Positions 1 through 64,000 of a stretch of DNA of 64,000 bases are shown here, piece by piece. The notes under the pieces are model-generated. The model was not told the DNA's origin. It saw nothing but the letters and a program-made list of their open reading frames with translations, and ran no database searches. The translations under genes were made by a program, and so were the position numbers. Positions within the stretch are counted from its first letter, which is position 1. Every line of letters begins with the position of its first letter. Source of the DNA: an archaeon (GTDB taxonomy: Archaea; SpSt-1190; DYHY01); contig JAZDJS010000021.1 in NCBI GenBank assembly GCA_043803745.1, positions 25,357 to 89,356 of the forward strand, read 5' to 3'.

Positions 1-520
1 GGAGGGCTGATTTTGCCTCGGCAAGCGTGGAAAAGATTCTGCTTTTGACTGGGATTGCCCTCCTGATTGCGGAGTTCGTCAGTTCTTCGGCCTCAAGGAG
101 CTGCCTTGGCTCAAGCTCCCCGGAGAGGAAGAGCTTGCCGCGCTCGGGGGAGAAATCAACCTTGTCTATCCGGACCTCCGGGCAGACAATTTCGAGCCTT
201 GAGAAAAAGAGGTGCTCTCCGGTGTGGAGCTGCATCAACGGGAAGCGAAAGCCCCATTCTATTTTGCAGTTACAGTCGCCTGGGGAAAGCGGGGAATCTA
301 TTTGATGGAGGATTTCCCCGTCCTTCTCAATTGTGTCAAGGACGCGGGCGGTCCCGATAGCCCCCCTGTCGCCCGGCTGGCCTCCTCCCTGCGGATGGAA
401 CGCCGTCCTGTCAAGGATTGCGAAGGTTTTTCCTGCGAGGATCTTGATTCCTGTGATTCTTGTGGAGAATTCCTTGAGGAAGGGATCGGCAAGATAGATT
501 TTTCCAGTCTTGGTGGACAT
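1..520 (-). CDS. alaX: AlaX-type alanyl-tRNA editing protein (5' part; runs off the window edge; not in the ORF track)
   Basis: Manual translation from ATG at 520: MSTKTGKIYLADPFLKEF...LDRTAFHPQGGGQPGDRG...LMQLHTGEHLF. This has the GGGQPxD motif and the HxxxH zinc motif. Confidence 0.85.
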   Translation of the reverse strand, partial: MSTKTGKIYLADPFLKEFSTRITGIKILAGKTFAILDRTAFHPQGGGQPGDRGAIGTARVLDTIEKDGEILHQIDSPLSPGDCNCKIEWGFRFPLMQLHTGEHLFFSRLEIVCPEVRIDKVDFSPERGKLFLSGELEPRQLLEAEELTNSAIRRAIPVKSRIFSTLAEAKSAL

Positions 521-608
521 GCTCTTGACCCCCTCGGGGGTTTATTTAGCTGCTTTTTGGGAAAGCTTAATAAGCTTGAAAAAGAAACCACTTGAAAGGG
601 GTTTAGAA

Positions 609-2033
609 TTGCCAGAAGAGGATGTCAGGGAGAACTACCAGGTAGATCCCGAGAGGCTCCAAAATCACCTGCTTTCCGAGGGAACTGACCTTTCCGGCGG
701 AAAGCCCGTTTATGGCTCGATTGTCCGGGCGATTTCTGATGTTGCAAGGACAACTGATGTCCAGGTTGACGGCGCCCCGAAGGATTCGGTTTTCGTGCGC
801 GAGCTTTTGGAAGCAATTCCAGAGGCTGAAATTATTTCATCTCCTGGGAAAAGAATCAAGAGGGGTGTCGGAACGGCTGTAGTCGAGTCATATCCCGGGC
901 TTGACCCCGAAGGATTCCAGGAACTTGTTTCAGCGAACGGCAAGTTGCGGTTCGTTGTCCTCAGATATCCCTCGGATGACGGATTGCTGGCCTCCTCACC
1001 GGAGCTCCTCCCGAGCAGGGGCGCCGCGGTTTTCGCCGGAGCCGAGCAGGATCCGTATTCAACCAAAGAAGACAGGGCGGCAAGAATTGCAGGGCTTGTC
1101 ATGCGCGAAGCTGAGTCGCGGGGGGCGGTCATTGAAGGCGCAGCTCTACACCTTGCCTGCGAGCAAACTCTCCGGTTCTGCGAGGTAAGCAGGTCCGCTG
1201 AGGAAGGAGGGATTGACGGAAATTTCGCGGCAATCATTGTTGCAAGGGCGCGGGCAAATGCGGGAAATTCTAGGGAAATTGCGGAAGATGCAGTGAGGGA
1301 AGTAATTCAAAAGGAAGAAGCCCGGATGAAGGGGAAATACGAAAGCTTTGCCAGGTATTTTCCAAAGGGTTATTCGGGAAACGGGCGCCTGGTGTTTGAG
1401 CTTGGCGTCGATGTTTTCGAAACGGGCGCCCTGGGCGACATGAACATGATGGGGCTTGTAATTGCCCCGGGGCGGGGAAGGATAGTTGATTCGCTTGCGA
1501 GGTTCGATCCGGAGAACGGGGACCGCGGCGGCGCGTTCTCAAAAGGGAACGACGATGTCCTAAGCTACCTCCTTGACAGATACCCGGGAATATTCTCCTT
1601 GCGCGACGCCCGGATAGTTTCGATGTACTGGAACGAGGTGACTGGAGCAAGCTCCTCCGCAATAAAGGCCGCGGGTCTTGAGGCCTGCATTGCCGGGGTC
1701 CCTATACTTGAGAATTTTGCAGGGACTGGAGCAATCGGGGCTAACGGCCTTGTCGAGCATATAGGGGGGGTTAATGAGAAAATAGAAGCGGCCCATTACA
1801 TTTTCAAGAGAAATCGGGCCGGAGAGAACTCGCCGTTCGGTTCAGTCATAATCCCCAGGAGAAATCTTGGAAGGCTTGCCCTGCCAGACGAGGTTGCCCA
1901 GGATGTCCGGGATGGAAACTTCAGGATTTACGCGGTTGACACAATTGAGGAATATGTCGAATGCCTAACTGGAAAAAGCTATCAAGAAGTTCACGCGGCT
2001 GCGCTTGAAAAAAATCGGACAGGTTCGGGCTAG
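609..2033 (+). CDS. Lon-like (S16) protease with a degenerate AAA region
   Basis: The C-terminal EVTGASSSA...AGTGAIGANGLVEHIGGVNEKIEAA...VIIPRRN...IYAVDTIEE matches the Lon proteolytic domain with its Ser-Lys dyad. No Walker A was found. The TTG start at 609 is inferred. Confidence 0.75.
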   Translation: MPEEDVRENYQVDPERLQNHLLSEGTDLSGGKPVYGSIVRAISDVARTTDVQVDGAPKDSVFVRELLEAIPEAEIISSPGKRIKRGVGTAVVESYPGLDPEGFQELVSANGKLRFVVLRYPSDDGLLASSPELLPSRGAAVFAGAEQDPYSTKEDRAARIAGLVMREAESRGAVIEGAALHLACEQTLRFCEVSRSAEEGGIDGNFAAIIVARARANAGNSREIAEDAVREVIQKEEARMKGKYESFARYFPKGYSGNGRLVFELGVDVFETGALGDMNMMGLVIAPGRGRIVDSLARFDPENGDRGGAFSKGNDDVLSYLLDRYPGIFSLRDARIVSMYWNEVTGASSSAIKAAGLEACIAGVPILENFAGTGAIGANGLVEHIGGVNEKIEAAHYIFKRNRAGENSPFGSVIIPRRNLGRLALPDEVAQDVRDGNFRIYAVDTIEEYVECLTGKSYQEVHAAALEKNRTGSG

Positions 2034-2926
2034 TTTTTCAAAAGGACCCAGATTTCCTTTCTCATTATCGGGGGCTTCCTTATTCCAGCTGAACCGGAGA
2101 ATTTCGCCCCGCCGATTGTTTTCTTGATGAACTCCCTTGCTTCCGCGGAAGGAGCGAAAAAAACGTTCCTTTTCTTTTCAAGGTCAAGGCAGGAGAGGAA
2201 TCCTATTGAAACCCCCCGGGCGGAAAAAAGCTTCGGGAGCTCCCTTGAGAGGAGGGAACGGTTGCGCCTAACGAAACTTGCCCCGTCAGCAGTCTCAATC
2301 TGGATTATTCCGACATCGTCTTGGCCTGCAAACTCTTCAGAAAGAACCTTCCCGAGAGGAATTGAAAAATTTTCGGATGCCTTGAAAAGCCGCTTCAGGA
2401 AGCCGTTCGGGAGGCGCGCAATTTTCCTAAGCTTTGAGGCTGCCCGCCGGTCCCGGCCCGTCGTGACCTTTGAACTGAAGTTAGTTGTGTTGACTGTTAT
2501 TGCCGAAAGGAGGAGCGCCGCCGAAATCCTTGACGGAACAATCCCTGCTGAAAAGAACCGCTCGGCAACAAGGGTTGCGGCCGCCCCCACTTGCTCGTTC
2601 TGGACCTTCCTTGCGTTAGGGAACAGGTGGAGCTCCCTTGATTTCCTGTGGTCTATTATCTCGACAACATTTTCAAGGGGAATTTCCTTCGGAAGCCCGC
2701 CCAGCTGGCTTGCGTCAACGAGGATTATTTCGTCGCTTTTGGAAATCCTTTGCTTTTCTGCCCTTAACTTCAACTCATTCAGAAGAAATTGGCCCATGGG
2801 GTCCGGCTTGTCCGAGAAGTGAATCTTGTTCTCTGTTCCGCTCTTCGAAAGGAACTCGGAATAAGCGAGGATACAGGCAGTGCCATCGGTATCGGGAGAC
2901 CTGTTCGAGGTTATTATCAGGGACAT
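2030..2926 (-). CDS. DHH-family, family II (PpaC-like) inorganic pyrophosphatase, divergent
   Basis: SPDTDG, ILVDA, IIDHR, VGAAATLVAE and LLLSAI motifs, followed by a DHHA2-like C-terminus ending in MRKEI. Confidence 0.75.
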   Translation of the reverse strand: MSLIITSNRSPDTDGTACILAYSEFLSKSGTENKIHFSDKPDPMGQFLLNELKLRAEKQRISKSDEIILVDASQLGGLPKEIPLENVVEIIDHRKSRELHLFPNARKVQNEQVGAAATLVAERFFSAGIVPSRISAALLLSAITVNTTNFSSKVTTGRDRRAASKLRKIARLPNGFLKRLFKASENFSIPLGKVLSEEFAGQDDVGIIQIETADGASFVRRNRSLLSRELPKLFSARGVSIGFLSCLDLEKKRNVFFAPSAEAREFIKKTIGGAKFSGSAGIRKPPIMRKEIWVLLKN

Positions 2927-2927
2927 C

Positions 2928-3911
2928 TCAGATCTTCACCGAAAGCCTATTCCCCGTTGCGGGAACTGCCTCGAACCCGAGAACCCTGAGGGCGGAAAGG
3001 ATTGGCGCGTCCTTTTTCGTATGGGCGACGACTACTTTTTCCGGGTTGCAGCCGGAAACGAAATCAAGGATTTCCTGGAAATCGGCATGGTCGGAAAGGG
3101 GGATTGCGGAAGAATATCCCCTGAAGAAGCGCGCGCCGGCAGCCCAACCGGTGAAAACCGCAGAGCGGAAACCGCTCTTCTCAAGCCTTGCCGAGAATGG
3201 CGTGTTCTTGACTGTCAAGGGAGCGACCACAATCACAGGGTCCTTGGAATGGATAAGCTTGTCAGCCTGCTTCGTGCCGAAGAGGAGGGACGCCCCGACC
3301 GGATGGTTGAATTTCTCCGAGATTCTGTTCGCGGCGAAAACCTCCGCCTGGGCAATCACGGGGATTGAGAGTTCGCTTGCAATCCGGGTTAGGAGCTGGG
3401 CCTTGCCATAGGAATAGCCATAGAAGATCGCCCTGCTCCCGGAGGCTTCGAGAAATTCCTTTGCGGAATCTATTACCGAATCGAGCCGGGGGAAGGAAAA
3501 TTCGGGCTTGCCGAAGGTTGCGTCGACAATCAGGACCTTGCATTCCTCGGGGCGGGCGCCCTTGAGGAAGAACCGGTCCCTCGTTGAAAAATCTCCCGTG
3601 TAAAGGACCTTTCCCGCCTTGGTTTCAACCGAGATCATCTTGGAGCCGACCATGTGACCGGCATCGGAAAGCTTCACCCGGTTTATTCTGGGGCTTTCCG
3701 GAAGCTCAAGTCCCCATCTTTCCCTTGCAAAAGCCCGTGTTTCCTTCGAGGCAATCCCGAGCGCATCTGGAAGGAGCTTCCCGGGGAGATGGTCTGTGTG
3801 CGCGTGGGAAACGAAGGAAAGTCCTGATGCGGTTTTCCCGTCAAGGAGGATTGAAAAATCGCTTTCCCTGATCAGGAAGCCTCCTCCGGGGTTTGACGAG
3901 ATTTCAGCCAT
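2928..3911 (-). CDS. Metallo-beta-lactamase / beta-CASP-type nuclease
   Basis: SHAHTDH, AGHMVGS, YTGDF, DATFG, YSYGKAQ and LSDHADF motifs. Confidence 0.85.
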   Translation of the reverse strand: MAEISSNPGGGFLIRESDFSILLDGKTASGLSFVSHAHTDHLPGKLLPDALGIASKETRAFARERWGLELPESPRINRVKLSDAGHMVGSKMISVETKAGKVLYTGDFSTRDRFFLKGARPEECKVLIVDATFGKPEFSFPRLDSVIDSAKEFLEASGSRAIFYGYSYGKAQLLTRIASELSIPVIAQAEVFAANRISEKFNHPVGASLLFGTKQADKLIHSKDPVIVVAPLTVKNTPFSARLEKSGFRSAVFTGWAAGARFFRGYSSAIPLSDHADFQEILDFVSGCNPEKVVVAHTKKDAPILSALRVLGFEAVPATGNRLSVKI

Positions 3912-3951
3912 TTTTTCCTTTTCTTCTTTTCAACGGCGCGGAAGAAGCTGC

Positions 3952-4158
3952 CTACTCCGCCTTTCCTTCGTGCTTTTCCCTGGTCCTCGAGAAATTGATG
4001 TTGTCAACGAAAAGCGCTGCAAGGAGTAATGGTATTGAGAAGGCGCCTGCAATTGCGGGCCAGTAGGCATAGTTCCAATTCGTTGCCCCTCTGATTATCC
4101 CGACAAGGAGGATTCCCGCCAAAATCCCTATTAGGATTTTCTGCTTCCGTTCTTCCAC
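3952..4158 (-). CDS. Small two-TM membrane protein
   Basis: Two hydrophobic segments in 68 aa; the ORF fills the gap between neighbouring genes. Confidence 0.65.
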   Translation of the reverse strand: MEERKQKILIGILAGILLVGIIRGATNWNYAYWPAIAGAFSIPLLLAALFVDNINFSRTREKHEGKAE

Positions 4159-4223
4159 GAAGGGGATTTTCCGGCAAGGATATAAAACAGTTGCCCCTTT
4201 CTCCCTTGCCGGGGAAAAGTGAA

Positions 4224-5264
4224 ATGGGCCTTCAGATAAGGGAAATCATTCCGAAATCCGCCGTTAGCGCGGTTTCCCTGGATTCTTTCAAAGGAACCGT
4301 CGTTGCGGTCGATGCATTCAACGCGCTCTACCAGTTCCTTGCGACAATCCGGCAGCAGGACGGTACGCCTCTTATGGATTCGGCGGGGAAGGTTACGAGC
4401 CATTTGTCCGGGATTTTCTACAGGAACATCCGGCTTCTTGAGGCTGGGGCGCGGATTGTCTATGTTTTCGACGGGAAAGCCGGGGCTGAAAAGGCGGAGA
4501 CAATCAGGAAGCGGGAGGAAACCAAGAAGAAAGCCGAGGAGAAATACGAGGCAGCTGTTGAGGAAGGGGACCTTGAATCGGCAAGGAAATATGCCCAGGC
4601 AACAAGCAGGCTTGACACCCAGATGATTGAGGAGGCGAAAAGCCTCCTGAAAGCAATGGGAATTCCCGTTGTTAACGCGCCCTCCGAGGGGGAATCCCAG
4701 GCAAGCTTCCTTGCAAAGGAAGGGAAAGCGAATTTTGCGGCAAGCCAGGATTACGACTGCCTCCTTTTCGGCGCGCCAATCCTTGTACGGAACCTGAGCG
4801 CAACAAGCAGAAGGCGCGCGCCCGGCGGGAAATATGTCGAGGTTCCGATTGAGGCAATTGAGCTTGCGAAGGTTCTTGAGGGTTTGAAGCTTGACAGGGA
4901 ACAGCTTGTTGCGCTCGGGATTCTTGTCGGAACTGATTATAATCCGGGGGGAATCAAGGGGATTGGCCCGAAAAAGGCGCTCAATTTGATTGAAAGTGAA
5001 AAAACCTTTGAAAGGATTTTCAAACAGGTTTCGGACAAATGGACTTTCGGGATAACTCCGGAGGAAATCCGGGAGCTTTTTCTGAATCCGAAAGTTGACT
5101 CTTCAGTTGAAATCGGCGAGGAAACTCTCGATTCAGCCAAGATAAAGGAGATTCTTTGCGGCAAGCACGAGTTCTCAGCAGAGAGAATTGATTCATCGCT
5201 CAGCAAGCTTCAGAGTATTGTTTCCGAGTCTAAAAAGCAGAAAGGCTTGAATGAGTGGTTTTAG
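4224..5264 (+). CDS. fen: Flap endonuclease 1
   Basis: DAFNALYQFL, VFDG, APSEGESQA, SQDYD and GIKGIGPKKA motifs, with the C-terminal PIP box QKGLNEWF. Confidence 0.97.
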   Translation: MGLQIREIIPKSAVSAVSLDSFKGTVVAVDAFNALYQFLATIRQQDGTPLMDSAGKVTSHLSGIFYRNIRLLEAGARIVYVFDGKAGAEKAETIRKREETKKKAEEKYEAAVEEGDLESARKYAQATSRLDTQMIEEAKSLLKAMGIPVVNAPSEGESQASFLAKEGKANFAASQDYDCLLFGAPILVRNLSATSRRRAPGGKYVEVPIEAIELAKVLEGLKLDREQLVALGILVGTDYNPGGIKGIGPKKALNLIESEKTFERIFKQVSDKWTFGITPEEIRELFLNPKVDSSVEIGEETLDSAKIKEILCGKHEFSAERIDSSLSKLQSIVSESKKQKGLNEWF

Positions 5265-5411
5265 AGCTGAAAAAGAGATTTTCCCGGCTATAGCCCCTAA
5301 ATGCAAAAACCGAGATTGCATTAACCGTATTTCGTCTGTTTGCGTTCTTCTTTTCCATTTCCTTGTTTTCCAGGTTCCGGTGTTCTTTTTTCTTTTCTTG
5401 ATCAGTCCTTT

Positions 5412-5522
5412 TTACTCAACAAGAGCCAATATCTTGCTGAGAAGAACTGCGTTTGCAGCTACCAGGGCTGCGATTGCTCCCAGTAGTGCTCCTGTCACTA
5501 CCACGTTCTCCCCCCTCCCCAT
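5412..5522 (-). CDS. Putative 36-aa single-TM microprotein
   Basis: MGEGENVVVTGALLGAIAALVAANAVLLSKILALVE*, with an AT-rich promoter-like stretch just upstream. Confidence 0.5.
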   Translation of the reverse strand: MGRGENVVVTGALLGAIAALVAANAVLLSKILALVE

Positions 5523-5610
5523 TACATATGCCCTCAATTTGCTTAAAGAGTTTATTGTAAGTACCTTACAACAGTGCTATTCCTGATTTTGACCGGATAG
5601 GGACAAATTT

Positions 5611-6465
5611 TCAATTTCTTGCGCTGAAAAAACCGTCGAAATCCTCGTATTTTTCCGCCCCGTCAGCTTCCTTAAGGAGCGCAAAGCCGTCCTTCAGGTC
5701 CTTCCCAAGGCAGGCTCCGGCAAGGATTGCGGAAACGATCGGGGTCCTCCGCTTGAACTTCCCAATCCTTTCTTGGGAGAACCTTTCCAAATAGACTTGC
5801 TTCTCTCCGGAAGTGAGCTCGTCCCAGGAAACGAACCCCCAGTTGGAAAAGCCGGAGATTTCCGCTTCATCCCTGACTGATTTTACCAGAGAGAGGGCGC
5901 CGTTCAGGGAAGTTGCCCGCTCCTTTCTCCTTGTATGCCAGCCGGTAAGGGCTTCGCCATAAAGGCAGTCCCCGTCGAAAAGAAGGAGGAGCTTTTCGTG
6001 GTTGAGGTTGTATCTCCTGGGGCGGAAGCTTCCGGCCTCGGAAATTGGATGGTGTTCCGAAACCCTTGGGAACCCCGTGGGGAACTCTCGGGGAAGGCCG
6101 GCAGTAACATAGACGGTTCGCTTTTTCTTGGCAATTTCCGGGCTGAATGAGGAGCAGCCAATGCTTCCTGGGGAATACTGGGTGTCTGTGTGCTGGTCAA
6201 CGAATAGGACGGGGTGTTCCGCGGAGTATTTTGCTGAGAAAGGATAGTCATAGTGATGAAATGCGTTGGACGGTCCAAGAATGTATGCAGGAACTTGAAC
6301 CTGTTCGAACGTCTTTAGGAGGGCTGCGTTACCAGGTTCCCATATGAAAAAGTCCTCCGCAGGAAGGGGGAGCGGAGCAAGAGTCTCACCCCAGAGGAGC
6401 TTGAGAACCTTCGCAGTCCGTTCGGGGGATTCCGAGCCGGCTATTTCAAGGGCGTAGCCTTGCAT
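5611..6465 (-). CDS. Arginase/ureohydrolase-fold protein, divergent
   Basis: GPSNAFHH, VDQHTD and FDGDCL resemble the ureohydrolase metal motifs (H, DxHxD, DxD). Confidence 0.6.
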   Translation of the reverse strand: MQGYALEIAGSESPERTAKVLKLLWGETLAPLPLPAEDFFIWEPGNAALLKTFEQVQVPAYILGPSNAFHHYDYPFSAKYSAEHPVLFVDQHTDTQYSPGSIGCSSFSPEIAKKKRTVYVTAGLPREFPTGFPRVSEHHPISEAGSFRPRRYNLNHEKLLLLFDGDCLYGEALTGWHTRRKERATSLNGALSLVKSVRDEAEISGFSNWGFVSWDELTSGEKQVYLERFSQERIGKFKRRTPIVSAILAGACLGKDLKDGFALLKEADGAEKYEDFDGFFSARN

Positions 6466-6550
6466 TCCGAGAGAAAGGAGAGACCACTTAATAATGGTTT
6501 CTCAGGCAAATATGTTTCTGAGTTTAATGGTTACTTAAAAGGAGTAAAAA

Positions 6551-6566
6551 AAGAAAGGATTATAAG
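6551..6566 (+). promoter_or_regulatory. BRE-TATA promoter of the HD-GYP/CitG gene
   Basis: AAGAAAGGATTATAAG lies about 30 bp before ATG 6595. A similar GAAAGGNTTAWAA motif precedes cdc6, the pilin genes and aIF-1A. Confidence 0.6.
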
Positions 6567-6594
6567 GCTGCCTTGACCGATATAGGCTGCTGAA

Positions 6595-8061
6595 ATGGCG
6601 AACTTTGGAACTGAGGAGCTTGAAAGAGAGCTTGGGGGAGCTTTCGCAATATTCTCAGTTTCTCCCTCCGACCAGGAAAAGATCCGCGCCCGGCTTAAAG
6701 AGATCAGGGAAGTTGACGAGGAAACATACCGGCATTCTGTGCGGGACGGACTGAAAGCTTCTGAAATCGCGAGCTACCTGAATCTTGACCCGAAACCGGC
6801 TCTCATTTCAGGGAGCCTTCATGATTTCGGGAAAACTAAAGTTCCTGAAGCGCTCCTTAGAAAAAAATCCGGCTTTTCCGAGGAAGATTATGCTGTAATG
6901 GAAGGGCACGTCCTTGCCGGCTACGAGGCTCTTAAGGTTGATTTCCCCTTCTCAGCTGAAATCCTCCTAAGGCATCACATATTCCAGGAAAGGGGTTATC
7001 CGAAAAGCCTGCCAAAGCCAAGCAAACCATTTTCCGAAGGAACCCTTGCAACAATCGGCTTCTATTCAAGGCTGCTTGCCCTTGCGGATTTTTACGACGC
7101 AATAACAACGAGGAAGAACGACATGTTCGGGGGGGCGCTTTCGAAAGCTGATGCAAAGGCCATTTTCCTTGCCAAGAGCCCGGACCAAAAAAGGCTGATA
7201 AATGCTCTTTACAATAATTCGGTTTTCGACAGCGGGGAGAAAGCTGATTCCGGAAAGGAGGGAATTTACCCCCTTGCGTTTGGAAGGGCTGCGGAAACCA
7301 GGCAACCGCGGGAAATAAGGCGGCTTGTGACCCTTGCCTCCGCCCTTGAGCCCCTCTCCGACAAACCTGGACTGACAACAAGGCATTCTGACATTAGCAG
7401 GCACCTGAAACTTCCCTATTTCGTTGCTTCAGCAATAAACATCGGGGATGCTTTCGAGGATTTGGCTGAATCCCTGGCCGGAGGGACCCAACCAGATGAA
7501 ATTTACAGCCACGCCCTTACCGCGCAACTCGAAGCTGTAAGAAATAGGGATGGGGGAAGGGTAATACAGGGAGAAATAGAGCTTTTCCTCCCAATTGTTG
7601 CGGCGCAGATTCTCTATGACCGGGACAGAACCCTTTCCGTTGACGAACTTCTTGGCAAGGCTGTTGAAGTCCTGAAAGCGACGGGTGAAGTGGATGTGAA
7701 AAATCTCTGGGAAATGAAAGCTGCCGCGAACGCCCTTTCAGAATATGCGCGGACAGTTCCGGAGCATCCGGAAGCCAAAAGCGTTTACGACTATTACCTC
7801 TTCGACCTTGGCTCGTCTGAAGGGAAGCCGACAAGCGTTGCCCATAACGGAGAGTTCGTGCGGGGATTCCCAGCTGTCAGGAAAGCTTACGAGCTTATTT
7901 CAGGAAGTGGGAAGAAGGATTTCAACAAGCGGGTTGAGGAAGCTTATGCACAAATCCGGCTCGAAACCCCGGAAGTTTCCCCCGGCTTCACCGCCGACTG
8001 CATTGCGGCTGGGATTTACCTAGCGCTTTCCCAGAACCCTAGAGAGAAATTAATCAAATAA
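6595..8061 (+). CDS. HD-GYP phosphohydrolase fused to a CitG-like (triphosphoribosyl-dephospho-CoA synthase) domain
   Basis: N-terminal half: TYRHS, LHDFGK, EGHV, RHH..RGYP, ADFYDAIT. C-terminal half: ALEPLSDKPGLT..FVASA, QGEIELFLPI, SPGFTADCIAAGIY. Confidence 0.75.
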   Translation: MANFGTEELERELGGAFAIFSVSPSDQEKIRARLKEIREVDEETYRHSVRDGLKASEIASYLNLDPKPALISGSLHDFGKTKVPEALLRKKSGFSEEDYAVMEGHVLAGYEALKVDFPFSAEILLRHHIFQERGYPKSLPKPSKPFSEGTLATIGFYSRLLALADFYDAITTRKNDMFGGALSKADAKAIFLAKSPDQKRLINALYNNSVFDSGEKADSGKEGIYPLAFGRAAETRQPREIRRLVTLASALEPLSDKPGLTTRHSDISRHLKLPYFVASAINIGDAFEDLAESLAGGTQPDEIYSHALTAQLEAVRNRDGGRVIQGEIELFLPIVAAQILYDRDRTLSVDELLGKAVEVLKATGEVDVKNLWEMKAAANALSEYARTVPEHPEAKSVYDYYLFDLGSSEGKPTSVAHNGEFVRGFPAVRKAYELISGSGKKDFNKRVEEAYAQIRLETPEVSPGFTADCIAAGIYLALSQNPREKLIK

Positions 8062-8063
8062 GT

Positions 8064-8408
8064 CTAGGCAAAGTTCTCGAAAAGCTCGGATTTCTGGGCC
8101 ATCAGGGCGGCTCCAATGAAGGAAATCGCGACAAGGAACCGGAGGATGAAGTCGACAAGGAGGAGAATCGGAATTTCCCCGTGGTTCGTTATTATCTCCG
8201 AGGAGATGAAAAGCGTGAACCCGTTGAAGAAAAGCGCGAGATAGAGGAGGACGAATACGAGGTCGTTCTTGGTCATCGTGACATATGTTTTCGAGACTGT
8301 TATCTTCTTGAAGACAATTGACGTGAATATCCGGAGGGCTGCCGCATAGCCGAGGAGGTAGACTACTGATGCAATGAATCCGGGGGAAATGTGTATGCTT
8401 ACCGCCAT
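8064..8408 (-). CDS. Three-TM membrane protein
   Basis: Three hydrophobic helices in 114 aa. Confidence 0.7.
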   Translation of the reverse strand: MAVSIHISPGFIASVVYLLGYAAALRIFTSIVFKKITVSKTYVTMTKNDLVFVLLYLALFFNGFTLFISSEIITNHGEIPILLLVDFILRFLVAISFIGAALMAQKSELFENFA

Positions 8409-8459
8409 CCCCCATTCTAGGCTGCCGATACTATTTAATGAGATTGGAAAAACCGCTTT

Positions 8460-9353
8460 TCACCTGACAATCGCGCCCGGATATTTTTCAGCCAGGCTTT
8501 CGACTTCGCCGGGGTCGAAGGGAACTGAACTGATGATGATGTCGGGAGCTTTTGCAAGCCCGTCCTTGTATTTCCTCAAGGCGCCTTCGGGATTCACAAG
8601 AAGTTCGCTCAGGAATGCGAGCTCATTACCCGCGGACGGATATTCCCGAGAGCTTATCGGAAGGGCCTGCCACAGGAAGCCGTACCAGTGTGTTAGGATG
8701 TTGTCAGTTACTGCCTCAAGCAGTCCGGGAGTTTTCAAGTTCTTCCGGGGTTCCGGACGACCCATTCCGGGAACTTTCAGTTCCGGAACATCCCAGCCCG
8801 CCGCAACAGTTTCCCCGACACTGGAAATTAGCTCATCGGCTGCGGAATATCCCGCGCCTTCCCGGAGCTTGGAACGCCTTCCCAGCGACAGGTATTCGCC
8901 TTTCGGAAGGGTGAAAAGAACGTCCGGAGGATATTCGGTCTCCGTCTTGTAGGGAGGGAATTTCCCGGAAAAAACGTGCATAATTCCGTGGGCAATTTCT
9001 CTTGAACCGGCCCAGGGGGCAAGGAAAACGATTGGATGACCGCACGCGGACTGCTCTGAAAGCAAGGTGTATTCGCTAAGGATGGATTCCCTTGGAAAGT
9101 CCGCGAGCTCCCAACCCCCTTCGCACGGAAGGAAGGTTTCCACGCGTTTGGGACCTCTGGGAAGCGCAGGTACGAAATAAGCGTCAATTGAAACTTCCAG
9201 AACCTGTTCAAACTTTCCAGCAATTATTTCCGCCTGTTTTGCAATCCTGGAGTATTCTCGCTCAAGGAGAAAGGGCGGGAGGGGAAAAGAGCTTGCTTCG
9301 GAAAGCAGAGCAAGATCTTCTTTGCCGAATCCAATTGCGGTCAAGTCGGGCAT
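8460..9353 (-). CDS. Hypothetical protein (HxxxH motif EIAHGIMH)
   Basis: 297-aa ORF with an ATG start and an upstream TATA-like sequence. Confidence 0.65.
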   Translation of the reverse strand: MPDLTAIGFGKEDLALLSEASSFPLPPFLLEREYSRIAKQAEIIAGKFEQVLEVSIDAYFVPALPRGPKRVETFLPCEGGWELADFPRESILSEYTLLSEQSACGHPIVFLAPWAGSREIAHGIMHVFSGKFPPYKTETEYPPDVLFTLPKGEYLSLGRRSKLREGAGYSAADELISSVGETVAAGWDVPELKVPGMGRPEPRKNLKTPGLLEAVTDNILTHWYGFLWQALPISSREYPSAGNELAFLSELLVNPEGALRKYKDGLAKAPDIIISSVPFDPGEVESLAEKYPGAIVR

Positions 9354-9416
9354 TCTTGCGGGGAAAAATCAGGCTTGCTTTAAAACAATTATCTATTTTC
9401 AAGTGGTCAATTCGAC

Positions 9417-10163
9417 TTAGGAATACTTGCCCGTTGAAACCGTCCCGAACCAGGGCCTCACTTCAACTGCAACGCTCGGATAATTCTCCCCGACCTTTTC
9501 AAACCGGAAAAGCGTTGCGTTCTCCGGGCAACCCGGACCTATTTCGGTGCAGAGGCAGAGGTCGAGGCGCTTGCCAAGCGGCAGTTTGTCCGGAAGAGTC
9601 GACCGGTTCCAGGAAACCGACGAATTGTCAATTGAGAAAACTATCCTGTCCAAGTCCTCGCGGGGAAGCACTATTTTCCCTGTGTTCCTCAGTTCGGCGC
9701 AGAGAATCGGCCCCTCGTGCCAGATTAGTTCCAAGCTATAGGAAGTCAGCTTATCCCTCTTCAGGTCGGAAAGCTGGAGGGGAGGCTCATTCGGCCCGAT
9801 AATATCTGCGATGTGAAAGTCAGGAATTGAGAGGATTATCCCGAAATAGAGGATTAACGGAACCAGGGCAATCAGGGCGATAGGAAGTATTTTCATCAAA
9901 AGCGGAGCCTTCTTGGCCCGCCGTATCCGCTCGAGCTGGAGATATTTCGAGTTCTGATACTCCTTTATTTTTCCCGTGACAACTGCCTCGCCCTCGAAAT
10001 CAGGTCCCCAGGCATAGATTGTGTCGCTCGTGTCGGTGATTGTGAGCCAACCTTCCCCGGCCGGCTTTACGAGCCCGCTGACCTTTGCGGAAGAGTCCAC
10101 TGGCAGTGCCAAGGCTTCCGAAACTTTCATCAGCGGCTCCAAAGGGGCTTTTTGCTCCGGCAT
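9417..10163 (-). CDS. Membrane protein: N-terminal OB fold, TM helix, then an archaellin-associated/Ig-like domain
   Basis: AKVSGLV..LTITDTSDTI..VTGKIKEY (OB fold), a hydrophobic helix, then LRNTG. Confidence 0.6.
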   Translation of the reverse strand: MPEQKAPLEPLMKVSEALALPVDSSAKVSGLVKPAGEGWLTITDTSDTIYAWGPDFEGEAVVTGKIKEYQNSKYLQLERIRRAKKAPLLMKILPIALIALVPLILYFGIILSIPDFHIADIIGPNEPPLQLSDLKRDKLTSYSLELIWHEGPILCAELRNTGKIVLPREDLDRIVFSIDNSSVSWNRSTLPDKLPLGKRLDLCLCTEIGPGCPENATLFRFEKVGENYPSVAVEVRPWFGTVSTGKYS

Positions 10164-10352
10164 TTTCCGCTGAACCCCGGATTTCCGTGCTTATAATGTT
10201 TGTCGGTTTTCGGGAGCGCCGCTCTTCGAGCTTGGACTCTGCTGAAATTGGTGGGGGCCTGTCAGAAATTCCGACAGGCCCTGTTTCCCTTGGGAGGGGG
10301 GAAAATGAGCAACCGGAGGAATTTTTGTCCAATATAGTATAAAAGGCTTTTG

Positions 10353-10371
10353 GTTGTATGGAGCATACAAC
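10353..10371. promoter_or_regulatory. Palindromic operator candidate
   Basis: GTTGTATG-GAG-CATACAAC is a perfect 8-bp inverted repeat between two TATA-like boxes upstream of a wHTH gene. Confidence 0.55.
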
Positions 10372-10460
10372 AGGAATCATTTATAAGTGCTGGCTGCTAT
10401 TTATTCCAGGGGGGTAAAACCAACTTGACTGCTTCGTCCGGACAGGGTCCAAACCGCCGC

Positions 10461-10793
10461 ATGGAGGCGATAACTCGGACCTTTGTCAACACAATCAGGC
10501 AGGTGACGCCGACCTACCAGAGGAGGATACTCTGCTTCCTTGCGAAAAACCCCGGGAAGAAATTCACCAACATCCAGGTTTCCCAGTCCCTTTCCGAGGA
10601 CAGGAGCAACATCTGGAGATTCATGAACGCGATAATCGAGGACTCCGGGGAGCATGCGATGATTGACAAGATAATCGAGGGCGGGGACATCTACTATAGC
10701 TGGAAGGAACCGAAGATAACGATAGACGGGCTGAAGATCTCAGAAATATTGCGCGTGCTTGAGGAGCTTGAGAAGGAGGCGGAAGAAAAGTAG
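10461..10793 (+). CDS. Winged helix-turn-helix protein
   Basis: RRILCFLAKNPGKKFTNIQVSQSLSEDRSNIWRFM followed by a beta-wing. Confidence 0.7.
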   Translation: MEAITRTFVNTIRQVTPTYQRRILCFLAKNPGKKFTNIQVSQSLSEDRSNIWRFMNAIIEDSGEHAMIDKIIEGGDIYYSWKEPKITIDGLKISEILRVLEELEKEAEEK

Positions 10794-10795
10794 AA

Positions 10796-11428
10796 ATGGA
10801 ATTCGCCCAGACATTCAGGCTTGCCTCGTTCGGTCTTGTAGGGATTCTTGGACTGGCGCTTACCCTGCTGCGCCTGGGCAAGGTTGGAAAGCGGCGACCT
10901 TGGCTTTCGGTTGCGGGGATCGGACTTTCCCTTTCATTCGGCTTTTACACTTTCGCAGAGCTCTACGGGCTTTTCGGGGAACCTGAACGGGAGTTCATAC
11001 ATGCTGCGAGCTTCCTGTTCTTCTGGGCGCTTGCAACGGTCAATTTGCTCGGCTGCCAGAGAAGCACGTTCGTTCTTCCCGTGCTTGAAACGGGCGCTGC
11101 CGCAGCAGTCTCCTGGCTTGTGCTCGGAGAGAAGGGGCTTTTCTTCGCCGCAATTGTCGCGCTCGGGGTGACGATGCATTTCACCTCCCTTTACCACGGA
11201 TTGCTCCGCAGGGTCAACGCCCTTTCGACCGCGCTCAATTTCGGCGTTGTGCTCTGGATGTTCCACGTTTTCGCGCTCTCGACGGGAGCTTCGCCGCCAG
11301 TCTGGCTCGACATCCTGAGGGGGCTCATTGCCCTTGCCTGCCTTTTCCTTTATTTCAGGTTTGCCTCGCCCCAGATTCTGCAGACAAGGATTCAGGCCAA
11401 CGCGCTCAAGAAGGCGTTCAAGGTTTGA
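10796..11428 (+). CDS. Multi-TM membrane protein
   Basis: About 7 hydrophobic segments; starts 2 bp after the wHTH stop codon. Confidence 0.7.
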   Translation: MEFAQTFRLASFGLVGILGLALTLLRLGKVGKRRPWLSVAGIGLSLSFGFYTFAELYGLFGEPEREFIHAASFLFFWALATVNLLGCQRSTFVLPVLETGAAAAVSWLVLGEKGLFFAAIVALGVTMHFTSLYHGLLRRVNALSTALNFGVVLWMFHVFALSTGASPPVWLDILRGLIALACLFLYFRFASPQILQTRIQANALKKAFKV

Positions 11429-11441
11429 GAAAATAAAGAGT

Positions 11442-12038
11442 TCAAAGGGAGCCGCCGCTAACGATTAACTCCCCATTTTCCTGAACGGACACTAGTGTGA
11501 ATTTCTCATTGACGTAAATTGCCTGCTGCCCGCAAATTTCCGGGTTAAATCCCTTGTAGACTGCATCAACCTTCCTTGCCAAATCGGAACTCTTGTAGCT
11601 TAAGGCGGAGCGCGCCAGCCCCTCCACAAACTTACTCTCATCATATGAACCGTTAAAAGAGATTATAGGAAATCTATCTATTTCAATCAATCGAGTTTCG
11701 AATTTTCCTCCCCTGCGCGCCATCGTGTAAATGAAACCTTCATAAGGCGAAATGCCAAAGCAAACGTCGGTTTTTTCAGCAGATTCAGGTTCCAATTTGG
11801 CACTTTTTAATTTCTCAGCTAACTCTTCAAAAGTTTTTGCACCCGCCAAGTCAAGATGATTGTACTCACCGGGCTTTTCGTTAGGGAGAATGAATGCTTG
11901 TTTTTTGTCAGATGTCAGGTGTATTTCTAAGGGAGGTACGTTAGGAATAGCATAAGAGGCTAACGCAGCACTAGTCGTAGGTTCGTCTGTTGTCGCAATT
12001 GCTGAAACGTAACAGTTCGGGACTTCTGAATCGTCCAT
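11442..12038 (-). CDS. Hypothetical protein, AT-rich relative to its flanks
   Basis: About 200-aa ORF with visibly lower GC than the neighbouring genes. Confidence 0.65.
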   Translation of the reverse strand: MDDSEVPNCYVSAIATTDEPTTSAALASYAIPNVPPLEIHLTSDKKQAFILPNEKPGEYNHLDLAGAKTFEELAEKLKSAKLEPESAEKTDVCFGISPYEGFIYTMARRGGKFETRLIEIDRFPIISFNGSYDESKFVEGLARSALSYKSSDLARKVDAVYKGFNPEICGQQAIYVNEKFTLVSVQENGELIVSGGSL

Positions 12039-12061
12039 AGCTAGTAAACAATCCAACTTCC

Positions 12062-12400
12062 TTATAAGCTTTTCGCCACTGCGAAATGGTATTCAAATCT
12101 TGAACTTGTCCTTGCCAAAATCCGTATTCTTCCGCCGGGGGAAATCGCAATTCCGTCTTTCGAAAGGAGGGCTTGCTTGCGAAAAACACCGCCCGGGCCG
12201 GAATAGTTCCCGATTCTCCCGTCCGAGAGGACGACCTTGTAGCAGGGGATTTTGTCCGGGTTTGGATTCTTCCTCATCAGGGTCCCGACTGCCCGGGCTG
12301 CCCGGGGCGAGCCCGCCGCCCTTGCAAGGGCTGAATATGTTGTGACCTTTCCCTTTGGGACTTTCTTGAGGAGGGAATAGACCTTTTCGGAGAAATTCAT
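12062..12400 (-). CDS. ogt: O6-methylguanine-DNA methyltransferase family protein (C-terminal domain only)
   Basis: VPKGKVTTYSALA, AARAVG, NP..IPCYKVV (a PCHRV variant). Confidence 0.85.
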   Translation of the reverse strand: MNFSEKVYSLLKKVPKGKVTTYSALARAAGSPRAARAVGTLMRKNPNPDKIPCYKVVLSDGRIGNYSGPGGVFRKQALLSKDGIAISPGGRIRILARTSSRFEYHFAVAKSL

Positions 12401-12466
12401 TTCTTTTCAAAAGTTTTTAAACTGCCTGGTAGAAATGCTTTTCCAACAGGCAAGGAACTGTCCCAA

Positions 12467-13489
12467 ATGAATCCAAAATCTAGCGACGCATTCATCGAGA
12501 AATCCCTCCCAAGGAAACAGACGAAAGAAGGCATTGAGACGCTCCTTGGCAAGCCGAAATTCGCATATGATGTTGAAGCGATAAATTCGGCGATAAATTC
12601 TCCCGCCTGGGACCTCCTTGACAGGGGCGGAAAGAGATGGAGACCGCGGCTTTTCTCCCTCATTGCCGGGGCTTTCGGGAAGCGGGATCCCTGCGGGCTT
12701 GAGGCTCTTGTGGAAATAGTCCACAGCGGCACCCTGATTGTTGACGATGTCGAGGATTCCTCGGAAAGCCGCAGGGGCAAACCAGCTCTTCACACAATCT
12801 ACGGAACAGACGTTGCGATAAATCTCGGGAACACACTATATTATCTCCCGCTGAAGCGGGTTCTTGCTGCTAGAATTCCGGGGAAAATGAAACTGGAAAT
12901 CCTCGAGACATATTCGATTGAGATGATCAGAATCTCGCACGGCCAGGGGCTTGACATCTGGTGGCACAGGCACGGGAAAATCCCGACGGAGAAGCAGTAT
13001 CTGCAGATGTGCGCATACAAGACCGGCACGCTCGCGCGGATGGCTGCGGAATTCGCGGGGATTGTCGCGGGGCTTGACAGGAGGAAACGGAAGGTCCTCG
13101 GGGAATTTACCGAATCCCTTGGGGTCGCCTTCCAGATACAGGATGATTTGCTTAACCTTGTCGGGGATTTCGGAAAATACGGAAAGGAAATCGGCGGCGA
13201 CATCACTGAAGGGAAGAAGACGCTTGCAGTCATTTTCGCTGTCGGAAAGCTCGGGAAGGAAGAGGCAAGCGAGCTGGAAAAGATAATCGCGGAACACACC
13301 AAGGAACCCGGGAAAATTGAGCGGGCAGTCAGGCTGATCAGGAAATCAAAGGCAATCGAATATTGCAGGGAGAAGGCAAGAGAGCTTGTAAAGGTATCTT
13401 GGGCGAAGGCTGAGAATGTCCTGCCCCCTTCCGAAGAGCGGGAAGAGCTTGGGCGGCTTGCAAGGTTCCTTATTGAAAGGGATTTTTGA
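12467..13489 (+). CDS. Polyprenyl (geranylgeranyl) diphosphate synthase
   Basis: GGKRWRP, DDVEDSSESRRG (FARM), GQGLD, KTG, FQIQDD and GGDITEGKKT motifs. Confidence 0.93.
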   Translation: MNPKSSDAFIEKSLPRKQTKEGIETLLGKPKFAYDVEAINSAINSPAWDLLDRGGKRWRPRLFSLIAGAFGKRDPCGLEALVEIVHSGTLIVDDVEDSSESRRGKPALHTIYGTDVAINLGNTLYYLPLKRVLAARIPGKMKLEILETYSIEMIRISHGQGLDIWWHRHGKIPTEKQYLQMCAYKTGTLARMAAEFAGIVAGLDRRKRKVLGEFTESLGVAFQIQDDLLNLVGDFGKYGKEIGGDITEGKKTLAVIFAVGKLGKEEASELEKIIAEHTKEPGKIERAVRLIRKSKAIEYCREKARELVKVSWAKAENVLPPSEEREELGRLARFLIERDF

Positions 13490-13556
13490 ATTACCATACC
13501 CGGAACCGGCAAGTCGAACCGACAAGTATTTTAGCCCCGTTTGCCGCTGCAAGCGG

Positions 13557-14075
13557 ATGGCAAAGATTGCGCCGGCAAGCTTCTTCAAGGCGGGGGATTT
13601 CTCGGAAGGGGTCCTGGCGGAAATGAAGGAAACCGCAAGATTCATCTTCGAAATGGAGGGTTTCCAGGAGGCTTTCGCAACGAGGAAGGGATTCACCAAA
13701 ATGGATCTCAAGGGGATTGGGAAAATCCTCAAGCCGGAGGAAATCCTCCTTGGCGCGCCCTATATCGAAAACTTCTCCTTCGTCAAGAAGGAGGGAGAAT
13801 ATCCTGGAACCCTGATAATCCTCCGGGACAGGCTGATTTTCCACACAACCTGCGCATACCGGCTTTCCGGGGCAACGGGGAATGGGAAGGAAGGGGAGCT
13901 TGCGAGGATGAAGGGCGAGGTCGTCGCAAAGGCGAATTCCAAGAACCTCTATTTCGAGGGTTCGCTGGAAAAATTCTCATTCACCCGGCTTGCGGATTTC
14001 TCAAAGCTGAACACAATCGGGTTCATGCAGGATGTGAAGAGCGCGCTTTACGGGCTTGAACTGAAAGCTTTTTAA
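13557..14075 (+). CDS. Hypothetical protein
   Basis: 172-aa ORF with host-like codon usage. Confidence 0.65.
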   Translation: MAKIAPASFFKAGDFSEGVLAEMKETARFIFEMEGFQEAFATRKGFTKMDLKGIGKILKPEEILLGAPYIENFSFVKKEGEYPGTLIILRDRLIFHTTCAYRLSGATGNGKEGELARMKGEVVAKANSKNLYFEGSLEKFSFTRLADFSKLNTIGFMQDVKSALYGLELKAF

Positions 14076-14097
14076 TTCCCCGGAGAGGTTTACTAAG

Positions 14098-14286
14098 ATG
14101 GCTGGCAAGGAAGAACTCAACGTCTGCTGCCGAAGGAGACCATCCGGACTGGGGATTTTCCTGATGCTTCTGGGCGCGTTCTTCCTGCTCCAGGAGTACG
14201 GCTTTCTTCCGAAGAACCTTCCGGTTTTCCCGCTTGTCCTGATTATCGGCGGACTTTTCCTAGTTATAACGAGCGTTCTTGGATGA
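14098..14286 (+). CDS. LiaF/LiaI-TM-like (DUF5668-like) small membrane protein
   Basis: GIFLMLLGAFFLL...FPLVLIIGGLFL. Confidence 0.7.
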   Translation: MAGKEELNVCCRRRPSGLGIFLMLLGAFFLLQEYGFLPKNLPVFPLVLIIGGLFLVITSVLG

Positions 14287-14319
14287 CCCGCAGCGCAGGA
14301 GAGTTCCCGGACCGCGCGC

Positions 14320-14511
14320 CTATTTCTTCTCAGGCATCACGATCCACGCGATTATGTATGCCAAGAGTCCGGCTCCGCCGGCAAGGCAGAAGAATATCCA
14401 AAGGAGCCTTATGAGCGTTGGGTCAACTCCGAAATACTCGGCAAGCCCGCCGCAGACTCCGGCGAGTTTCCGGTTCCTCTTCGACCTATAGAGATTTTTA
14501 ACGCGCGCCAT
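14320..14511 (-). CDS. pspC: PspC-domain protein
   Basis: LYRSKRNRKLAGVCGGLAEYFGVDPTLIRL...YIIAWIVMP. Confidence 0.92.
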   Translation of the reverse strand: MARVKNLYRSKRNRKLAGVCGGLAEYFGVDPTLIRLLWIFFCLAGGAGLLAYIIAWIVMPEKK

Positions 14512-14580
14512 CCGAGCAAAGGGCAACCCTTGCTTAAAAATAGATTGGCCGCCGGTCTCCCCGGCGGCCGCTCAATTTTC

Positions 14581-14910
14581 TCAGAATTTCTGTTTCTTGA
14601 CGAAGGGACCCACGATCGGGAGCTCGAACGTTTTTCCCTGGTATGCCTTGAACATGCAGTAAATCCACAAAATCAAACAACCCAGCCCCCATATTGAGGT
14701 GAGAATTCCCCCGATTAGCGGGAATATCCCAAGAACCCAGAAAATCGCATACGCAGCAACTGAAACAACTATCGACTGCAGCGCGTGGAAACGCACCGAC
14801 TTGCTCTTCTTTTCAGCCAAAAGGAACGCCAGTCCCGTAATGAAACCAAGCAGGTATGCCAGTGCACCTTCCAACTTTTCATCTAATCCTAGAGATGTAT
14901 TCTTTGCCAT
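14581..14910 (-). CDS. DUF4870-family membrane protein
   Basis: GALAYLLGFITGL..EK..VRFHALQSI..KAYQG..LPIVG. Confidence 0.85.
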   Translation of the reverse strand: MAKNTSLGLDEKLEGALAYLLGFITGLAFLLAEKKSKSVRFHALQSIVVSVAAYAIFWVLGIFPLIGGILTSIWGLGCLILWIYCMFKAYQGKTFELPIVGPFVKKQKF

Positions 14911-15084
14911 AGTTGCCACCGCAGACGGTGCTGATTTATGTAGTTTTGGGTTTTGGCATTCGAATCCATCTATTTTGGGCAGTTGGGGGATTTCCTCGAG
15001 AAGCGGATCGGGAGCTCTTTGCTCGGGCGGGACCGCTTGAAAATAAAAAATTGGGGGATTTCTCCCCCGTTGCATAGAAAAGCC

Positions 15085-15564
15085 TTACAGACTCTGCCGC
15101 ATTCCGCGGGTTCCAGGGCTCTGGAACCTTCTTCCGCCGAATCGGCTCCGTCCGCCACTTCCGCCACCGAATGGGCGGGGCGGGCGTTCGACCTGGCGGT
15201 CGGAAAGGTTGTTGTCCATCTTCACGTCTGCGATTTCCTCTGTCGCGGGCGTGATTTTTCCGTACTTGCCCGGGTTGAGCCGCATCGACGTTTCGAAAAC
15301 GGTTATCCTTGCGTTCGTAATGTCATAGGTCTTTCCGGCCTCAATCTGGTTGATTGAGTCGTCCCACAGGCTCATTACAATGCATCCTGTTTCGTCGCCA
15401 ACTAGGAACTCGGCAACCTTGTGGCTGCTTCCGTCCATCTTGGAAACTACGTCCTTTTCGTTCTTCTTCTCTACAACCTTCACCCTTGCGTTAATTTCCT
15501 TTGAGTTTACCCCAAGGGTTTCCAGTTTTACTGCTGCCTGTTGTGTTTGTCCTTGTTCTTCCAT
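15085..15564 (-). CDS. ssb: Single-OB-fold single-stranded DNA-binding protein with a Gly/Arg-rich tail
   Basis: VAEFLVGDETGCIVMSLWD..ITNA..LNPGKYG, then a GGGSGGRSRFGGRR tail. Confidence 0.88.
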   Translation of the reverse strand: MEEQGQTQQAAVKLETLGVNSKEINARVKVVEKKNEKDVVSKMDGSSHKVAEFLVGDETGCIVMSLWDDSINQIEAGKTYDITNARITVFETSMRLNPGKYGKITPATEEIADVKMDNNLSDRQVERPPRPFGGGSGGRSRFGGRRFQSPGTRGMRQSL

Positions 15565-15717
15565 TTTGTTACTTGTTCACTTCTCTTTTTTTGTTTTTTA
15601 AAACAGCTGCTCGTCGCTTCTTTTTTTTTCTTCAAAAAATTTCCGCTTCTTCGCTTCGCTGCTTGGGAACGGTTCGCAAACACGCTTTATTAAGCTATTT
15701 GATGGGCGGATTTTGGG

Positions 15718-16362
15718 CTATACGATTGCTCGGTATGCTTCCGAAACTCTTGAAACCTCGGCTGAAAAACTTTCCTCAAGGAATTGGGTTATTCCCGGAA
15801 TGTGGGAAAGGCTACTTGGGAGAAGGCGCCTTGCTTCCTCGGCAGCTGAGAGAATCCTCCTGTTGAACTCAATTTCGTGGAAGGTCAAATATGCGCTTGC
15901 AAGCTCGTAGACTGAAGAGACCTCCGGGCGAATTTCCTTGGCTTGCACCTCTTCCGGCTTGATTTTTGGCCTGCCGTTATGGAGATAGCTCAGGAATTCA
16001 TCGGCTGCGGAAATTCTTCCCTCGAAATTCCCATCAAGCCCGTCAATTAGAAGCCGGTCCTGAATATTAGCCAGGAGGGAACTTAACTTTGAGTATTCTG
16101 ATTCCCTCAAGCCATATGTCCTTTTCGCAACTTCCTTGAGGACCCAGTTTAAGCAGGCAAGTGCGTGTTCCCCTGCCCTGTTTGATTCAGCTGATTTGAC
16201 TAGCGAAAGAAATCCCCGGGCCTCCCTGAAATTGTAATCTTCTGCATTTTCAAAAGCATATTCCGAAAAGAGGCGCGCCCGGGCAAGGTCGCCCTCCTCA
16301 AAGGACTTCCTCGCAATTCCCAAAAGCGTCTGGTAATCCATCTGTGGCGCCATTTTTTTCAC
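15718..16362 (-). CDS. Hypothetical alpha-helical (TPR-like) protein
   Basis: 214-aa helical ORF overlapping its upstream neighbour by 4 bp. Confidence 0.65.
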   Translation of the reverse strand: MKKMAPQMDYQTLLGIARKSFEEGDLARARLFSEYAFENAEDYNFREARGFLSLVKSAESNRAGEHALACLNWVLKEVAKRTYGLRESEYSKLSSLLANIQDRLLIDGLDGNFEGRISAADEFLSYLHNGRPKIKPEEVQAKEIRPEVSSVYELASAYLTFHEIEFNRRILSAAEEARRLLPSSLSHIPGITQFLEESFSAEVSRVSEAYRAIV

Positions 16363-17003
16363 TCGGTAATTCCAAGCATTGTCGGGTATCTCGAAACCTC
16401 TTCCATCCCTACGCTCTTCATCATTTCCCAGGAACGCGCATAGACGTTGTTAGGAGGAATCCCAAGTTCAGCTCCCAGGGAAATCCGCCGCTCGCAGTCG
16501 GCAAGATAGTCCTTCTCAATTTCATATTTGGCTGAAAGGAAGATTCTCTCAATCCGCCGATGAGCGGCCTTCCCCGAAATTCCGGGGGTTGCAGCAGCCC
16601 ATCTTTCAGTTAGTTCGGCAAGCAACTCGGAAAACGCGAGGGCAATCGAGTCGGTTGCAACAAGGTCTGCTTTCGAATTCGCTATTGTGGTCAGCCCAAA
16701 GTTTCCGGCAAGCCGCGCCTCTTCCTGAACCAATTCGGAAACGTGTGTCCAGTCCGCGGAGCGCATCCCAAGGTCGGCATATTTTCCTTCGCTTGTGCAC
16801 TCGGCTGCAAGGGCAAGAAGGCGTCCCATCTGATACGCTGCTTTCCTTGCCAAAACTGCTTCGTGAACTTTCTCCGCGTCAGCAGACCCTTCCCTGAAAA
16901 GGGCGGCCCTTACGGCATATGTTTCGGCAGCTGGAAAATCATTTTCCTTGAGAGCCGCCTCGGCCTTTTCGATGCAGGATTCACAAGTCATAGGTTCAGG
17001 CAT
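16359..17003 (-). CDS. Hypothetical alpha-helical (TPR-like) protein
   Basis: 214-aa ORF rich in Ala and Glu. Confidence 0.65.
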   Translation of the reverse strand: MPEPMTCESCIEKAEAALKENDFPAAETYAVRAALFREGSADAEKVHEAVLARKAAYQMGRLLALAAECTSEGKYADLGMRSADWTHVSELVQEEARLAGNFGLTTIANSKADLVATDSIALAFSELLAELTERWAAATPGISGKAAHRRIERIFLSAKYEIEKDYLADCERRISLGAELGIPPNNVYARSWEMMKSVGMEEVSRYPTMLGITE

Positions 17004-17028
17004 TTGACCACTTCAAAGTCGCTTATTT

Positions 17029-17886
17029 TTAAACTTTCCCGTCCTTTCCGGAACTGAAACCCTCTATTTCCTTCAGGACTGCTGCGGCAAGGGGGCGCTC
17101 GAAACCGAAGAAGCCGTGCTCGCCCTCGACGAAGAGTATCCTTGCGCCGGGAAGCCTTACGGAAAGCTCTGCTGTTCGCGCGCGGGTGTTGAAAATCTCT
17201 ATCAGGAAATCCCCCTTCCCGATAAGGAAGGTTGTCGGGCATGAGATCTTCTCTGAGAAATCCATTATCGGGGGGGTTGAAATGAATTTCCTCTCGGCTG
17301 AAACGAGGTCCCTTGCCCTGAGCTTGTAGAGGGAAATCGGGTCTTTTGACCTTGACCTGTCGTGGATTTCCTGGGGAAGCTCGACAAGGAACTTTTCAAG
17401 GAACTTGCTGATTGTCGCGTGCTTCTCGAACCTGAAAACCACGGGGGAGGATATTGCAACAACCCCTGAAATCCGCTTGTCCTCGGCAGCGGTCCTCAGG
17501 CAGACATATCCCCCGAGGGAATGGCCGACGAGGAAGATTTTCAATCCCGCTTCATCCACCAGGCCAAGCTTCGAAACAAGGAAATTGAGCGCAATTGAGA
17601 CGTCCGGAACCATCTGCTCAGGGTCGAAATAGTCCCCGAACTCCCCCGTTGCGGAATCGGTGCAGGAACGCCCGTGCCCGCGGGCGTCGTAGGAGGCAAC
17701 CGCGGTGTCCGGCAGTCCGAGCAGGGCGCGGATTATCTCCTGCTGGAACGGGGGGAAGAAGGCGTCGACCCAAAGCCCGTGGTGGAAAAGCACAAGTGTC
17801 CCGACCCGCTTTTCCTTCGGATAAGTCAGGTTGCCAACTATTTTCACTCCGCCGGTCCCCTGGAATGAAAATTCCTCTGAAATCAT
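17029..17886 (-). CDS. Alpha/beta hydrolase
   Basis: HHGL, YDARGHGRS, GHSLGG, GKGD and GEHGF motifs give the catalytic triad. Confidence 0.9.
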   Translation of the reverse strand: MISEEFSFQGTGGVKIVGNLTYPKEKRVGTLVLFHHGLWVDAFFPPFQQEIIRALLGLPDTAVASYDARGHGRSCTDSATGEFGDYFDPEQMVPDVSIALNFLVSKLGLVDEAGLKIFLVGHSLGGYVCLRTAAEDKRISGVVAISSPVVFRFEKHATISKFLEKFLVELPQEIHDRSRSKDPISLYKLRARDLVSAERKFISTPPIMDFSEKISCPTTFLIGKGDFLIEIFNTRARTAELSVRLPGARILFVEGEHGFFGFERPLAAAVLKEIEGFSSGKDGKV

Positions 17887-17895
17887 CCCCCAACT

Positions 17896-19182
17896 TCAGC
17901 CTCCGATGAAAATCAGTCCGATGATGAACCCGGCAAAGAGCAGGGCGCCCGCCCCGAATACCCTGAACACCTTTGAGCCGAGTTGCGCGCCCCCGATACG
18001 GTATGCAAGCGCAAGGTTGACTACTGCCGAACTCAGGCAGCCGATCAGGATTGCGACCGCCGCCTCGAGCGGGGAAATGCTTCCCACCGCGGAAAGGGAT
18101 GTTATCGAAACGACAAGCGCGTTGAGGCTGCCGAATCCGGCGAAGGCTGCTGCAGCATAAAGACCGTACTTTCCAAAGAAGGTCATCAGGAGCTTGAAAA
18201 GGATCACGAGCCCTGTGAAAAGGACCGTGAACCTGATTGCCGTTGAGAATGAGAAGGGCGATGTCTTTTTCATCCCGAGGGAAATGCGTTTCCTGCTTCC
18301 CGAAAAATTGCCGCTCCGCATTGAAAGCGCAAGGGAGACCGCTGAAACGAAGATAAGCGGGAAGATCAGATATGCGAAAACCTCCCTGCTGCCGACAAGC
18401 GAAAGCAGGAGAACCCGGACTGTTGTCACTGAAAAGGCGACCGAGAGAACGAGGGCAATCCCGTCGGAAAGGCTGCGATCCTTCCGCGCATTTTCGGAAA
18501 CCGCAAAAGTGGTTGCAATGAGCGAGGCAAGCCCCCCGGCAGCCCCGATTATTCCGGCTGAAACGCGGGTTTCCTTGAAAATCCGGGCTACGAGGTGCCC
18601 TGCAAAACCGAGAGCGAGCACAAGAAGGGTCATTGACCAGACGACGAAGGGATTGAAAATCCCCCAGGGGTCGATTGAGCGGTTCGGGAGAACCGGGAGC
18701 ATTATGAAGGAGAAGAAACCGAGCGCAAGCGTTTCGATGAGCTCTTTTTCCGAAAGGTGCTTCACGAAGAACTTGGCGAACGGCTTTATCGCAAGGAGGA
18801 GGGTCAGTATTATCGAAGCCGCTATCGCCTCAAGGAAAAGCCCCAGTTCGACGAGAAGCCCCAGGCAGAAAAGAAGGACGAACGCGGTGCTTGTGGTGAG
18901 TCCGGGGTGCCGCTCGCGCTTCGAGCGGGCGTAGTAGATCAGGAGGGCGACGGATATTGAGAAAAGGAGCCCGAGGACAACGATTGAAGGGGCTGAGAAC
19001 GCCCGCGCAAGGAAGGAGGAGAAAAAGCCGAGGGAAGCAACGAGGAGGGAGGTCCGAAGGCCGGCGAACTTCTTCGCCTTTTCCCGCTCAAGCCCGATCG
19101 GAAGCGCGACTATTATCGTCAGGAAAAACCTCCATAGGAAGGAGGAAAAGTTCCCGCCGCTGCTTGAAAAGAACTCGAACAT
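17896..19182 (-). CDS. MgtC/SapB + DUF4010 membrane protein
   Basis: IGLERE..FAGLRT, GLTT, LPVLPN..DPWG.FNP motifs. Confidence 0.88.
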   Translation of the reverse strand: MFEFFSSSGGNFSSFLWRFFLTIIVALPIGLEREKAKKFAGLRTSLLVASLGFFSSFLARAFSAPSIVVLGLLFSISVALLIYYARSKRERHPGLTTSTAFVLLFCLGLLVELGLFLEAIAASIILTLLLAIKPFAKFFVKHLSEKELIETLALGFFSFIMLPVLPNRSIDPWGIFNPFVVWSMTLLVLALGFAGHLVARIFKETRVSAGIIGAAGGLASLIATTFAVSENARKDRSLSDGIALVLSVAFSVTTVRVLLLSLVGSREVFAYLIFPLIFVSAVSLALSMRSGNFSGSRKRISLGMKKTSPFSFSTAIRFTVLFTGLVILFKLLMTFFGKYGLYAAAAFAGFGSLNALVVSITSLSAVGSISPLEAAVAILIGCLSSAVVNLALAYRIGGAQLGSKVFRVFGAGALLFAGFIIGLIFIGG

Positions 19183-19272
19183 CCGCAGGAAGAGGAGGCC
19201 GCGATTTATAAAAACTGTTTTCACCGCCTCCCGCGGCAAAAGTATTAAGTGCCGGACAGGCAAAACCCACGA

Positions 19273-20052
19273 ATGGACGGGAAAACCGCCGAAAAGGCAA
19301 TTGAAAAATCCGGGCAGAACCTCCTGATCTTCCTGATAATCCTGACCTTCCTATACGTGATACTCCAAAACTTCTCGCCCTTTTTCAGGATTGCCGTCCC
19401 CCTTGCAACGGCAATCGCGGTCTACCGCACAATGAAGGCGTCGGAGAGAAAATCTCCTGAGACGATAGAAACGAAGACCTGGAAGCTTGTCGCAGTCTGC
19501 CTCGGAATATGGCTCGCAGGGGAGCTTTCGGTGGTTGCTTTTTTCGCCAGGGAGGGCTTCGTTCCCTATCCATCCCTTGCCGAAATTTCCTATCTCATCG
19601 GGTATGTGCTCATGGGCGCGGGGGCTTTCAGCATAATAAGGAAGGTCGATGTCAAGCTTCCGATAACGCACATCCTGACGTTCACCCTAGTGGTCCTGCT
19701 TTTTTCCGGAGCGGTGACAAACTTCGTTATAGCGCGCGCCCTTATGAGCGAAGCCCCTTTTCTCGAAAAGGCGTTCAACATCGGCCTCCCGATTGCCGAC
19801 ATGATGCTGATAATAGTCGTTTTCGCAATCTACTTCGTCTACTTCGGTTCCGGAAGGAAGGAACGCCTCCTTGAAGAAAGCTGGGCCGTTGTAATACTCG
19901 GAATGACCTTTTCGGCTTTCGCGGACATAATAATGACGTACAGCAAGATAAGGCTAATCGATTCGATTTACCTTGCGCTCCTCCCCGGAATCCTCTACAT
20001 CTGGTCGCGGGGGGTTGTCGGGCTTGGAGCGAAGGCGCGGTCTTCCAACTGA
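19273..20052 (+). CDS. Stand-alone multi-TM sensor-like membrane protein
   Basis: WLAGEL..PYPSLAEISYLIGY..PIAD..FADI resemble the membrane domains found N-terminal to signalling enzymes. Confidence 0.65.
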   Translation: MDGKTAEKAIEKSGQNLLIFLIILTFLYVILQNFSPFFRIAVPLATAIAVYRTMKASERKSPETIETKTWKLVAVCLGIWLAGELSVVAFFAREGFVPYPSLAEISYLIGYVLMGAGAFSIIRKVDVKLPITHILTFTLVVLLFSGAVTNFVIARALMSEAPFLEKAFNIGLPIADMMLIIVVFAIYFVYFGSGRKERLLEESWAVVILGMTFSAFADIIMTYSKIRLIDSIYLALLPGILYIWSRGVVGLGAKARSSN

Positions 20053-20260
20053 ACTACCTGCCCGTCAAAGATCCCCCCTAACGGGGGGCTTTCTGTGTTT
20101 GCGAACACGGATCGCGCTGGAGCAGGAGACATGAATCGCGGGATATCTTACCACGGCCCAAAAGCCGAGGCTTTCGCGATTCAGTAAACGAGCGGGGGTC
20201 AATATAGGCAGTAGTTCATGTCACGCCGCCTTTCCGGTGCGGGGGTTCGATGCGGCGGGA
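20050..20260. ncRNA. Structured intergenic element (ncRNA or MITE candidate)
   Basis: TGAACTACCTGCC (20050) pairs with GGCAGTAGTTCA (20207) and encloses three hairpins; a further hairpin lies at 20224-20257. Confidence 0.45.
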
Positions 20261-20998
20261 CTAACGATTGAGGCTGCCGGTCGGCTCCCTGAAAAAGGCG
20301 ATTCTTGCGGATGCTTCTGAATAGACCTTCCTGGAAATCAAGGAGGCTGAAACGCATTCCCCGGCCTCCAGAAGGGTTTCAGCAGTCCGAAGGGTTTCGT
20401 TCGCTGAGGAGGCCTCCCTCTCCGAGAAAAACCCGAGCTCCTCGACAGCCTTCTCGGCAACCCTCAGGTCGCGTTCGGCATCAAGCCGTGCCGAGGAAAA
20501 AAGGGAATCGCGGGGGGAAATCGTCCCCACTTTCGAAGCAGCCCGCCTGATTGAAGCGACTATTATCGAAAAGGTCAGGCGGTTTGCCTCGGAAATCACG
20601 GACTTGTCAACGTAATCCTCAAGAATCTGGATGTTCCGGGCGTGGCGGGAAAAGTCGGTTTCCGTGACGGGAAGCTGGTAGTAGGAATCGAGGAGAAAAG
20701 TGTATTCGGCAAGTATTTTCTGGAGGCCTTCCGTCCGGTTGAGCGCAAGGAGCGCGTTTATTTCAGAAAGGCGGCCGTCCGCAAGGAAGAGGATTCTTGA
20801 TGCCCTTGCCTCGCCGGAAAAAGAGAACGCAACCGAAAAATGCTCAAGGGAAAGCTTGGCTGGATAGAGGATGCTGCCCGGGAGGATTGAAGGAGTCCGA
20901 ATGAAGACACTTCCCGGAGAGTCCGAGGCATGACCGGGGGCAAGTAGTAGGAGTAGAGTCATGAGGAAGACGACGAGAATAGTTTTTCCGGCGAACAT
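20261..20998 (-). CDS. Secreted DUF5667-like protein
   Basis: Signal peptide followed by LPGSILYPAKLSLEH..ADGRLSEI. Confidence 0.7.
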   Translation of the reverse strand: MFAGKTILVVFLMTLLLLLAPGHASDSPGSVFIRTPSILPGSILYPAKLSLEHFSVAFSFSGEARASRILFLADGRLSEINALLALNRTEGLQKILAEYTFLLDSYYQLPVTETDFSRHARNIQILEDYVDKSVISEANRLTFSIIVASIRRAASKVGTISPRDSLFSSARLDAERDLRVAEKAVEELGFFSEREASSANETLRTAETLLEAGECVSASLISRKVYSEASARIAFFREPTGSLNR

Positions 20999-21054
20999 CT
21001 TTCCGGGTAGGAATGCGGCTCTTTTTTATAATACCGGCGCACAAGGGGATTTTG

Positions 21055-21753
21055 ATGGAGCCGGCTTTCACAAAATTCAGGATTTCGAAGATAACCGAGG
21101 CGCTCCCGGGGAAGGTCAGGATTTTCCGGCTTGAGCCTGTTGAAGGGACGGTTCCTGGAAGAAAGCCGGGCCAGTATGTTGCGCTGAAGCTTGGCGAGGT
21201 CGAGCGGTCCTATTCGCTTTCAGGACCCGTCGAGGCGGACTATCTTGAGGTGACTGTCAAGCTTGCCGGGTCGTTCACTGGAAAGCTTTTCGGGCTTGGC
21301 GAGGGGGCGGAGATTCTCGCTTCCCCGCCCCAAGGCAGGTTTGTTCTTGAAGTGGAAAAGGTCGGGGCGGCGGAAATCGTTTTCCTTGCCGGGGGGGTAG
21401 GAATAACCCCCTTCTCCTGCTTTGCAGATTACATTTCCCGGAGAAGAATGGAGAACAAGGTGACCCTGATTTACGGGAGCCGGGTTCCCTCGGAAATAAT
21501 ATTGCGGGAGAGAATTGAGCTGCTTTTCTCGGAAATTCCTAACGGGAAGATTGTCTACACCGTCGACTCTGCCGAGCCCGGCTGGACTGGGAACGTCGGC
21601 TTCATCGGGAAGGACCTGCTTGAGAAAAGCGTTGCGGCTCCGAAGGAAGCGAAATATTTCATCTGCGGCCCGCCTCCGATGGTGAAGGCAATTGTCGAGG
21701 TCCTGAAGGAAATGCAAGTTCCCCTGCAGAACATCGCTTTGGAAGGCTGGTAA
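21055..21753 (+). CDS. FNR-like FAD/NAD(P)H oxidoreductase
   Basis: PGQY, RSYSL, AGGVGITP and ICGPPPMV motifs. Confidence 0.92.
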   Translation: MEPAFTKFRISKITEALPGKVRIFRLEPVEGTVPGRKPGQYVALKLGEVERSYSLSGPVEADYLEVTVKLAGSFTGKLFGLGEGAEILASPPQGRFVLEVEKVGAAEIVFLAGGVGITPFSCFADYISRRRMENKVTLIYGSRVPSEIILRERIELLFSEIPNGKIVYTVDSAEPGWTGNVGFIGKDLLEKSVAAPKEAKYFICGPPPMVKAIVEVLKEMQVPLQNIALEGW

Positions 21754-22434
21754 ATGCTTGTCCTTTTCGACATTGACGGAACTTTGGTTGCGAAAGGAAC
21801 GGGCGCACACGAGCGGGCCTTCGTCTTGGCAATTGACAAAATATATTCAGTTGACTCGGAGAAGGCATTCTATTCTCTCAAATTGCACGGCAGAGTTGAC
21901 AAGGAGATAATAGTTGAAACTGTCGGGAAACTGGGGATCCCGGAATCACTTGCAAAGAAAAAGGTTCCTGACTGCAAAAAGCTTGTCGAGGGCTTATTTC
22001 CCGGGGAGTTGAAACGGGATTTCTCTGGCCAAGTGCTTCCCGGAGTCAGGGAAATTCTCTCCAAACTGAAGAAACGAAAAGTCAAGCTCGGGCTGCTCAG
22101 CGGGAACTTCCCGAATGTTGCCTACGGCAAGCTGAAACGGGTCGGGTTAGAGAAGTTCTTTTCCAAAAAACTGAGCGGGCTTGGGGATTCGGGATTCAGC
22201 CGGGTCGAGGTTGCCTGCAAGCTTGCCCGGAAGGTTGTAAGGAGAACAAGGGGAGAGAAGATAGTCCTTGTCGGGGACACGCCCAAGGACATCCTTGCAG
22301 GCAAGGCCATCGGAGCAGTGACTGTCGCAGTTGCAACCGGGGGAGCAACGAAAGCCGAACTTGCACGGGCAAAACCGGATTTCCTTATCCGAAATATGTG
22401 GGGCTTTAGAAAGATTATTGAAAACCTTATTTGA
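21754..22434 (+). CDS. HAD-superfamily phosphatase
   Basis: FDIDGTL, LSGN and VGDTPKD motifs. Confidence 0.92.
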   Translation: MLVLFDIDGTLVAKGTGAHERAFVLAIDKIYSVDSEKAFYSLKLHGRVDKEIIVETVGKLGIPESLAKKKVPDCKKLVEGLFPGELKRDFSGQVLPGVREILSKLKKRKVKLGLLSGNFPNVAYGKLKRVGLEKFFSKKLSGLGDSGFSRVEVACKLARKVVRRTRGEKIVLVGDTPKDILAGKAIGAVTVAVATGGATKAELARAKPDFLIRNMWGFRKIIENLI

Positions 22435-23086
22435 AAATCTCGCCGGTCCCGTCGGACCAGAGTAGGAGGTCCAGTTCCGCGAGGGGGATTTTCACCTTCC
22501 GGGAAAATGCGCGGAGTTTCTCCTCAAGCTCAAGGTACTTCTTGGGCGGGATGCTTTTCGGGATTTCCTTTAGTATTCCGAGGGGAACAAGCCGCCGAAG
22601 GACGTGGATGTCGAGGATTGCAAGGTCCTCGCCGAAGCCGATGTTCCGGAGGAAATGGCTTGCCTCCTTCATCCCAAGCCCCTTGACGCGCGCGACTAGC
22701 AGCTTTCGGGATAGGAGGGGGTTTGAAAGGGGGAGGGAAGGGGTTATGGAGATTTTTCCTCCTTCTGAGAAGACTCGTCTCGCCAAAGAAACATATCTTG
22801 CCTTGTTATTCGGGAACCTCACCCCCGAAAGGCTTGAGCGGATTTGTGTGAGCGGGAGGCTCTTGCGCGGGAACCTCTTGTTTCTGAGGGAATCCGCTGC
22901 TTTCTCCGCTGCCCGCGCGCGCGACTGGGGGGTGAGGAGGCAGAAGACGAGCTCAAGGAAGATCTCTTCCTCGGGAAGCCTTCCGGCCTTTTCGAAATCG
23001 GAGAGGCGAGATGCAATTTCAGCTTTCTTCCGAGAATGGTCCTTCAAGAGTCTCTGGATTGAAAGGGAACTTCTTGCTCCGGTCAT
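22427..23086 (-). CDS. ogg: 8-oxoguanine DNA glycosylase/AP lyase (archaeal Ogg)
   Basis: ELVFCLLT, RFPNNKA, KGLGMKEASHFLRNIG, AILDIH, LDLLLW..TG.IFK. Confidence 0.92.
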   Translation of the reverse strand: MTGARSSLSIQRLLKDHSRKKAEIASRLSDFEKAGRLPEEEIFLELVFCLLTPQSRARAAEKAADSLRNKRFPRKSLPLTQIRSSLSGVRFPNNKARYVSLARRVFSEGGKISITPSLPLSNPLLSRKLLVARVKGLGMKEASHFLRNIGFGEDLAILDIHVLRRLVPLGILKEIPKSIPPKKYLELEEKLRAFSRKVKIPLAELDLLLWSDGTGEIFK

Positions 23087-23137
23087 TTTTCTTGGGGGTG
23101 CGCAAGGGTTTATATTCTTGGGCCTCGCGGGGCTAAA

Positions 23138-23536
23138 GTGAGTTTTTCCAAACTCGATTATGAGAAAACTTCCGCCAAGGGGGTCCTGATTGCAGCCGTT
23201 GAAACTGGCCGGGCAAAATCTGTCTCGGTGATAAAATTCCTCCCCGGCTCAAGCTTTCCAAGCCATTCCCACGGGAAAGCAACGGAGCGTTATTTCGCGG
23301 TTTCAGGCAAGGGCATCGTTTCCGTTGGGAAGCTGAAACGGGTTCTGGACAAGGGGGATTCAATCGAGATTGGGCGAGGAAGGGTTCATTCCGTTTCCAA
23401 TCCGTTCAAGAGGCAGTTCGTAATGGTCGAGATTTCAATTCCCGGATTTGACGAAAAAGACGTTCTGTTTGGACCAAAAGGCCGGAAGATTCAAGCGGAA
23501 AGGATTAAATACCGGAAGAGCCGGCCTTTCCACTAA
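23138..23536 (+). CDS. Cupin-domain protein
   Basis: HSH...ERYF.SG.G...H cupin motifs. Confidence 0.8.
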   Translation: MSFSKLDYEKTSAKGVLIAAVETGRAKSVSVIKFLPGSSFPSHSHGKATERYFAVSGKGIVSVGKLKRVLDKGDSIEIGRGRVHSVSNPFKRQFVMVEISIPGFDEKDVLFGPKGRKIQAERIKYRKSRPFH

Positions 23537-23537
23537 T

Positions 23538-24695
23538 ATGAGGGGCAGCCTTTTTGCGGATTCAACTGGATTCTCCGAGAAAAACCTTTTCAGGGACGAG
23601 GGGATCCTTTACTCGGATTTCCTTCCGGACAAGCTGCCGCACAGGGAAGGCCATGCGCGCTTCCTTGCTGATTGCCTGAGGCCAATCACCGGCGGGAAGA
23701 GCCCGGAGAACGTTTTCATCTGGGGTCCCGCAGGGGTCGGGAAAACCTCCGTTGCGAAGTTCGTCCTCCGGGAGATGAAGGAGCACACCGAAATCCCTGT
23801 TGTCTACATAAACTGCTGGCAGAACGACACGAGGCACGCGGTCCTGACGACAATCGCATATGCGCTTGGGAGCTTTGCGCCCCGGAGGGGGACTGCGACC
23901 GATGAAATCTTCGAAAAGGCCTGCGAGGGGATGAAAAGGCGCGGGGGGAAGGGGCTTGTGATCGTGCTTGACGAGATTGACAAGCTCCTTGCGAACGACG
24001 GGGGGCGGCTTCTCTACGACCTTGCAAGGGGACCGGTCTTTACCGGAAAGACGGGAATCGTCATGATTTCTAACGACGAATATGCCCTCCGGAAACTCGA
24101 CGACCGGACGAGGAGCAGCCTCTCCTACCAAGAGTCCTCATATCCCGCATATTCCTTCGAGGAGCTGAAAGGGATTTTCTCGGAAAGGATCGGGGCTGCG
24201 TTCGTCGAGGGTTCCGTGAAAGCGGGAGTGAACTCCGCGGTTGCGAGGATTGTCGCGGATTCCGGCGGGGACGTAAGGCTCGGGCTCGACTGCCTCCTCA
24301 AGGCGGGACGGCTTGCAGAATCCGACGGGAAGGATTTTTCGGTCGAGCACGTCCAGAAGATGATTGGGAAGATCCAGAACAGCAAGACGAAGGCGATAAT
24401 CACGGGGCTCGAGAGAAACCTCCTTGGAATCGTCAGGATTCTCGCTGCGACCGGGATAAGGGAGAAAACAACCGGGGAGCTTCTTGCCGATTATTCGCGG
24501 GAAATGGGGGAAACGAACGAGCGGACCTTCAGGAACTACCTGACTGAGCTCGAGACGAAGGGAGTGATAACCTCGGTGATGAGCGGCAAGGGCCAACGGG
24601 GGAAAACAAGGATAATCACGCTGAAGAACTCCGAGATGGTAAGGAGAATCCTTCAATCAGCTAATGAGGATGGCAAAGGAGGAAAGGAAAAATAA
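23538..24695 (+). CDS. cdc6: Orc1/Cdc6 replication initiator
   Basis: LPHRE, GPAGVGKT, YINC, LDEID and GDVR motifs, with a C-terminal winged helix (GQRGKTR). Confidence 0.92.
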   Translation: MRGSLFADSTGFSEKNLFRDEGILYSDFLPDKLPHREGHARFLADCLRPITGGKSPENVFIWGPAGVGKTSVAKFVLREMKEHTEIPVVYINCWQNDTRHAVLTTIAYALGSFAPRRGTATDEIFEKACEGMKRRGGKGLVIVLDEIDKLLANDGGRLLYDLARGPVFTGKTGIVMISNDEYALRKLDDRTRSSLSYQESSYPAYSFEELKGIFSERIGAAFVEGSVKAGVNSAVARIVADSGGDVRLGLDCLLKAGRLAESDGKDFSVEHVQKMIGKIQNSKTKAIITGLERNLLGIVRILAATGIREKTTGELLADYSREMGETNERTFRNYLTELETKGVITSVMSGKGQRGKTRIITLKNSEMVRRILQSANEDGKGGKEK

Positions 24696-24697
24696 AT

Positions 24698-25204
24698 ATG
24701 GTTGACACGGGAGAGCCGGAGGGAGAAAAGGGCGGGGAGGGAATGCTTGAGAAGCTCCCCTATCTTCTGAGGAAGCAGACGCTTCAGGAGGAGATGCCCG
24801 AGTTCTCGGAGGAGCGGGACATTTTCAGGCGGGCGCAGGCGGGAGCGGTCGGGAGCACCCTCCATACCGACAGAATACTCGTCCTTGTCGCAAACTGCAG
24901 GGAGGGGACGAAGGCGCTTAACGCGGCAATCGACATTGCCCGCCAGAACGGAAGCGAACTGGTGGTTGCGTTCTACACCGAGATTATTCCCGCACTGAAG
25001 GACCGGGTCATCAGCAGCGGCATAAGGTACAAGCTCATTGCAAAGCCGACAAGCGCAACGGGCGACATAATGTTCGTGATAAAGAAGGAGAAGGTCGACC
25101 TTGCGATAATACCTGAAAAATTCTCGGACAAGCTTTCCGGGATAAGCCAGGTTACCAAGCAGATTGTGGAGGCTTCCGAGTCCTCGGTCCTTGTCGTAAG
25201 GTAG
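24698..25204 (+). CDS. Universal stress protein-like protein
   Basis: RILVLV..ALNAAIDIA..VDLAII..VTKQIV..SVLVVR. Confidence 0.75.
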   Translation: MVDTGEPEGEKGGEGMLEKLPYLLRKQTLQEEMPEFSEERDIFRRAQAGAVGSTLHTDRILVLVANCREGTKALNAAIDIARQNGSELVVAFYTEIIPALKDRVISSGIRYKLIAKPTSATGDIMFVIKKEKVDLAIIPEKFSDKLSGISQVTKQIVEASESSVLVVR

Positions 25205-25215
25205 TAGAAGAACGA

Positions 25216-26460
25216 ATGAGCTTTCCAGTCCTCCCGGTTGCGATTTTCGCAATAACCTTTTTCCTTATATTCACCGAGAGGATTAACAGGACGCTTGCGG
25301 CGCTCCTCGGAGGATTTTCAATGGTCGCCTTCGGGGTGATAACCGGAGGGGAAGCGCTCGCATCAATCGAATTCACCGCAATTTCCTCGATTATCGGAAT
25401 ACTCATCCTGGTCTCCGTCGTGAGATCGAGCGGGCTTTTCGCATGGCTCGCGATAAAGGTGGTCAAACTTTCGAAGGGGAATCCCGCAAAGCTGATGGTT
25501 GCGCTTTCGCTTCTTTCCGCTTTTGTTGCGTCATTCCTAGGGGGGACTGCGACAATCCTGATAATGGGCGGACTGATCGTCACGATCTGCAAGCAGCTGA
25601 ACCTGAAAGTTCCGCCTTACCTGATGGCTTCGGCTCTGATGACTTCGGTTGGGGGGGGATTCTTCCTTACAGGGAGCTCGATAAACATACTCCTTTCAAA
25701 CGCGGGAGGGTTCTCATTCATTGACTTCTTCAGCAACAGCCTCCCGATTTCCCTCCTGCTCGGGATAATCACCTCCCTGTTCTTCGTCTGGTATTTCAAA
25801 ATAGAGAACAAGGAATCGGGGGAAATCCTTCTTGACGAAAAGCAGGCGATTACGGACTGGAAGAAATTCTGGATTACAATGGCGCTCCTATCCGGGACAA
25901 TCTTCCTTTTCATAATCTCCGGATTCGTCGGCCTGACCGTCGAGATGATTGCAATCGGCTCCGGGATACTTGCGCTTCTCCTTACGGGATTCGAGCCTGA
26001 AAAGGCTTTCAGGGAGGTTCAGTGGGAAACCCTGTTCTTCCTGATTGGCGTTTTCGTTGTAATGGGCGGCCTTGAGAAGAGCGGGGTCTTCCACGCCGTT
26101 GCAAGCGTGCTTGCCCCGATCGTGAAGGGGGATTCCGGAAGGCTCCTGCTCATAGGGATAATCGGGCCAATATCGGGGATAGTCCACTCCCTTCCGATAA
26201 CGGTCGCGCTGATACCGATTGTGAAGGAGATTGTCGGAATAACGGGTGAATTGGCGGGACCCATCTTCTGGACGCTGATTCTTGCCATAAATTTCGGGGA
26301 GAACCTGACTCCGCTCGGCTCAACTTCCAGCATACTTGCGATGGGGATTGGAAAGACCTCCGGCCAGCCGGTCAGCTTCGCGGAATTCCTGAAAATAGGC
26401 GCAATTCTCTGCGCAATCCACCTGACGATCGCCGGGATATGGGTTTTCTTCAGGTACTAG
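25216..26460 (+). CDS. ArsB/NhaD (SLC13/CitMHS) family transporter
   Basis: About 12 TM helices; SGLFAWLA, WETLFFLIG and GENLTPLGS motifs. Confidence 0.88.
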   Translation: MSFPVLPVAIFAITFFLIFTERINRTLAALLGGFSMVAFGVITGGEALASIEFTAISSIIGILILVSVVRSSGLFAWLAIKVVKLSKGNPAKLMVALSLLSAFVASFLGGTATILIMGGLIVTICKQLNLKVPPYLMASALMTSVGGGFFLTGSSINILLSNAGGFSFIDFFSNSLPISLLLGIITSLFFVWYFKIENKESGEILLDEKQAITDWKKFWITMALLSGTIFLFIISGFVGLTVEMIAIGSGILALLLTGFEPEKAFREVQWETLFFLIGVFVVMGGLEKSGVFHAVASVLAPIVKGDSGRLLLIGIIGPISGIVHSLPITVALIPIVKEIVGITGELAGPIFWTLILAINFGENLTPLGSTSSILAMGIGKTSGQPVSFAEFLKIGAILCAIHLTIAGIWVFFRY

Positions 26461-26506
26461 GTACTAAAAGTAAACTATTTAAGCCGGTCGGGCCCTCCGA
26501 GCCCCG

Positions 26507-26902
26507 ATGAGAAACGGAATGTTTTTTGTTGCCTCAGGGATACTGATTTTCGCGGGGATACTCCTCGCTGGGTGTGTTTCATCAGCGCAGGGACTGGGGG
26601 GGAGCCCGGGGGGGAGCCCAGGGGGGAGCCTTAGCACGCCTCCGACAACCGCCCCCGCTCCGGAAGAGAAAACCTTCACTCTTTCTGAGATTGCCGGATA
26701 TTCGACAAAGGAAAACTGCCTGATTGCGATAAACGGGAGCGTCTACAACATTACGGGGTATTTCGGCAAGCATCCTGCGGGGGACCGGACTTTGCTTTCC
26801 GGCTGCGGGAAGGATGCGACGGGAATCTTCAGCGAGAAGCATTCCCAGACGGCGTGGCAGCTTCTGCCCTCGTTCTATGCCGGAAAACTGGCCGGGCAAT
26901 AA
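26507..26902 (+). CDS. Cytochrome b5-like heme-binding lipoprotein
   Basis: Lipobox LAGC, then CLIAINGSVYNIT..HPAG..CGKDAT..KHS with both heme His ligands. Confidence 0.88.
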   Translation: MRNGMFFVASGILIFAGILLAGCVSSAQGLGGSPGGSPGGSLSTPPTTAPAPEEKTFTLSEIAGYSTKENCLIAINGSVYNITGYFGKHPAGDRTLLSGCGKDATGIFSEKHSQTAWQLLPSFYAGKLAGQ

Positions 26903-26956
26903 AAAAGGATAAAAAGACGTTTTGTCCTCTCTTGACTGAGGCGAGCGAAAAGAGAA

Positions 26957-27208
26957 ATGTCCTTCCTTGACACACTGAAAGTAATTACCTTCTTCGGAAT
27001 TCTTGCAGCAGTCTTCATAGTCAGCCTTGGAAGGCGGCTTTTCGGCTGGGGGATAAAGCCAACTCAGGCCCAGCCTCCACCGCCAAATCCGCCGGGCCCT
27101 CAGCAGGTCAGGTCCCCTCAGCCTCCCGAGCAGGGCCGGATTCCGTCTCCAGCTCGACAACAGCAGTATCCTCCTCAGCAACCACAACAGCAACAGAGGA
27201 AGTTCTGA
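26957..27208 (+). CDS. Small membrane-anchored Pro/Gln-rich protein
   Basis: One TM helix followed by a low-complexity PQ tail. Confidence 0.6.
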   Translation: MSFLDTLKVITFFGILAAVFIVSLGRRLFGWGIKPTQAQPPPPNPPGPQQVRSPQPPEQGRIPSPARQQQYPPQQPQQQQRKF

Positions 27209-27234
27209 TTATTTGAAACGGGAAAATGGTTCCC

Positions 27235-27411
27235 GTGCTCCCGACGGTTGAGTCATCTTCAGAGGACGAAATCTCGGGACGCGAGCGCGTTAGACCCGCC
27301 AGACGAAAAAGTGCGAGTGCTCCCGACGGTTGAGTCATCTTCAGAGGACGAAATCTCGGGACGCGAGCGCGTTAGACCCGCCAGACGAAAAAGTGCGAGT
27401 GCTCCCGACGG
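27235..27411 (-). repeat. Two exact 82-bp tandem units downstream of tRNA-Glu, each containing the 13-bp tRNA 3' end
   Basis: GTGCTCCCGACGG occurs at 27235, 27317 and 27399, and the intervening sequences are identical. Confidence 0.95.
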
Positions 27412-27474
27412 GATTTGAACCCGTGTCTCGGGCTCGAGAAGCCCAGATCCTTGGCCGAGCTAGACGACAGGAGC
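27400..27474 (-). tRNA. tRNA-Glu(CUC)
   Basis: GCTCCTG...TGGGC-TTCTCGA-GCCCG...GGTTCAAATCC...GGGAGC-A cloverleaf; CCA is not encoded. Confidence 0.95.
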
Positions 27475-27568
27475 TTGAGAATCGGGTCTTTCTCCCCGTT
27501 TTAAACGTTTTCCATCGAGTTTCGCCCAACCCAAAAATCTTTTTAACCTCTGTTCTTCCGGTTAGGCC

Positions 27569-27686
27569 GGGTCCATAGCTCAGCCCGGTAGAGCGGCAGT
27601 CTTATATGACTGTGTTCTATACACAAAGGATAGACTAGGTCTGAGTCAGCTGTTGGTCATGGGTTCGAATCCCATTGGGCCCACCA
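27569..27686 (+). tRNA. tRNA-Ile(UAU) with a 41-nt intron at position 37/38 (27607-27647)
   Basis: Cloverleaf with loop CU-UAU-A|A. The BHB motif is formed by the CUUA/UGAG helix, two 3-nt bulges and the GACU/GGUC intron stem. CCA is encoded. Confidence 0.9.
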
Positions 27687-27762
27687 GCCCCTTCAGGGGC
27701 TGAAGAAATTCCCACAGCCAGCATTCCCTTTGCGCTCTGAGGGGCTCATTGGGCCCACCAGA
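27673..27762 (+). repeat. Direct repeat of the tRNA-Ile 3' end with a 75-bp period
   Basis: CATTGGGCCCACCAG at 27673 and 27748. Confidence 0.9.
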
Positions 27763-27807
27763 GCCCGTTTTCTTTTCCGAAAGAAAAAGCCTTCGGGGAA
27801 AAAGAAA

Positions 27808-28707
27808 TCATTGGAGCGGGAAATACCTGCAAAAGGCGCAGAGCTTTCCCGAGGTCGGCTCCCTGCCGCAGGAGGGACAGAGCCGCGTCTCCTTCCCGAG
27901 GAGGGGGGCAAAAACCGGCTGGCCCTTGGAAAGATAGCTCAAGTAGAATTTCAGCCTGAATCCCGGTTCCCTCTTTTCAGCTGAAGAGAGGATTGCTTGC
28001 CACTTTTCCGTCTTCGGCTCCTTTGAAAAATTGCATTTCTTCTTCAAGTAGGGGAGTTTGAATAGTTTCGCCCAGTTTGAAAGCTCCTCCTTCGAGAAGA
28101 GGCAGAGCGGCTTTACCTTCTTCCCGAATCCAGGCAAGAGGCCGGAAACAATGGGAGTTCTCCGGGAAAGAATGTCTGGATTCCAGGAATATACGCCGCC
28201 GAAAATCGCGGCTGTTTCGTCGTCAAGGTGATGGCCGGTTGCGAACGGGATTCCGGATTCCCGCGCCTCCCGGTTCAGGAGGGCGTTCCTTATTTCGCTG
28301 CAGGTTGCGCAGGGGTTTCGCCCCGTTCTTGAAAGTATTTCCCCGAGGGATTTATCCGGCTTTAGCAGCTTCAACTCAACGCCGCAGAAGCCGGAAATTC
28401 TCTCCGCAGCTTTTCTCGATTTGACTGAGAAAGCCCCGTTGCCCAAATCAACATGGATTGCGCGGACATTGAAACCGGCAAGCTTGAGCGAGTGGCAGAG
28501 GACGGAGCTGTCAAGGCCTCCGGAAAGCGCGACAAGGAAGGAGTTTCCCATCTGGAAATTCTTGACAGTCCAGTTTATTCTCCGAAGGAACCATTCCTTG
28601 TAATGCTCCCTGCAAAGGTCGTATTTGTGAGCCGGGAGGTGGAAGATTGCCTTTTTCTTCGCCGGGGCGTTCTTCTTGATGCAGATTGTGCAGTAAGGTG
28701 AAGACAC
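27808..28707 (-). CDS. TtuA/NcsA/Ctu1-family tRNA 2-thiolation PP-loop ATPase
   Basis: N-terminal CxxC..CxxH, SGGLDS, PCATC, GHHLDDE, KPL, and C-terminal CxxC..CxxC. Confidence 0.88.
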   Translation of the reverse strand: MSSPYCTICIKKNAPAKKKAIFHLPAHKYDLCREHYKEWFLRRINWTVKNFQMGNSFLVALSGGLDSSVLCHSLKLAGFNVRAIHVDLGNGAFSVKSRKAAERISGFCGVELKLLKPDKSLGEILSRTGRNPCATCSEIRNALLNREARESGIPFATGHHLDDETAAIFGGVYSWNPDILSRRTPIVSGLLPGFGKKVKPLCLFSKEELSNWAKLFKLPYLKKKCNFSKEPKTEKWQAILSSAEKREPGFRLKFYLSYLSKGQPVFAPLLGKETRLCPSCGREPTSGKLCAFCRYFPLQ

Positions 28708-28818
28708 TTTCGGATTCTAAAGGGTTGCTTTTAACGGAATTGGTGTGGCTTGCAAAAGTCTTGAAATAACCCTGCTTAAGTAGTAAATGTTATAAAGGAA
28801 AAGGTATCTTTAGCGCGT

Positions 28819-29652
28819 ATGTTCGAAGTTGCCCAAGCGCTTTATGAGTTCACCGTAGGGCCGATTATTGAGGGCCTGGGTGCTGCCAAGCAAGATTTAG
28901 ATTTGTCTCAATTTGAGCTTGGCAAGGGGAATGTTCCGCAAATCCCGGCGCGGATTTCTGGAAGGCGGGGCGCTCCCGAAAGACCTGAAAGTTATCAGGC
29001 ACTCCTTGATGCCGCTTTGAAAGTCGCATCTGGCCCAAAAGGCACACGGGTTGCTGGAAAGTACGTCAATCCCGAAAACCCGGACGGGCTTCCGCAAGGG
29101 TTCCACATTGCAAAGGTTTCCCAAGTGACTGCCAGCGTAAGAGAAGTTCCGGAACCGGGATATTTGTGGAATCGGCCGAAAACACCAGTTCATTACGCGC
29201 AAGTCAAAATTGCAAGAAGGGGTGAACTGGATGTCGCATGGCTCGATAACTCTGCTTCCGATTTCTTCGAGGGCATGGTTGGAACACACAAATTCATTTT
29301 CGAAAAGTCCGAGCTAGGAGACCCCAAAATTTCAACTGACAACGCTATTGACAGGTATCACGGCATCTGCCGAACAAATTGCACTGTTCCGATACGGGTT
29401 GGTGGCGAAGAAATGGCGGCAATGCAGCTTTACCAGGAAAGCAACGGCAAACCCGTCTATTTGCGCCTTGCGATAGCTGGTCCTCTCGGAAATCCGACTG
29501 GGAAACGTGAGCTTTTGACGGAGTCTTTGTGCACGTTTGTTGCAGCAACCGGGGTTCTCTGGCAAGCTTGGCAGGAAAGCGAAAGCCTGAAAGAGTTCGA
29601 AAGATATGCCAACGCAGCTTTTTCGGGGAAACGCGCTAGGGCAAATTGTTAA
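28819..29652 (+). CDS. Hypothetical protein
   Basis: 277-aa ORF with a TTATAAA box upstream. Confidence 0.65.
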   Translation: MFEVAQALYEFTVGPIIEGLGAAKQDLDLSQFELGKGNVPQIPARISGRRGAPERPESYQALLDAALKVASGPKGTRVAGKYVNPENPDGLPQGFHIAKVSQVTASVREVPEPGYLWNRPKTPVHYAQVKIARRGELDVAWLDNSASDFFEGMVGTHKFIFEKSELGDPKISTDNAIDRYHGICRTNCTVPIRVGGEEMAAMQLYQESNGKPVYLRLAIAGPLGNPTGKRELLTESLCTFVAATGVLWQAWQESESLKEFERYANAAFSGKRARANC

Positions 29653-29678
29653 TATACCGGAACGTTTGGGACCAGGAA

Positions 29679-29903
29679 ATGGCGGAAAAGGTTGGCAAGA
29701 AGAAATCCGAAGAGTGCCGCAGTTGCAGCTGCTGGAAGGGGCAGGGGGCTTCCGGAGGAATCTACGGCCTCGGATTCATAGGCGCGCTTTTCTATTACAT
29801 TCCCCAGGCAGCAACATTTTGGGCGGGAGTTCTCGGTTTCCTAAAGGCGCTTGTCTGGCCGGCATTCCTCGTTTACAGGCTACTGTCTTTTCTGAAAGCT
29901 TAG
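29679..29903 (+). CDS. Small membrane protein
   Basis: GIYGLGFIGALFYY..FWAGVLGFLKALVWPAFLVY. Confidence 0.75.
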   Translation: MAEKVGKKKSEECRSCSCWKGQGASGGIYGLGFIGALFYYIPQAATFWAGVLGFLKALVWPAFLVYRLLSFLKA

Positions 29904-29917
29904 GTTCCCGAAAGAAA

Positions 29918-30154
29918 ATGAAATTCAGTAAAGTCATCCTTGCTCCCGGGGGGGAAATGAAAGCGCATTCGAACGGGGCTTCCGAGGAACTCATTGTCGT
30001 TGTAAGGGGAACCGCGGCCGTTTCATTTGGCGGAGTTGAACGGGAGGCTTCTGCGGGAGGCCATCTTCTGATACCGAGGGAAACCTTGCATTCGGTCAGG
30101 AACCGGGGGAGCGCGCCTTTAGAGTATTACTATATCCTTCCCGAGAAAAACTAG
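29918..30154 (+). CDS. Cupin-domain protein
   Basis: HS...EEL..V.G...IP..TLHSVRN. Confidence 0.8.
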   Translation: MKFSKVILAPGGEMKAHSNGASEELIVVVRGTAAVSFGGVEREASAGGHLLIPRETLHSVRNRGSAPLEYYYILPEKN

Positions 30155-30792
30155 GGTTGCTGCTGCTGAAGAACTTGGGAAGAAACCTGCTTTTTCAGGG
30201 CATCGATTTTCCTTCTCCTGACAACGAAAAATCCTGCGACTTGGAAACCTATTGTAGCTAATGCGAAAATAACCAGCAGGAATTCGACGAGGTTCGGGCG
30301 GGACAAGTCAAGGCCGTTCGCCTTGAAAATGAAATGATAGAGGGAGAGCGCAAAGGCAAGATAGTTGAACCTTTGGATTCCTTTCCAGACGGGAGTGCCG
30401 AGGAGCTTCGTCGCCCAGTCAGCTGAGGTCAGGGCGAGGGGAGTGAAGATTGCAAGGGCGATTGTCCCTGCCGTGAAAGGCAAATAGGAAAAAAAGAGGG
30501 AAAAATCCCAGCCAAGCTGGAAAGAAAGGGAAAGGATCCCGTGGAAAAGGACGAGGAAGAATGAAGCAATCCCGACCGCGCGCCTCGGCTCGACAAGCTG
30601 TGCGAACCTCTGGGGCCAGATTACCGCAAGGGGCCCAATCAGGAGGGTCACCGTAATCAGGAAGAACCCTGAGAGGGCGAGGAACCTTGTTCCCGAGGAA
30701 ACCCCTGCCGGGGCCGGAACGGTAGAATTGTAGAACGCAATTGCGGCAAGGGCGAGGAAAAGGTAGAGGAAAAGCTGGCTTGTCTTGTTCAT
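30151..30792 (-). CDS. Ferric-reductase-like transmembrane protein (MsrQ/YedZ-like)
   Basis: RRAVGIASF..FHG, PLALTS, WKGIQRFNY and LYHF motifs. Confidence 0.82.
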   Translation of the reverse strand: MNKTSQLFLYLFLALAAIAFYNSTVPAPAGVSSGTRFLALSGFFLITVTLLIGPLAVIWPQRFAQLVEPRRAVGIASFFLVLFHGILSLSFQLGWDFSLFFSYLPFTAGTIALAIFTPLALTSADWATKLLGTPVWKGIQRFNYLAFALSLYHFIFKANGLDLSRPNLVEFLLVIFALATIGFQVAGFFVVRRRKIDALKKQVSSQVLQQQQP

Positions 30793-33700
30793 TCTTTTTC
30801 CCCTGCAGGTTCTCTTGAGGACTCCGACCCTTCCCGGGAGAAACCGATTTCCGCGGCCCCGAGCCCGAGGTCGCCGAGGGAAACGCTGTCGCAGAAAACT
30901 TTCGAGCCACTCATTATCCTCACAAGCTCCATTTCCTGCGCCCCGACCTTCTCTTTCATAGCGGGGAGGAAGGGCGTTATCAGCTGCTCGGCCTTTTCGT
31001 CAAGACCGAGCTCAAGGACTATTTTCTGGGAAACCGTGAAACCGGAATCCTTCCGCATTGCCTGAATCTTGCGCGTGATTTCCCGGGAAGCTGCCTCGCC
31101 AAGCAGCGCGTCGTCAAGCTTCTTGTCAACGAAAACGACGAAGCCCGCTTCCTCGCCTCTCGCGTAATCGCCTGCGGGCTCCTCCGGGGAAACCTCGATT
31201 TTCTTGCAGTTCGCAAGGCGGGAGATAATTTCCCCCGCGAGGGAAATTGCCCTGGAAATGCCCTCTTCCTTGGAAACCACGATTGCCTTCGCAACTGGAT
31301 ATCTGAGTTTTATTCCGGCAGCGTTCCGCGCAGCCATCAGAGCCTCAATTACTTTCTGGGCTGTGAAGACGGCCTCCTCAAGGGCTGAGTCGATTTTCCC
31401 TTCCTCGCATTCCGGCCAGGAACAGAGATGAATCGACTCTGAAACGGAGGAATCAAAGCTCTTCTCAAAGTTCTGGTAGATTTCCTCGGAAATCATTGGG
31501 ACGATTGGCGCCGAAAGCCGCAGTAGCTTTGAAAGAACCTCGTAAAGGGTCTGGTATGCGGCAAGCTTGTCCTCCCCCTGCGCGCCGGGCCAAGTCCTCT
31601 CGCGGATCAGCTTGATGTATGTCCGAGAAAGGTCGTTCACGAAAAACTTTTGGAGTGTCTCGGAAGTCTCCTCAATCTTGTAGTTGTCGAATGCTTCCGT
31701 AAGCCCTCGCACAAGGCTGTTGAGCCTTGAGAGAATCCATTTGTCCTCGATTTTCTTCTCGACCTGAGCCCCGCCGGGCCTGAATCCGTCAACGGACATG
31801 TAGCCGTGGGCGAAAGAATAGCTGTTGTAGAGAATCCGGAGATTGTTGAAAGCGTCCCTGACATATCTTTCGGAATATGACATGTCTTCCCCCGCCTTTG
31901 CGGAGGAGATGAAGAACATCCGGAGGCTGTCCGCCCCGTATTTCGGAAGGACTTCCTCGGGGGAAACGAAATTGCCAAGGGATTTCGAGAATTTCCGCCC
32001 AATCTCGTCGTTAACGAATCCGTGCATGTAAACCGCCTTGTAGGGCGCTCGCCCGGTTGCAAGGACGCCGAGGCACATCAGGCTGTTGAACCAGCCGCGT
32101 ATCTGGTCCTTGCCCTCGATTATGAAGTCGACAGGATAGGAGTCCGAAAGAACGTTCGGGTTTTCCGCCGGGAAGCGCTGGGCCGCCCAGGAGGCGGAAC
32201 CGGCTTCTCCCCAGACATCGAAAATATCTGGCACGCGCGTCATGGCGTCCCGCTTGCATTTCTTGCACGCGAACTTTATCTCGTCAATCCAGGGCCTGTG
32301 CAAATCCTTCGGCTGGGTCGGGAGCTCTTTCGCGGAACCGACAACCTCTATTTCCCCGCAGTATTCGCATTTCCATATTGGGAGGGGAACGCCCCAGTAT
32401 CTCTGGCGGGAGATGCACCAGTCCTGGAGGTTATCGAGCCAGGAATCGAACCAGGAAGAACCCGCCCAGTCCGGGACCCACTTGACCTGCTTGTTCGCCT
32501 CGCGCATCTTCTCCTTGAGGCTTGCGGTTGAGAAGAACCACTGAGTCGTCGCAAGGAATATCAGGGGCGTCTTGCATCTCCAGCAAATCGGGTATTCGTG
32601 CGTGAATTTCTCGGTTGAGAAAAGCAGGCCTTTCTTCTCAAGATCCTCGATTATTTTCGGGTCGGCGTCCCTCTTGGCAATGAATCCGTGATATTTGCCG
32701 GCCTCCTCGGTGAATGCTCCGGAAAGCTTGATCGGGCAGAACATGTCAAGGCCCTCCTTCTTCCCAACCTCAAAATCCTCGGGACCGGTTCCCGGAGCCA
32801 GGTGGACGCATCCGGTTCCGGCATCAAGATGGACATATTCCTTCGAGAGGACGACTGAATGGTTCTTATTGTCCTTCTCAGCAAACTTCCTCTGGGCGGG
32901 GATCTCGTCAATCAGGGGGTGGACGTACTTCAGACCGGCAAGCTCGGAGCCGGGAACCTCCTTCACGATTTTGTATCCGCGCCCGGCAAGTATCTTTTCC
33001 GCAAGCTCCTTTGCAAGTATCAGGGTCTCCCTCGGGGTCTCCCTCGGGGTCTCCCCGGGGAGCTCCCCGCCGCACTCGGCATAGACATACTGGAAATCCG
33101 GGTTTACCATCACCCCCATGTTTGTCGGGAGCGTCCAAGGGGTTGTCGTCCATATCAGTATGAATGTTTTCTCGGCTCCGGCGACCGGGAACTTCACGAA
33201 TATCGAGTTCTCAGTTATGTTCGCGTATTCCTGCTCGTGCTTGGCAAGGGCGGTTTCGCAGCGGGGGCATGCCGTAAGGACCTTCGGCCCGTTGACAAGG
33301 TAGTTGCTGAGATATGCCTGCTTTATTCCCCACCAGACACCCTCGATGTAATAGTTCTCGATTGTCAGGTAGGGATTCTCCCAATCCATCCAGACCCCGA
33401 GGCGGATGAACTGGCCGTTCATTATCGCCAGGTTCTTCTTCGCGAAATTCCGGCAGTAGTTCACGAAATTCCCGACGCCGTATTCCTCAATCTGCTTTTT
33501 GGATTTTATCCCGATTTCCTTCTCGACCTTGAGCTCGACCGGGAGCCCGTGCATGTCGTATCCCGGGGTGTCATTTACCGAAAAGCCCCGCATTGCCTTG
33601 TAGCGGAGGACCGAATCCTTCATTATCTTGTTCCAGGCGGTTCCGAGGTGTATTGCGCCGGTCGGATAGGGGGGTCCGTCAATGAACGTGAACCTAGGCT

Positions 33701-33818
33701 TGCCGGACTGACCGGCCTTCCATTTTGAATAAATCGACTTCTCTTTCCAGAACGAAAGAATCCGCTCTTCTGTTGGAACTATTTCGAACGCGCCCCCGCT
33801 ACCATCGCCAAAGACCAT
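30789..33818 (-). CDS. ileS: Isoleucine-tRNA ligase
   Basis: DGPPY, HLGT (HIGH-like), WTTTPWTLP, DWCISRQRYWG, EGKDQIRGWF and KFSKS motifs. Confidence 0.97.
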   Translation of the reverse strand: MVFGDGSGGAFEIVPTEERILSFWKEKSIYSKWKAGQSGKPRFTFIDGPPYPTGAIHLGTAWNKIMKDSVLRYKAMRGFSVNDTPGYDMHGLPVELKVEKEIGIKSKKQIEEYGVGNFVNYCRNFAKKNLAIMNGQFIRLGVWMDWENPYLTIENYYIEGVWWGIKQAYLSNYLVNGPKVLTACPRCETALAKHEQEYANITENSIFVKFPVAGAEKTFILIWTTTPWTLPTNMGVMVNPDFQYVYAECGGELPGETPRETPRETLILAKELAEKILAGRGYKIVKEVPGSELAGLKYVHPLIDEIPAQRKFAEKDNKNHSVVLSKEYVHLDAGTGCVHLAPGTGPEDFEVGKKEGLDMFCPIKLSGAFTEEAGKYHGFIAKRDADPKIIEDLEKKGLLFSTEKFTHEYPICWRCKTPLIFLATTQWFFSTASLKEKMREANKQVKWVPDWAGSSWFDSWLDNLQDWCISRQRYWGVPLPIWKCEYCGEIEVVGSAKELPTQPKDLHRPWIDEIKFACKKCKRDAMTRVPDIFDVWGEAGSASWAAQRFPAENPNVLSDSYPVDFIIEGKDQIRGWFNSLMCLGVLATGRAPYKAVYMHGFVNDEIGRKFSKSLGNFVSPEEVLPKYGADSLRMFFISSAKAGEDMSYSERYVRDAFNNLRILYNSYSFAHGYMSVDGFRPGGAQVEKKIEDKWILSRLNSLVRGLTEAFDNYKIEETSETLQKFFVNDLSRTYIKLIRERTWPGAQGEDKLAAYQTLYEVLSKLLRLSAPIVPMISEEIYQNFEKSFDSSVSESIHLCSWPECEEGKIDSALEEAVFTAQKVIEALMAARNAAGIKLRYPVAKAIVVSKEEGISRAISLAGEIISRLANCKKIEVSPEEPAGDYARGEEAGFVVFVDKKLDDALLGEAASREITRKIQAMRKDSGFTVSQKIVLELGLDEKAEQLITPFLPAMKEKVGAQEMELVRIMSGSKVFCDSVSLGDLGLGAAEIGFSREGSESSREPAGEKE

Positions 33819-33894
33819 TTGAGGCGGGGGATGAAACGGAGGTTTTTAACTATTTTTCCCCGTAGGGCGAGTTTTCCCCGGGAAATTTTGGGTA

Positions 33895-34047
33895 AGGGTT
33901 GAACCACCTCGGGCTAAGGCCTGGGAGTTCATCAAATAGCTCGGCGTAGCTGGACCCAAATCCGTGAAATCCTTGGAGCGTCGCGGACGAAGACCGCCCG
34001 CATCTCCGGCCTGAAAGGTTGTTAGATTTAAGCGGAAAGGATTAAAA
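33895..34047. mobile_element. Non-autonomous IS200/IS605-end-like remnant (PATE-like) next to a promoter
   Basis: Left end GAACCACCTCGGGCTAAGGCCTGGG and right end CATCTCCGGCCTGAAAGG resemble IS200/IS605 subterminal hairpins. There is no ORF. Confidence 0.5.
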
Positions 34048-34073
34048 ACAAACGCAGAGTCCGGATTACCGTG

Positions 34074-35936
34074 ATGCGCGCGGGGAAACGTGGCGGAAGA
34101 AGGGGAATTGACGCGATTCTAACGACAATTCTCCTGGTCCTGCTTGTGATTGCCTCGGTCGGGGGCGCCTGGTTTTTCTTCTCGAAAATGCAGGGCAAGT
34201 TCCAGAGCTCCGGCGAGGGCAGCGCGGAGGAGCAGATAGAAACCACCGGAGGAATGCTCTCAATTGACTCGGCATACTCGAGGGAAGTCTACATAAGGAA
34301 CGTCGGCAGGACTACCCTGCGAACCTTCGACCTTTACCTTAACGAGGAAAAACTCTTCCTGACAACGAGGCCGGAACCGCTCACCTCCGGGCAGTCCGGA
34401 ATACTCAAGATTGCAATCGAGCTCAAGAAGGGCGACTGGGTCAAGGTAATCTCGGACAAGAGCGTCATCGCCTCCTACAAGGTTGAGCGGACGAAGACCG
34501 CCCGCTGCGGGAACCTGCGCTGCGAATTCCCCTCCGAGGAAAGCTGCACAAGCTGCCCCGAGGACTGCGGATATTGCACGGACTTTGTTTCCGCAAGAAT
34601 GTATCCGAAAAACACCCAGGTCGGGGGGACTCTGACAATAGAGCTTTCCCTCGAGGCGAAGATGCTTGTTGAATCGGCAATAGCAAGAATGAGCCTTCCG
34701 AACAGGACTGTCGAGGAAATCCCGATGAGGAACGCGGGCGGGCTTTGGAGCGTCACAAGAGTCTCGGACCAGACGGGCCTTTATGTTGCCGATGTCAGGG
34801 TCAAGGAGAAGAACGGGCCCTTCCTTCCGGATGTACGGGCAGGAATTTCAAGCACATCCGGATGGGGAAGCAACGACTGGAAGAGACGGAAGGCGATAAT
34901 GGCAAGCGAAGGAGTCGGCTTTGAGAGGGTTTTCGAATATGTCAGGGCTAACTTCACCGGGCTCGTTCTCTCTTCCGGAAGCTGCAGGGAAGTCAAGATA
35001 ACGGACATTTTCGGCAACCCGAGGCCGAGCCAGGTCATTGACGGGGGAAGCGACTGGTGCGAAATGATTGCCCCGCTTGACGCGCTCGAGGGTGTTTCCG
35101 ACCAGATAATCGGGTTCATCTATTATGACAACCCCAGTCCGCCGGGGCCTGGCGCGCCAACCGACCTGCTTCCTTTCGACAATTCGACTAAATGCGCGGA
35201 AAGCGGGAATCTCAGGCTCTGCTTCGGCGGGGCGGATGACGGCGGGATGCGCTCCCTTTCCTCGTCAATTGTCGGAAAGGACACCAATCTCCTTTCGGCG
35301 CACACCCGGGACAGCAAATACTACCGGAGCGGAATACAGCCGCAGATGGACTATCCGATTGGGCTCGACCTCCTCTGGTGCTCCAATTACACGAGCATAG
35401 GCTCCCCGGAAATAATTGTCGGAGGGGGGCTTTACCAGCGGGTCAGGTATGACCTAGGGGTGACCTGCTCCGGAACCGAATACAACTACCGGATTTTCCT
35501 CGACTTTTATTCGAACAAGAGCTTCTACGACTTTTCGGCGCAGACGCTCTCGGAAATAGAAACTGGAAAGGGCGGGGAGAGCGTCCTTTTCGCTCCCAAC
35601 TGGAACATGGATGCGGTCTATTTCACGCAGGAAGGAACGACCTGCAGCGGCGACGCATGCTTCTACTGGAGCGACCTCCTGAAATCCCCGGCAGACCTTG
35701 GGATAGGAGCGACTCCGATTGAGAATTCGCAATACGTTCTTTTCGAATCCCTCACGCCCCCGCACACCTACAAAGTTCCGGAAGGCAGCTCAATTCCCCC
35801 GGGGGAGCTGCTCTACCGCGTGAGAACGTTCCTGGCGACAAGGGATGACATTTTCTTCAACGCAATATCAGTTCCGCCAATTGCAAGGAACCCGATTTCG
35901 AGTTCAGTTTACTTGGGTGAGGAGGAAATAGCATGA
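34074..35936 (+). CDS. Archaellin/type IV pilin N-terminus protein with a DUF2341-like domain
   Basis: Class III signal RRG|IDAILTTILLV, then YIRNVG, a Cys-rich CGNLRCE..SCPEDC module and WKRRKAI..YYDNP. Confidence 0.75.
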   Translation: MRAGKRGGRRGIDAILTTILLVLLVIASVGGAWFFFSKMQGKFQSSGEGSAEEQIETTGGMLSIDSAYSREVYIRNVGRTTLRTFDLYLNEEKLFLTTRPEPLTSGQSGILKIAIELKKGDWVKVISDKSVIASYKVERTKTARCGNLRCEFPSEESCTSCPEDCGYCTDFVSARMYPKNTQVGGTLTIELSLEAKMLVESAIARMSLPNRTVEEIPMRNAGGLWSVTRVSDQTGLYVADVRVKEKNGPFLPDVRAGISSTSGWGSNDWKRRKAIMASEGVGFERVFEYVRANFTGLVLSSGSCREVKITDIFGNPRPSQVIDGGSDWCEMIAPLDALEGVSDQIIGFIYYDNPSPPGPGAPTDLLPFDNSTKCAESGNLRLCFGGADDGGMRSLSSSIVGKDTNLLSAHTRDSKYYRSGIQPQMDYPIGLDLLWCSNYTSIGSPEIIVGGGLYQRVRYDLGVTCSGTEYNYRIFLDFYSNKSFYDFSAQTLSEIETGKGGESVLFAPNWNMDAVYFTQEGTTCSGDACFYWSDLLKSPADLGIGATPIENSQYVLFESLTPPHTYKVPEGSSIPPGELLYRVRTFLATRDDIFFNAISVPPIARNPISSSVYLGEEEIA

Positions 35937-37834
35937 AGGTCCGTGAGCGGGGACGGATAAGGAAGGGCCTTGCGCCCGTTGCGATAATGCTGATCCTGCT
36001 TCTGACGCTTTCCATTGCCCTCTCGGCATGGCTTGTGATCAGCGGGCTCAATAACCAGGCAAAAACGCAGGCGGAAGCTGATGCCGCGGCGGCAAGGAAG
36101 AAAATATCGACGGGAATTGCAATTGACGGGATAGACAGCAACCGGCTTTTCATAAGGAATTCTGGCAAGGGAAGGATAAACGACGTAAGCGTTTATGTTG
36201 ACAACGTGCCAATAGAGATCGTCGAGCAGTTCAGGGGGCTTGACGCTGGGCAGAGCGGGGAAATCAGCCTTGAGAAGGCCCCCACTTTCGGGGACCACAG
36301 GATAAAGATAATTGCAAACTCGGCGGTCCAGGACGAAATAACAGTTTCCGGGCGGGCGCTCTCGGGATTTGACGCAAGAATCCCGATTAGGGTCACAAAC
36401 CAGTATCCGCGGGACTATCGCTCAGTCTGGGCTTTCGGAGGCTCCGGAAAGAATGTGACGATTTCAATCCCGGTTTCAAGCCGCACATCGGTGGTCCTTG
36501 ATTCCGAAGGGCTCGAATATCCGAGCAGGGTAAAGACGAGCTGGTATGACCCGGCGTGGAAAAAGCGCAGGCCGCTCGTTTTCTCGGACCTCTCCGGCGT
36601 CGGTTTCTCCGGGGAGCCGGTCGAATTCACGCTTTCCAGCCTCGCCCTTTCAACGGGGCGCTGCGAAGAAGTCAGGATTACCGATGATTCCGGGGCGCTC
36701 GTCAGGTCGGATTTCGTTTCCGGTTCCGGAGCAACGTGCAAATTCAGGATGCAGTTTTTCTCCCCTCCGAACGGGTCAACGAGATATTACGCATATTATG
36801 CGAATCCTACGGCGGAAATTCAGAATGCCGAAACCGGGATAAACGTCTCGGAAATGGGCGACCGGCTCTGCCTCGACAACGGGAAGCTTCTTGTCTGCCT
36901 TGGACTTGACAAGGGGGGCGTCTTGAACATTTCCGAGTCCGAAATGCAGAACCTGCTTGCCGAAAACGTCGGTCCGGACGGGAAATATTCCGGTCTTGCC
37001 CCTTCGGTGAAATACAAGGAGGGTTGGGACTACTCCGTCTGCTCGCCATACAGATTCAGCGAGTATGCAATCACGGAAGGCTCGAAGGATCATGCGGGAA
37101 AAACCAATTCAACGAGCGGCGCAAGCAAGAAAATCGGCGTGAAGGTTTCCTCGACAAGAACAATTGTGGAATACGTTTTCGGGACAACCTGCTCCGGCAC
37201 GGAATACCTGTACAAATACCTCCTTACGATTTACCCGGATACCCTCTTTTACGACATCGAAATCCAGAACCTCGCCCAGATTGATTTCGGGGGGAGCCTG
37301 CAGAACTTCTTCGCCCAGGCAAATTGGGCGAAGGTTTACCCGAGCGGGAACTCCGTTGTTGCCGACGGGAACTATTCCGCATACTGGAACGAAAAGATTC
37401 CAGACGGAACCGGCATAGGCGTTGTTGCGCTCGAGCTTTCCCCGCGGGCAATTGCCGGCTTCCTAAGACCGCCAAGCTTCATCGTTGTCGAGGATTCCGA
37501 ACCCCTTCAGGCCGGGACGATAATTTCCGCAAGGACGGTCCTTTCGAAGAACTACGCGGGTGCCGAGGAAACCCGGCGCGCCTTCATCAGAAGCCAGGGG
37601 GGTTACATAAATATTTCCGAGGGCGGCGACGAGGGCATCCCAGTAAACACGACTGCAACGGTTGATTTCGCGCTTGCGATCGACAAGGGCGCCTCCCGGA
37701 GCGTTTATTTCTATTACGCTGACAGGGGACCTGAGGGCGCTTCACGGGAAAAGCCGGAACATCCGAGTTCCATTTCCGGATATGCCCTGGAAGCCTCCTT
37801 GGTCGGAAAGGAAGAGCGCCTCTCTTCCAGGTGA
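35933..37834 (+). CDS. Archaellin/type IV pilin N-terminus protein with a DUF2341-like domain (paralogue)
   Basis: RKG|LAPVAIML, FIRNSG, WYDPAWKKRRPL..EVRITD..YYAYYANP. It shares TCSGTEY with the upstream gene. Confidence 0.75.
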   Translation: MKVRERGRIRKGLAPVAIMLILLLTLSIALSAWLVISGLNNQAKTQAEADAAAARKKISTGIAIDGIDSNRLFIRNSGKGRINDVSVYVDNVPIEIVEQFRGLDAGQSGEISLEKAPTFGDHRIKIIANSAVQDEITVSGRALSGFDARIPIRVTNQYPRDYRSVWAFGGSGKNVTISIPVSSRTSVVLDSEGLEYPSRVKTSWYDPAWKKRRPLVFSDLSGVGFSGEPVEFTLSSLALSTGRCEEVRITDDSGALVRSDFVSGSGATCKFRMQFFSPPNGSTRYYAYYANPTAEIQNAETGINVSEMGDRLCLDNGKLLVCLGLDKGGVLNISESEMQNLLAENVGPDGKYSGLAPSVKYKEGWDYSVCSPYRFSEYAITEGSKDHAGKTNSTSGASKKIGVKVSSTRTIVEYVFGTTCSGTEYLYKYLLTIYPDTLFYDIEIQNLAQIDFGGSLQNFFAQANWAKVYPSGNSVVADGNYSAYWNEKIPDGTGIGVVALELSPRAIAGFLRPPSFIVVEDSEPLQAGTIISARTVLSKNYAGAEETRRAFIRSQGGYINISEGGDEGIPVNTTATVDFALAIDKGASRSVYFYYADRGPEGASREKPEHPSSISGYALEASLVGKEERLSSR

Positions 37835-37839
37835 GCCAT

Positions 37840-38685
37840 TCAGAGTCCGGCGACTTTTTTCCTTGCGGCCTTCACCGCCTCGCCAAAGGCAAGAATCCCC
37901 TCCTCACAAACAATCCCCCTGACGAACTTTTTCGGGATGAAGTCAAATGCGGGATTCTCAAGGCGGGCGCCGTGAAGGTGGAAGCCGAGTTCGGAAACCG
38001 GCCTCTTCTCAATGTGGATTTTCCCGGTTTCGGCAAACTTGATTAACCCGAGGACTGCATAAAGGGGCTTTCCGTGCTCCCTTGCGGAAAGGGCTAGGAG
38101 GGACGTCCCTATTTTGTTGACGAATCCGTCCGGGAGGAGCGCGTCAGCTCCGACGAGCGCAATGTCGGCTTCGGGCATGAAATAATTCATCGCCGAATCA
38201 ACGAACATCGTCTGGCGGATTCCCCCGGAGACGAGGTCCCTGGCAGTGCGGTGACCCTGGTAGCGGGGGCGCGTTTCAGTGTGGAGGACAGAGAATCTCG
38301 TACCGCGCGCCCGTGCTTCCCTGAGAAGTGATGTGACTGAAGAGGCGTGGCAATGTGTGATTATCGTCGAACCGGGCTTTACGAGCGGGAGCCCCGACCG
38401 GACAATCCTGTCGGAATCGACCCCTATTTCGGAAAGGAGCTTGTCGCATTTCTTTTCGGGATTTCCCGAGCGAAGGACTGCGGAAAGGAGGTTCTGGAGG
38501 GCGGGCTCGGTTGGTCTCTGGGCGGCGAGGAGGGCTGCGCTCTTTTCAATCCCCGCTTTTCCCGGCTTCTCCGAAACAATGTAAAACCGCAGGGCTGAAA
38601 GGGCGCTCCGCGCAACGTTGATTGCGCCCTGGATTTGGAGGTCCCTTATCGCAATAGCGGTTTTCTCCACTTGGTTCGGTTTCAT
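37840..38685 (-). CDS. Ribose-1,5-bisphosphate isomerase (eIF2B-like)
   Basis: IQGA, RPTEPAL, THCHAS, ETRPRYQG, GADA, NKIGT and NPAFD motifs. Confidence 0.88.
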   Translation of the reverse strand: MKPNQVEKTAIAIRDLQIQGAINVARSALSALRFYIVSEKPGKAGIEKSAALLAAQRPTEPALQNLLSAVLRSGNPEKKCDKLLSEIGVDSDRIVRSGLPLVKPGSTIITHCHASSVTSLLREARARGTRFSVLHTETRPRYQGHRTARDLVSGGIRQTMFVDSAMNYFMPEADIALVGADALLPDGFVNKIGTSLLALSAREHGKPLYAVLGLIKFAETGKIHIEKRPVSELGFHLHGARLENPAFDFIPKKFVRGIVCEEGILAFGEAVKAARKKVAGL

Positions 38686-39602
38686 TTCGCATCATCAATC
38701 CTCTTCAAGGCGAGGATTCTTTTCGAGGTAAGGGGGTGACTCATGAAACCCTCGATGAAGGAAGATGGCTTTTCCCGCTCAAGAGCCTTCGAAAGCGCGC
38801 CGGAATCAAGGTCAAGATACTTTGCAAGGGCTTCCGGGGATTCCCCGGTGTTGTCCCCGATGTAAAGGCAGGAAACCGAATCGTTCGTGTCTCCCTTGCC
38901 AATGCCGTAGGAAATCTTGACGAGCGCTTTCGCAAGGTTCCTTCCCCCCGAAATTCCCGAGGCGAATTCGTCGGCGGAATACTCCCTAACGCGCGAAAGC
39001 CAAAGAACGAGGAATTGGCCTATGAACCGTGCAAGGAAGCCGCCTGCGAAAACGGCCAGGGAATTTCTCCGCTCCCTGTCCGAGGACCCCGAAAGCAGGA
39101 TTATTGCGGCATAGTAGAGGAGCACGGGGATTAGCGACGCGATTGTCATTATGACGACATCCCTGTGCTTGATGTGGCCAATTTCGTGGGCAATCACAGC
39201 CTCGGCCTCCTCCGGGGAAAGTTCCTTCAGAAGACCTGTGTGGAGGGCGATGCTTGAATCCGAGCGCGAACGGCCGAATGCGAAAGCGTTCGGAACGGGA
39301 CTCCTGACAATCAGGACTTTCGGGGGCTTTGGGAGGCCCGCTTTTTTCGAGAGGCGGGCTACCGTTTCGAATATTTTCGGCGCCTGGCTGCGGGTGATTT
39401 CCTCGGCGCCGGTAATCCATCTGATTATTCCCGGGGCGAAATACCACTGGGCGAAGCCTATCAGGATTGTGAAGACGAGAGAAAGGAGAATCGCCGAAAA
39501 CCCCGTTGTTCCGGAAAGGTAAAGGACGACCCCGAGAATTCCCGCAATTGCCCCGAAAAGCAGGACAATTGTGAAGTTCGCAACGGCTTCAAGTTTGCTC
39601 AT
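38682..39602 (-). CDS. htpX: Zinc metalloprotease HtpX (M48)
   Basis: PNAFAFG, AHEIGH, SRVREYSAD and SHP motifs. Confidence 0.93.
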   Translation of the reverse strand: MSKLEAVANFTIVLLFGAIAGILGVVLYLSGTTGFSAILLSLVFTILIGFAQWYFAPGIIRWITGAEEITRSQAPKIFETVARLSKKAGLPKPPKVLIVRSPVPNAFAFGRSRSDSSIALHTGLLKELSPEEAEAVIAHEIGHIKHRDVVIMTIASLIPVLLYYAAIILLSGSSDRERRNSLAVFAGGFLARFIGQFLVLWLSRVREYSADEFASGISGGRNLAKALVKISYGIGKGDTNDSVSCLYIGDNTGESPEALAKYLDLDSGALSKALEREKPSSFIEGFMSHPLTSKRILALKRIDDAK

Positions 39603-40168
39603 GCTATCGGGAGGCGCGGGCGGGTTTTAACGTTTTCTCCGGTGAAAAGCCAGACCTTGTAGGCGCCCTTCCTCCCCACGAGAATTCCCCGGGGGGGCTT
39701 TTCGTTCCTGTATAGGACGAAGAGCGCTTTCGAGTTTCCCAAGGCTGAGACGAGCTTCGCAAGCATTGCGCGTCGCCCGGAGTTTTTGGAAAAAAGGGCT
39801 GCTGCCAAGGCGCTCAGGAGGGGAAGTTTCCGAAGGGCGGAAAGTTCTCCTGCGGGCTTGCCAAGAAGAGGCGGGTTGAAAAGGACCCAGTCCGCTTTGG
39901 GGACTTTTGAAAGGAGGTCCGATTGAAAAAGGGGAATTTCCACTTTCCGCGCCCGGAAGTTCCTCTCGGCGGAGGAAATTGCGTCCGGGTCAATGTCGGA
40001 GGCTAGCACGCGCGCCCAGCCGGAGAGCTTCAGGTGAAGCGCAATGTAGCCGGTGCCGGTTCCAAGGTCGAGGATTGAAGAATCCCTGGGGATTATTTTC
40101 TTTGCTGTTTCCAGAAGGAGAAGGGAATCCGGACCGGGGGGGCTCGCCCTCGGGCCAGCCCTAATCAA
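39599..40168 (-). CDS. HemK/PrmC-like SAM-dependent methyltransferase
   Basis: PGPDSLLL, LDLGTGTG, SDL and FNPP motifs. The TTG start overlapping the HerA stop is inferred. Confidence 0.8.
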   Translation of the reverse strand: MIRAGPRASPPGPDSLLLLETAKKIIPRDSSILDLGTGTGYIALHLKLSGWARVLASDIDPDAISSAERNFRARKVEIPLFQSDLLSKVPKADWVLFNPPLLGKPAGELSALRKLPLLSALAAALFSKNSGRRAMLAKLVSALGNSKALFVLYRNEKPPRGILVGRKGAYKVWLFTGENVKTRPRLPIA

Positions 40169-41507
40169 CCCGCTTCCTTGTCTCAAGCTGGTCCTCATGC
40201 TCAATCTTGCCCATCAAAAGGGATGCCGACTCCCCGCCGTGCCAGGTGAGGCGCGGGCGCGTCCTGACTGCGTAAACCTTCTCGCTGTTGTCATCGAGGA
40301 GGACTGCCGAGCCCTTCACCCGCGGAAGCCCCGAGAGGTATTTCTCAAGGGTGAAAACCATGTAGTTGGCCATTATCTTGTTGAGCGCATCGATGTCCGG
40401 GAGGGAAGTCACGCGGTGGGCAAGCACAATGTCGCACTGGCTCATCACGTCGGTGTGGATTTTTCCCGGCTGCTGGGTCGCGATAACCAGGGTTAGCCCT
40501 GGCTGGCGCCCTTCCCGGATGACCTGGAGAAGCGGTTCGGTTGCCGGAGTTGAACCCTCCCGCGGAAGGACCTCGTGAGCTTCGTCAATGAAAATCCAGG
40601 TCATCGGGATTTCCTTTTCCCCCTCGTCCCGCTCGAGGAGGGGGTGTTTCGCCGCCGAAAGGGTTTTCACCTCCTCGGTTTTCCTCGAGCCGGTCCTTGC
40701 CTGGAAAATCTTCTTGGTGAGGAGCCCTATAACCAGCGCGCGGATTGACCATCCGCCAATCGAGGATGAATAGGGCGAAATGTCGAGGATGTTGATTTTC
40801 CCTGCCTTGATGATGTCCTTGAGCGGCGTGCCCTTCTCGTGGAAAAGCCCCCATTCAATTGCCGCGACAAGCTTGTTCTCAACCGCGAGCTTGACCGTCT
40901 GGTCAACCGTATCGTCGCGCCGGACGCATTCAACAATGTCCTCGATTGTGAACTCCTCCTTGTCCTCCCGGATTGCCTTGAGGGCGCGCTCGAGGAGAAC
41001 TCCCGGCATCGAGTTCTGGTCAAGCCCGAAAACCATTTCGAGGTCCTGGGCGGAAAGCTCGGAGGGCTTCAGGGCGAATGCGGTGTCAACGGGGATTCCT
41101 GCCTTTGTGAACCGCTCAACATGCCCAAAGGGGACTATCAGGTTAACGTCGGTAAGCGCCTTCCCCTCAAGGCCCCAGTTCTTCAGGATTGCTCCGTCCT
41201 TCATGTTCGGGTATTTCATTGTCCAGAAAATCCCCATAAGGTCGAATATCAGGACTGCGACCTGTTTCTTCAGCTTTTCCGGGAGAAAATTGATCTCCTC
41301 CGCAATAACCCCGAGGGTATAGGATTTGCCGGTTCCCCGTTTCCCGCAAATCAGCATTACGTGCGGGCGGGAAAGGTCCATGTAGACCTCCCCGGAAAGG
41401 TTGATCTCGTCGCCGGTCTTGACATAGTGTTTCCCGATGAATCCTGTTGCGTCAAAGCCGAACTTCTTGACATCCTCCTCGTCGCGCCCGATGAGTATTT
41501 CCCGCAT
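40161..41507 (-). CDS. HerA/FtsK-like DUF87 ATPase
   Basis: GKRGTGKS, IFIDEAH, REGRQPG and ATQQP motifs. Confidence 0.9.
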   Translation of the reverse strand: MREILIGRDEEDVKKFGFDATGFIGKHYVKTGDEINLSGEVYMDLSRPHVMLICGKRGTGKSYTLGVIAEEINFLPEKLKKQVAVLIFDLMGIFWTMKYPNMKDGAILKNWGLEGKALTDVNLIVPFGHVERFTKAGIPVDTAFALKPSELSAQDLEMVFGLDQNSMPGVLLERALKAIREDKEEFTIEDIVECVRRDDTVDQTVKLAVENKLVAAIEWGLFHEKGTPLKDIIKAGKINILDISPYSSSIGGWSIRALVIGLLTKKIFQARTGSRKTEEVKTLSAAKHPLLERDEGEKEIPMTWIFIDEAHEVLPREGSTPATEPLLQVIREGRQPGLTLVIATQQPGKIHTDVMSQCDIVLAHRVTSLPDIDALNKIMANYMVFTLEKYLSGLPRVKGSAVLLDDNSEKVYAVRTRPRLTWHGGESASLLMGKIEHEDQLETRKRVD

Positions 41508-41618
41508 TTCAGTGAAAATCCGCGGGCGGGATATTTAAGGATTCCAGGGAATGCTGCGGGGGGCCAGGAAAACCGCTCCAGCTTTTTTGAAGGGGGTTCA
41601 GTTACAGAGAGCTTCCGC

Positions 41619-42011
41619 TCAGACAGCTTCCAGCAAATTCAGGGGATGCGCTTCGATGGCCTTCTTTACGTCGTTCAAGGCAATCTGGCTGCTTGAATAT
41701 CCCAGGCCTCTTCCGTAGCTTTTGTTTTCCTCGGGGCGATCTCCCTGACCAACCGCCACACAATACGGTTCGTCTCTTGGAGTCCGGAGGATTGTGTCCG
41801 CAGTGAAGGCTAGGAAATCTGCATAGCTTCTGACGTTGGGCTCAACGGATATTGCGACTTGCCATATTCTTAGACGGGGCGGGGAATTTGTTCCGGAAAA
41901 GTCAACCGCGTCCCCGTCCTGATAATCCAGCAAACAGGCGAGCTTTGCAGCTTCCTCGACCGCGCCGGCTATTGCCCGTCCGTAAGCGGATTTTTTGGAT
42001 TTCTCAGGCAT
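41619..42011 (-). CDS. Hypothetical protein
   Basis: 130-aa ORF with TTTATAAA upstream. Confidence 0.6.
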   Translation of the reverse strand: MPEKSKKSAYGRAIAGAVEEAAKLACLLDYQDGDAVDFSGTNSPPRLRIWQVAISVEPNVRSYADFLAFTADTILRTPRDEPYCVAVGQGDRPEENKSYGRGLGYSSSQIALNDVKKAIEAHPLNLLEAV

Positions 42012-42120
42012 GCTTGGATGGAGAGGCAAGTTCACTATTTTATAAAAGCAATCTTTTTGGGAAAGTCTATTGACCACTTGGAAGGGATATATTTATAAGA
42101 GATGGCTGCGCATTCTTGGC

Positions 42121-42552
42121 GTGGGAGAATACGGCAAAAGGATTTCCTACCTTGAATACCGCTCGGAACCTGGGGCGCCGGATTCCCTTGGGCCGGATTC
42201 GGCAAGACTGATTGGCGGTCTGAAAGGAAGCGGGATTGTCCTGAACTGCGGGGAATTTCCTGAAACGTCTCCCTTTTGCGGGGAATTCAAAGCCCGGCTT
42301 TCGGCGGGAACGGAAATGCGGTTCAGTTTTCCGGAATATGAACTCGCTGAAGGCCCCGGAAGATATGAGCGGACAATAACCGTTGAAATAAATGCTAACG
42401 AACCCGGAGGGATCAAGCGGGCTGAGGCGCTGGTAAAAAGATATGCTGGAAACAAGCATGCCAAGCTGGAACCAATTCCTCTGGAAAGACCGGCAAAACT
42501 CGCTGCCCCGGTTCCGGTTCGACAGCCTAGTCGGCAGGCTTCCCTCTTCTGA
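42121..42552 (+). CDS. Hypothetical protein with a C-terminal QxxLF motif
   Basis: GTG start after TTTATAA; the protein ends in SRQASLF. Confidence 0.55.
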   Translation: MGEYGKRISYLEYRSEPGAPDSLGPDSARLIGGLKGSGIVLNCGEFPETSPFCGEFKARLSAGTEMRFSFPEYELAEGPGRYERTITVEINANEPGGIKRAEALVKRYAGNKHAKLEPIPLERPAKLAAPVPVRQPSRQASLF

Positions 42553-43618
42553 CGAATAGGCTTGCTAGTTTCAGATACTTCCCCTCCCAGGAAAGGAATG
42601 CATTCTTGTCAAGGAAAAAGACCAGGCAGCCGCCGAAAATGAGCCCGACCGAGTGAGGCCAAGGGGCTTCCGGGGTCCCCTCCCGGGTTTTCTCGGTCAC
42701 CGAAAGCTGGTATGCTTTCCGTTCTATTTCCCTCCGTTCGGTTGAAATCGTCTTCTTATCCCCGCTCGTCTCAAGGATGTCGCGGGAAATCAGCGTCATT
42801 TTCCGGGATTCGTCGGTAATGTTTCCGTCAAGGCGCGAGAGTTCCAGGAGGATTTCCTGCGCCTGGCTCGAATAGGCCGCCTCGCTGATTTTCCCGGAAG
42901 CCTTCTGCTCGTCAATAAGCTTGAGGCGTTCCTCGAGCTGGGCGCGGGTCTCCTGCTTCTCGGAAATTGTCCGGTTTATTTCGTTGCGCTCGGACGAAAG
43001 GTTCATTATTTTTTCCCAGAGGATCGAGTCAACCGTTGAAAGCACGTCCCGCTCAGCGGCAATCCTTTCGACGAACGCGGTTTCGACAGAGTCAACTGCC
43101 CTGACAACGATTGGAGCGAAAAGGTTTATTGCCGCGACGAAAAGCGTCATCGAGAGGAAGGGCCTGAGGACAACTGCGGCGCCTATCAGCCCGAATACCG
43201 CCCCGCTCGAGCCAATCAGGGTCTTCGTCGGGAAGAAAAGCAGGTTCACAAGACCCCCGAGAAAGCCGGAGGAAAGGAAAATCAGGAGGGTTTTCCAGCC
43301 GCCGATTCTCCTTTCGACAATTGTTCCGAATACAAGTAGGAGCATCCCGTCGACAAGAAGGTGGCTTGGCCAGAGATGGATGAACATGTATGTGAGGATG
43401 GACCAGGGAGCGTTGTAGTGGAGGCCGAGGGTTGCAAGAAAGTCATAGGAGGGGGAAACGAAGGGGAAGAAGCTCACCGAGAGATAGTAGATGAAAAGCG
43501 TTATTGAGAAAATGTATAGGGTGACCAGGGGGAGCCATTCCCGACCCGGAAGCTCCCGCTTCGGGGGGGCTGCTTTCGCCGAATTTCCGGAAGCGGCGCC
43601 GCGCCTTTTCTTCGGCAT
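42527..43618 (-). CDS. Rhomboid intramembrane serine protease with a coiled-coil insertion
   Basis: PWSILTYMFIH..HL, GSSGAVFG, and PHSVG (catalytic His) after a long hydrophilic insert. Confidence 0.85.
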   Translation of the reverse strand: MPKKRRGAASGNSAKAAPPKRELPGREWLPLVTLYIFSITLFIYYLSVSFFPFVSPSYDFLATLGLHYNAPWSILTYMFIHLWPSHLLVDGMLLLVFGTIVERRIGGWKTLLIFLSSGFLGGLVNLLFFPTKTLIGSSGAVFGLIGAAVVLRPFLSMTLFVAAINLFAPIVVRAVDSVETAFVERIAAERDVLSTVDSILWEKIMNLSSERNEINRTISEKQETRAQLEERLKLIDEQKASGKISEAAYSSQAQEILLELSRLDGNITDESRKMTLISRDILETSGDKKTISTERREIERKAYQLSVTEKTREGTPEAPWPHSVGLIFGGCLVFFLDKNAFLSWEGKYLKLASLFVRRGKPAD

Positions 43619-43636
43619 TTCAGTCAGTCCCGTGCT

Positions 43637-43843
43637 TTACTTGAGGGCGCCGCGCCTTTTCGCGCACTTGAAACACAGGTAAAGCTTCTGCGTAGGACGG
43701 TAATATTTCCCGATAAAGTTCTTCCCGCCCGTAAGCCCCTTGTCAATCATTGGCTTGTGCTGCACAATCGCCCTTGACTGGGGGATTCTTCTATGGCATG
43801 AATCGCAGGTAATCACCTTTTCGCTTCCTCTTGCTCCGCTCAT
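43637..43843 (-). CDS. rps26e: 30S ribosomal protein S26e
   Basis: RGSEKVITCDSCHRRIPQSRAI...YLCFKCAKRRG. Confidence 0.75.
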   Translation of the reverse strand: MSGARGSEKVITCDSCHRRIPQSRAIVQHKPMIDKGLTGGKNFIGKYYRPTQKLYLCFKCAKRRGALK

Positions 43844-43935
43844 TCCAGAAGCCTGTCCCGGCGGTTTTTAAAGAATTGGGTGCGGATTTCCGGGATAAAG
43901 CAAAGCTAGAAAAAGACCCACTTTCCAATGGGGAC

Positions 43936-44727
43936 ATGAGTCAGGAAATTCCATCTCGGATTCCATTGACTTTTTATGGAATTATCGGAAGCGATTCCGC
44001 TGCGCTAGAGGCTTGCCAGGCCTTTCTGGGGGAGCCCGTTTTGGAAGCGAAATATTCCGGGCATTCCGAGACTGGCAAGAACGTGCGTTTCTACGAGGCC
44101 AGGACAGAGAAGGGAATCCGCCGGGTTGCCTTGAAGATGTCCTCTGACCCGACATATGTCCCAATTGAAATCCTTGCCCTCGGGCTTGCCCGGCGCCTTG
44201 GAGCTAACACCTACCGCGCAGCTCCCTTGGTTGACGGTCTTCTGATGGAGCGGGTTGAAGGGGTTTTTTCACTTAACAAAATGGAGCTTGCCGCCGAATG
44301 GGCATATGAAATTGGGACGCAGATGCCTTACCTGCTCCTTCTGGGCGCTTTCGACTGGGGACGTTGCAACAACTTCATGATTAGCGGCGGGGAGAATAGA
44401 ACTCCCCGGAAAGCGACAAGGATTGATTATGATTCCAGCTTCGTCGGAGAGCCCCTCCCTCCGGAAGAAGAGCTTGCGCAGGAGGTAATTGGCTGCCTCA
44501 AGGTTCCCCAAGCGGCAATTGAAAGGTTCGAAGCGGGCTTCCGGGACGGAAAAGCGCAGGTTGTAAGGAATTGGTCGCCCGGAATATTCGAGTATATTGA
44601 TCGTTTCGCCGCAACTTATTCCGGAAATCAACCAGGCGGACCGGCTGCCCCCGATTTGGACTATGGGGCGATAAAATCAAATATCCAAGAAACCCTCCTC
44701 CGTTGGGGGGCTTCTGAAATCGGCTGA
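43936..44727 (+). CDS. PI3/4-kinase/HipA-like kinase-fold protein
   Basis: GHSETG loop, VALK, EILA, LLMERVEG, LLGAFD..NNFMI and RIDYD motifs. Confidence 0.6.
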   Translation: MSQEIPSRIPLTFYGIIGSDSAALEACQAFLGEPVLEAKYSGHSETGKNVRFYEARTEKGIRRVALKMSSDPTYVPIEILALGLARRLGANTYRAAPLVDGLLMERVEGVFSLNKMELAAEWAYEIGTQMPYLLLLGAFDWGRCNNFMISGGENRTPRKATRIDYDSSFVGEPLPPEEELAQEVIGCLKVPQAAIERFEAGFRDGKAQVVRNWSPGIFEYIDRFAATYSGNQPGGPAAPDLDYGAIKSNIQETLLRWGASEIG

Positions 44728-44795
44728 CCTGCTCCCAGACCCGTCTGAGTTCCCCAAGCGAAACGTTTATTACATAGAAATGATTAACTTCCCGA

Positions 44796-45470
44796 ATGGG
44801 AGGGGTTGCTGCTGCTGCTAGAGGCTTTTCCAAGGAAAGCGTCAAAATCCTCCTTGAAGCGTGCGGGCTTGAGTTTCCCCAGCCAGAGCCAAGACAAAGC
44901 GTTCCTTTTGAAAATGGGCTTGTCGTGACAACCGACATACGGGCCCTTGGCGGGACTTGTGAGGAAAAAAGGTCCCTCACGCTTTACCTAGTAACCGTTC
45001 TTCCGTTCGGTTTTCTTGGGCAGGGTTTCCTCGACGAGGAAAGGCGGCTGAAGAAAGCCGGAGCGGAAAGGCAAAAAGTTTCGGAAGCACTTGTGCGGAT
45101 GTTTTCCGACACATACGCAAGGACGGAAACTTTCCTTGTCGCGGAAGCAGGAAGTTTCGACGGGAAAAGAGGAATCTGCTTCTACAGGGATGTCGAGACG
45201 CCGGAAGGGGAACGCCTCATGGAAACTGTTGTTGATTACGGACCTCGGAGCCGTCTTGATTTCTCCCGGAAAGCTCCGATTGTTGCGGCAACCGCGAAAT
45301 ACCGGCTCGGTGCCTTTTACACTAATGCCGAAGCAACCGCGCAGGCGATAAGGGAAGCTGAAGCGACGACCCTTTTGCACGGGGCGGATGTGCTCAGGGC
45401 TCTCCGAGATTACAAGCAAGAGGAAGCCGGGATTGCCCTGGCCCTGATTGGACGGGCCGCAGTAGATTAA
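44796..45470 (+). CDS. Hypothetical protein
   Basis: 224-aa ORF with an ATG start. Confidence 0.6.
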   Translation: MGGVAAAARGFSKESVKILLEACGLEFPQPEPRQSVPFENGLVVTTDIRALGGTCEEKRSLTLYLVTVLPFGFLGQGFLDEERRLKKAGAERQKVSEALVRMFSDTYARTETFLVAEAGSFDGKRGICFYRDVETPEGERLMETVVDYGPRSRLDFSRKAPIVAATAKYRLGAFYTNAEATAQAIREAEATTLLHGADVLRALRDYKQEEAGIALALIGRAAVD

Positions 45471-45513
45471 TTCAAGTGTATTTTCTCGCAGGGACGGGGA
45501 GGAAAAATGAAAG

Positions 45514-45548
45514 AAGGCCCCCTGTTCTTAGGGGGCTTGTTTTCTTGT
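45514..45548. terminator. Bidirectional hairpin/T-tract terminator candidate
   Basis: GCCCCCT-GTTCTT-AGGGGGC with pyrimidine tracts on both strands, between convergent genes. Confidence 0.5.
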
Positions 45549-45562
45549 TCAGAGACCGAGAT

Positions 45563-46880
45563 TTAGAGTCCTAAATCCTGCGGGGTCACCAGGCCGATTC
45601 CTTCCGGAACCGCTCCGACGTTTATCTTACGCATGCCAACGACATACTTGACCGGCTTGCCCTTGAGCATGTCGAGGAGGCGGGATGTTATCACGCCGTC
45701 AAGGACGATTGCGTCCATCCCCTCAATGCCCTCGATGCTTCTCTGGAGCTCGGATATTGGAACGCGCCCGAGAATCTGGAGGTTGCTATCGAGGAGATAT
45801 GCCGCCCTTGTCCCGACAATCTCGTCAATGAATTTCTTGAACGTTTCCCTGTGGGGGGTGTCAAGCTCAACCGGCTTGGCCGGGGCTGCCGGCGGGGCAA
45901 CCATCCTCTGCTCCGGCGCAGGAGGCTGAGAATCCGTCCGTGTCTGCTGAGGCTGGGAATATCCCTGCCCTTGCTGAATCCCCCTCTGGGGCGCTTGGTC
46001 GGACTGGTCGGACTCGGAAATGTCGTCCCCCGTCGATGTTGGTATGTCCTGTATCGTTTCCCCGACCTGCTCGACCGCAACGCGCGCCCTGAGGCACTTG
46101 TGCAGTTCCTTCTTCTCAAGCTCCTCGACTTCCTTTCCGGAAGGCGCGCGGGCAATGTAGTCAATGTCCGCGACTTGCTTGACTTCCTTGAAAATCAGGT
46201 CTCCGCCCCTGTCGCCGTCAACGAAAAGGGTTGTTGTCTTTTTCCTGGAAAGCTCCGCAAGGCTTCCCGGCACGTGCGTTCCCCCGATTGCAACGCAGTT
46301 CTTTATCCCGTTCCTGAGGAGGTTCACCACGTCGGCCCGCCCCTCGACAACGATTATCTCGTCGCTATCAAGGATTCCGGAGCCGGCAGGCATCCTGTCC
46401 GGACCCCACTCGATTATTTCACCGATTCTCACCGATTCGCGGACCGCATCAGTCAGTTCCTGCGTGTCCGGAAGGGTTTCCCCTACGAGGTTCTTCAGTA
46501 TTTCCTTCGCCCGGTTTATTATCGACTTGCGCTTGGAAATCCTGACATCCTCGACTCCGAGGACTTTTATCGTTGCAGTGCAGGGCCCTACCCTGTCGAT
46601 CGTCTCAAGGGATGCCGCAATTATCGCGGTTTCAGCCTTGTCCATGCTCGAAGGTATCTCGATTGTCCCGCTCGTCCTTCCGGACTTGGAGTCAACAAGG
46701 ACCTCTATCCTCCCGATTCTTCCGGAACGCTGAAGCTCCCTGAGCTCCAAATCAGTTCCCAAAAGCCCCTCGGTCTGCCCGAAGATCGCCCCCGACAACA
46801 TCAGGCTTTTCGATTACCCCGTTCGCCTGGATTTGTGCCTTGACTATGTATTTTGACGATACTGGTGCTATTTTTCCCAT
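45563..46880 (-). CDS. dnaG: Archaeal DnaG (exosome-associated), with a +1 frameshift at 46789-46793
   Basis: MGKIAPVSSKYIVKA..GVIEKPDVVG is in one frame; GAIFGQTEGLLG..LQRSGRIGRI..VEGRADV..DGDRGG is in another. The switch falls in a G5 run. Confidence 0.92.
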
Positions 46881-46992
46881 GTCTTTCTTTTTCTCCTTTC
46901 TTAATTTCATTCGTTCGTTTCCAGGTCAGTCAGAAGAACTTTCAGAAACCCAGCAAAAACACCGCTGTTCCTTGAACCGACCGGGAGATTTT

Positions 46993-47382
46993 CTAGCCCT
47001 CATCAACCAGCTCGCATACATTCGCAAGCTGCTCGACAGCCGATTTGCCAAACAGTTTCGTCATTTTCCGGAAATGCATCACCGGATGCATGCCGAAATC
47101 CTCAAGCGTTTGCGCGACAAGGTTCGCGAGTTTCGCGCCTTCCCTGTCAGGATCAGTTAGTATTATTGCAGACTTCGCCTTCGTCTCTTTCCTCAGGTCT
47201 TCTGCTACCTTTTTCTGCACGGGACCGGGTTTCTCCGATACCCGCAGCACCGGGTTGGTTATTCCGAGTGTTCTTAAAGCTTTCTCATCGTTTCTTCCCT
47301 CGACGATTATTGGCAATCCGGACTCCTTCAGCTCGGAAAGGAGTTTTTTCGCCTCTTTGAGGGAATTTTCCCGGGAGCTCAT
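46993..47382 (-). CDS. Small TOPRIM-domain protein
   Basis: IIVEGRNDEKAL and ILTDPDREG motifs. Confidence 0.88.
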   Translation of the reverse strand: MSSRENSLKEAKKLLSELKESGLPIIVEGRNDEKALRTLGITNPVLRVSEKPGPVQKKVAEDLRKETKAKSAIILTDPDREGAKLANLVAQTLEDFGMHPVMHFRKMTKLFGKSAVEQLANVCELVDEG

Positions 47383-47519
47383 CCAGGGCGACATTTTCCC
47401 AAGTTTATATTTGGTTGTTTGCCCGAGCCCGCAAATTGCTTTCCTCTCAATTTTTCGGTCTTTTCTGAGGCCGCTTGAACAAACTATTTTAACCCCTTCC
47501 AAGTAATAGTCATGAGCCC

Positions 47520-48179
47520 ATGAAACCTGGACAAGACCGGCTTTCATCAAACCATCCCCGCTTGGCGCGGGAGATTCTCAAGCTGGCCGACTATGGAGAG
47601 CGGCGCGGCTTTGAAGTGATTTTCAATGGAAGCTGCGCCGCATATGCGCTCGGAATACTTGACAGGCCTCCCGGGGATGTCGATGCTCTGGTCGGACCGG
47701 GCGGGATAGACGAATATGCTTCTCCAATCTTTCGCAGGCCGAAGAAACGCAGGGAATGGCAGCTCCCGGATAGCAGTCAGCGAGGACTCTTGGCGGTTTT
47801 CAAGAATCCGTTGACCGGAGTCAAGATTGACTTGAACGAGATTTATCTTCGTAAGGAAGGGGTTGAGGTTCCCCAATATGATGAAATGAAGGCGGCTTGG
47901 GTTGAAATCGGCGGCAGGCAGGTAAGAGTGATGCCGCCTGAGGAAATGGTTTATAGGAAAATCGTTGCTCTTGGAAATAAAAGACGGGCTGCGAACGGAC
48001 TAGTTGAACGGGATTATGCCGACGCCCTCGAAATGTATGGGAAGGTATTGGCGGCAGGAAATTGGGATTCGGAATATTTCCTTGCAAGGGCGGCTCGGCT
48101 CGGGGACAACCTTCCAAAAGTTGCGGAAAGGTTTCCAAAGGCAACTCCTTTGATGAAGGAGCTAGGGCTTTTGGCATGA
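47520..48179 (+). CDS. Pol-beta-superfamily nucleotidyltransferase
   Basis: FNGSCA..RPPGDVDALV..KIDL..VMPPEE..K..D.AD. Confidence 0.75.
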   Translation: MKPGQDRLSSNHPRLAREILKLADYGERRGFEVIFNGSCAAYALGILDRPPGDVDALVGPGGIDEYASPIFRRPKKRREWQLPDSSQRGLLAVFKNPLTGVKIDLNEIYLRKEGVEVPQYDEMKAAWVEIGGRQVRVMPPEEMVYRKIVALGNKRRAANGLVERDYADALEMYGKVLAAGNWDSEYFLARAARLGDNLPKVAERFPKATPLMKELGLLA

Positions 48180-48215
48180 AAACGGGTTTAAAGTGAGGTT
48201 TAAGCGGACACGCAA

Positions 48216-49154
48216 ATGGCTGGGAAAGCGAAAAGGAAGCAGAAGCACGCATATGTTGTCGTGAACCTAGAGGGGGAGAATCTTGGCCCGGACTGGGAAA
48301 ACTATTCCCGGGCGCTTGGCTTGGAAATCAGGGAAATTGACGGGAAAACCGAGGAAATGCCGAAAGTTGGCAAGGGTGAAGTTGCCTTCCTAATGGGCGG
48401 GAACCAGACTGCGACAACCGCGGAAATTGCGGCAAGCTGTCCATATCTGCAGGGGCAAGTCGACCTTGTGAATAGAATAATTGACGGACAGAAGGGGCTT
48501 GCTGTCGGGGTCAATCTCGGCGCTCAGATAATCGCGCATGCTGTCGAGCCTGATTGCACGAAACCTTCCGGAATAATCCGGATCGGAGAGAGCGCAGTTC
48601 ATATAGACCCTGGCAACGAGCCAAGCCGGCAGGCTTTCTCGGGCGATGTTCCGTTCCAGGCAGTCAATTTCAACAGCTACGGAATCTACTTCAGCGAGCC
48701 GGAGCTTGATGTAACTATGCTTGCAACTTCCGGCAACTACAAGCAGTTTCCCTTCGAAGCGTTCTATGTCTTTGACGAAACGAGCGTGCCGCGCGCTTTC
48801 GGGACTGCCTACCACGGCGAGCCCGCCGAATATTTTGCCAGGATTTTCAAGAGCCTGGAATACCGGGATTTCCTCGGGACTGGAGAGGATGTTTTCACTT
48901 TCCTAAGAAAAAAGGCGGCGGAGGGACTTGTCTATTCCGGGGGAAAACCGCTTGCGCCGAATTCCCCTGTCCTGACAAGGAGGGGTTTTGCCAAACTCTC
49001 GCAGGAGCATGAGCTTGAGCGAAGAATTGCCGGGATACATTCCCTCCACAACACGGTTGTCTTGTCCGGGACTGCCGAAAAGGCGCGCGCCCAAAGCGCG
49101 CTTGTTGAAACCCTTGCGGAAGCCGGCAGGGGTTATCTGGGGAAGCTGAAATAA
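48216..49154 (+). CDS. Class I glutamine amidotransferase-like protein lacking the catalytic Cys
   Basis: LMGG, VGVNLGAQIIA (canonical GICLGxQ) and YHGE motifs. Confidence 0.7.
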   Translation: MAGKAKRKQKHAYVVVNLEGENLGPDWENYSRALGLEIREIDGKTEEMPKVGKGEVAFLMGGNQTATTAEIAASCPYLQGQVDLVNRIIDGQKGLAVGVNLGAQIIAHAVEPDCTKPSGIIRIGESAVHIDPGNEPSRQAFSGDVPFQAVNFNSYGIYFSEPELDVTMLATSGNYKQFPFEAFYVFDETSVPRAFGTAYHGEPAEYFARIFKSLEYRDFLGTGEDVFTFLRKKAAEGLVYSGGKPLAPNSPVLTRRGFAKLSQEHELERRIAGIHSLHNTVVLSGTAEKARAQSALVETLAEAGRGYLGKLK

Positions 49155-49168
49155 TTTTTTGGATGGAG

Positions 49169-49242
49169 TGGGCCTGCCGGGATTCGAACCCAGGTCCGAG
49201 GCTTCGGAAGCCCCTATTCTGTCCAAGCTATACTACAGGCCC
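49169..49242 (-). tRNA. tRNA-Arg(CCG)
   Basis: GGGCCTG...GGGGC-TTCCGAA-GCCTC...GGTTCGAATCC...CAGGCCC-A. Confidence 0.95.
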
Positions 49243-49305
49243 TTTGCCGCAAGGGAGAATTCTCCCCGCTTTTTATAAACTCGGATTTTCCTACTTTTGC
49301 CCTCC

Positions 49306-49383
49306 GGACCCGTAGCTTAGCTTGGATAGAGCGAGTGGCTTCGAACCACTAGGTCGGGGGTCCAAATCCCTCCGGGTCCGCCA
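49306..49383 (+). tRNA. tRNA-Arg(UCG)
   Basis: GGACCCG...AGTGG-CTTCGAA-CCACT...CGGGTCC-G-CCA; the T-loop reads TCCAAAT. Confidence 0.9.
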
Positions 49384-49511
49384 AGCGTCCCCTCAGATCT
49401 CGCCCAGGTGAAAGCGCGCATAATAGGCTTGACCTCCGGGTCCGCCAAGCGTCCCCTCAGATCTCGCCCAGGTGAAAGCGCGCATAATAGGCTTGACCTC
49501 CGGGTCCGCCA
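49369..49511 (+). repeat. Two exact 64-bp tandem units downstream of tRNA-Arg(UCG), each ending in the 15-bp tRNA 3' end
   Basis: CCTCCGGGTCCGCCA occurs at 49369, 49433 and 49497, and the intervening sequences are identical. Confidence 0.95.
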
Positions 49512-49574
49512 GAACCCATCCTCCGCGGAGGATCCGTTCGCGGGCGTCAAAGAAAGGTTGTGAAAAACCATAAA

Positions 49575-50024
49575 ATGGCTGCCAAAACAAAACGGGAAAA
49601 AAGGGCTTTTGCGAACGGCGATGCAATCATAATCCAAAAAGGAAAAATCCTCCTCGAGAAAAGGCATTCCGGAAAATGGGGCGGCTACTGGTGCCTTCCC
49701 GGGGGAAAGCTCAGGCAGGGGGAAAGCGTTTCGGCCGGAGTGGCAAGGGAGGTTTTCGAGGAGACCGGTTTCAGAGTAAGGATTGGGAAGCTTGCCGGAA
49801 TTTATTCGGGCAAGAAAAAATTTCGGGGAAGCACTTCAATTGACACAACGTTCTTTTCCGAAATAACCGGGGGAAAAGAAAGGCTCCAGAAGGAAGAGGT
49901 TGACGAGCTCGGCTGGTTCGGTCCGGAGAACCTTCCGGAAAAGCTGGCGTTCGACCACGACAAGAGAATCAAGGACGCCTTCGCAATAATCGGCGGAAGG
50001 AAGCGGGCACCTGTGATTTCCTGA
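49575..50024 (+). CDS. NUDIX hydrolase
   Basis: LPGGK..GES..AREVFEETG and LAFDH motifs. Confidence 0.93.
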   Translation: MAAKTKREKRAFANGDAIIIQKGKILLEKRHSGKWGGYWCLPGGKLRQGESVSAGVAREVFEETGFRVRIGKLAGIYSGKKKFRGSTSIDTTFFSEITGGKERLQKEEVDELGWFGPENLPEKLAFDHDKRIKDAFAIIGGRKRAPVIS

Positions 50025-50034
50025 CTCTCACAAC

Positions 50035-50919
50035 TCACTTCATTTCCAAGTGACCCATTATCTTGAAAATCAGCCGCGCGGCAAGGAAGGTCGTGATATT
50101 GTTCTCGTCGGGGATTACCTCGTTGATGTCAAAGCCGACTATTTCCGCGCTGGTGCAGACCGTCTTGATTATCTCAAGCCCGTCCTGATAGGAAAGGCCT
50201 CCTGGCTCGGGGGTTCCGGTTCCGGGGGCAACCGCGGGGTCGAACCCGTCAATGTCAATTGAAAAGTAGACTTTCTTCCCGGAAATCTCCCTTGCGAATT
50301 TCTTAAGGATTTCCGAAATGCCTCTCTTCCTGATTTCGTCCGAAAAGTGCAGGGTTATCTTGCCTGGGTTCTTCTCCGCAAGCTCGGCTTCCTCCGCCGA
50401 GATTGCCCGCACCCCGAATTCCACCAATCTCTTCCCGGAATCGAAAGCCCGCTTCATTACGCAGGCGTGGCTGAACTTGCTTCCCTCGTAGGAATCGCGC
50501 AAATCCCCGTGGGCGTCGATTGAGACCACGGTAACGTCCTTCGGGAAAGCCCCGATTGCGCCAATCGAGACCGAATGGTCGCCCCCAAGGACAACCGGAA
50601 TCTTCCCTTCATCCAGTATTTGGGAGACCGTTTCCCGCACACGCCTGCAGTTTTCCTCCGGGCTTGCCCCGGCAGTTTCGATCGGGGGCAGGGTTTCTAT
50701 TGCAGGGCAAATTTCCCTACCAAATTCCAGGTCGAAAAGCTCGACCTGCTTCGATGCCTCGATTATTGCGGCAGGCCCTTTCTTTGAGCCCGAACGGTAG
50801 CTTGCGGTTGAATCGAACGGAACGGAAATAACTGAAAAGCGCGGTTTTCGCGTTCCCTCAGTTTCGATTCCGAGAAATCCGAAGGGCGTTCCCCAAGAGG
50901 TTTTCTTTGCCATTGGCAT
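50035..50919 (-). CDS. speB: Agmatinase
   Basis: GGDHS, DAHGD, SHAC, DIDGFDP and GTPEPGG motifs. Confidence 0.93.
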   Translation of the reverse strand: MPMAKKTSWGTPFGFLGIETEGTRKPRFSVISVPFDSTASYRSGSKKGPAAIIEASKQVELFDLEFGREICPAIETLPPIETAGASPEENCRRVRETVSQILDEGKIPVVLGGDHSVSIGAIGAFPKDVTVVSIDAHGDLRDSYEGSKFSHACVMKRAFDSGKRLVEFGVRAISAEEAELAEKNPGKITLHFSDEIRKRGISEILKKFAREISGKKVYFSIDIDGFDPAVAPGTGTPEPGGLSYQDGLEIIKTVCTSAEIVGFDINEVIPDENNITTFLAARLIFKIMGHLEMK

Positions 50920-51015
50920 AGCAAATAGCCAAAATTTAAAAAAATACCCCTTAGGCGGGCATTCCGGGTGTTTGCGGAAAGCTTAAAAGGAGATTACTGT
51001 TCAGAAGTGTTGCAC

Positions 51016-51657
51016 ATGAAGGAACTCGAGAAGGAGGTTGCGTCTGGTGGGGGACCCGAGGGGGGACCCGAGGGGGGACCCGGTGGGGAACCTTGCGAGT
51101 GCACTTGCAAGGGCAATAAGGAGCCCGAGGAATCCGGAGCCAAAGTTACGCTTCAGTCGAAAGAAGAGGTTGGCAAGGAACTTCGGTTGCTTCGGCTTGC
51201 AGCGGATTTCGAGAACTACAAGAAGCGGACCGCGAAGGAATTCGCAGACCAGAGGAATTCCGGCAAGAAGGACCTGCTTGAAAAGCTAATCTCCCTTTCG
51301 GACACCTTCGAGCTTGCGCTCCATTCAGTGAAGAACGCAAGCCCCGAGGTTCTGAAGGGTTTCCTAATGATACAGAACCAGCTCAAAGCAATACTCTCCG
51401 GGGAAGGCGCCGAACCTTTCGGAACTTCTGGCGAGCATTTCGACCCGTTCAGGCACGAGGCTGTCGAATTCGTCGCTTCCGCGGGGGGCGCGGAAGAGGG
51501 AACTGTCTCGGAGGTAATCCAGAAGGGATACCTTTTCAAGGGGAACCTGCTCAGGCCCTGTGCGGTCAAGGTATTCAAGAACGCTACTCATCAGACAGGA
51601 GATGTCAAAGAAGATGCGGCACCCACGTCTGAACCTGAAATGAAACAAATGGAGTGA
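51016..51657 (+). CDS. grpE: Nucleotide exchange factor GrpE
   Basis: [17 protein letters not shown] and QKGY..LLRP motifs. Confidence 0.95.
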
Positions 51658-51665
51658 AGGAAAAC

Positions 51666-53525
51666 ATGACAAAAATAATCGGAATTGATCTGGGAACATC
51701 GAACTCGGCTGCCGCTGTTGTCGAAGGCGGGCGGCCGGTGATAATCCCTTCGGCTGAAGGCTCTACCGCCGCGGGGAAGACCGTCCCCTCGGTCGTCGCC
51801 TTTGCAAAGGACGGGACGCTTCTTGTCGGCGAGCCGGCTCGGAGGCAGGCTGCGGTCAATCCGGAAAGAACTGTCCTTGCAGTGAAGAGAAAGATGGGTC
51901 GAGTTGAGAAAATAGCCGTCGGGGGAAAGGAATATTCCCCGCAGGAGATTTCCGCCTTCCTCCTCCAGAAGATGAAGAAGGATGCTGAAGCGTACCTTGG
52001 CGGACCCGTGACAAAGGCGGTGATAACCGTTCCGGCATATTTCGACGACAACCAGAGGCAGGCAACGAAGGATGCGGGGACGATTGCGGGCCTGGAAGTG
52101 GTGAGAATAGTCAACGAACCGACTGCGGCAGCCCTTGCATTCGGTCTTGACAAATCCGGAAAGGATTCCAAGATAATGGTTTTCGACCTCGGGGGCGGAA
52201 CGCTTGACGTCACCATAATGGAGATGGGCGGGGGCGTCTTCGAAGTCAAATCGACCAGCGGGGACACGCAGCTCGGCGGGACAGACATGGACCGGGTGAT
52301 TGTCGACTACATCGTTTCCGAGTTCAAGGCTGCCGAGGGAATTGATATTTCCAAGGACAGGATGGCGAGCCAAAGGATACGGGAGGCTGCTGAAAAGGCT
52401 AAAATCGAGCTTTCCACGACAATGTCAACCGACTTGAACATTCCGTTCGTCTCGGCAACTGCCGAGGGACCGAAACATCTCGCAATGACTATCACGCGCG
52501 CGAAACTCGAGGAACTCGTCAACCCGATTGTCGAAAGGTGCCGCAAGCCAGTCAAACAGGCACTCTCGGATGCGGGGCTCCAGCCAAGCGAAATCGACAA
52601 GGTGCTCCTTGTTGGCGGACCCACGAGGATGCCGATTGTCCAGAAGCTTGTCGAGGAGCTTGTCGGGAAGAAAATAGAAAGGGGAGTCGACCCGATGGAA
52701 TGCGTTGCGCTCGGAGCGGCAATCCAGGGCGCGATTCTTTCCGGGGAAGTGAAGGATGTCGTTCTCCTCGACGTTACGCCGCTCTCGCTCGGAATCGAAA
52801 CCCTTGGCGGGGTTACTACGCGCCTGATTGACAGGAACACCGCAATCCCGGTGAAGAAGAGCCAGACCTTCTCGACAGCGGCAGACATGCAGACGAGCGT
52901 TGACATACACGTCCTCCAGGGGGAGAGGCCGATGGCGGCAGATAACGTCGAGCTCGGGAACTTTTCGCTGATAGGGATTCCGCCGGCGCCGAGGGGGATA
53001 CCTAAGATAGAGGTTTCCTTCGACATTGACGCAAGCGGGATAATGCATGTCTCGGCAAAGGATCTCGGGACAGGAAGGGAGCAGAAAATCCAGATTACCG
53101 CGCCGCACAAGCTTTCCAAGGACGAGATTGAAAAGAAGGTCAAGGATGCCGAGGCTTTCGCCGATGCCGACAAGAAGCGCATTGAGGAAGTCGAGCTTTA
53201 CAACGAAGCTGATGCGTTCATCTATACCGCTGAAAAGACGCTTGCGGATGTCGGGGACAAGCTTTCCGAAGACAAGAAAACCGAAGTCAAGAAATGGATT
53301 GGAGAGCTAAAGGAAGAGGTCCAGAAGAAGGATTCCGTGAAAGTGAAGGAGAAGCTTGACGCGCTCAGGAAGGCGGTCTCAGCCGCAAGCGAAGCGCTTT
53401 ACAAGGACAAGGACGGAGCGCCGCCCGGAGGAGAGGGGTTCACGAAGGAGCCCTCTGGCGGCGGACCTGAAAACGAGGAAACGTTCGACGCCGAATTCTC
53501 CAAGAAGAAAGAGGATGGAAAGTAA
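51666..53525 (+). CDS. dnaK: Chaperone DnaK
   Basis: [24 protein letters not shown] and DLGGGT motifs. Confidence 0.98.
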
Positions 53526-53667
53526 GTCAAAGACCTTGCCCTGAACCACCCCGGACGCCCTCCGCAGACACAAGGAAGGCTCATGCGGAAAGGACTGAAT
53601 GCGTTTCCGCTGAAAGCCGCGTCTTCTACAGCTGCGCGGTTTCCTGGAAACTTTCGCCTGACTGAAC
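53526..53667. other. Structured intergenic element between convergent dnaK and the DsbA-like gene
   Basis: Stems GCGGAAA/TTTCCGC and GAAAGCCGCG/CGCGGTTTC, plus the end motif TGAACCACCCCGG. Confidence 0.4.
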
Positions 53668-54372
53668 TCAGTTGCCAAGCGCCGTGCTAAGGGCTGACGC
53701 GAATTCCGAGTACGGGCTTGCCCCTAGCGGGAGGCTTTCGCCGTTGAGGAGGAATCCCGGGGTCCCGGATATTCCGCTGCTTGCGCCCTCGGAAGCTTCC
53801 GCATCAATCTCGTCCTGGTATGCCGAGGAATCAAGGCATTCCGTGAACTTGGCTTCGTCAAGGCTGAGGCCCCTTGCATATTTTATCAGGCTTGCCCGGT
53901 CAAGGGCGCCCTGGTTCGCATAAAGCTCAGCCTCATAGTCGAGGAAACTCCCCTGCGCTTCCGCGCATTTGGCAGCGTTCGCGGCGATCTTCGCATTGCT
54001 GTGGAAGGAAAGCGGGAAGCTCTTCACCTCGAATTTCAAGAGCCCAGTGTCAATGAAATTCTCCTTGATTCCGGGAAATGCTCCTGTGAAAAAACTGGCG
54101 CAGTACGGGCATTGGAAGTCAGTGTACATTGTCAGGGTGAGCGGCGCATCAGCCTTGCCAATGAATCCAGGACCGCCGACTCCCGTAACTTTCGGGGGAC
54201 CCACATAGTTCGTCAGCTTGGAAATCATGAAGAAGTTCGAGACAACCGAGACGAGCAATATTGCCAAAAGCGCTACCGACACATATACCCACTTGTTCTT
54301 CGCGGTTACGACCTGTTCCGCGGGATTCTTAGCCTGCTCGTGGTGGTGAGTGTGTTGCTTCGCGCTTTCCAT
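53668..54372 (-). CDS. DsbA-like (Thioredoxin_4) membrane-anchored oxidoreductase
   Basis: TM helix, then TDFQCPYC, FPL..H and GTPGF motifs. Confidence 0.9.
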   Translation of the reverse strand: MESAKQHTHHHEQAKNPAEQVVTAKNKWVYVSVALLAILLVSVVSNFFMISKLTNYVGPPKVTGVGGPGFIGKADAPLTLTMYTDFQCPYCASFFTGAFPGIKENFIDTGLLKFEVKSFPLSFHSNAKIAANAAKCAEAQGSFLDYEAELYANQGALDRASLIKYARGLSLDEAKFTECLDSSAYQDEIDAEASEGASSGISGTPGFLLNGESLPLGASPYSEFASALSTALGN

Positions 54373-54462
54373 CCGCAGGGAACCCAACTACCTTTTTTAA
54401 ACTTAATTGATTCTGGAAACTGAGATAAAGGAATAAAAGGCGGCGCTAGAAGGTGCAGAACA

Positions 54463-55548
54463 ATGCCTGAAGATTACTATTCGATTCTGGGGATTTCCAA
54501 GAACGCAAGCACCGAGGAGGTAAAAAAATCCTTCAGGGCCCTTGCAAGGAAGCTCCACCCGGACGTCAGCAAGGCGCCCGACGCAACCGAGAAATTCAAG
54601 AAAATAAACGAGGCATATTCGGTCCTTTCCGACCCGGCGAAGAGGGCGAAATACGACCAGTTCGGCACTGCCGAGGGCTTTTCCGCCGGTCAGGATTTTT
54701 CCGGCTTTTCGGAATTCGGGGATTTCGGCGACATCGGAAGCATTTTCGAAACTTTCTTCGGAGGCGGGAGAGGGGCGTTCCAGTTTGGCGGAGAGGAACC
54801 TGAGGATGGCCCAAGGGCGCGGAACATAAGATACCCGGCTTCCGTCAGCCTGAAGGAGGCTTTCACGGGAACCGAGCGCAAAGTGCGGATTGACCGGATG
54901 GAAATCTGCGGGAACTGCAAAGGCGCGGGCGGCTTCAATCAATCAACGTGCAAAACCTGCGGCGGCCGGGGGCGGGTGGGAAAAACGAGGCGGACGATTA
55001 TCGGCGTTGTCCAGACTTTCGGAATCTGCCCTTCTTGCAGAGGACGGGGAGAAACCCATTCGAAGGAATGCGGAAGCTGCGGCGGGGGCGGCGCTGTTGA
55101 GGGACGGCAGGAGCTTACTGTGAAAATACCCGCCGGCGTCGAGGACGGGACGGTCCTACGCGTCAAGGGCGAAGGCGAGCTTGGCGGAGACCTTCTTGTC
55201 GCAGTTTCAGTCGAGGAGGATGAGAAATTCAAGAGGCGCGGCGCGGACCTTCTCTATCGAGCGGAAATAAGCTTCGCAAAGGCGGCGCTCGGCGGAACCC
55301 TGAACCTTGAGTCGATTGACGGACCCGCTGCGGTTGAACTGCCTGAGGGAACCCAGAGCGGGGAAGTTTTCACGATACAGAGGCGCGGGATGCCTTCCCT
55401 TCGCTCGGGAAGAAGGGGGGATTTGCTCGTCAAAGCAGTTGTGATTACCCCGAGGAAACTTTCCCAGAGGCAGAAGGAACTTTTGAGGGAACTTGACGGA
55501 GAGGGTCCCTCTTCCGGAACCAAAAAGAAGGGCCTCTTCGGGATTTGA
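54463..55548 (+). CDS. dnaJ: Chaperone DnaJ
   Basis: J-domain HPD, G/F-rich region and four CxxCxGxG repeats. Confidence 0.97.
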   Translation: MPEDYYSILGISKNASTEEVKKSFRALARKLHPDVSKAPDATEKFKKINEAYSVLSDPAKRAKYDQFGTAEGFSAGQDFSGFSEFGDFGDIGSIFETFFGGGRGAFQFGGEEPEDGPRARNIRYPASVSLKEAFTGTERKVRIDRMEICGNCKGAGGFNQSTCKTCGGRGRVGKTRRTIIGVVQTFGICPSCRGRGETHSKECGSCGGGGAVEGRQELTVKIPAGVEDGTVLRVKGEGELGGDLLVAVSVEEDEKFKRRGADLLYRAEISFAKAALGGTLNLESIDGPAAVELPEGTQSGEVFTIQRRGMPSLRSGRRGDLLVKAVVITPRKLSQRQKELLRELDGEGPSSGTKKKGLFGI

Positions 55549-55588
55549 TTAGGGAAAGGATTAATACGTACCTAAGCAGACTTTGCAA

Positions 55589-55861
55589 ATGACGCTTTTT
55601 CCAGTAACGGACCCCGTTGAAAGCAGGATGCGGGAGATTGCCCAGTTCCAGATTCCCTGCCCCCTGCACGACAGGAAAAAGTCGGTCGCTCCGGTGACCT
55701 GCCGGAACTGCTCCCAGAAGAAAACCTGCCCGGAGATTCAGGAGCTCCTTGGCGCGGGGCGGGGGTATGCCCTGAAATTCAAGGGGACCCTTCTGGAATC
55801 CGCAATGAAGCGTGCCGGGGAATCGAAGAGGAAGGCTGCGGAGTTCGTTCTGGAGGGCTGA
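55589..55861 (+). CDS. Small Cys-rich (zinc-binding) protein
   Basis: CPLH..CRNC..C pattern. Confidence 0.55.
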   Translation: MTLFPVTDPVESRMREIAQFQIPCPLHDRKKSVAPVTCRNCSQKKTCPEIQELLGAGRGYALKFKGTLLESAMKRAGESKRKAAEFVLEG

Positions 55862-55867
55862 AGCCGA

Positions 55868-56092
55868 ATGAAGGTGCGCGTGCTTGCAAGGCCGGAACGT
55901 TCCCTTGCAAGAATCGAGGCGCCGTCGGAATTCGAAAAAGCCAAGTGCGACCTTGTTGTTTCCGTAAAAAGCCCGCCGGTCGGGGGAAAGGCGAACCGGG
56001 AAATCTGCTTGCTGCTTGAGGAAAAGTTCGGCAAGAGGGCGGTTCTCGTCTCCGGAGCGCGAGGCAAGCTGAAGATTTTCGAGGTTTTGTGA
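55868..56092 (+). CDS. DUF167 (UPF0235/YggU) protein
   Basis: VKSPPVGGKANRE..LVSG..K. Confidence 0.85.
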   Translation: MKVRVLARPERSLARIEAPSEFEKAKCDLVVSVKSPPVGGKANREICLLLEEKFGKRAVLVSGARGKLKIFEVL

Positions 56093-56158
56093 GGACCTCC
56101 TGCTCTTCATCCGCTTCCGGTGGAATTGTTACCGGAAAGTTATGCCAAAAAGCCTTTA

Positions 56159-58210
56159 ATGACCTTTGAGAGCCCTCAACCCGTGGAGCTTTCGGAAATT
56201 TCCCAGCGGTTCTCTGAATTCCTTGCAAAAACCGACTATTACAAGAAGCTCGTCGAAACTGCGAGCAAGGGCGGAAGGAGCTTTTTCATAAATTTCGCGG
56301 ACCTTGAAAAGTACGACCCGGACCTTTCCGACGAGCTTCTTGAAAGGCCGCTCGAAGTCCTTCCGGAGCTCGAGTCGGCAAGTGCGCTGATGGCGCATCC
56401 GACGAAGGAGCGGATTTTCATAAGGATCTTCTCCCTCCCGGAATCGAAATATGTCAAGCTGAAGGATCTCAGGACCAAGCACCTTGGGAAGCTTGTCGAG
56501 GTGGAGGGGCTGATACGGCAGGCCTCGGAAGTCAGGCCGGAGGTGATGGAAATAACGTTCGAATGCCTCGACTGCGGGAACAGGACAACCGTCCTCCAGA
56601 CGACCCAGGTGATACGGAAGCCCGCCAAATGCATTTGCGGAAAAAGCGCCTTCAGGGAGGGGGACAAGACCTTCCGCGATCTGCAGAGCCTCAAGGTTGA
56701 GGAATCCCCCGAGAGGCTTACAGGAGGAGAACAGCCCTCCAGGATTGACGTTATACTCCAGGATGACCTTGTCGAGCCGAGCCTCCGGGAGCGTCTGACC
56801 CCGGGAAACCGGGTGAAACTCGTCGGGGTCATGAAGGAGAAGCCGGTGACGCTGAGGACGGGCGTCCGCTCCAAGATTTTCGACGTCTATCTCCAGGCAA
56901 TCTTCGTCGAGAACACGGTCCAGGAGTTCGAAAAGCTCGAGCTTACGAAGGAGGATGAGGGCAAAATCATCGAGATGAGCAAGGACCCGAAGATAAAGGA
57001 CAAGATAATCGCGTCAATTGCCCCCTCAATCTACGGGAACGAGAAAATAAAGGAGGCGATTGCCCTCCAGCTTTTCGGCGGAGTAATGAAAGTCCGCTCC
57101 GACGGAATGAAGACGCGCGGAGAAATACACATCTTTCTTGTCGGGGACCCTGGAAGCGGGAAATCCCAGCTCCTCCGGTATGTCAGCACGCTTTCCCCAA
57201 AGTCAATGTATGTGAGCGGCAAGGGGGCGACAGGGGCCGGATTGACCGCGGTTGTCGTCCGGGACGAGTTCCTCGGCGGCTGGGCTCTCGAAGCGGGAGC
57301 CGTCGTCCTCTGCAACAGGGGATTGTGCGCAATTGACGAAATGGACAAGATGGCTCCCGATGACCGGGTCGCGATGCATGAGGTGATGGAGCAGGGAACA
57401 GTCAGCATAGCGAAAGCGAACATCCACGCGAACCTGCGGGCGGAGACGTCAATCCTCGCCGCGGCAAACCCCAAGCTCTCGAGGTTCGACCCGAGGAAGG
57501 ACATAATGGAGCAGATTGACATGCCCCAGACGCTCCTTTCCAGGTTCGACCTGACCTTCATTGTGCGCGACGTCCCGAACAAGGAACGGGACGAGAACCT
57601 TGCGGACCACATCCTCCTGCTCCACAAGCAGCCGAACAGGAAGAACATGGCTCCGATTGAGACGGATTTCCTGAGGAAATACATCTCATATTCGAAGAAG
57701 AACTTCTCCCCGAAACTCACTGCCGAGGCTGTCGAGGAGATAAAGCAGTTCTACGTCGGGCTCAGGACGAAGCATGGCGGGGAATCGGAGGAACTGCAGG
57801 CAATCCCGATTAGCGCAAGGCAGCTTGAGGCAATGGTCCGGCTTTCCGAGGGCAACGCGCGCCTCAGGTTCTCGAACACCGTGACTGCCGAGGATGCCCG
57901 CCAGGCAATCGACCTCATGAGATACTGCCTTTACCAGGTCGGGTTCGACCCGGAGACCGGAAAGCTCGACATTGCGCGCCTTGAGGGCGGGGTAACCGCA
58001 ACCAAGAGGAACCGGATAAACATAGTGACCGAGTCGGTGAAGGAGCTTGAGAAGGAAAGCCAGGGCAAGTCTTTCAAGCGGCGGCTCCTGATTGAGCGCG
58101 CTGTCGGCAAGGGGGTTACCGAGGACGAGGCTAACAAGGTCGTCGAGGCTCTCCTCCGGGACGGGACGCTTTTCGCTCCGAGGGTCGATGAGATACAGAG
58201 GACGCCGTAG
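56159..58210 (+). CDS. mcm: MCM replicative helicase
   Basis: Zinc finger, GDPGSGKSQ, IDEMDKM, AAANP and SRFD motifs; no intein. Confidence 0.97.
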   Translation: MTFESPQPVELSEISQRFSEFLAKTDYYKKLVETASKGGRSFFINFADLEKYDPDLSDELLERPLEVLPELESASALMAHPTKERIFIRIFSLPESKYVKLKDLRTKHLGKLVEVEGLIRQASEVRPEVMEITFECLDCGNRTTVLQTTQVIRKPAKCICGKSAFREGDKTFRDLQSLKVEESPERLTGGEQPSRIDVILQDDLVEPSLRERLTPGNRVKLVGVMKEKPVTLRTGVRSKIFDVYLQAIFVENTVQEFEKLELTKEDEGKIIEMSKDPKIKDKIIASIAPSIYGNEKIKEAIALQLFGGVMKVRSDGMKTRGEIHIFLVGDPGSGKSQLLRYVSTLSPKSMYVSGKGATGAGLTAVVVRDEFLGGWALEAGAVVLCNRGLCAIDEMDKMAPDDRVAMHEVMEQGTVSIAKANIHANLRAETSILAAANPKLSRFDPRKDIMEQIDMPQTLLSRFDLTFIVRDVPNKERDENLADHILLLHKQPNRKNMAPIETDFLRKYISYSKKNFSPKLTAEAVEEIKQFYVGLRTKHGGESEELQAIPISARQLEAMVRLSEGNARLRFSNTVTAEDARQAIDLMRYCLYQVGFDPETGKLDIARLEGGVTATKRNRINIVTESVKELEKESQGKSFKRRLLIERAVGKGVTEDEANKVVEALLRDGTLFAPRVDEIQRTP

Positions 58211-58211
58211 G

Positions 58212-58823
58212 ATGAGCTCCAATAGTTTTTCTTTCTACACCAAAGAGCCCTTTGACCTTGGGCGGTTCGCGGAAGCTGAGCTTGTCCCAATTGGCTTTGA
58301 AAGATACGGGAGCTGGGACCTCTCTCCGGATGCAAGGGCGGCTTTTGTCGGATATTCATTCACTCCGTCCAGATATGAGGGGGGCTTGACAAGAGATGTC
58401 TGCGTGAACACTTCGCTGTATGAGAGATCGGACGGAAGAGTCGATTCCAGAATTGCCGCTGCTCGGGCTGTGCTCGGAAACCTGGAAATAAATCATCAGA
58501 TAAATCTCTGCATTTCTTCCGGAGGGATTGAAACCGGCGCGGTTTACAGGGAACTCTTGGAGGTTTTCGAGCGGGCAAGAGGGCTGCTTGGAAGGGAACT
58601 TCCGGAAGCAATAGTCGTTTCCAGCGAAATGCCTGAAGATTCCCTGATATGGGCTGCTACGCAGTTCCTTGTTGCGAACGACCGGGCGCTCGACCGTTAC
58701 AGGCGACTTGCAAAAGCCATTTCCAGTTCAAGCGGCGCCAGATATCTGGTTGCTGAAAGATTTGAAGGGGAACTTGCCGGAGGCTTGCCGGAGGCTTGCC
58801 TGAGAAACAGATTAAAAGACTGA
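58212..58823 (+). CDS. Hypothetical protein
   Basis: 203-aa ORF starting 1 bp after the mcm stop. Confidence 0.65.
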   Translation: MSSNSFSFYTKEPFDLGRFAEAELVPIGFERYGSWDLSPDARAAFVGYSFTPSRYEGGLTRDVCVNTSLYERSDGRVDSRIAAARAVLGNLEINHQINLCISSGGIETGAVYRELLEVFERARGLLGRELPEAIVVSSEMPEDSLIWAATQFLVANDRALDRYRRLAKAISSSSGARYLVAERFEGELAGGLPEACLRNRLKD

Positions 58824-58839
58824 CCGGGCGCCTTCAGAC

Positions 58840-59334
58840 ATGGAAGGAATCCTGAAAATCTCGAGGTTCGGCGGGACCGAGGAATATTCGTTCGAATCGG
58901 GGACGATTACCTTTCTGAACGGGACGGTTTCCCTGAACGTCAAGGCAGCCAAATGCGTTTCGGGGCTCGCGGACACCGCAGGCCTCAAGGCGCTCCCGAT
59001 TTACACGCTTATCTTCAAGGGAAGTCTTGAGCTGCTTTCCCCGAGGAAGGTCCTGAGATTCGGAAGCTCGGATGCGGATTCCACGTTCTATTACGTGGAA
59101 CACCAGAAGGTTGAGGAAAGCTCTCTGGAAATTTTCGAGGTTACTGACGAGGCAATCACTGCAAGGATATCCGGGACTACTGTCGACGTCAACAATTACG
59201 AAGGTTCAAAGCCTCCCGCCAAGCTGGAGATAGTCGGCAGGTTCGTGAAGCGCGAAGGGCGCCAGGGAAATAGCGGCAGGGCCCACCAAACCAATATAAA
59301 CCGCCGGGGCAAACCCGGACAATGGTTGAAATGA
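58840..59334 (+). CDS. Hypothetical beta-rich protein
   Basis: 164-aa ORF containing FYYVEHQ..DVNNYEGSKP. Confidence 0.65.
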   Translation: MEGILKISRFGGTEEYSFESGTITFLNGTVSLNVKAAKCVSGLADTAGLKALPIYTLIFKGSLELLSPRKVLRFGSSDADSTFYYVEHQKVEESSLEIFEVTDEAITARISGTTVDVNNYEGSKPPAKLEIVGRFVKREGRQGNSGRAHQTNINRRGKPGQWLK

Positions 59335-60176
59335 ATTCCTCGCTTTCTGCGGATCCGCCGGCCCAGGCCCCGCAGCCAACACAGATCCAGCCTCGGCTCG
59401 TTGCAGTGAAAACCGACCTCAGGAGCATAGTTACCGGGAACTATTTCGAGGTTTCCGGGAAATGGGAGCCCGACTATCTGATAACCCCGGACGGGGAGCG
59501 GGTCTCGCGGATAAACCTCGTTGCTTTCGTGGTCTCTTCGTATTTCTCCGAGGACGGGAACTATGGCGCAGTAACCCTCGACGACGGGACCGAGACGATC
59601 CGGCTCAAATCGTTCAAGGGGGATGTCAAGGTGCTGAAGGACCTGAAAATCGGCTCAGTCGTCAACGTGATAGGCAAGGTCCGCAAGTTCCGGGACGAGG
59701 TTTACATTTCTCCGGAAACAATCGTGCCCTCGGACCAGGACCGGGAGCTATTGAGGAAGCTGGAAATCGCCAAACGGAAGCTGAAATTGAAGAGCCTGAG
59801 GGAGCTGGTAATCCAGAACTCCCCGGAATTCGACGAGCCGCAGAAGCTCATTGAATTCATCTCGTCGAAATACGGCTTCCCGAAGGAAACGATCGAAGCT
59901 GTTCTGCTTTCGACATCGTCAACGCCGAAGCAGCCGGCTGAAATCCCGGAAAACCTTCCCGGGGATTCGGGAGATGAAACCCCGAAGGCAAGCCAGAAAG
60001 CCAAGGCATCCGTCCTCGCCTCGATTGAGAAGGCTTCCGGCCAGGGAATCGACTATTCATCGATCCTGAGGGAAACGGCGCTTTCAACACAGGATGCGGA
60101 CACTGCGATAAAGGAACTCATTGCCGAAGGGGAGATTTTCGAGCCCAGGAGCGGAAGGTTCAAGCGGCTTGTCTGA
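59322..60176 (+). CDS. RPA32/RPA2-like replication protein A subunit
   Basis: OB fold (RINLVA..LDDGTETI..VIGKVR) plus a C-terminal winged helix (GEIFEPRSG). Confidence 0.85.
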   Translation: MVEMNSSLSADPPAQAPQPTQIQPRLVAVKTDLRSIVTGNYFEVSGKWEPDYLITPDGERVSRINLVAFVVSSYFSEDGNYGAVTLDDGTETIRLKSFKGDVKVLKDLKIGSVVNVIGKVRKFRDEVYISPETIVPSDQDRELLRKLEIAKRKLKLKSLRELVIQNSPEFDEPQKLIEFISSKYGFPKETIEAVLLSTSSTPKQPAEIPENLPGDSGDETPKASQKAKASVLASIEKASGQGIDYSSILRETALSTQDADTAIKELIAEGEIFEPRSGRFKRLV

Positions 60177-60234
60177 GGGGCTTGTCCGAGGGCTTGCCCA
60201 GTTTTATAAACCGGCTTGGGCGGCAAACTCAGGT

Positions 60235-60675
60235 ATGGTTTCGGCAAAAGATGGAAAAGGATCGTTCTACTCATATGAGGAAATGCTTGCGCGGGCCAAA
60301 AGCCTCCTGCCGAAGACAACCGGGACTGAGGTCCTCTTCCAGATTCCGAAAGCCGACGTAGTGATCGAAGGCTCGAAAACTCTGATCAGGAACTACCTTG
60401 AGCTCTGCGACATTCTCCAGAGGAAGCCCGAGCATTTCCTCAAGTTCCTAAACAGGGAGCTTGCAACACCAGGGATGATTGAGGGGACGCGCCTCGTCCT
60501 CAAGGGGAAGCTCGGCTATTCGCTGATAACCCAGAGGGTTGAGGAATATGTCAAGGAGTTCGTCTTCTGTCCCGCATGCGGGCGGCACGAGACAACGCTG
60601 ATCAAGGAAGACCGGCTCACGATGATGAAATGCAACGCTTGCGGTGCCGTGAATTCTGTAAGAGCAATAGCATAA
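60235..60675 (+). CDS. eif2b: Translation initiation factor aIF-2 beta
   Basis: YEEMLARA, RELATPG and CPACGRHET..CNACGA motifs. Confidence 0.93.
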   Translation: MVSAKDGKGSFYSYEEMLARAKSLLPKTTGTEVLFQIPKADVVIEGSKTLIRNYLELCDILQRKPEHFLKFLNRELATPGMIEGTRLVLKGKLGYSLITQRVEEYVKEFVFCPACGRHETTLIKEDRLTMMKCNACGAVNSVRAIA

Positions 60676-60801
60676 ACGGCATCTGGAGTGTTGGCGGAAG
60701 GGGCGGTCAACTCGGTTCGCGCAATTGCATAACGCGCAGACTATCTGAGGGGGTTCTGGAGGAGCCTCAAACTGAGGGGGAAACTTCCCCCGCGGTTCGG
60801 G

Positions 60802-62160
60802 TCAGAAGCCGAACCAGACTATTGCAGTTGAAACCAGGACCAGCAAGGAAACAAGGAGCGCGGCAACGAGCGCAAGCAAAAGGTAGGAGTTCTTTCCCGC
60901 AGAGGGAAGGAAGAAAATCCCTCCTGCGAAAACGACGAGCGCAACAAGCTGCCCTATCGGGAAGAACTTGTCAGTCATCTGGTAGACCTTAGCCCAGATG
61001 CTCGTCTCGATTTTTATTTCCTCGGCCGGGAATGCGTGGCCGGGATATTTGTTTCCGCGGGCGTCGCTATAGTTCGCAAACCCCGCCGGAACTACGACCT
61101 TGTCTCCGGAAACAAGGGAAACCGCGGAAAGCTTCTTCTCCTCATTGCCTGGAAGCGTCAGCGCGGAAACTATTGCCGACTTCTCAACGTTGCCAGGAAC
61201 GCCCTGGCTAATGCTGATGAGCGATTCGGCCGTCCCGCGGTTCTTGAGTTCGATTGTCACCTCGAGAAGGGCCTGAAGCTCGCCAACCTCGGTCCGCCTC
61301 CACTTGAGCTCGACGGTGCGCTTGGCTGAAACGTCAGCCTTTGAAAGGAAGACGAGAAGCGGGAATTCGGCGCGCCCGACCTTGCCAAAGGAATCCTTCC
61401 AGGTTGCAGTATAGTTTAGGTCGAGAGCGCCCTCGGTGAAGTTTTCGCCAAGTGCCGGGGCGCGGAAAACGGCGACAACCCCCTGGCTTTCTCCCGAGCG
61501 AAGAGTGCCGATTGCTGAGGAAACCCTTCCGGAAGTGAGGTTCCACCCCGCCGGGGAGGGGAGGTGAAGGGAGACTTCCTCTGCCGGAAGCGCCCCGGAG
61601 TTTCTTACCGAGACCCCGACCTTGAAAAGGGAGCCTGGAAGAAGGTAGGGCTGGAGAACCTCCACACCGTCGACTTCCTTGATGCTTATCGTCAGATTTA
61701 GGAGCGCCCGCCCGACATAGAAAACCCCGTCGATTTCGTTCGAGGCCCTTGACTCTGGCAGGCCGTCCTCGCTGTAATAGTAGAGCTTTGCCGGATGGAA
61801 AACGACCTTCTGTCCGGCTCCGACTGCGACAGCAGAGTATTCTATTGTGAAATTGTTCGCCTCATAGCCGAAGGGGCAAAAGACTGTTCCGGAGGAGAAC
61901 GAACAGGAAGGCGGAAGGTTTATCGGCGAGAACTCCGGAGGCAGCGGGTCCTCGAGCCGGTCAAGCTTGACTGGTGCGCTTGAAAGGACTGAAACGCGCA
62001 CATTCACCCGTTCCCCGAAATCTACAGTCGAGTTCGTGCCGAAAACCCCCTTTGAAACCGACAGCAGGGAAAGCCCGGGGGAAAGAACCAGGAGGAGAAC
62101 CGCTACTGAAGCGCAAATTAAACTTGCCGGCAGAAGAGCGGATTTTTTCAGGTAAACCAT
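60802..62160 (-). CDS. Surface protein with Ig-like domains and a C-terminal membrane anchor
   Basis: N-terminal hydrophobic signal, repeated V.V.N.G beta-sandwich motifs and two C-terminal TM helices. Confidence 0.7.
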   Translation of the reverse strand: MVYLKKSALLPASLICASVAVLLLVLSPGLSLLSVSKGVFGTNSTVDFGERVNVRVSVLSSAPVKLDRLEDPLPPEFSPINLPPSCSFSSGTVFCPFGYEANNFTIEYSAVAVGAGQKVVFHPAKLYYYSEDGLPESRASNEIDGVFYVGRALLNLTISIKEVDGVEVLQPYLLPGSLFKVGVSVRNSGALPAEEVSLHLPSPAGWNLTSGRVSSAIGTLRSGESQGVVAVFRAPALGENFTEGALDLNYTATWKDSFGKVGRAEFPLLVFLSKADVSAKRTVELKWRRTEVGELQALLEVTIELKNRGTAESLISISQGVPGNVEKSAIVSALTLPGNEEKKLSAVSLVSGDKVVVPAGFANYSDARGNKYPGHAFPAEEIKIETSIWAKVYQMTDKFFPIGQLVALVVFAGGIFFLPSAGKNSYLLLALVAALLVSLLVLVSTAIVWFGF

Positions 62161-62203
62161 GTTTTTTATACCGGGCCATCCGTCTAAATAGTTAACTCCC
62201 AAA

Positions 62204-62551
62204 ATGGCTGAAAAAAAAGACGGCGCAATCTGCTTCAAGCTGCACTGCTCGGGTACTGAGCGGATTCTTGCAATTTCAGATTCGGAACTGGTCGGGCAGA
62301 CCTTCATCGTTGAAAAGACCGGAGCCAAAATAGGAATTTCGGCGGAGTTCTATGGGAATGAGGAGGGCTCTCCCGGGGAACTGGAAGCCGCCCTTAGGGC
62401 TGCAACCAGCGTCAACCTCATTGGCTCGAAAGCGCTGAAGGCGGCCGGCTTTCCGGAGAAATCCGCGACAATCCTTGCTTGTCCGGGAAAAAATATTCCG
62501 CACATCCAGGCGGTTTTCGTCAGCCTGGCGGAGGACCGTGAGGGACCGTGA
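62204..62551 (+). CDS. DUF424 family protein
   Basis: LAISDSELVG..FYG..ATSVNLIG..IPHIQ. Confidence 0.85.
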   Translation: MAEKKDGAICFKLHCSGTERILAISDSELVGQTFIVEKTGAKIGISAEFYGNEEGSPGELEAALRAATSVNLIGSKALKAAGFPEKSATILACPGKNIPHIQAVFVSLAEDREGP

Positions 62552-63120
62552 GCTCTCTGACAAATCCGTTCTGCTCCGTCTGCGGCAATGCGGGGACTTT
62601 CCCGGGAAACATCTGCCCGGAATGCCGGGAAAAGGACAGCACGCCCCTGCCGTTCCACAAGGAAAAGGAGGAGAAGATTGTCCGGTTCTGCAAAAGCTGC
62701 AAGAGGGTGAAGCTCAAGAAAAGGTGGGCTCTCGTGAACAGGGAAAACCTTCCGACCCACTACAAGTTCACGAAATCCCTCTGCCCGGACTGTTACAAGG
62801 AAAGCAGGGAATATTACTCGACAATACTCAGGTTCCAGGAAGAGGGATTCTCCCCGGAAAGGGAGAAGTTGATCAATCGGACCGTTGCCTCGGTCCTCGA
62901 AGAGGAAAACGGACGGGGGAAGAAGACCGCGCTGACCAAAGTTGACGGGGGCGGGAGGGATTTCTACTTCACCCACATCTCGACTGCGCGCCTTGCTGCG
63001 AAGAAGCTTGCAAAAGCCGCGCGCGTCCAGGTGAGGGCGGACGCCCATCTTTTCGGCTATGACGCAAGCGCGGGCAAGGGCAAGTTCAAGGTCTCGATTC
63101 TTGTCAAGTTCCTCGAGTGA
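62548..63120 (+). CDS. NMD3-related ribosome biogenesis protein
   Basis: FCxxCG..CxxC..CxxC..LCxxC..YYSTILRF and RDFYF motifs. Confidence 0.8.
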   Translation: MSSLTNPFCSVCGNAGTFPGNICPECREKDSTPLPFHKEKEEKIVRFCKSCKRVKLKKRWALVNRENLPTHYKFTKSLCPDCYKESREYYSTILRFQEEGFSPEREKLINRTVASVLEEENGRGKKTALTKVDGGGRDFYFTHISTARLAAKKLAKAARVQVRADAHLFGYDASAGKGKFKVSILVKFLE

Positions 63121-63161
63121 GCGCATTCCGAATTAAGCAGGGCGTCTTGGAAGAAACGACG

Positions 63162-63218
63162 AGGGTTTTGAACTACCCCGGCCTAAAGGCCGGAAGATTT
63201 AAGCGGAAAGGGTTAAAA
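63162..63218. mobile_element. Solo IS200/IS605-end-like hairpin next to the aIF-1A promoter
   Basis: TGAACTACCCCGGCCTAAAGGCCGG followed by AGATTTAAGCGGAAAGGGTTAAAA. Confidence 0.5.
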
Positions 63219-63243
63219 GCCGGCAAATTGCCTTCTTGCTGCA

Positions 63244-63570
63244 ATGGGTGACGACCGTAAAAGGGTTCCACTTTCACTTGAGGAGGAAATAGCAAGAACC
63301 CAGCTTCCCTCGGGGGACGAAAGTTTCGGGATTGTCGAGCAGAGGCTCGGATACAGCAAAATGTATGTGCGCTGCCTTGACAACAAGGTGCGGATCGGGA
63401 GGATTCCCGGGAAATATGCGAGGCGGCTCTGGGTGCGGGAGAACGACCTGGTCCTCCTAAAACCTTGGCCTGTCCAGGCTGACAAGAAGTGCGACCTTAT
63501 TTACAGATATTCCCGCACGCAGTGGGACTGGCTCGTCAAGAAGGGAAGGGTTCCCGCAGACTTCAGGTAA
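63244..63570 (+). CDS. eif1a: Translation initiation factor aIF-1A
   Basis: GIVEQRLG..VRCLD..RIPGK..LWVREND..PW..YRY. Confidence 0.95.
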   Translation: MGDDRKRVPLSLEEEIARTQLPSGDESFGIVEQRLGYSKMYVRCLDNKVRIGRIPGKYARRLWVRENDLVLLKPWPVQADKKCDLIYRYSRTQWDWLVKKGRVPADFR

Positions 63571-63572
63571 TC

Positions 63573-64000
63573 ATGTCCAACCTCAGGGATGACTTCGAGG
63601 AAACTCCGGAAAAGGAGCTTGAAGAGGCGCGGAGGAAAATGAGGGGGCGAACTCCTGAAAGAACCACCGGCAAGCCGTGGAACCGCGGGAATGAGGGCGT
63701 TTTCCAGAGCGTTTTTGGCAAACAGACGCTCCTGACCCTTTACAAGCTCGCCAATGACGGCAACTTCACCGAGCTTTACGGGGAATTCAACAGCGGAAAG
63801 GAAGCGAATGTTTTCGTTGGCAAGGATTCTGCGGGAAGGTTTGTTGCAGTAAAGATCTACCGGATTGAGGCATCGGACTTTGGAAACATGATTCCGTATC
63901 TCAAGGGCGACCCGCGCTTCGAAAATGTCGGGCCGTCGAAAAGGGAAATAGTCTTCGCCTGGACGAAAAAGGAATTTTCGAACCTTTCCAAGTTCGAGGG
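63573..64000 (+). CDS. rio1: RIO1 kinase (partial, runs off the window)
   Basis: SGKEANVF, AVKIYR, YLKGDPRF and WTKKEFSNL motifs. Confidence 0.92.
   Translation, partial: MSNLRDDFEETPEKELEEARRKMRGRTPERTTGKPWNRGNEGVFQSVFGKQTLLTLYKLANDGNFTELYGEFNSGKEANVFVGKDSAGRFVAVKIYRIEASDFGNMIPYLKGDPRFENVGPSKREIVFAWTKKEFSNLSKFE

Follow-up and report, generated by a model that had tools for sequence, protein, structure and literature searches.

A predicted HD-GYP-type phosphohydrolase fused to a CitG-fold domain recurs in ultra-small archaea and bacteria

Introduction

What does a protein do that carries an HD-GYP-type phosphohydrolase and a CitG-like domain in one chain? The question is raised by a single gene in a 64,000-nucleotide stretch of DNA of a very small, uncultivated archaeon, here called the window (assembly GCA_043803745.1, contig JAZDJS010000021.1). 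A first, sequence-only reading of this gene had proposed a bifunctional enzyme that makes and breaks a ribosylated nucleotide signal, RNA mark or cofactor.

CitG takes in ATP, expels adenine and moves the ribose-5-triphosphate onto a hydroxyl of an acceptor. CitG and MdcB are ATP:dephospho-CoA 5-triphosphoribosyl transferases (PF01874, EC 2.4.2.52), and their product, 2'-(5''-triphosphoribosyl)-3'-dephospho-CoA, is made for the acyl carrier protein of citrate lyase or malonate decarboxylase. To our knowledge, CitG is the sole characterised enzyme type with ATP as the ribose-5-triphosphate donor, and the known work of its fold is prosthetic-group synthesis for these two enzyme complexes only. 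A CitG homologue in methylotrophs, 'orf7', is tied to methanopterin biosynthesis, which sets a precedent for CitG-fold enzymes that serve neither citrate lyase nor malonate decarboxylase.

Results

The gene and its surroundings

The gene is a single open frame that starts with ATG and encodes 488 aa without an internal stop, and the strand opposite to it is rich in stops (Table 1). It is flanked by a divergent ORF (5611-6465, minus strand) and a convergent ORF (8050-8415, minus strand), and because of this arrangement it looks monocistronic. By eye, a TTATAA element was recognized 30 nt ahead of the ATG, with a purine-rich run before it; the two could possibly form the TATA/BRE of a leaderless or near-leaderless transcript. 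Scans for sigma-70 promoters and terminators, which do not model archaeal promoters, yielded no signal beyond that expected from shuffled sequence. The neighbouring ORFs (5251-6465 and 8050-12056) are uninformative, as none of them matched a Pfam family even at E <= 0.1. The gene is real, intact and stand-alone, and codes for a two-module protein.

Table 1. Coordinates of the fusion gene and its parts in the window.
Feature	Position	Strand	Basis
Fusion ORF, HD-GYP-type phosphohydrolase + CitG-like, 488 aa + stop (predicted)	6595..8061	+	Open frame; Pfam HD and CitG above cut-off; AlphaFold2 model
HD-GYP-type metal-dependent phosphohydrolase domain, residues 1-213 (predicted)	6595..7233	+	Pfam HD, PDB phmmer, fold, ligand conservation
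Interdomain linker, residues 214-235	7234..7299	+	Low model confidence; variable, gapped alignment columns
CitG-fold domain, residues 236-488 (predicted)	7300..8058	+	PF01874, 3h9p fold match, invariant residues, hhalign
ATA codon, Ile324, at a near-invariant Asn position	7564..7566	+	Alignment of close relatives
TTATAA, possible archaeal TATA/BRE	6560..6565	+	Read by eye

A predicted HD-GYP-type phosphohydrolase in the N-terminal half

The translation of the N-terminal half contains H47, H76-D77 with K80 following, H105, H127-H128, G134-Y135-P136 and D165/D168, which is the HD-GYP motif set read initially from the sequence, and the domain assignment was borne out by profile, PDB and fold searches. 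Pfam HD (PF01966) matched residues 44-167 with 34.7 bits against a cut-off of 22, while the HD-GYP-specific profile HD_5 (PF13487) reached 21.0 bits and stayed below its cut-off of 27.2. For 13 of the 17 full-length relatives, HD_5 is listed among the precomputed domains. A phmmer search of the PDB with the window protein returned the HD-GYP enzymes 4mcw (E 2.9e-10) and 4r8z (E 2.4e-5). In the AlphaFold2 model, residues 23-213 share their fold (Z 14-16) with PmGH (4mcw, Z 15.9), DvhD (9rbz, 15.2), PA4781 (4r8z, 15.1) and the HD-domain c-di-AMP phosphodiesterase PgpH (4s1b, 14.0).

The ligands of HD-GYP phosphodiesterases (H, HD, K, H, HH, D), together with the GYP motif, are also found in the window protein. 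All 18 fused sequences keep H47, H76, D77, K80, H105, H127, H128, Y135, P136, D165 and D168; the glycine of GYP (G134) is kept in 12 of them and the YP in every one. The longer form of the motif, HHExxDGxGYP, is retained only in part (HHIFQERGYP). E43 corresponds in the alignment to the Glu of 4mcw that serves as ligand of the third metal; only 4/18 fused family members keep it. The window protein further differs from known HD-GYP phosphodiesterases in having no REC, GAF or PAS partner, and no match to a cyclic-dinucleotide cyclase (DAC or GGDEF) was found in the organism's genome, which is 90% complete. Based on sequence and model, residues ~23-213 are predicted to be a metal-dependent phosphohydrolase of the HD-GYP type, its ligand set being complete.

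A predicted separate branch of the CitG fold in the C-terminal half

The C-terminal half carries the strings LE252PLSDK257PG, F276VASA, G326.I.L..P333 and PG464FTAD468..AA, which had been recognized as CitG signatures. Pfam CitG (PF01874) matched residues 243-450 (E 5.7e-9, 36.4 bits against a cut-off of 27), the match spanning only model positions 2-208 of 284. The AlphaFold2 model of the protein had a mean pLDDT of 85.9, with values below 50 for linker residues 214-222. Residues 253-483 of this model superposed on 3h9p with Z 17.4 and an rmsd of 2.4 over 179 residues (25% identity), and Foldseek agreed on the CitG fold (probability 1.00, TM 0.63 on target). The structural searches thus bore out both halves of the initial assignment. 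The entry 3h9p, from Archaeoglobus fulgidus, is a structural-genomics structure of a putative triphosphoribosyl-dephospho-CoA synthase whose function is not known to have been assayed. It is the closest structural match of the C-terminal half, yet a stand-alone protein, and was missed when the window protein or the C-half profile was used for sequence searches; the PDB returned nothing meaningful for the C-terminal half, either by single sequence or by profile.

Alignment of the family with canonical CitG by hhalign gave a probability of 98.9 (E 1.2e-17) over the first 142 columns only. The blocks E..KPG, GG..N.G and PG.TAD of E. coli CitG are also present in the family. In contrast, a conserved CitG block of ~45 residues around DTN...RGG is present in E. 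coli CitG and one canonical archaeal CitG and missing from all 9 family members aligned. Among 1.84 billion proteins, the C-half profile matched 166 only, with canonical CitGs as marginal matches (E 5e-6 to 2e-5). Two large genomes of the organism's class carry a canonical-type CitG (210 bits) that is separate from the present family, and the methanopterin-linked homologues are likewise of the canonical type, unlike the C-terminal half studied here. The earlier description as CitG-like therefore stands with respect to the fold; by sequence and model, the C-terminal half is a separate small branch of that fold and no canonical CitG.

An ordinary CitG/MdcB that makes triphosphoribosyl-dephospho-CoA for the acyl carrier protein of citrate lyase or malonate decarboxylase is already disfavoured, and we regard it as extremely unlikely. 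The Pfam score above the gathering threshold speaks for such a role, as does the availability of the acceptor: the genome encodes an archaeal dephospho-CoA kinase and hence dephospho-CoA occurs in the cell. However, CitX had no match in the 90%-complete genome, no ACP context was found, and none of the 65 scanned ORFs of the window encodes citrate lyase, malonate decarboxylase or GGDEF, as noted before. The missing block, the marginal position of canonical CitGs in the family profile and the fusion to a phosphohydrolase also set the family apart from CitG and MdcB.

Both modules keep catalytic-type residues under selection. The C-terminal half is the better conserved one, with a mean identity to the window protein of 54% compared to 42% for the N-terminal half. 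In it, 29 positions, a large share of which are Arg, Lys, Glu or Asp, are invariant in 22/22 sequences; they include R236, R243, E252, K257, R263, N282, N317, R318, G320, G321, R322, G326, E329, D367, K375, R386, E420, G424, F425, E448 and D468. In the stand-alone form of the family, of ~250-290 aa, these invariant E, K, R, N, G and D positions are likewise retained. At position 324 the window protein has Ile, against Asn in 21 of 22 close relatives; 66 stand-alone relatives have N (54), S (6), T (4), V (1) or I (1) there. A single-base error is unlikely here, because ATA differs from AAT and AAC at two bases, and the alignment suggests that the transferase of the window copy may be altered or weakened.

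The exchange at this near-invariant polar position could instead indicate that the HD-GYP half is the sole enzyme, acting as a cyclic or linear dinucleotide phosphodiesterase, and that the CitG-like half is an inert nucleotide-binding regulatory sensor. The loss of the canonical CitG block would fit such a sensor, and so would the regulatory partner domains that HD-GYP domains normally carry (PMC13725321). We nevertheless consider this explanation quite unlikely. The supposed sensor is the better conserved half, its stand-alone relatives retain the invariant residues, whereas sensors rarely do so or live alone, and no GGDEF or DAC cyclase was found in the genome.

The fusion is conserved across domains of life

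The protein search recovered 17 full-length relatives with 43-52% identity, and 17 fused loci were located in GTDB species genomes, of which 6 are labelled archaeal and 11 bacterial, mostly CPR. A single-genome assembly chimera was ruled out, since the architecture recurs on many independent contigs. The fusion is conserved across domains of life, in ultra-small archaea and bacteria; nearly all carriers have small genomes (0.6-1.8 Mb) and CPR or DPANN labels. The gene occurs in 1 of 17 genomes of its own phylum and in none of the same genus or family, and in the tree the window protein groups with bacterial sequences (support 99/97). The HD-GYP-CitG architecture was suspected from the outset to be undescribed, and no description was found in the open-access main texts searched. 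The accompanying view of HD-GYP domains as essentially bacterial has to be softened, given that the fused family is found in genomes labelled archaeal as well as bacterial, and archaeal GGDEF-HD-GYP proteins were reported in 2026 (PMC13725321).

Phosphoesterases are recurrent partners of the CitG-like module

Among the 23 longer or atypical matches that were scanned, HD was the partner in 12. One protein (P0090) has a HAD_PNKP phosphatase fused to the CitG-like module, and at another locus (L030) an HD_3/YfbR-like gene ends 16 nt upstream of the CitG-like gene. A further, divergent HD-like family without any Pfam match lies directly upstream of stand-alone CitG-like modules, overlapping them at three loci (L023-L025); at L026 a B12 radical-SAM gene stands between the two, a partner without an orthologue in the genome of the window organism (best 65 bits, core only). 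The invariant residues of the divergent family are H, HD, K, H, HH and D. Its model (pLDDT 95.7) had only HD-GYP/HD structures as its top 9 VIA-align matches, the best being 9rbz with a Z of 7.3, which is modest for a helical protein. Searches by hhalign, Pfam and PDB profile gave no match for this family, and Foldseek gave none at E <= 1e-3. In only 3 of the 5 genomes with the divergent family does a CitG-like gene adjoin it.

Other fusions carry different partners, namely a cNMP-binding domain in one relative or a domain of 300 aa. The latter, at the N-terminus of P0052 and P0037, had been suspected by eye to be a DHH-type phosphoesterase; this idea was dropped for want of a Pfam match, and the homologues of the domain are hypothetical proteins without Pfam domains. 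A same-strand upstream gene is absent at L020, and the ORF downstream of an HD-only gene in G015 is not CitG-like. A metagenome scan with the narrow family alignment (A7) yielded a distant stand-alone group of 9 loci, only one of which has an HD-type (HD_3) gene directly upstream; no other recurrent neighbour was seen at these loci. The phosphoesterase partnership of the CitG-like module is recurrent, but not universal.

These partners bear on the make/break logic, in which a ribosylated nucleotide signal would be produced by the CitG-like half and destroyed by its HD-GYP partner. As in RelA/SpoT homologues and GGDEF-HD-GYP hybrids, an HD-superfamily hydrolase is joined in one chain to a nucleotide-transforming module, so that synthase-like and hydrolase-like parts are combined. 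However, the second module here has a ribosyl-transferase fold and is no nucleotidyl or pyrophosphoryl transferase. The patchy distribution of the fusion, as often seen for accessory signalling genes, and the cNMP-binding domain of one relative, a hint of nucleotide regulation, are compatible with signalling. On the other hand, some copies of the CitG-like module stand alone and others have partners from several unrelated phosphoesterase families, and no receptor or effector gene was identified nearby. With partners this diverse, generic phosphate trimming is simpler than a product-specific degradation evolved repeatedly. The make/break proposal, which rested on analogy, is thus considered improbable, and the evidence points more to sequential processing, a role suggested by the variety of partners.

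Generic phosphatases as partners would also suit a nucleosidase for salvage, which would use water or phosphate as the acceptor, release adenine and ribose phosphate from ATP (or another NTP) and leave dephosphorylation to the HD half. Such an enzyme would supply bases and pentose to organisms of reduced metabolism, and it would fit the small, CPR- or DPANN-labelled genomes of nearly all carriers. Expulsion of adenine from ATP is established for CitG/MdcB. Against this stand the lack of a precedent for a CitG-fold enzyme with water or phosphate as acceptor and the rarity of the gene even among small genomes. Moreover, many of the invariant residues lie beyond the triphosphate site, which suggests a second, specific substrate. 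We judge salvage to be an unlikely function.

Several neighbourhoods in other genomes suggest NAD or ADP-ribose chemistry

At one locus (L014) the fused gene lies between genes for an NMNAT-like cytidylyltransferase and NAPRTase, with an isochorismatase, a NadA homologue (PDB phmmer 1e-29) and an ADP-ribosylglycohydrolase in the vicinity; L009 shows partial synteny with it. An ADP-ribosylglycohydrolase gene is found 114 nt downstream on the same strand at L010, and two genes away at L016. This family is present in 10/18 carrier genomes against a background of 15/151 genomes in a DPANN order sample and 6/151 in a CPR class sample, an enrichment that is overstated because the carriers are mutually related and were picked by the feature. 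The association is one-way, as the CitG-like family occurs in 0 of the 17 background genomes with an ADP-ribosylglycohydrolase. The genome of the window organism itself gave no match to an ADP-ribosylglycohydrolase. Taken together, several of the neighbourhoods in other genomes suggest NAD or ADP-ribose chemistry.

Some of the same genes could be read as signs of an anti-phage defence effector that would deplete ATP or NAD-like nucleotides upon infection. Its patchy distribution would be expected of a gene prone to horizontal transfer, and the grouping of the window protein with bacterial sequences would agree with this. Yet the nearby NAD genes are biosynthetic (NadA, NAPRTase, NMNAT-like), no defence-island genes were present among the scanned flanks, and PADLOC-DB 2.0 assigned 0 families to the window protein, five flanking ORFs and the split pair at L024. 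A defence function is therefore very unlikely.

Discussion

The fusion family probably makes or processes a ribosylated nucleotide. The reading we favour, which is held tentatively, is an enzyme working in two steps, ribosylation of a nucleotide-like acceptor from ATP and the trimming or preparation of its phosphates, with both modules acting in sequence on one nucleotide-type molecule. The CitG-like module would ribosylate a hydroxyl of an ADP-containing acceptor with ATP as the donor of the ribosyl-triphosphate. Candidate acceptors are dephospho-CoA, for which there is precedent, and NAD or an ADP-ribose-type molecule, to which neighbouring genes in other genomes point. The phosphohydrolase would either trim the new 5''-triphosphate or remove a phosphate and thereby expose the acceptor hydroxyl. 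Which donor and acceptor are used, in which order the steps run and whether the Ile324 copy is fully active are all inferred.

A more specific version of this two-step reading is possible but doubtful. In it, a second ribose phosphate would be placed on the adenosine 2'-hydroxyl of an ADP-containing molecule (NAD, NaAD, ADP-ribose or dephospho-CoA); the addition would be written from ATP by the CitG-like module, trimmed by the HD module and removed by the ADP-ribosylglycohydrolase whose gene adjoins some copies. The ribose-ribose linkage of poly(ADP-ribose) is of the same type as in the proposed 2'-ribosyl product. If this were true, the product would be a metabolite or mark new to knowledge in ultra-small symbiotic archaea and bacteria, and the pathway would constitute a new branch of ribosyl-nucleotide chemistry.

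Within the CitG fold, the finding delimits a compact branch of its own that is repeatedly wired to phosphoesterases and shared by CPR bacteria and DPANN-type archaea. As the family is small, soluble and encoded by a single gene, it is directly testable in vitro. Its carriers are metabolically minimal organisms that rely on hosts for their nucleotides and cofactors. Identifying the acceptor would bring a new reaction into nucleotide and cofactor biochemistry, and might reveal what such organisms do with NAD or CoA.

Genomic setting of the fused gene

The fused gene was found as a single open reading frame, and the opposite strand was closed. As the upstream neighbor is divergent and the downstream neighbor convergent, the gene looks monocistronic. 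A TTATAA hexamer, spotted by eye 30 nt 5' of the ATG, is a candidate element only, and the GC content of the gene is ∼0.50 versus 0.54 for the window. MCM, Cdc6, FEN1 and eIF genes in the window, together with an intron-bearing tRNA, mark the genome as archaeal. The assembly (1.23 Mb in 51 contigs, 90% complete) encodes an archaeal dephospho-CoA kinase, and no CitX, DAC or GGDEF gene was found in it. The region flanking the fused gene is functionally dark. PADLOC gave zero matches for the window copy and none for the five nearest flanking ORFs, and a role of the protein as a defense effector was considered very improbable.

Several other features were observed in the surroundings. Eight ORFs (111-297 aa) around the fused gene were without a Pfam family. 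A 115-nt tRNA, apparently with an intron, was found by Rfam and was absent from the ARAGORN output. At 17 kb from the fused gene, with no lyase genes between, is the gene of a permease from the CitMHS/ArsB ("citrate transporter") family (194 bits); no link between the two was found.

Coordinates of the fused gene and of features in the window and at other loci
Feature	Location	Strand or orientation	Remarks
Fused HD/CitG-like gene	window 6595-8061	+	single ORF, ATG start, 488 aa
Upstream neighbor gene	window 5611-6465	divergent to fused gene
Downstream neighbor gene	window 8050-8415	convergent to fused gene
Eight ORFs without Pfam family	window 5251-6465 and 8050-12056
CitMHS/ArsB-family permease	window 25216-26460
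tRNA	window 27569-27683	+
∼210-aa upstream family member	L024:5403-6023		outside window
∼210-aa upstream family member	L025:2649-3293		outside window
∼210-aa upstream family member	L026:3749-4411		outside window
∼210-aa upstream family member	L023:85-798		outside window
NAD island	L014:3378-11868

Two domains of known fold

The sequence-only reading had assigned the N-terminal half to HD-GYP phosphodiesterases and the C-terminal half to a CitG-like ribosyltransferase, and both assignments were borne out. For the N-terminal half, Pfam HD scored over threshold (34.7 bits) and HD_5 under it (21 bits), and a phmmer search against the PDB matched the HD-GYP enzymes 4mcw (2.9e-10) and 4r8z. In the AlphaFold2 model of the window protein (pLDDT 85.9), residues 23-213 matched 4mcw (Z 15.9), 9rbz (15.2), 4r8z (15.1) and the c-di-AMP phosphodiesterase PgpH (14.0). 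All 18 fused relatives keep H47, H76, D77, K80, H105, H127, H128, Y135, P136, D165 and D168, while just 4 of the 18 retain E43, the counterpart in the alignment of 4mcw's additional metal ligand. The domain therefore looks catalytically competent, and its metal site is probably a two-metal one.

The C-terminal half reached 36.4 bits with Pfam CitG (cut-off 27; model positions 2-208 of 284 covered), and its residues 253-483 matched the putative triphosphoribosyl-dephospho-CoA synthase 3h9p of A. fulgidus (Z 17.4, rmsd 2.4 over 179 residues); Foldseek returned a probability of 1.0. E252, K257 (KPG), a GG..N.G block and PG.TAD are common to this half, E. coli CitG and one canonical archaeal CitG in the alignment, whereas a ∼45-residue block of the canonical sequences is absent from the CitG-like family. 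When the profile of 66 stand-alone members of the family was compared with that of four canonical CitGs, the probability was 98.9 (E 1.2e-17, 142 columns). Searched against 1.84 billion representative proteins, a profile of the C-terminal half matched no more than 166 at E <= 1e-3, and two canonical CitGs (234-261 bits with Pfam) reached only E ∼5e-6 to 2e-5, so that the family is, by these sequence comparisons, a distinct small branch within the CitG fold. That the window protein is itself a canonical CitG is thus hardly credible.

The C-terminal half has 29 positions invariant in 22 of 22 sequences, and mean identity to the window protein is 54% for this half versus 42% for the N-terminal one; an inert sensor role of the CitG-like half appears quite unlikely. 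Residue 324 is Ile (codon ATA) in the window protein; this position is Asn in 21 of 22 close relatives and Asn, Ser or Thr in 64 of 66 stand-alone relatives. The pattern used in the species-genome scan demanded Asn at 324, which made it unusable for counting this residue.

Distribution and phylogeny

The same architecture recurs elsewhere. Besides 4 proteins with the C-terminal half only, a word-indexed protein search returned 17 relatives of full length, at 43-52% identity, and the species-genome scan returned 22 loci, 17 fused and 5 with the C-terminal half only. By genome label 6 of the fused loci are archaeal and 11 bacterial, the latter comprising Saccharibacteria, Jorgensen-, Harrison-, Yanofsky-, Moranii-, Microgenomatus, two "Bdellovibrionales" and one "Gammaproteobacteria". 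The CitG-like family was present in 1 of the 17 genomes searched from the window's phylum, and no match was found in genomes of its genus and family. The C-domain tree, with a midpoint root for drawing only, placed the split forms outside and the archaeal fused forms basal; the window protein grouped with the 11 bacterial sequences (support 99/97). The tree fits a gene transfer between domains of life, in either direction.

Two 3.6-3.8 Mb genomes of the window's class (G008 and G006; loci L028 and L029) encode a canonical CitG (∼210 bits), and the small genomes of that class differ from them in this respect.

Partners and split loci

A domain scan of 23 longer or atypical profile matches found Pfam HD in 12, a HAD_PNKP phosphatase domain in P0090 and a cNMP-binding domain in P0042. 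The N-termini of P0037, P0040, P0052 and P0061 matched no Pfam family, that of P0052 falling within a family of stand-alone proteins without names; the remaining matches were two canonical CitGs and truncated or unrelated proteins. The ∼300-aa domain of P0052 and P0037 (residues 1-300) also occurs as widespread stand-alone hypothetical proteins without Pfam annotation.

Directly upstream in 4 of the 5 C-half-only loci (L023-L026) lies the gene of a ∼210-aa protein without a Pfam family, which overlaps the CitG-like gene in L023-L025 and is separated from it by a B12 radical-SAM gene in L026. A divergent TrmB regulator is located upstream in L024-L026, and the fifth locus, L020, has no same-strand gene upstream. 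The ∼210-aa family comprises >100 clusters in nanoarchaeal-type genomes, with invariant H25, H47-D48, K55, H87, H92-H93 and D114. Foldseek gave no match for its model (pLDDT 95.7), and the top nine VIA-align rows were all HD-GYP or HD (best 9rbz, Z 7.3; unrelated rows <=3.8), which is supportive but modest backing for an HD-like fold. The family probably represents highly diverged HD phosphohydrolases that have so far gone undescribed. Its pairing with the CitG-like gene does not hold everywhere: among five genomes with this family three have an adjacent CitG-like gene, the fourth has none adjacent and no match genome-wide, and in the fifth the gene is at a contig end. At one of nine distant stand-alone metagenome loci (L030) an HD_3/YfbR-like gene ends 16 nt upstream; the others had no common neighbor.

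A B12-binding radical-SAM gene immediately follows the fused gene in L006 and L019, and no orthologue was found in the window's genome. The fused gene of L014 is part of an NAD island, to which L009 is partly syntenic: NadA homologue, NMNAT-like cytidylyltransferase, fused gene, NAPRTase, isochorismatase, unknown gene and ADP-ribosylglycohydrolase. An ADP-ribosylglycohydrolase gene also occurs 114 nt downstream of the fused gene in L010, and in L016 one lies at a distance of two genes. This glycohydrolase family occurs in 10 of 18 carrier genomes versus 15 of 151 and 6 of 151 in the background, counts that are phylogenetically non-independent. It gave no match in the window's genome, and in the reverse direction the CitG-like family was found in 0 of 17 likewise non-independent background genomes with an ADP-ribosylglycohydrolase. 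A salvage nucleosidase was considered an improbable identity for the protein.

This compact island for the synthesis and salvage of NAD is seen at L014 and L009, both in CPR-labelled genomes, and its 394-aa unknown gene has no PDB relative by sequence.

Proposed function

The anatomy of the protein speaks for a working phosphohydrolase linked to a ribosyl-transferase-like module that is active, or was so until recently, and is distinct from canonical CitG. The sequence-only reading had proposed an antagonistic pair, in which one module makes and the other breaks the same product. As the CitG-like module repeatedly accompanies several unrelated phosphoesterases and also lives alone, we consider this pair unlikely and tentatively favor a sequential two-step reaction, in which both modules would act in turn on one nucleotide-type substrate. 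Candidate acceptors are dephospho-CoA and molecules of the NAD or ADP-ribose type. No description of the HD/CitG-like architecture was found in the openly accessible full-text literature searched. Both halves have a known fold, and the novelty would lie in the CitG-like branch, in its fusion and in the putative function.
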